Assembly: GCA_000004985.1 (NCBI GenBank)
Contig: GG739341.1
Origin: Naegleria gruberi
Taxonomy: Eukaryota
Strand: one strand, 5' to 3'
Length of the DNA: 1,709 nucleotides
Part shown: piece after piece, positions 1 through 1,709 of the stretch
How positions within the stretch are numbered: the first letter of the stretch is position 1
Layout: the number at the start of each line of letters is the position of its first letter
Made by a program: the position numbers and the translations under genes
Notes under the pieces: generated by a model
The model's database searches: none
What the model saw: the letters and a program-made list of their open reading frames with translations, nothing else
What the model was told of the DNA's origin: nothing

Positions 1-1
1 T

Positions 2-688
2 TGGCAACTCAATGTAGCTAGTAGTTTTTCAAGAGTTAAGAAAGGTCTTACTAAAGCCTATATTGTGGATCGTTCTAAACTCAAACGTAATGGTTTCTCC
101 TCTTATGATATTAAATCATATATTGATTCGATTTCATCACATGATGAATATACCTATAATTTAACCACTGCTGTACTGGTTATTGGTTTCAGACTTCTAG
201 CAAGACCTGGTGATCTTTGCGATCTCTCTTGGTCTTCTGTGAAACCAAATGATCCAAAGAAAAATTGGTTTACATTTGATCTATCAGGCCACAAAACTGA
301 TTTTTTCATGATTGACGATCCAACCCCAATCGAACCTTACTGTGGTGAAAAGAAATACTGTCCATCCTTTATACTTAATAGATATATGAAGATGGTCTCT
401 CACTTCAAGTCTCCTGACTCACCATTATTCTCATGGGCAGACGATTTGTACCTAGATACAATTGACCTTTCTAATATTATTAAGACTGCTATGTCTTCTA
501 TTGGTGTCTTTCATACTTCTGGCCACAGTGCAAGAATTGGTGCAGCTACTAAACTCACTTCTAAAGGAATTTCAGAAGTTATTATTAAAACAGCAGGTTA
601 TTGGATGCCAGGTTCCAGATCTAGAAAGCATTATCAAAGTAGAATAGGTCTTGCTTATCAAGGTTTAACTACTACTATGCTTAAATAA
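2..688 (+). CDS. Tyrosine (site-specific) recombinase, C-terminal catalytic domain; 5'-partial (continues upstream of window); Crypton/DIRS-like flavour
   Basis: Frame 2 has no stop from pos 2 to TAA at 686-688. The listed start at 65 is a GTG with open frame upstream (..WQLNVASSFSRVKKGLTKAYIVDRSK..), so the gene begins outside the window. Box I Arg: LVIGFRLLARPGDLCDLSWSSV. Beta-hairpin Lys: DLSGHKTDF. Box II HxxR: HTSGHSARIGAATKL. Trp in the His-III position (as in Cre): TAGYW. Tyr nucleophile about 10 residues after the Trp: SRSRKHYQ. Only ~40 aa precede the catalytic domain, so the N-terminal core-binding domain must lie upstream. Confidence 0.8.
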   Translation, partial: WQLNVASSFSRVKKGLTKAYIVDRSKLKRNGFSSYDIKSYIDSISSHDEYTYNLTTAVLVIGFRLLARPGDLCDLSWSSVKPNDPKKNWFTFDLSGHKTDFFMIDDPTPIEPYCGEKKYCPSFILNRYMKMVSHFKSPDSPLFSWADDLYLDTIDLSNIIKTAMSSIGVFHTSGHSARIGAATKLTSKGISEVIIKTAGYWMPGSRSRKHYQSRIGLAYQGLTTTMLK

Positions 689-785
689 TCTCGGGACCTT
701 ACCCATTAGTATAATTACTTGTTCTCAATCTTGTTTTTATTAATTTGCAATGTAACATGTCTAATTCTGAGCGAAAAAAGTAGCT

Positions 786-1046
786 ATGAAACAAGCCAAT
801 CCGTTTTTCTTTTTGTGGGAATCGATATCACATTTCTTAAGATTATCAGAAAATTTGACAAAAGGAGCCAAATACATAAGTGCAACATCACTTTGTGTAT
901 ATTACAATGAAATTGGTGATGAAGGAGCCAAACATATAAGTGAAATGAAACAGTTGATATCACTCGATATTGGTAACAATTTAATTAGTGATGAAGGAGT
1001 TAAATATATCAGTGAAATGAAACAATTGATATCACTAAGAAAATAA
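786..1046 (+). CDS. Leucine-rich repeat protein fragment (~2.5 x 24-aa repeats, GDEGAK/ISEMKQL type); probably truncated remnant/pseudogene or isolated exon
   Basis: Translation ..YYNEIGDEGAKHISEMKQLISLDIGNNLISDEGVKYISEMKQLISLRK* fits the LxxLxLxxNxIxxxGxxxIxxxxx LRR consensus with a 24-aa period. The upstream part (LSENLTKGAKYISATSLCVYY) is a degraded copy carrying a 4-aa in-frame deletion. An in-frame TGA at 768-770 sits 5 codons before the ATG, so the ORF cannot extend further. At 86 aa it is too short for a functional LRR solenoid. Confidence 0.5.
   Translation: MKQANPFFFLWESISHFLRLSENLTKGAKYISATSLCVYYNEIGDEGAKHISEMKQLISLDIGNNLISDEGVKYISEMKQLISLRK
849..1037 (+). repeat. Tandem 72-bp (24-codon) direct repeats, 3 copies with 5'-most copy degraded (coding LRR units)
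   Basis: Unit 918-989 (gatgaaggagccaaacatataagtgaaatgaaacagttgatatcactcgatattggtaacaatttaattagt) is followed by a near-identical copy at 990-1037 (gatgaaggagttaaatatatcagtgaaatgaaacaattgatatcacta). A degenerate copy at ~849-917 (aaaggagccaaatacataagtg..) has a 12-nt deletion. Confidence 0.75.
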
Positions 1047-1176
1047 GTTGTCCCATATCTTAAAATATTCTAAATTGAAATGCAACCATAAGAGTTGATA
1101 TTTCAGAAATTAAGGGCCACTAATTCACACAATTTTCACTTTGACTCTGTAATTTGTTATTTTTCTTTACAACATG

Positions 1177-1220
1177 TTTCGACCTTGAACTCGAAAGAAG
1201 TTTAATTTATTTTTAACTCT
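1177..1220 (+). terminator. Weak hairpin (6-bp stem tttcga/tcgaaa, 8-nt loop) followed by T-rich tract; possible 3' end signal for the LRR fragment transcript
   Basis: tttcga(1177-1182)-ccttgaac-tcgaaa(1191-1196) form a perfect inverted repeat, followed by agaag tttaatttattttt (1201-1216). The stem is short and AT-rich, so predicted stability is low. Confidence 0.2.
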
Positions 1221-1273
1221 AAAAAAAAAAAACACAACAAACAACACGACAGTAGCCACACCAACAAACAACA
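1221..1273 (+). repeat. Poly(A)12 tract followed by CA/CAA-rich low-complexity leader immediately 5' of the ATG at 1274
   Basis: a12 at 1221-1232, then acacaacaaacaacacgacagtagccacaccaacaaacaaca running to the ATG. A poly(dA:dT) tract followed by a purine/CA-rich leader is typical upstream of highly expressed eukaryotic (e.g. yeast ribosomal-protein) genes. It would also fit an SD-less A-rich leader as in Bacteroidetes. There is no Shine-Dalgarno motif. Confidence 0.6.
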
Positions 1274-1709
1274 ATGGCAATAATGTATGGAGGATTGGCA
1301 AGAAGTGGTAAAGTCAAATATCAAACACCACGTGTAGAAAAGACCAGCGATTCATCCTATCACGGAGGTTGCGCCAAATACAAAATCAAATCATCAAATA
1401 ATTTATCATATTCGGGAGGTGCTCATCGGTTGGAGAAGAATTTTACTGAAGAGTTGAAAGTCTATGATCAATACAAGGAAAATCATCAACGATGTGATTG
1501 GGTGGAGGAGAGAGCGAATATAAAGAGATCAGAACCTGTTCTTTTGAATTCCTTTCACAAGTTTAATACTGAGAAGGGTTTTAACAAGATGGAATGGAAT
1601 TCAATGAAAAAGGAGGAGAATATCTTGAAGAATAGATACAATTATAATCCAAATGCAAAGAATCATAAAAAGTGGCATAGAAATCATCCTAAAGATGGTT
1701 TATCAAAAG
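1274..1709 (+). CDS. Hypothetical K/N/E-rich protein, 3'-partial (runs off window end); N-terminal 24 aa resemble ribosomal protein eS30
   Basis: ATG at 1274-1276 follows an in-frame TAG at 1253-1255, and the frame is open for 145 codons to the window end. An open frame this long is unlikely by chance in AT-rich DNA. It is missing from the supplied ORF track apparently because it has no stop inside the window. The first 24 residues, MAIMYGGLARSGKVKYQTPRVEKT, match the eS30 N-terminus as I recall it from yeast ([24 protein letters not shown]) at ~17/24 positions. The remainder (SDSSYHGGCAKYKIKSSNN...KKEENILKNRYNYNPNAKNHKKWHRNHPKDG) is unrelated and much longer than eS30 (~60 aa). Confidence 0.55.
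   Translation, partial: MAIMYGGLARSGKVKYQTPRVEKTSDSSYHGGCAKYKIKSSNNLSYSGGAHRLEKNFTEELKVYDQYKENHQRCDWVEERANIKRSEPVLLNSFHKFNTEKGFNKMEWNSMKKEENILKNRYNYNPNAKNHKKWHRNHPKDGLSK

Follow-up and report, generated by a model that had tools for sequence, protein, structure and literature searches.

The window analysed here, the whole of a 1,709-bp stretch of Naegleria gruberi DNA (contig GG739341.1 of assembly GCA_000004985.1), is an entire scaffold, which is unplaced and on which two partial genes, EFC35343 and EFC35344, are annotated. It carries three features: the 3' part of a tyrosine recombinase (YR) gene, an LRR ORF and the first part of an eS30-like gene. All three lie on the plus strand, as reported in the preliminary description, and near the positions first assigned to them. 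The recombinase and the eS30-like ORF appear truncated because they run into the two ends of the 1,709-bp scaffold. The earlier expectation that the unit of interest would extend beyond the window is borne out. The features are as follows.

2..688, plus strand: YR ORF, C-terminal 228 codons and stop TAA 686-688 (translation in frame 2; 100% identical to EFC35343/P0001)
686..714, plus strand: 29-nt motif TAATCTCGGGACCTTACCCATTAGTATAA, overlapping the YR stop codon and near-invariant across elements
689..759, plus strand: untranslated 3' tail of the element, homologous to contig L001 up to the last base of L001
744-759, plus strand: second conserved block TTTGCAATGTAACATG, within the 3' tail of the element (alignments)
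786..1046, plus strand: LRR ORF, 86 codons, about three 24-residue units of the LRR_6 / GALA / RI-like type (Pfam, PDB), unannotated
826-886, 887-958 and 959-1030, plus strand: solid LRR units (repeat comparison)
1031..1101, plus strand: possible decayed LRR unit past the ORF stop (in frame, ..IEMQP*ELI.. against ISEMKQLISL of the unit)
1047..1273, plus strand: intergenic DNA, with the probable 5' leader of the eS30-like gene (A-run at 1222-1233; GC 0.295)
1274..1709, plus strand: eS30-like gene, first 142 codons (ATG at 1274 to the scaffold end), annotated as EFC35344/P0014
about 1274-1441, plus strand: degenerate eS30 domain (Pfam S30, alignment to eS30 in the PDB)
1661-1699, plus strand: conserved NHKKWHRNHPKDG motif of the eS30-like gene (family alignment)

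The spacers between these features had been called short and AT-rich; they are only slightly richer in AT than the coding parts, with a GC content of 0.30-0.32 against 0.35. Scans of the window for Rfam families, tRNAs and bacterial promoters and terminators returned nothing meaningful, and in the region 1047..1273 no RNA family, tRNA or significant repeat was detected.

The YR frame is open for 228 codons up to the TAA at 686-688. The scaffold boundary cuts off its 5' part; over the stretch that is covered, the gene is intact. The partial ORF has a weak match to Pfam Phage_integrase (E=0.008, 16.4 bits); for P0003 and P0004, two relatives of full length with 71-74% identity, the scores are 28.6 and 31.3 bits, above the gathering cut-off of 27.1. 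The residues HSARIG...GYW...KHY of the window align with H289-x-x-R292, W315 and Y324 of Cre, and with this Cre-like HxxR...W...Y box the presence of a recombinase 3' end, as first proposed, is confirmed. Two further motifs, ARPGD and GHKTD, are invariant across the YR family alignment and probably provide Arg I and the Lys of the catalytic set. The relatives P0002-4 (302-353 aa) are 71-82% identical to the window ORF, which differs from all relatives in the alignment by a one-codon in-frame deletion (KA-YIVDR). The dN/dS of the YR gene against other families is 0.05-0.13. A metagenome scan with recombinase peptides gave no match.

Evidence on the kind of element comes from related contigs. 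In five of these, including L001, L002, L009 and L010, an RT ORF lies directly upstream of the YR ORF, and in L001, L002 and L010 the YR ORF has a 4-bp overlap with the end of the one before it. The ORF order is the same in L009 (99.1% identity to window positions 1-568), a degenerate copy with a 28-nt gap between the two ORFs. The upstream ORF, in a region beyond the reach of the window, matches RVT_1 (E=1.9e-23 in L002, 4.6e-21 in L009 and 1.2e-20 in L010) and has a weak RNase H match (RVT_3, E=0.007). At the same position in three elements it also matches the Pfam Dam methyltransferase profile (E=7.5e-5 to 6.4e-4), with scores of 20-23 bits that lie below the cut-off of 28.1. A gag-like ORF lies further upstream of pol in the relatives, and the YR frame is open across pol, over 793 codons in L001 and 905 in L002.

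Elements of the DIRS1-like class have a long ORF in the YR frame that overlaps pol and has its catalytic domain in the 3' end, outside the overlap (PMC3266345). The relatives of the window are built alike: their YR frame overlaps pol extensively, the catalytic domain is in the non-overlapping 3' part, and they have, as does the reference DIRS-1 of Dictyostelium discoideum, a gag-like ORF, a pol (here with RT, a weak RNase H match and a weak Dam-like match) and a 3' YR. Seven DIRS1-like copies have already been reported from N. gruberi (Piednoel et al. 2011, PMC3266345), and the copies seen here are likewise few and often degenerate. For N. lovaniensis, RepeatMasker classed 89 fragments as DIRS (PMC6125883). 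This transposon class is already catalogued in Naegleria, and the element is of a known kind. The predicted proteins and their order identify the recombinase as that of a DIRS1-like tyrosine-recombinase retrotransposon. Under the accepted DIRS model, the reverse transcriptase of the element makes a circular DNA copy, which the YR would then insert.

A methyltransferase domain after RNase H separates the DIRS1 and PAT groups from Ngaro and VIPER. The first two can be told apart by their repeats, as PAT-like elements have split direct repeats and DIRS1-like elements have inverted terminal repeats together with internal complementary regions near the 3' end. Here, inverted terminal repeats and internal complementary regions were not found in the short contigs and the methyltransferase match is sub-threshold; on this material DIRS1-like and PAT-like elements are not separable. 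Searches for inverted and direct repeats within window positions 660-1300 gave no convincing terminal repeat or internal complementary pairing. Comparisons of the tail of the window with the 5' ends of L009 and L002, and with every contig tail, likewise gave no pairing; no contig extends to the termini. A similarity between the reverse complement of L009 positions 1-41 and window positions 760-800, spotted by eye, was rejected, as it did not rise above shuffled sequences.

The limit of the element on the 3' side can be approached through its conserved tail. By blastn, window positions 2-759 align with L001 positions 2017-2779 at 81% identity, and four related contigs all end 38-73 bp past the YR stop. 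The element's 3' end lies at or beyond 759, probably near base 760. The 29-nt motif at the YR stop shows 0-6 mismatches per 29 nt over five elements whose synonymous divergence is 0.8-3.8, and such conservation makes it a concrete candidate for a cis-acting site of the Naegleria DIRS-like elements. It may form part of an internal complementary region. To our knowledge, this post-stop motif has not been described before; a metagenome scan with it gave no match.

Downstream of the element tail, the LRR piece is a true stub, in agreement with the earlier account: about three units, with an array that stops mid-unit. The ORF scores 27.9 bits against Pfam LRR_6 (cut-off 23.4). In the PDB its best matches are LRR proteins of the GALA type (E=4.7e-13) and NLRP/RI-type repeats. 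In common with GALA and ribonuclease-inhibitor-like LRR proteins (LRR_6) it has a period of 24 residues, with the consensus L.SL.I..N.IGDEGAK.ISEMKQ, and its 72-nt units are 78-88% alike. Unlike those proteins, it consists of only about three units, lacks N- and C-terminal flanks and partner domains, is unannotated, and shows weak indications of decayed units in both flanks. The upstream unit at 826-886, which beat 500 of 500 shuffles, is degenerate and shortened to 60 nt. At the other end the array breaks off mid-unit (LISL|RK*), and an apparent further broken unit follows; this possible decayed downstream unit (1031-1110) is marginal, as 23 of the 500 shuffles aligned locally just as well. 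The downstream flank of the ORF also has short direct repeats in register, D3 and D4. On the upstream side, a decayed unit at 760-832 was not significant (191 of 500 shuffles).

The most likely identity of the LRR ORF is a pseudogene, left over from what was probably a longer LRR gene, and it would be non-functional. An open frame of 86 codons with an ATG, two well-preserved units and a good LRR_6 score would also suit a functional small LRR gene or a terminal exon, in which case the window would hold three live neighbours. We regard this as unlikely, as the ATG coincides with the expected position of the repeat's own EMKQ motif, and the preserved units have a degenerate one upstream and what looks like a broken one downstream. 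Furthermore, the ORF has no JGI or NCBI annotation on the scaffold, is absent from a collection of 15 billion proteins and has no homologue at E<=1e-3. The idea of genome decay with pseudogenes, raised in the preliminary description, is apt for the LRR piece, which looks like a decaying gene remnant. The eS30-like ORF is the start of an intact gene and belongs to a conserved family.

This third feature is identical at 142 of 142 residues to NAEGRDRAFT_80950 (P0007, 169 aa), which sits on a 339-kb N. gruberi scaffold, and an identity of this order marks the window gene as a copy or allele of NAEGRDRAFT_80950. The scaffold probably represents a haplotype or repeat variant of that locus and would have been left unplaced for this reason. 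Within a T-run at about 1700 the window lacks 2 nt that every homologue has, and this deletion shifts the eS30-like frame 10 nt before the scaffold end. The match of the window ORF to Pfam Ribosomal_S30 (PF04758), at 27.1 bits, is borderline with respect to the cut-off of 27, and other family members (paralogues and other species) score 26.8-32.2 bits. In a PDB search, ORF residues 3-56 align to residues 3-59 of a 62-aa eS30 (E=1e-4).

The same architecture, in which a complete but degenerate eS30-like domain is combined with a conserved C-terminal NHKKWHRNHPxDGFYQxR motif, was found in at least six N. gruberi paralogues, at least four N. lovaniensis genes, N. fowleri and Willaertia magna, with blocks that are invariant over the four species. 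As far as sampled, this multigene family is restricted to Naegleria and Willaertia. The N-terminus had been described as eS30-derived and grafted onto another ORF; the eS30-like domain is indeed present, but a local graft does not hold, since the architecture is conserved across the two genera and, judged from these alignments, is old. The N. fowleri gene P0009 (47% identical) is intact and intronless, and lies between NPL4-like and Kelch/BTB genes. The neighbourhood of P0009, the only family member there for which context was read, is gene-dense and free of transposons, with no recombinase or LRR nearby.

In our reading, the window very probably covers the point where a DIRS1-like retrotransposon, at its 3' end, gives way to ordinary host DNA, and does not belong to a fragment-collecting element. 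The element would be followed by two host features, a decaying LRR remnant and the promoter-proximal part of a normal, conserved eS30-like gene, and the three pieces would have become neighbours through insertion and decay, not as parts gathered by the element. The LRR remnant might be what is left of a gene within or beside which the element inserted. The finding as originally posed is of minor importance, being a transposon-host junction on a leftover scaffold; the case shows that contig ends and lineage-specific gene families can mimic a "mosaic of fragments".

An assembly artefact, in which unrelated Sanger reads would have been joined into a chimeric scaffold, or a low-quality read pair would be its source, appears quite improbable. 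The scaffold is tiny and unplaced, the 2-nt deletion lies 10 nt from one of its ends and the one-codon deletion near the other, and redundant copies of other loci occur in the same assembly (for example, P0008 on two contigs), all of which would suit such an origin. However, at neither of the candidate junctions is there a sudden shift in composition or any vector-like sequence, and every segment makes biological sense; a real insertion looks exactly like this, with a transposon tail followed by host DNA.

The arrangement had been put down to a recombinase-bearing mobile element with captured LRR and eS30 gene pieces as passengers, in the manner of Pack-MULEs or Helitrons. The mobile element is real, in the form of the DIRS1-like YR retrotransposon; fragment capture is unsupported, because two other copies of the element lack the LRR/eS30-like block. 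One of these, the 99%-identical L009, diverges from the window at base 568, inside the YR gene, and the other, P0012, a copy on a 2393-bp N. gruberi scaffold, departs from it after residue KKYCP; LRR and eS30-like sequences are absent from both. Several copies of the element have differing 3' junctions. There is a superficial likeness to Pack-MULE or Helitron capture, in that gene-derived pieces lie collinear on one strand, with short spacers, beside a transposon gene, and the LRR stretch could formally lie inside the element, whose 3' terminus was not located by the repeat searches. However, the last block common to related elements reaches only to 759, short of the LRR stretch, and the pieces in the window are not common to other element copies. 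The eS30-like ORF, moreover, is no fragment, as it corresponds over its full 142 residues to a complete annotated gene of a family conserved across genera, and nothing but the scaffold end cuts it. The element is also a retrotransposon, of a class that is not known to capture or transduce host fragments. Taken with these points, capture has very little probability. A single-copy block with syntenic, intact orthologs of each piece in related genomes had been named as evidence against a mobile block. In this respect, intact relatives are present in other species for the eS30-like piece, but the recombinase, a multi-copy and mobile gene, does not agree with it.

The least credible alternative is that the recombinase is that of a Crypton-type DNA transposon, or a domesticated host recombinase, and not of a retrotransposon, as the window itself shows the recombinase alone and its Pfam match is to the generic Phage_integrase; Cryptons have a tyrosine recombinase as their only enzyme and no reverse transcriptase, whereas an RT ORF adjoins the YR in every related contig that is long enough (with the 4-bp overlap, or 28 nt apart in L009), and several truncated, near-identical copies of the recombinase exist.

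The only modestly new item here is the eS30-like family, which is uncharacterised and expanded and could be of use to specialists in ribosome evolution or heteroloboseans. It is apparently undescribed, and a literature search found no paper on it. Normally, eS30 (RPS30/FAU) is a protein of about 60 aa whose C-terminal half is basic; it stands alone or follows a ubiquitin-like domain, and is encoded by a single, highly conserved gene. The first ~56 residues of the family proteins cover nearly the whole eS30 length (PF04758), and the G-[GS]-LAR-[AS]-GKVK-x-QTP-[KR]-V core is nearly identical. In contrast to eS30, the family proteins have 108-208 aa, with a C-terminal extension that ends in the NHKKWHRNHPxDGFYQxR motif, and the basic second half (KKKTGRAKRR..RRFVN) is degenerate. 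The N. gruberi paralogues, at least six in number, are divergent, being 36-72% identical among themselves; for a genuine single ribosomal protein, much higher conservation would be expected. The KKWHRNH of the C-terminal motif suggested kinship with eL29, which has the signature RKWHRNG; this was dropped, as it had no support from Pfam (E<=10) or from a motif profile searched against the PDB.

The existence of the family is plain from the alignments, and any ribosomal role is speculation. It is possible, if rather doubtful, that its members are ribosome-binding paralogues, such as subunits of specialised ribosomes, or assembly or hibernation factors acting at the eS30 site. If Naegleria were without a canonical eS30, the family could, more speculatively, even be the working eS30. 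The AlphaFold model of P0007 (NAEGRDRAFT_80950) is mostly coil, with a pLDDT of 52 and a pTM of 0.21.

The window is the whole of a small unplaced N. gruberi scaffold (1709 bp), best read as the junction of a DIRS1-like insertion. The three pieces reported in the preliminary description are present, all on one strand:

2-688, + strand, partial recombinase ORF, frame 2 open, Phage_integrase match
786-1046, + strand, LRR stub of 86 codons, LRR_6 match
826-886, + strand, LRR unit, shortened to 60 nt; score reached by none of 500 shuffles
887-958, + strand, LRR unit, 78% identical to 959-1030 over 72 nt
959-1030, + strand, LRR unit, 78% identical to 887-958 over 72 nt
1274-1709, + strand, eS30-like ORF, from the ATG at 1274 to the scaffold end

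An exact-sequence look-up identified two annotated partial genes, EFC35343 (recombinase) and EFC35344 (eS30-like ORF). GC content averages 33% across the window; the two end ORFs have 35%, the LRR ORF and spacers 30-32%. The spacers are thus slightly AT-richer, as had been remarked, but the enrichment is mild relative to the end ORFs.

No stop interrupts the recombinase frame between the first base and a TAA at 686-688 (228 codons), and its best protein match is an identical (100%) N. gruberi entry, "predicted protein, partial". The Phage_integrase match of this partial ORF is weak (Pfam, E=0.008); two of the full-length relatives from environmental assemblies (302-353 aa, 71-82% identical) pass the Pfam gathering score. 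In the family profile, an HSxRIG...GNW...RY box aligns with Cre H289/R292/W315/Y324, and the family alignment contains invariant ARPGD and GHKTD motifs. The window copy retains all of these residues. Near its 5' end it has a one-codon in-frame deletion (window ~56-61, KA-YIVDR) relative to every relative, including contig L009, which is 99.1% identical to window 1-568. Between element families the recombinase dN/dS is 0.05-0.13, which indicates a selected, working gene in the lineage.

Related contigs identify the parent element. In L001, L002 and L010, an upstream ORF ends 4 bp inside the recombinase ORF. That upstream ORF matches RVT_1 (E=1e-20 to 1e-23), with a weak RNase H match and a Dam-methyltransferase match that is also weak but recurs in the same place. 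A gag-like ORF precedes the RT ORF in L002 and L009; L009 has the same gag, RT and recombinase order in a degenerate copy, where the RT and recombinase ORFs are 28 nt apart. The recombinase frame stays open for 793 codons in L001 (325-2706) and 905 codons in L002 (1004-3721), running the full length of the pol ORF in a different frame, in AT-rich sequence, and this is kept in two families. DIRS1-like elements similarly have a long pol/YR overlap, with the catalytic domain in the non-overlapping 3' end (PMC3266345). Given the upstream RT ORF and the pol/YR overlap, the recombinase is the final gene in a DIRS1-like (or PAT-like) retrotransposon, and neither a Crypton nor a host gene. Elements of this kind are already known in N. 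gruberi, where seven DIRS1-like copies in six families were too degenerate for the phylogeny of that study (PMC3266345), and 89 DIRS fragments were masked in the N. lovaniensis genome (PMC6125883).

Window 2-759 aligns to L001 at 81% identity, up to the last base of that contig. Four independent assemblies (L001, L002, L006 and L010) all break 38-73 bp past the recombinase stop, the pattern of contig breaks expected if a repeat (ITR or ICR) or the element boundary starts there, as this suggests. Repeat and pairing searches of the window and contig ends found no inverted or complementary pairing defining ITRs or ICRs, so the element end can be placed only at or beyond 759. Overlapping the stop codon is a 29-nt motif, TAATCTCGGGACCTTACCCATTAGTATAA (window 686-714; L001 2704-2732; L002 3719-3747; L006 1076-1104; L010 2795-2823), with the consensus TAATCTCGG(A/G/T)ACCTTACCCATTAGTATAA and one occurrence per element. 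It shows 0-6 mismatches across five element families whose coding regions are merely 70-81% identical and whose synonymous sites are saturated (dS 0.8-3.8). Such near-invariance argues for a cis-acting role, and the motif is probably a cis-acting site, perhaps part of an internal complementary region. We regard it as a minor lead.

If the element captured gene fragments, the downstream pieces should travel with it. L009, from an N. gruberi-like strain (ENA sample ERZ929261), parts from the window within the recombinase gene, at window 568, and beyond that point has unrelated DNA in which a host ORF runs convergently; a deletion or frameshift affects the 3' end of its pol (L009 3720-4239 and 2800-2930 for these features together). 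This copy is dead and has a junction different from that of the window. A second N. gruberi copy, P0012 (NAEGRDRAFT_76934, on a 2393-bp scaffold), has several substitutions and departs after KKYCP, near window 364. Both are dead copies of this family, each truncated differently, and LRR or eS30-like sequence is absent from both. They thus speak against carriage of the downstream pieces by the element. Of the proposed fragment-capturing or pseudogene-rich region, what stands is a mobile element beside one pseudogene-like piece; fragment capture is without support.

That piece is the LRR ORF, for which "truncated LRR stub" was a fair description. It is unannotated, has no entry in a 15-billion-protein collection and yielded no homologue at E<=1e-3. 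It scores 27.9 bits against LRR_6 (Pfam cut-off 23.4) and resembles 24-residue GALA/RI-type repeats; a 61-nt core of its last two units is 87% identical. The ORF stops mid-unit (LISL|RK*), and an apparent broken unit follows the stop (IEMQP*ELI vs ISEMKQLISL; marginal, 23 of 500 shuffles). The stub most likely derives from a longer LRR gene now in decay, which would either adjoin the insertion or have been disrupted by it. At window 786-794, the ATG lies in GCT ATG AAA CAA, resembling the repeat's E-M-K-Q codons GAA ATG AAA CAG. The apparent start codon may thus be what is left of an LRR unit further upstream; 760-832 did not align significantly with the unit.

The other two pieces had been taken for fragments, but both are cut solely by the scaffold ends. 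Over residues 1-142 the eS30-like ORF matches NAEGRDRAFT_80950 (P0007; 169 aa; 339-kb scaffold) without a mismatch. The last three residues do not match, owing to a 2-nt deletion in the T-run of GATGGTTTATCAAAAG (~1700) that no homologue shares; it changes the reading frame 10 nt short of the scaffold end, giving DGLSK in place of DGFYQK. Either this copy or allele has a genuine frameshift, or the read end is in error. The DIRS1-like junction is possibly haplotype-specific at the NAEGRDRAFT_80950 locus. Redundancy with that locus, taken with other loci duplicated in the assembly (P0008, an eS30-like family member, is on two contigs), would account for the scaffold being unplaced.

The resemblance to eS30 is genuine, though Pfam scores it just at the threshold (27.1 bits vs 27). 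In a PDB search, residues 3-56 align with 3-59 of the 62-aa eS30, which indicates the whole domain rather than an N-terminus alone, although its basic half is degenerate, unlike that of eS30. Searching 1.84 billion representatives with a profile gave 32 proteins at E<=1e-3; the C-terminal motif NHKKWHRNHPxDGFYQxR occurs in about 20 of them. The family (P0007-P0011, P0017, P0020-P0035, P0051) was seen solely in Naegleria and Willaertia: at least six N. gruberi paralogues (80950, 54652, 67609, 75501, 75033, 65282), four N. lovaniensis genes, FDP41_006432 in N. fowleri and three Willaertia magna genes. The N. fowleri gene lacks introns and is flanked by NPL4-like and Kelch/BTB genes; the neighbourhood read contains neither a transposon nor an LRR. 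This family-wide architecture shows that the supposed graft of eS30 onto another ORF did not arise at the window locus; members of this lineage-specific family normally have that form, and the gene here is intact and conserved. The combination of a degenerate full-length eS30 domain with an invariant C-terminal motif is old. No Pfam domain besides S30 was found in the family, and the AlphaFold model is mostly disordered (pLDDT 52). A possible resemblance of the motif to eL29 gained no support from Pfam or a PDB motif-profile search. A literature search found no published description of the family, which is apparently undescribed and a minor lead. Between N. gruberi paralogues and N. fowleri, the DNA encoding the NHKKWHRNHPKDGFYQ motif (window 1653-1707 vs contigs L003 10365-10421 and L007 1083-1130) shares 88-94% identity, while the proteins elsewhere are just 36-47% identical; this may reflect simply codon bias in an AT-rich genome.

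What the first reader, a model, noticed from the sequence alone, without database searches (positions are those of the whole stretch)
786..1046. Stub LRR gene: three tandem 72-bp repeat units decaying toward the 5' side
The 24-aa units (LISLDIGNNLISDEGVKYISEMKQ) are a clean GDEGAK-type LRR. Functional LRR domains need many more repeats than 2.5, so 86 aa cannot fold as a solenoid. The 5'-most unit has a 12-nt in-frame deletion plus substitutions, and a TGA lies 5 codons upstream of the ATG. The likely history is repeat contraction or truncation of a once larger LRR gene, possibly by the adjacent recombinase-bearing element. Alternatively this is one exon of a multi-exon LRR gene. Such repeat families are typically greatly expanded and recombinogenic.
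Basis: seen in the sequence. Interest (0 to 1): 0.5.

Follow-up and report, generated by a model that had tools for sequence, protein, structure and literature searches.

The report
Orphan LRR gene fragment beside retrotransposon
The 86-codon reading frame is a real but orphaned piece (about three repeats) of a very common Naegleria gruberi leucine-rich-repeat gene family, stranded between the end of a DIRS-like retrotransposon and an ordinary host gene; it is most likely a dead gene fragment and is of little wider interest.

Summary
Window 822-1046 carries two intact 72-nt LRR units (882-953, 954-1025), a decayed 60-nt unit on the 5' side (822-881) and a 21-nt partial unit ending in TAA. The units pass Pfam LRR_6.

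The window is a whole 1709-bp Naegleria gruberi contig. It has two annotated partial genes: a tyrosine recombinase (to 688) and a small host gene (from 1274). The LRR ORF between them is not annotated.

The recombinase is the last ORF of a DIRS1-like retrotransposon (gag, RT/RNase H/methyltransferase, YR). Its conserved 3' tail runs to about 759.

The closest relatives of the stub are N. gruberi "ISEMKQLTSL" LRR proteins (64-76% identity). Many of these carry an F-box-like N-terminal domain, which is absent from all six frames here. A possible further decayed unit lies past the stop codon (1062-1101, p about 0.01).

Best reading: a non-functional relic of a larger LRR gene, probably cut off by, or left next to, the retroelement. 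The causal link to the element is inferred, because no N. gruberi scaffold DNA could be retrieved. The multi-exon reading is unlikely: there is no room for more exons and no other LRR-coding frame. This is ordinary and of low interest.

The parts
2..688 (+). C-terminal 228 codons of the tyrosine recombinase (YR) ORF of a DIRS1-like retrotransposon. It is open from the contig start, with its stop at 686-688. Annotated as EFC35343.1, partial.
   Evidence: 100% match to the N. gruberi 'predicted protein, partial' on a 1709-bp contig. Full-length relatives of 302 aa are 72-82% identical. Weak Pfam Phage_integrase match here, 4.9e-06 in P0002. In L002 and L016 the YR follows gag and an RT/RNase H/Dam-methyltransferase ORF. 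Window 1-568 is 99.1% identical to L016 3150-3720.
689..759 (+). Conserved non-coding 3' tail of the retroelement. It includes the motif TCTCGGGACCTTACCCATT (689-707) and TTTGCAATGTAACATG (744-759).
   Evidence: Alignment A1. blastn shows window 689-759 is about 80% identical to L001 2707-2779, up to that contig's end. The motif is also present after the stop of L002 and of L004, whose YR is only 40% identical.
760..821 (+). Unassigned spacer. It contains the in-frame TGA (768-770) and the ATG (786-788) of the ORF, and has no significant LRR or element similarity.
   Evidence: Local alignment to the unit array gives p = 0.40. The unit HMM and the N-terminal-domain HMM find nothing here in any frame.
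786..1046 (+). 86-codon ORF (the finding). It is unannotated.
   Evidence: ORF list. The exact sequence is absent from a collection of about 15 billion proteins. The flanking annotated genes have consecutive accessions, EFC35343.1 and EFC35344.1.
822..881 (+). Decayed 5' LRR unit (SISHFLRLSENLTKGAKYIS). It is 60 nt long, lacks the EMKQ codons and carries a 2-aa loop gap.
   Evidence: In-register identity of 30/60 and 35/60, against a null of 17.1 +/- 3.4. 862-881 is significant on its own. Gapped BLASTP alignments to P0029 and P0019.
882..953 (+). Intact 72-nt LRR unit (ATSLCVYYNEIGDEGAKHISEMKQ).
   Evidence: Unit HMM 41.4 bits; the repeat finder D1.
954..1025 (+). Intact 72-nt LRR unit (LISLDIGNNLISDEGVKYISEMKQ).
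   Evidence: Unit HMM 50.1 bits; the repeat finder D1.
1026..1046 (+). Start of a fourth unit (LISL), followed by RK and the TAA stop.
   Evidence: Translation. Family members also end a few residues into a unit.
1062..1101 (+). Possible relic of the KYISEMKQLI-coding part of the next unit. It is broken by 4-nt and 6-nt insertions and by stop codons.
   Evidence: Gapped local alignment scores 15, against a shuffle null of 10.2 +/- 1.8, p = 0.014. The 12-nt copy at 1090-1101 is spaced 69 nt from 1021-1032 (D4). Suggestive only.
1274..1709 (+). Host gene running off the contig end (annotated EFC35344.1, partial). It encodes a small Naegleria-specific protein whose N-terminus resembles ribosomal protein eS30.
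   Evidence: 99% identical to N. gruberi P0157 on a 339-kb scaffold, with homologs in N. fowleri and N. lovaniensis. Pfam Ribosomal_S30 at 27.1 bits. L017 is near-identical.

Best explanation
The ORF 786-1046 is a non-functional relic of a member of the large N. gruberi 'ISEMKQLTSL' LRR family (24-residue RI-like / LRR_6 repeats, often with an F-box-like N-terminal domain).

What survives is a core of two intact units, flanked by a decayed unit on the 5' side and probably another decayed unit beyond the present stop codon. The whole N-terminal part of the ancestral gene is missing. In its place, on the same strand, lies the 3' end of a DIRS1-like tyrosine-recombinase retrotransposon.

The most likely history is that insertion of the retroelement, or a rearrangement at it, removed or displaced the 5' part of an LRR gene. 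That gene lay upstream of the NAEGRDRAFT_80950-like host gene. The remaining in-frame repeats then happen to give an ATG-to-TAA frame of 86 codons.

Shown:
- the repeat anatomy;
- family membership of the units;
- absence of the N-terminal domain;
- the identity of both neighbours;
- the lack of annotation.

Inferred:
- that the fragment is not expressed or functional;
- that the retroelement is the cause of the truncation.
For: - The units are bona fide family units: HMM 41-50 bits, Pfam LRR_6 above its cut-off, and 64-76% identity to N. gruberi P0029, P0061 and P0019.
- Those relatives have at least 4 units plus an N-terminal region of 80-130 aa or more. An HMM of the shared F-box-like N-terminal domain finds nothing in any of the six frames.
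- The ORF is not annotated, although both neighbours are, with consecutive accessions.
- The upstream neighbour is a retrotransposon. Its YR is 99% identical to the gag-RT/RH/MT-YR element in L016, and its conserved 3' tail reaches 759.
- Other copies of the same element are broken at different 3' points: L016 at window-equivalent 568, and P0162 earlier. This element family is therefore repeatedly associated with rearranged junctions.
- A frame-broken relic of the next unit lies 3' of the stop.
- No LRR gene lies within 10 kb of the N. fowleri ortholog of the downstream gene. The LRR sequence here is therefore a lineage-specific arrival, as expected for a fast-turnover family.
Against: - All indels inside the ORF are multiples of three and the frame is intact over 86 codons, which would also fit a short protein still under selection.
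- Family members naturally end a few residues into a unit, as this ORF does, so the 3' end could be a natural terminus.
- The downstream relic is only marginally significant (p = 0.014, uncorrected).
- A 62-nt gap (760-821) separates the conserved element sequence from significant LRR similarity.
- DIRS-like elements normally carry terminal repeats of 100 nt or more after the YR. None is detectable here, so the true element boundary is unknown.
- No transcript data, no allele and no N. gruberi scaffold DNA could be examined.
Confidence: 0.62

Rival explanations
1. The LRR fragment lies inside the retrotransposon. On this reading, 760 to about 1200 is the element's 3' terminal region (right terminal repeat or extension) and carries a captured piece of a host LRR gene, which would then be copied along with the element.
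For: - The YR ORF is intact, and DIRS1-like elements are expected to have ICRs and a terminal repeat downstream of the YR (PMC3266345). An intact copy should therefore extend beyond 759.
- All related contigs break 26-73 nt after the YR stop. This is what a short-read assembler does at the start of a repeat.
Against: - No direct or inverted repeat links 686-762 to 763-1273.
- Nothing in 689-1273 matches the 5' parts of L001, L002 or L016 on either strand.
- No short ORF resembling the stub's N-terminal 30 residues appears among the best 150 of 9749 hits.
- Other copies of this element are truncated at various points, so truncation at about 759 is plausible.
Confidence: 0.13
2. It is a genuine very small LRR protein gene: three short repeats, perhaps acting as a dimerising or decoy peptide, expressed from a promoter in or just after the retroelement tail. 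The annotation pipeline simply missed it.
For: - The frame is intact with only in-frame indels.
- Two units fit the consensus perfectly.
- Family members include short proteins, such as P0061 at 185 aa, and these end in mid-unit as this ORF does.
Against: - It has no N-terminal domain or cap.
- The 5' unit lacks 4 + 2 residues of a 24-residue repeat.
- It is not annotated, and no identical or near-identical short protein was found.
- The single-sequence AlphaFold model is low confidence and does not form a solenoid (pLDDT 57.6; weak evidence).
- There are only 26 nt between the conserved element tail and the ATG.
Confidence: 0.13
3. It is the last exon of a multi-exon LRR gene whose other exons lie elsewhere.
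For: N. gruberi has spliceosomal introns (general knowledge). AG dinucleotides occur at 779-783, just upstream of the ATG.
Against: - Upstream there are only 97 nt before the same-strand YR stop codon, so any intron would have to contain the retroelement (at least 4 kb in L016).
- No other frame of the window encodes LRR units or the family N-terminal domain.
- The downstream 227 nt run into another gene's start.
Confidence: 0.04
4. The juxtaposition is an assembly or cloning artefact: a chimeric orphan contig built from a few Sanger reads.
For: - It is a 1709-bp unplaced contig.
- Its last bases carry a 2-nt homopolymer difference from two near-identical copies of the downstream gene, typical of a low-quality read end.
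- A 99% identical copy of that gene is placed on a 339-kb scaffold.
Against: - The sequence is otherwise clean and both flanking ORFs are intact.
- N. gruberi is heterozygous (general knowledge), so an allelic insertion haplotype is an equally simple reason for an orphan contig.
- A chimera would not change what the LRR stub is.
Confidence: 0.06

Closest known systems
N. gruberi 'ISEMKQLTSL' LRR proteins, e.g. NAEGRDRAFT_64117 (EFC47816.1, P0029), NAEGRDRAFT_62798 (EFC49426.1, P0061) and NAEGRDRAFT_68813 (EFC43091.1, P0019, kinase + LRR)
   Same: The same 24-residue unit, L(T/I)SL(N/D)IxxNxIgxEGaKYISEMKQ. Identity is 64-76% over 51-73 residues, and these proteins share the habit of ending a few residues into a unit.
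   Different: The relatives have 4 to 7 or more units plus an N-terminal region: F-box-like in P0029, P0082, P0148 and others, kinase plus DUF4116 in P0019. The stub has two good units and one decayed unit, and no N-terminal domain.
RI-like / GALA-type 24-residue LRRs (Pfam LRR_6, PF13516; Ralstonia GALA proteins, PDB 9j7j and 4xa9; ribonuclease inhibitor 1dfj; NLRP LRR domains)
   Same: The repeat length and the 'NxIGDEGA' loop. LRR_6 is above its gathering score. The best PDB sequence matches are GALA proteins at E = 4.7e-13 and 2.4e-11.
   Different: The solved proteins have many units forming a horseshoe. The stub has about 2.5-3 units and no flanking domain. The relationship is at the level of repeat class only.
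DIRS1-like tyrosine-recombinase retrotransposons (the neighbour, not the stub); previously reported as low-copy and degenerate in N. gruberi (PMC3266345)
   Same: gag, then RT / RNase H / Dam-like methyltransferase, then YR as the last ORF in L002 and L016. The YR carries the R...HxxR...Y residues.
   Different: No inverted terminal repeat, internal complementary region or split direct repeat could be recognised in the window. PAT-like cannot be told apart from DIRS1-like without the termini.

Membership tests
Leucine-rich repeat, RI-like 24-residue class (Pfam LRR_6) | Score above the Pfam gathering threshold | tested here: met
   LRR_6 at 27.9 bits against a cut-off of 23.4, E = 1.9e-06
Leucine-rich repeat, RI-like 24-residue class (Pfam LRR_6) | Tandem units of constant period with the LxxLxLxxNxI core | tested here: met
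   Two 24-aa units in tandem (882-1025), each with LxxNxI(G/S)DEG(A/V)K, plus a 20-aa variant upstream
Leucine-rich repeat, RI-like 24-residue class (Pfam LRR_6) | Enough units (with caps or flanking domain) to form a stable solenoid | tested here: inconclusive
   Only about 2.5-3 units. The single-sequence AlphaFold2 model has pLDDT 57.6, is all-helical and is not interpretable. The smallest relative seen has 4 units plus an 80-aa N-terminal region.
N. gruberi F-box-like + ISEMKQLTSL-LRR gene family (as an intact member) | Repeat units of the family type | tested here: met
   The HMM built from family units scores 41.4 and 50.1 bits. Identity to members is 64-76%.
N. gruberi F-box-like + ISEMKQLTSL-LRR gene family (as an intact member) | N-terminal F-box-like domain of about 110 aa preceding the repeats | tested here: not met
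   An HMM from 7 family N-termini finds no match in any of the six frames, other than the shared LRR edge. The F-box assignment itself is weak: Pfam F-box at E = 0.0024 in P0148, below the cut-off.
N. gruberi F-box-like + ISEMKQLTSL-LRR gene family (as an intact member) | Presence as a predicted or expressed gene | tested here: not met
   The exact ORF is absent from the protein collection. The neighbouring genes are EFC35343.1 and EFC35344.1, with nothing annotated between them. Expression cannot be tested with these tools.
DIRS1-like YR retrotransposon (adjacent element) | RT/RNase H/methyltransferase pol plus a tyrosine recombinase ORF | tested here: met
   L002: RVT_1 at 1.9e-23, with weak RVT_3 and Dam matches, followed by the YR. 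L016 is the same element at 99% identity to the window.
DIRS1-like YR retrotransposon (adjacent element) | Inverted terminal repeats with internal complementary regions (split direct repeats in PAT/Ngaro) | tested here: not met
   There is no complementary or direct repeat between 686-762 and 763-1273. The 5' terminus is not in the window, so the test is partial.

The most novel reading that the evidence does not exclude
The stub may be a host LRR fragment carried in, or fused to, the 3' terminal region of a still-active DIRS-like retrotransposon (the YR ORF is intact). The element would then mobilise or express a mini-LRR peptide. That would be an example of exon capture or shuffling by a tyrosine-recombinase retroelement, feeding the expansion of the Naegleria LRR family.
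Probability: 0.08. Interest if true: 0.45.

Novelty: new member of a known kind. Interest (0 to 1): 0.12.

Why it matters
It matters little beyond annotation hygiene. It shows how the fast-evolving Naegleria LRR family leaves short in-frame fragments that look like genes, and it gives one concrete junction between such a fragment and a DIRS-like retrotransposon. If the junction proved to be an insertion polymorphism between haplotypes, it would be a small, datable example of gene disruption by a tyrosine-recombinase retroelement in a heterolobosean. Such elements have so far only been described there as low-copy and degenerate.

Tried and rejected
- The search for homologous proteins with the 86-aa ORF returned nothing. 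This was a word-index miss, because the exhaustive phmmer search found 9749 hits. Its silence is therefore not evidence.
- N. gruberi scaffold DNA could not be fetched for P0001, P0006, P0157 or P0158. No full-length paralog DNA, empty site or allele could be aligned.
- The metagenome scan with the YR alignment gave one distant locus, which ends right after the YR.
- A viral-contig scan with the conserved 3' motif gave six chance hits without a YR.
- I tested whether LRR similarity continues upstream of the ATG and through the TGA (GAGCGAAAAAAGTA-GCTATGAAACA against GAKHISEMKQ). The result was p = 0.40, so I rejected the idea as unsupported.
- I tested whether the 'SHFL' stretch is the family's pre-LRR 'SQFL' linker motif. 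The HMM gave no support.
- Synteny in N. fowleri shows an NPL4-like gene upstream of the ortholog and no LRR, so it cannot identify a parent gene.
- Rfam and tRNA scans of the window found nothing above chance.
- The bacterial promoter/terminator scan is irrelevant for a eukaryote.
- The AlphaFold single-sequence model was too poor for a fold search.
- The MAFFT alignment of the four units misplaced the decayed units and was not used.

Full report
**Where the window comes from.** The recombinase-like ORF at the left end is 100% identical to a Naegleria gruberi 'predicted protein, partial' whose only contig is 1709 bp long, so the window is a whole orphan contig of that assembly. Exact look-ups show two annotated partial genes on it. 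EFC35343.1 is the recombinase and EFC35344.1 is the ORF starting at 1274. Their accessions are consecutive, and the 86-aa ORF is not in the 15-billion-protein collection. The LRR ORF is therefore not an annotated gene.

**The observation.**
- The ORF 786-1046 exists.
- The repeat finder shows a 72-nt pair (887-958 / 959-1030, 78%) and a 24-nt family at 862, 922 and 994 with spacings of 60 and 72.
- In protein register there are two intact 24-residue units (882-953 and 954-1025), a 20-residue unit upstream (822-881) that lacks the EMKQ codons, and a 7-codon start of a fourth unit that ends in TAA.
- An HMM built from 19 distinct units of four N. gruberi paralogs scores the intact units at 41.4 and 50.1 bits. 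It finds nothing else in any of the six frames apart from a weak KGAKYIS hit at 861-881.
- The decayed unit is 30/60 and 35/60 identical in register to the intact ones, against 17.1 +/- 3.4 (maximum 28) for other 60-nt windows.
- BLASTP to paralogs places a 2-residue gap in its loop and the 4-residue EMKQ gap.
- Pfam LRR_6 is above its threshold, and the best solved-structure matches are GALA-type 24-residue LRR proteins.
- Tandem Repeats Finder reports nothing, which reflects how short and diverged the array is.

**The family.** An exhaustive phmmer search found 9749 proteins at E <= 0.001. The most similar are N. gruberi proteins: P0029 (263 aa), P0061 (185 aa), P0019 (820 aa, kinase + DUF4116 + LRR) and P0082. 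They are 64-76% identical over 51-73 residues. They carry 4 to 7 or more units of the same ISEMKQLTSL type. Seven relatives share an N-terminal domain of about 110 residues with weak F-box similarity. An HMM of that domain finds nothing in any frame of the window. Several members end a few residues into a unit, as the stub does.

**The upstream neighbour.**
- The recombinase ORF has full-length relatives of 302 aa at 72-82% identity.
- In L002 it follows, with a 4-nt overlap, a 668-aa ORF with RVT_1 (1.9e-23) and weak RNase H-like and Dam methyltransferase matches. That ORF is preceded by a 304-aa gag-like ORF.
- L016, from an environmental assembly that also holds a near-identical copy of the downstream gene (L017), is 99.1% identical to window 1-568 and has the same gag-pol-YR order.
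- This is a DIRS1-like (or PAT-like) tyrosine-recombinase retrotransposon. Such elements were reported as a few degenerate copies in N. gruberi (PMC3266345).
- After the stop codon, the non-coding sequence is conserved with the relatives up to window 759. This includes a motif, TCTCGGNACNNTACCCATT, that is kept even in a family with only 40% YR identity.
- All related contigs end 26-73 nt after the stop.
- I found no inverted or direct repeat linking 686-762 with 763-1273. Nothing in 689-1273 matches the other parts of L001, L002 or L016.
- Two other copies of the same element are broken at different 3' points: L016 at window-equivalent 568, and P0162 earlier.

**The downstream neighbour.** The ORF from 1274 is 99% identical to N. 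gruberi P0157 (169 aa, on a 339-kb scaffold) and has homologs in N. fowleri and N. lovaniensis. It is an ordinary host gene. In N. fowleri its upstream neighbour is an NPL4-like gene, and there is no LRR sequence within 10 kb.

**Flanks of the array.** Upstream of 822 there is no significant LRR similarity. The tempting alignment of AKKVAMKQ with GAKHISEMKQ has p = 0.40. Downstream of the stop, 1062-1101 aligns with the KHISEMKQLI-coding segment if 4-nt and 6-nt insertions are allowed (score 15 against 10.2 +/- 1.8, p = 0.014). It lies roughly in register, with a 69-nt spacing. This suggests that the array once continued past the present stop, but the evidence is weak.

**Interpretation.** The stub is best read as a relic of a larger LRR gene of this family. 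It has family-type units and no N-terminal domain. It is wedged into a 515-nt gap between a retroelement tail and a host gene, it is unannotated, and it probably has a frame-broken unit after its stop.

That the retroelement caused the truncation is plausible but inferred. There is a 62-nt unassigned spacer, the true element end is unknown, and I could not retrieve any N. gruberi scaffold DNA.

The in-frame nature of all indels inside the ORF means the 5' 'decay' may be the normal non-canonical first unit of a once-functional gene rather than post-truncation erosion.

Rivals and rough weights:
- The fragment is carried inside the element's terminal region: about 0.13.
- It is a genuine micro-LRR gene: about 0.13.
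- It is the terminal exon of a split gene: about 0.04. There is no room for other exons and no other LRR-coding frame.
- The contig is an assembly chimera: about 0.06.

**Verdict.** The repeat is real, correctly described, and essentially correctly interpreted as a stub. It is an ordinary by-product of a large, fast-turnover repeat-gene family next to a mobile element. Interest is low.

Noticed in passing
window 689-707 (also L001 2707-2725, L002 3722-3740, L004 1716-1734): The non-coding motif TCTCGG(N)AC(NN)TACCCATT sits immediately after the YR stop codon. It is conserved even in a DIRS-like family whose recombinase is only 40% identical. All related contigs break 26-73 nt after the stop. 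It is probably a cis element of the retrotransposon (start of a terminal repeat, an ICR, or a recombination site).
   Followed up: partly
window 1274-1709; P0157-P0161: A small Naegleria-specific protein family (109-208 aa). Its first 25 or so residues mimic ribosomal protein eS30 (GSLARSGKVKYQTPRV; Pfam Ribosomal_S30 at about the cut-off), and its C-terminal part has a conserved NHKKWHRNHP(K/Q)DGFYQ motif. N. gruberi has at least two paralogs.
   Followed up: partly
window 1694-1699: The T-run is 2 nt shorter than in two near-identical copies of the gene (P0157 and L017). This shifts the frame for the last four codons of the contig. It is most likely a low-quality read end, or possibly an allelic indel.
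   Followed up: yes
L016 3720/3721; P0162: Other copies of the same retroelement, 99% identical, are cut off inside the YR ORF at different points and continue into unrelated sequence. This family therefore occurs as variously 3'-truncated copies.
   Followed up: partly
window 1222-1233: A run of 12 A followed by a CA-rich tract (to 1273) lies directly upstream of the host gene's ATG. It is conserved in L017, where the A-run is 11 nt. It is probably the 5' UTR or promoter region.
   Followed up: no

Follow-up and report, generated by a model that had tools for sequence, protein, structure and literature searches.

eS30 is among the smallest and most conserved of the eukaryotic ribosomal proteins. 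Ribosomal-protein paralogues that act in assembly include Rlp24 (eL24-like), Mrt4 (uL10-like), and Imp3 (uS4-like), which keep the rRNA-docking part and have a different or added C-terminal part; they are conserved across eukaryotes, single copy, and slowly evolving. eS30 itself is located between h16 and h18, on the 40S shoulder, with basic residues near its C terminus lining the mRNA channel and its N-terminal end following h18 and uS12 toward the A-site decoding center (PMC8354635; PMC13517186), and its His5 (human His77) touches the A-site tRNA (PMC13517186). In holozoans, eS30 is made as part of a longer polypeptide, the FUBI-eS30 fusion FAU (PMC8354635). No description was found in the literature of a lineage-specific, selected, multicopy family in which this N-terminal eS30 segment is kept and a new conserved module takes the place of the rest. 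The gene analyzed here belongs to an uncharacterized multigene family of this kind, derived from eS30 and common to Naegleria and Willaertia (heterolobosean amoebae).

The window, that is, the whole stretch of DNA that was analyzed, is one entire small, unplaced scaffold of Naegleria gruberi, 1,709 bp long. An open reading frame (ORF) begins with an ATG at position 1274 on the plus strand and stays open through 145 codons, up to the last base of the window (1709). The other two forward frames of 1274 to 1709 contain 7 and 13 stops, and none of the base shuffles of this interval stays open (0/20,000). The first-pass annotation had described a frame open for more than 120 codons past codon 24 and rich in K, N, and E, and both points hold (K 14%, N 13%, and E 9% in residues 25 to 145), with the amendment that the last four codons are frameshifted. 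Reading the window sequence directly, an in-frame TAG is found upstream of the ATG at 1253 to 1255, and therefore the protein has no N-terminal extension in this exon and no ubiquitin-like domain upstream. The features of the gene are the following.

1212 to 1273, plus strand: putative 5' leader, in which an A12 run precedes CA-rich sequence, near-identical in the metagenome contig L011 (sequence reading).
1274 to 1345, plus strand: codons 1 to 24, the well-conserved eS30 N-terminal segment MAIMYGGLARSGKVKYQTPRVEKT (Pfam, PDB chains, hhalign, omega).
1346 to 1450, plus strand: codons 25 to 59, the putative rest of the eS30 domain, degenerate and collinear (whole-region profile alignment, PDB alignment, Pfam matches of relatives).
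1451 to 1546, plus strand: codons 60 to 91, a variable linker, poorly conserved between species in alignments and of low pLDDT.
1547 to 1639, plus strand: codons 92 to 122, an NSFHK[FY]NT.KG..[KR].E motif leading into a predicted helix at 100 to 122 (alignment, AF2, omega).
1661 to 1699, plus strand: codons 130 to 142, the start of NHKKWHRNHPxDGFYQxR, truncated by the frameshift and the scaffold end (alignments).
1699 to 1709, plus strand: the scaffold-end stretch with the last four codons shifted (alignment with L011, TTT versus TTTTT).

The window ORF covers, from the 5' end, 85% of NAEGRDRAFT_80950, a genuine protein-coding gene of N. gruberi. It is 99% identical to the predicted protein of that gene (P0001; EFC40560.1, UniProt D2VR82; 169 aa), which is encoded on a 339-kb scaffold and whose 90% cluster also holds EFC35344.1, a 141-aa partial model encoded on the window scaffold itself; the annotated partial model P0164 ends at ...HPKD. 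In an alignment of window positions 1200 to 1709, L011 equals the window in the coding region except in two places: four changes clustered in codons 3 to 7, and a T run that is TTTTT in L011 and TTT at 1699 to 1701 of the window. At the T run, L011 reads GGTTTTTATC where the window reads GGTTTATC (1697 to 1704), and since the run in the window is 2 nucleotides (nt) shorter, the four codons that close the window ORF (LSK) are read in a shifted frame, the deletion lying 11 nt before the scaffold end. The frame in L011 goes on as DGFYQKR... (DGFYQKRTVDANDLECWEDEVIQFSHLYE), which gives 170 uninterrupted codons in total, with a TAA stop at codon 171; the gene in the window is truncated by the scaffold end, and 27 further codons up to the stop lie past it. 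A homopolymer sequence error where the scaffold ends is the most likely cause of the 2-nt deletion, a defective allele being the less likely one. The whole protein has a pI of 9.2, with an acidic tail of net charge -7. The four changes near the start (window 1280 to 1297 versus L011 67 to 87) are I3R, an inserted CAC (His), and two synonymous changes, TAT>TAC and GGA>GGC, the inserted His restoring the HG.LAR of canonical eS30 in L011; judging by the two sequences, these differences could reflect gene conversion or a hypervariable N terminus.

The first-pass annotation had claimed that the first 24 codons resemble eS30 beyond chance, and profile searches bear this out. Residues 6 to 27 match positions 4 to 25 of the 58 positions of Pfam Ribosomal_S30 (PF04758) with an E value of 4.7e-6 and a score of 27.1 bits, marginally above the curated cutoff of 27, and the first 30 aa searched alone, as that annotation had proposed, match the same family with an E value of 3.7e-7. 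The ORF is also matched by 59 distinct eS30 sequences of solved ribosomes in the PDB (best E value, 7.2e-5), and the family N terminus (codons 1 to 24) aligns with canonical eS30 in hhalign with a P value of 4.5e-12. The pattern G-LAR-GKVK-QTP-V--T is invariant or almost so throughout the family (residues 1 to 24, G-LAR[SA]GKVK-QTP-V-KT). The canonical decoding-center residues (yeast K3 and H5) are not kept: the window has I3 and Y5, and the position is variable in the family, usually aromatic. A nucleotide match had been put forward as well; 29 of 39 positions are indeed identical to the string quoted there as yeast, but this adds nothing beyond the protein similarity.

The claim that the similarity ends after codon 24 stands for the remainder taken by itself, which is not significant against the second half of canonical eS30 (hhalign P value, 0.09), but the region as a whole shows no clean break there. 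The best local hhalign alignment of the stretch after codon 24 falls on the collinear diagonal, and a whole-region local profile-profile alignment, built from the first ~60 residues of 22 family members and 69 canonical eS30 sequences, pairs query residues 1 to 59 with canonical residues 1 to 62 at an E value of 2e-15, with a single gap of 3 residues at RRF. HMMER aligned residues 3 to 56 of the window ORF with residues 3 to 59 of Chaetomium eS30. Relatives match Pfam S30 with scores of 28.6 to 38.9 bits; among them, the less diverged P0159 of Naegleria fowleri reaches positions 4 to 47 (E value, 1.7e-8) and P0135 of Willaertia positions 4 to 53 (E value, 1e-9), and environmental members retain a recognizable KK.NGR[AS]KKRKA. 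In codons 25 to 59, GGCAKYKIKSSN-NLSYSGGAHRLEKN stands opposite the canonical GRAKKR..Y.RRFVNV...GK.R..P. with the RRF core deleted, and the family consensus of these residues is Y.GG..KFR.KSS.N..YKSGAHRLE (P0001 numbering). These alignments suggest a degenerate, collinear eS30 domain that reaches approximately codon 59 and has lost the RRFVNV core.

The Naegleria proteins share with canonical eS30 (RPS30, PF04758) the GxLARxGKVKxQTPxVxKT segment and a start Met placed, like that of yeast eS30, just ahead of the motif by a few residues; putative collinear GR.K.R and N....G..R traces would span the whole ~60-residue domain. They differ from it in length, with 169 to 170 aa compared to about 60 (~55 to 65) and ~110 extra residues that carry their own motifs, in lacking the RRFVNV core, K3, and H5, and in forming a multicopy, fast-evolving family. 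Like FAU, they encode the eS30 part within a longer polypeptide. In FAU, however, the partner is N-terminal, ubiquitin-like, and cleaved off, whereas the Naegleria addition is C-terminal, not ubiquitin-like, and without a GG site; in the window, only 5 residues separate the start of the protein from G-LAR, a stop closes the frame 7 codons upstream of the ATG, and the window ORF has no ubiquitin match in Pfam. With Rlp24, Mrt4, and Imp3 they have in common a retained part, presumably the rRNA-docking one, and an altered C terminus, so that those factors could by analogy serve as a model for placeholders or regulators at the eS30 site; unlike them, the Naegleria/Willaertia family is restricted, expanded, and fast evolving.

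The C-terminal module has two conserved blocks. In its broader family form, the helix-region motif reads NS[FY]HK[FY]NT.KG..[KR].E, with K96, N98, K101, G102, and E107 invariant in 5 to 6 sequences, and residues 100 to 122 form the sole confidently predicted helix (AF2; block pLDDT, 81 to 92). The AF2 model overall has a mean pLDDT of 60 and a pTM of 0.32 with this one helix, too poor for a fold search, and the protein is predicted to be largely disordered by itself. The second block is the signature NHKKWHRNHPxDGFYQxR, a basic motif with many histidine and aromatic residues, complete at residues 130 to 147 (P0001 numbering) and followed by the acidic tail; N130 to G142 are invariant in small alignments and nearly invariant across 21 sequences. 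Among 1.84 billion representative proteins, no homologue of the module was found outside the family; Pfam has no match to it, and a PDB profile search gave no significant match, the top nonsignificant ones being a glucuronidase and the C terminus of gammaproteobacterial bL32 (E values, 0.37 to 0.76). On these comparisons, the module appears to be specific to the family.

Two ribosomal resemblances of the signature were rejected. NHKKWHRNH resembles the eL29 N terminus, KNH..HNQ.RKWHRNG, but the PDB profile search returned no eL29 chain at E values up to 10, and there is no Pfam match. WHRNHPKDGFYQKR (P0001 134 to 147; window from 1673) weakly resembles the motif of the gammaproteobacterial bL32 C terminus (H.RHH.T.DG[FY]YRGR; HRRHH.TKDGFYRGR), but the spacing is off by one residue, nothing else aligns, the E values against the PDB are 0.44 to 0.76, and Pfam Ribosomal_L32p does not match at E values up to 10; the resemblance is taken as chance or convergence.

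The family has at least 5 members in N. gruberi (P0001, P0002, P0130, P0133, and P0156), 2 in N. fowleri (P0003, FDP41_006432; P0159, FDP41_000624), 6 in Naegleria lovaniensis (P0004, P0126, P0127, P0129, P0160, and P0163), and 3 in Willaertia magna (P0135, P0138, and P0139), every one of them annotated as a "predicted" or "hypothetical protein." In searches of 5.8 and 1.84 billion proteins, members from named species occur only in Naegleria and Willaertia, and the others lie on environmental contigs. Identity between Naegleria species is 42 to 47%, and the most distant N. gruberi paralogues are 25 to 45% identical to the window gene. The first-pass annotation had described a single ORF that passes from an eS30 N terminus into non-eS30 sequence and had placed it in a eukaryote or archaeon; the N. 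gruberi gene has this architecture. On a 5.7-kb JGI metagenome contig from a eukaryote (L012), three eS30-derived genes stand in tandem at 2874 to 3858, encoding 87, 108, and 100 aa, flanked by eukaryotic genes (LSM, papain-type protease, and Ras); their middle part is more canonical (NGR[AS]KKRKA), and the C-terminal motif is degenerate. A scan of JGI metagenomes seeded on the C-terminal motif gave no member that tblastn confirmed. No member was found in IMG/VR, and a viral origin or capture is without support. An 88-aa protein on an ENA contig (P0140) has a perfect canonical eS30 N terminus followed by a different, unrelated basic tail, and judging by this sequence, eS30 may have been remodeled beyond Naegleria as well.

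Selection was measured as dN/dS by the Nei-Gojobori method on two pairs of orthologues from N. fowleri and N. lovaniensis; between N. gruberi and N. fowleri, synonymous divergence has reached saturation. Overall dN/dS is 0.27 and 0.18 at a dS of about 1.0. Omega is 0.10 to 0.13 in the eS30 segment (codons 1 to 24) in both pairs, 0.16 to 0.27 in the helix region, and 0.05 to 0.34 in the signature motif. The first-pass annotation had asked whether the K/N-rich part is under constraint, and the helix region within it is. Genes flanking the family members are conserved between the two species at both loci: one has an EF-hand gene, NPL4, and a Kelch-BTB gene as neighbors, and the other an importin/Cse1-like gene, a histidine phosphatase gene, and a RING gene. 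Both N. fowleri genes, P0160 of N. lovaniensis, and the N. gruberi-like gene on L011 are single uninterrupted ORFs. Sequence comparison thus indicates that the window gene is real and under purifying selection.

Two side observations concern P0004 of N. lovaniensis. In the P0003/P0004 pair, dS is 0.13 in the 18 motif codons (L001 4373 to 4426 versus L009) and about 1.0 elsewhere, a low value that rests on ~8 synonymous sites and is absent in the second orthologue pair. The P0004 gene model (C9374_009951, 208 aa; L009 3001 to 4008) includes an intron; read without it, the locus is one 179-codon ORF that aligns better with N. fowleri, and the intron is probably an annotation artifact.

As to origin, the sequences are most consistent with an eS30 copy that arose long ago by duplication, diverged, and gained coding sequence beyond its stop codon. 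A complete eS30 gene would have been duplicated before the split of Naegleria and Willaertia, the C-terminal half of the copy would have decayed or been remodeled, and the reading frame would have been extended by ~110 codons beyond the ancestral stop around codon 60, after which further duplications would have given the multigene family. The eS30 trace is collinear up to codon 59, and therefore whole-gene duplication is favored over the capture of 24 codons with a promoter. Such a captured 5' fragment of RPS30 was one of three explanations offered in the first-pass annotation and comes closest of the three, but the event predates the Naegleria/Willaertia split and founded a family. Fusion of ~24 to 40 eS30 codons to unrelated sequence is the less likely alternative, although the second half of the domain does not reach significance on its own. 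We consider it likely that the window holds part of a genuine gene of a Naegleria/Willaertia eS30-derived family, one that arose by whole-gene duplication and whose product would dock on the 40S subunit.

Docking on the 40S subunit or its precursor seems the most likely activity, judging from sequence and by analogy, because the retained part is the eS30 segment that lies along h18 and uS12 and the protein is basic and disordered, as ribosomal proteins often are. The most constrained residues in the family are 6 to 24, and a basic, disordered protein that retains this near-universal eS30 stretch would most plausibly still dock on 40S or pre-40S rRNA. Once docked, it could be a variant or substitute eS30, or a regulator or placeholder that brings the new C-terminal module close to where mRNA enters. 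Whether it binds at the eS30 site itself is uncertain, since the RRFVNV core, which helps anchor eS30, is missing. The searches returned no ribosome structure and no proteome from Naegleria. A tentative and more far-reaching proposal, possible but doubtful on present sequences, is that in Naegleria and Willaertia eS30 became a family, now expanded, whose members dock on the 40S subunit as alternatives, with the retained segment along h18 and uS12 and the new helix, signature motif, and acidic tail occupying or regulating the mRNA entry and decoding region. Such docking could yield specialized or silenced ribosomes, for example, in transitions between amoeba, flagellate, and cyst; in the extreme version, canonical eS30 would have been wholly replaced by proteins of the family.

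The fast evolution of the family (42 to 47% identity between Naegleria species) and its many divergent copies, both unusual for a core translation component, speak against a role in translation and leave room for a nonribosomal one. The eS30 segment could have been co-opted as a generic basic peptide for RNA binding, for nuclear or nucleolar targeting, or for partner binding, with the new module serving an unrelated function. That the family is fast evolving, expanded, and lineage specific is in keeping with a role away from the ribosome, as are the loss of conservation at the decoding-center residues and the eS30 core and the presence of an acidic tail and a histidine-rich motif without ribosomal counterparts. 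We nevertheless regard such a role as unlikely, since the strongest constraint falls exactly on the stretch that is nearly universal in eS30, and a generic basic peptide need not retain G-LAR-GKVK-QTP-V.

The family might conversely be the functional eS30 of Naegleria, that is, an RPS30 with a lineage-specific C-terminal extension that has replaced the short protein. No search returned a canonical Naegleria eS30: none from Naegleria is among the best 120 of the 3,568 proteins matched by a canonical eS30 profile (yeast, human, and Arabidopsis), and none was found in the literature and one supplement. In addition, the N-terminal 24 residues are constrained like a ribosomal protein (omega, about 0.1), and the Pfam S30 cutoff is reached. 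The canonical search, however, covered only those best 120 of 3,568 matches, the RRFVNV core has been lost, identity of 42 to 47% between species is unlike core ribosomal proteins, and one genome carries at least 5 paralogues, the most distant of them 25 to 45% identical to the window gene. Replacement of the short protein by the family is improbable on these grounds, and a canonical eS30 gene is expected to exist in Naegleria.

The other two explanations raised in the first-pass annotation, a decayed retrocopy and an intron, are refuted. A decayed retrocopy or pseudogene with a frame that merely happens to be open, or chimeric assembly of so small a scaffold, would fit a 1.7-kb unplaced scaffold with fragment-like ORFs adjoining the gene and a 2-nt frameshift 11 nt from its end, and this particular copy could be a defective allele. 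But no shuffle keeps the frame open (0/20,000), a protein 99% identical is encoded on the 339-kb scaffold, and the architecture recurs in metagenomes and in separately assembled genomes of four species; a dN/dS of 0.18 to 0.27 at a dS of about 1, conserved synteny, and motifs invariant across the four species contradict decay, and frameshifts in homopolymers where a scaffold ends are typical of sequence error. Decay or chimerism is thus very improbable. An ordinary RPS30 with an intron after codon ~24, its second exon outside the window and the long ORF a mere read-through, of the kind that gives spurious extended eS30 models in other organisms (P0141, P0144, and P0152 to P0154, for example), has practically no chance, since L011 holds the full 170-codon ORF to its TAA with no eS30 exon in the 62 nt after the stop, each gene in N. 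fowleri and N. lovaniensis reads as one ORF, none of these genes has a normal eS30 second half, the downstream protein sequence is conserved under purifying selection, and the eS30 trace runs on in frame to codon 59.

The family is of note both for how ribosomes evolve and for the biology of Naegleria. If its proteins do bind the 40S subunit, they are a natural case, from a deep-branching eukaryote, of ribosomal-protein neofunctionalization or ribosome heterogeneity; without ribosome binding, they are a modest example of gene birth through extension of a duplicated ribosomal-protein gene. Should canonical eS30 be absent from Naegleria, the finding would be far more remarkable. Family members could serve as Naegleria-restricted markers or targets, N. 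fowleri having two copies, and Pfam S30 matches in Naegleria should not be labeled RPS30.

The rest of the window holds no tRNA genes, and its only Rfam hit, MIR530 at 1149 to 1237 on the minus strand (23.7 bits versus a gathering score of 85; E value, 0.11), is far below threshold and was rejected as a chance match in an AT-rich intergenic stretch. An 86-aa ORF at 786 to 1046 on the plus strand has two LRR_6 repeats (E value, 1.9e-6) and resembles part of an RNI-type LRR protein more than an obviously complete gene. At 2 to 688 on the plus strand, a 228-codon ORF that is open at the left scaffold end has a weak Pfam Phage_integrase match (E value, 0.006 to 0.008, below the cutoff) and, to judge from that match, may be the C-terminal part of the recombinase of a Crypton- or DIRS-like element.
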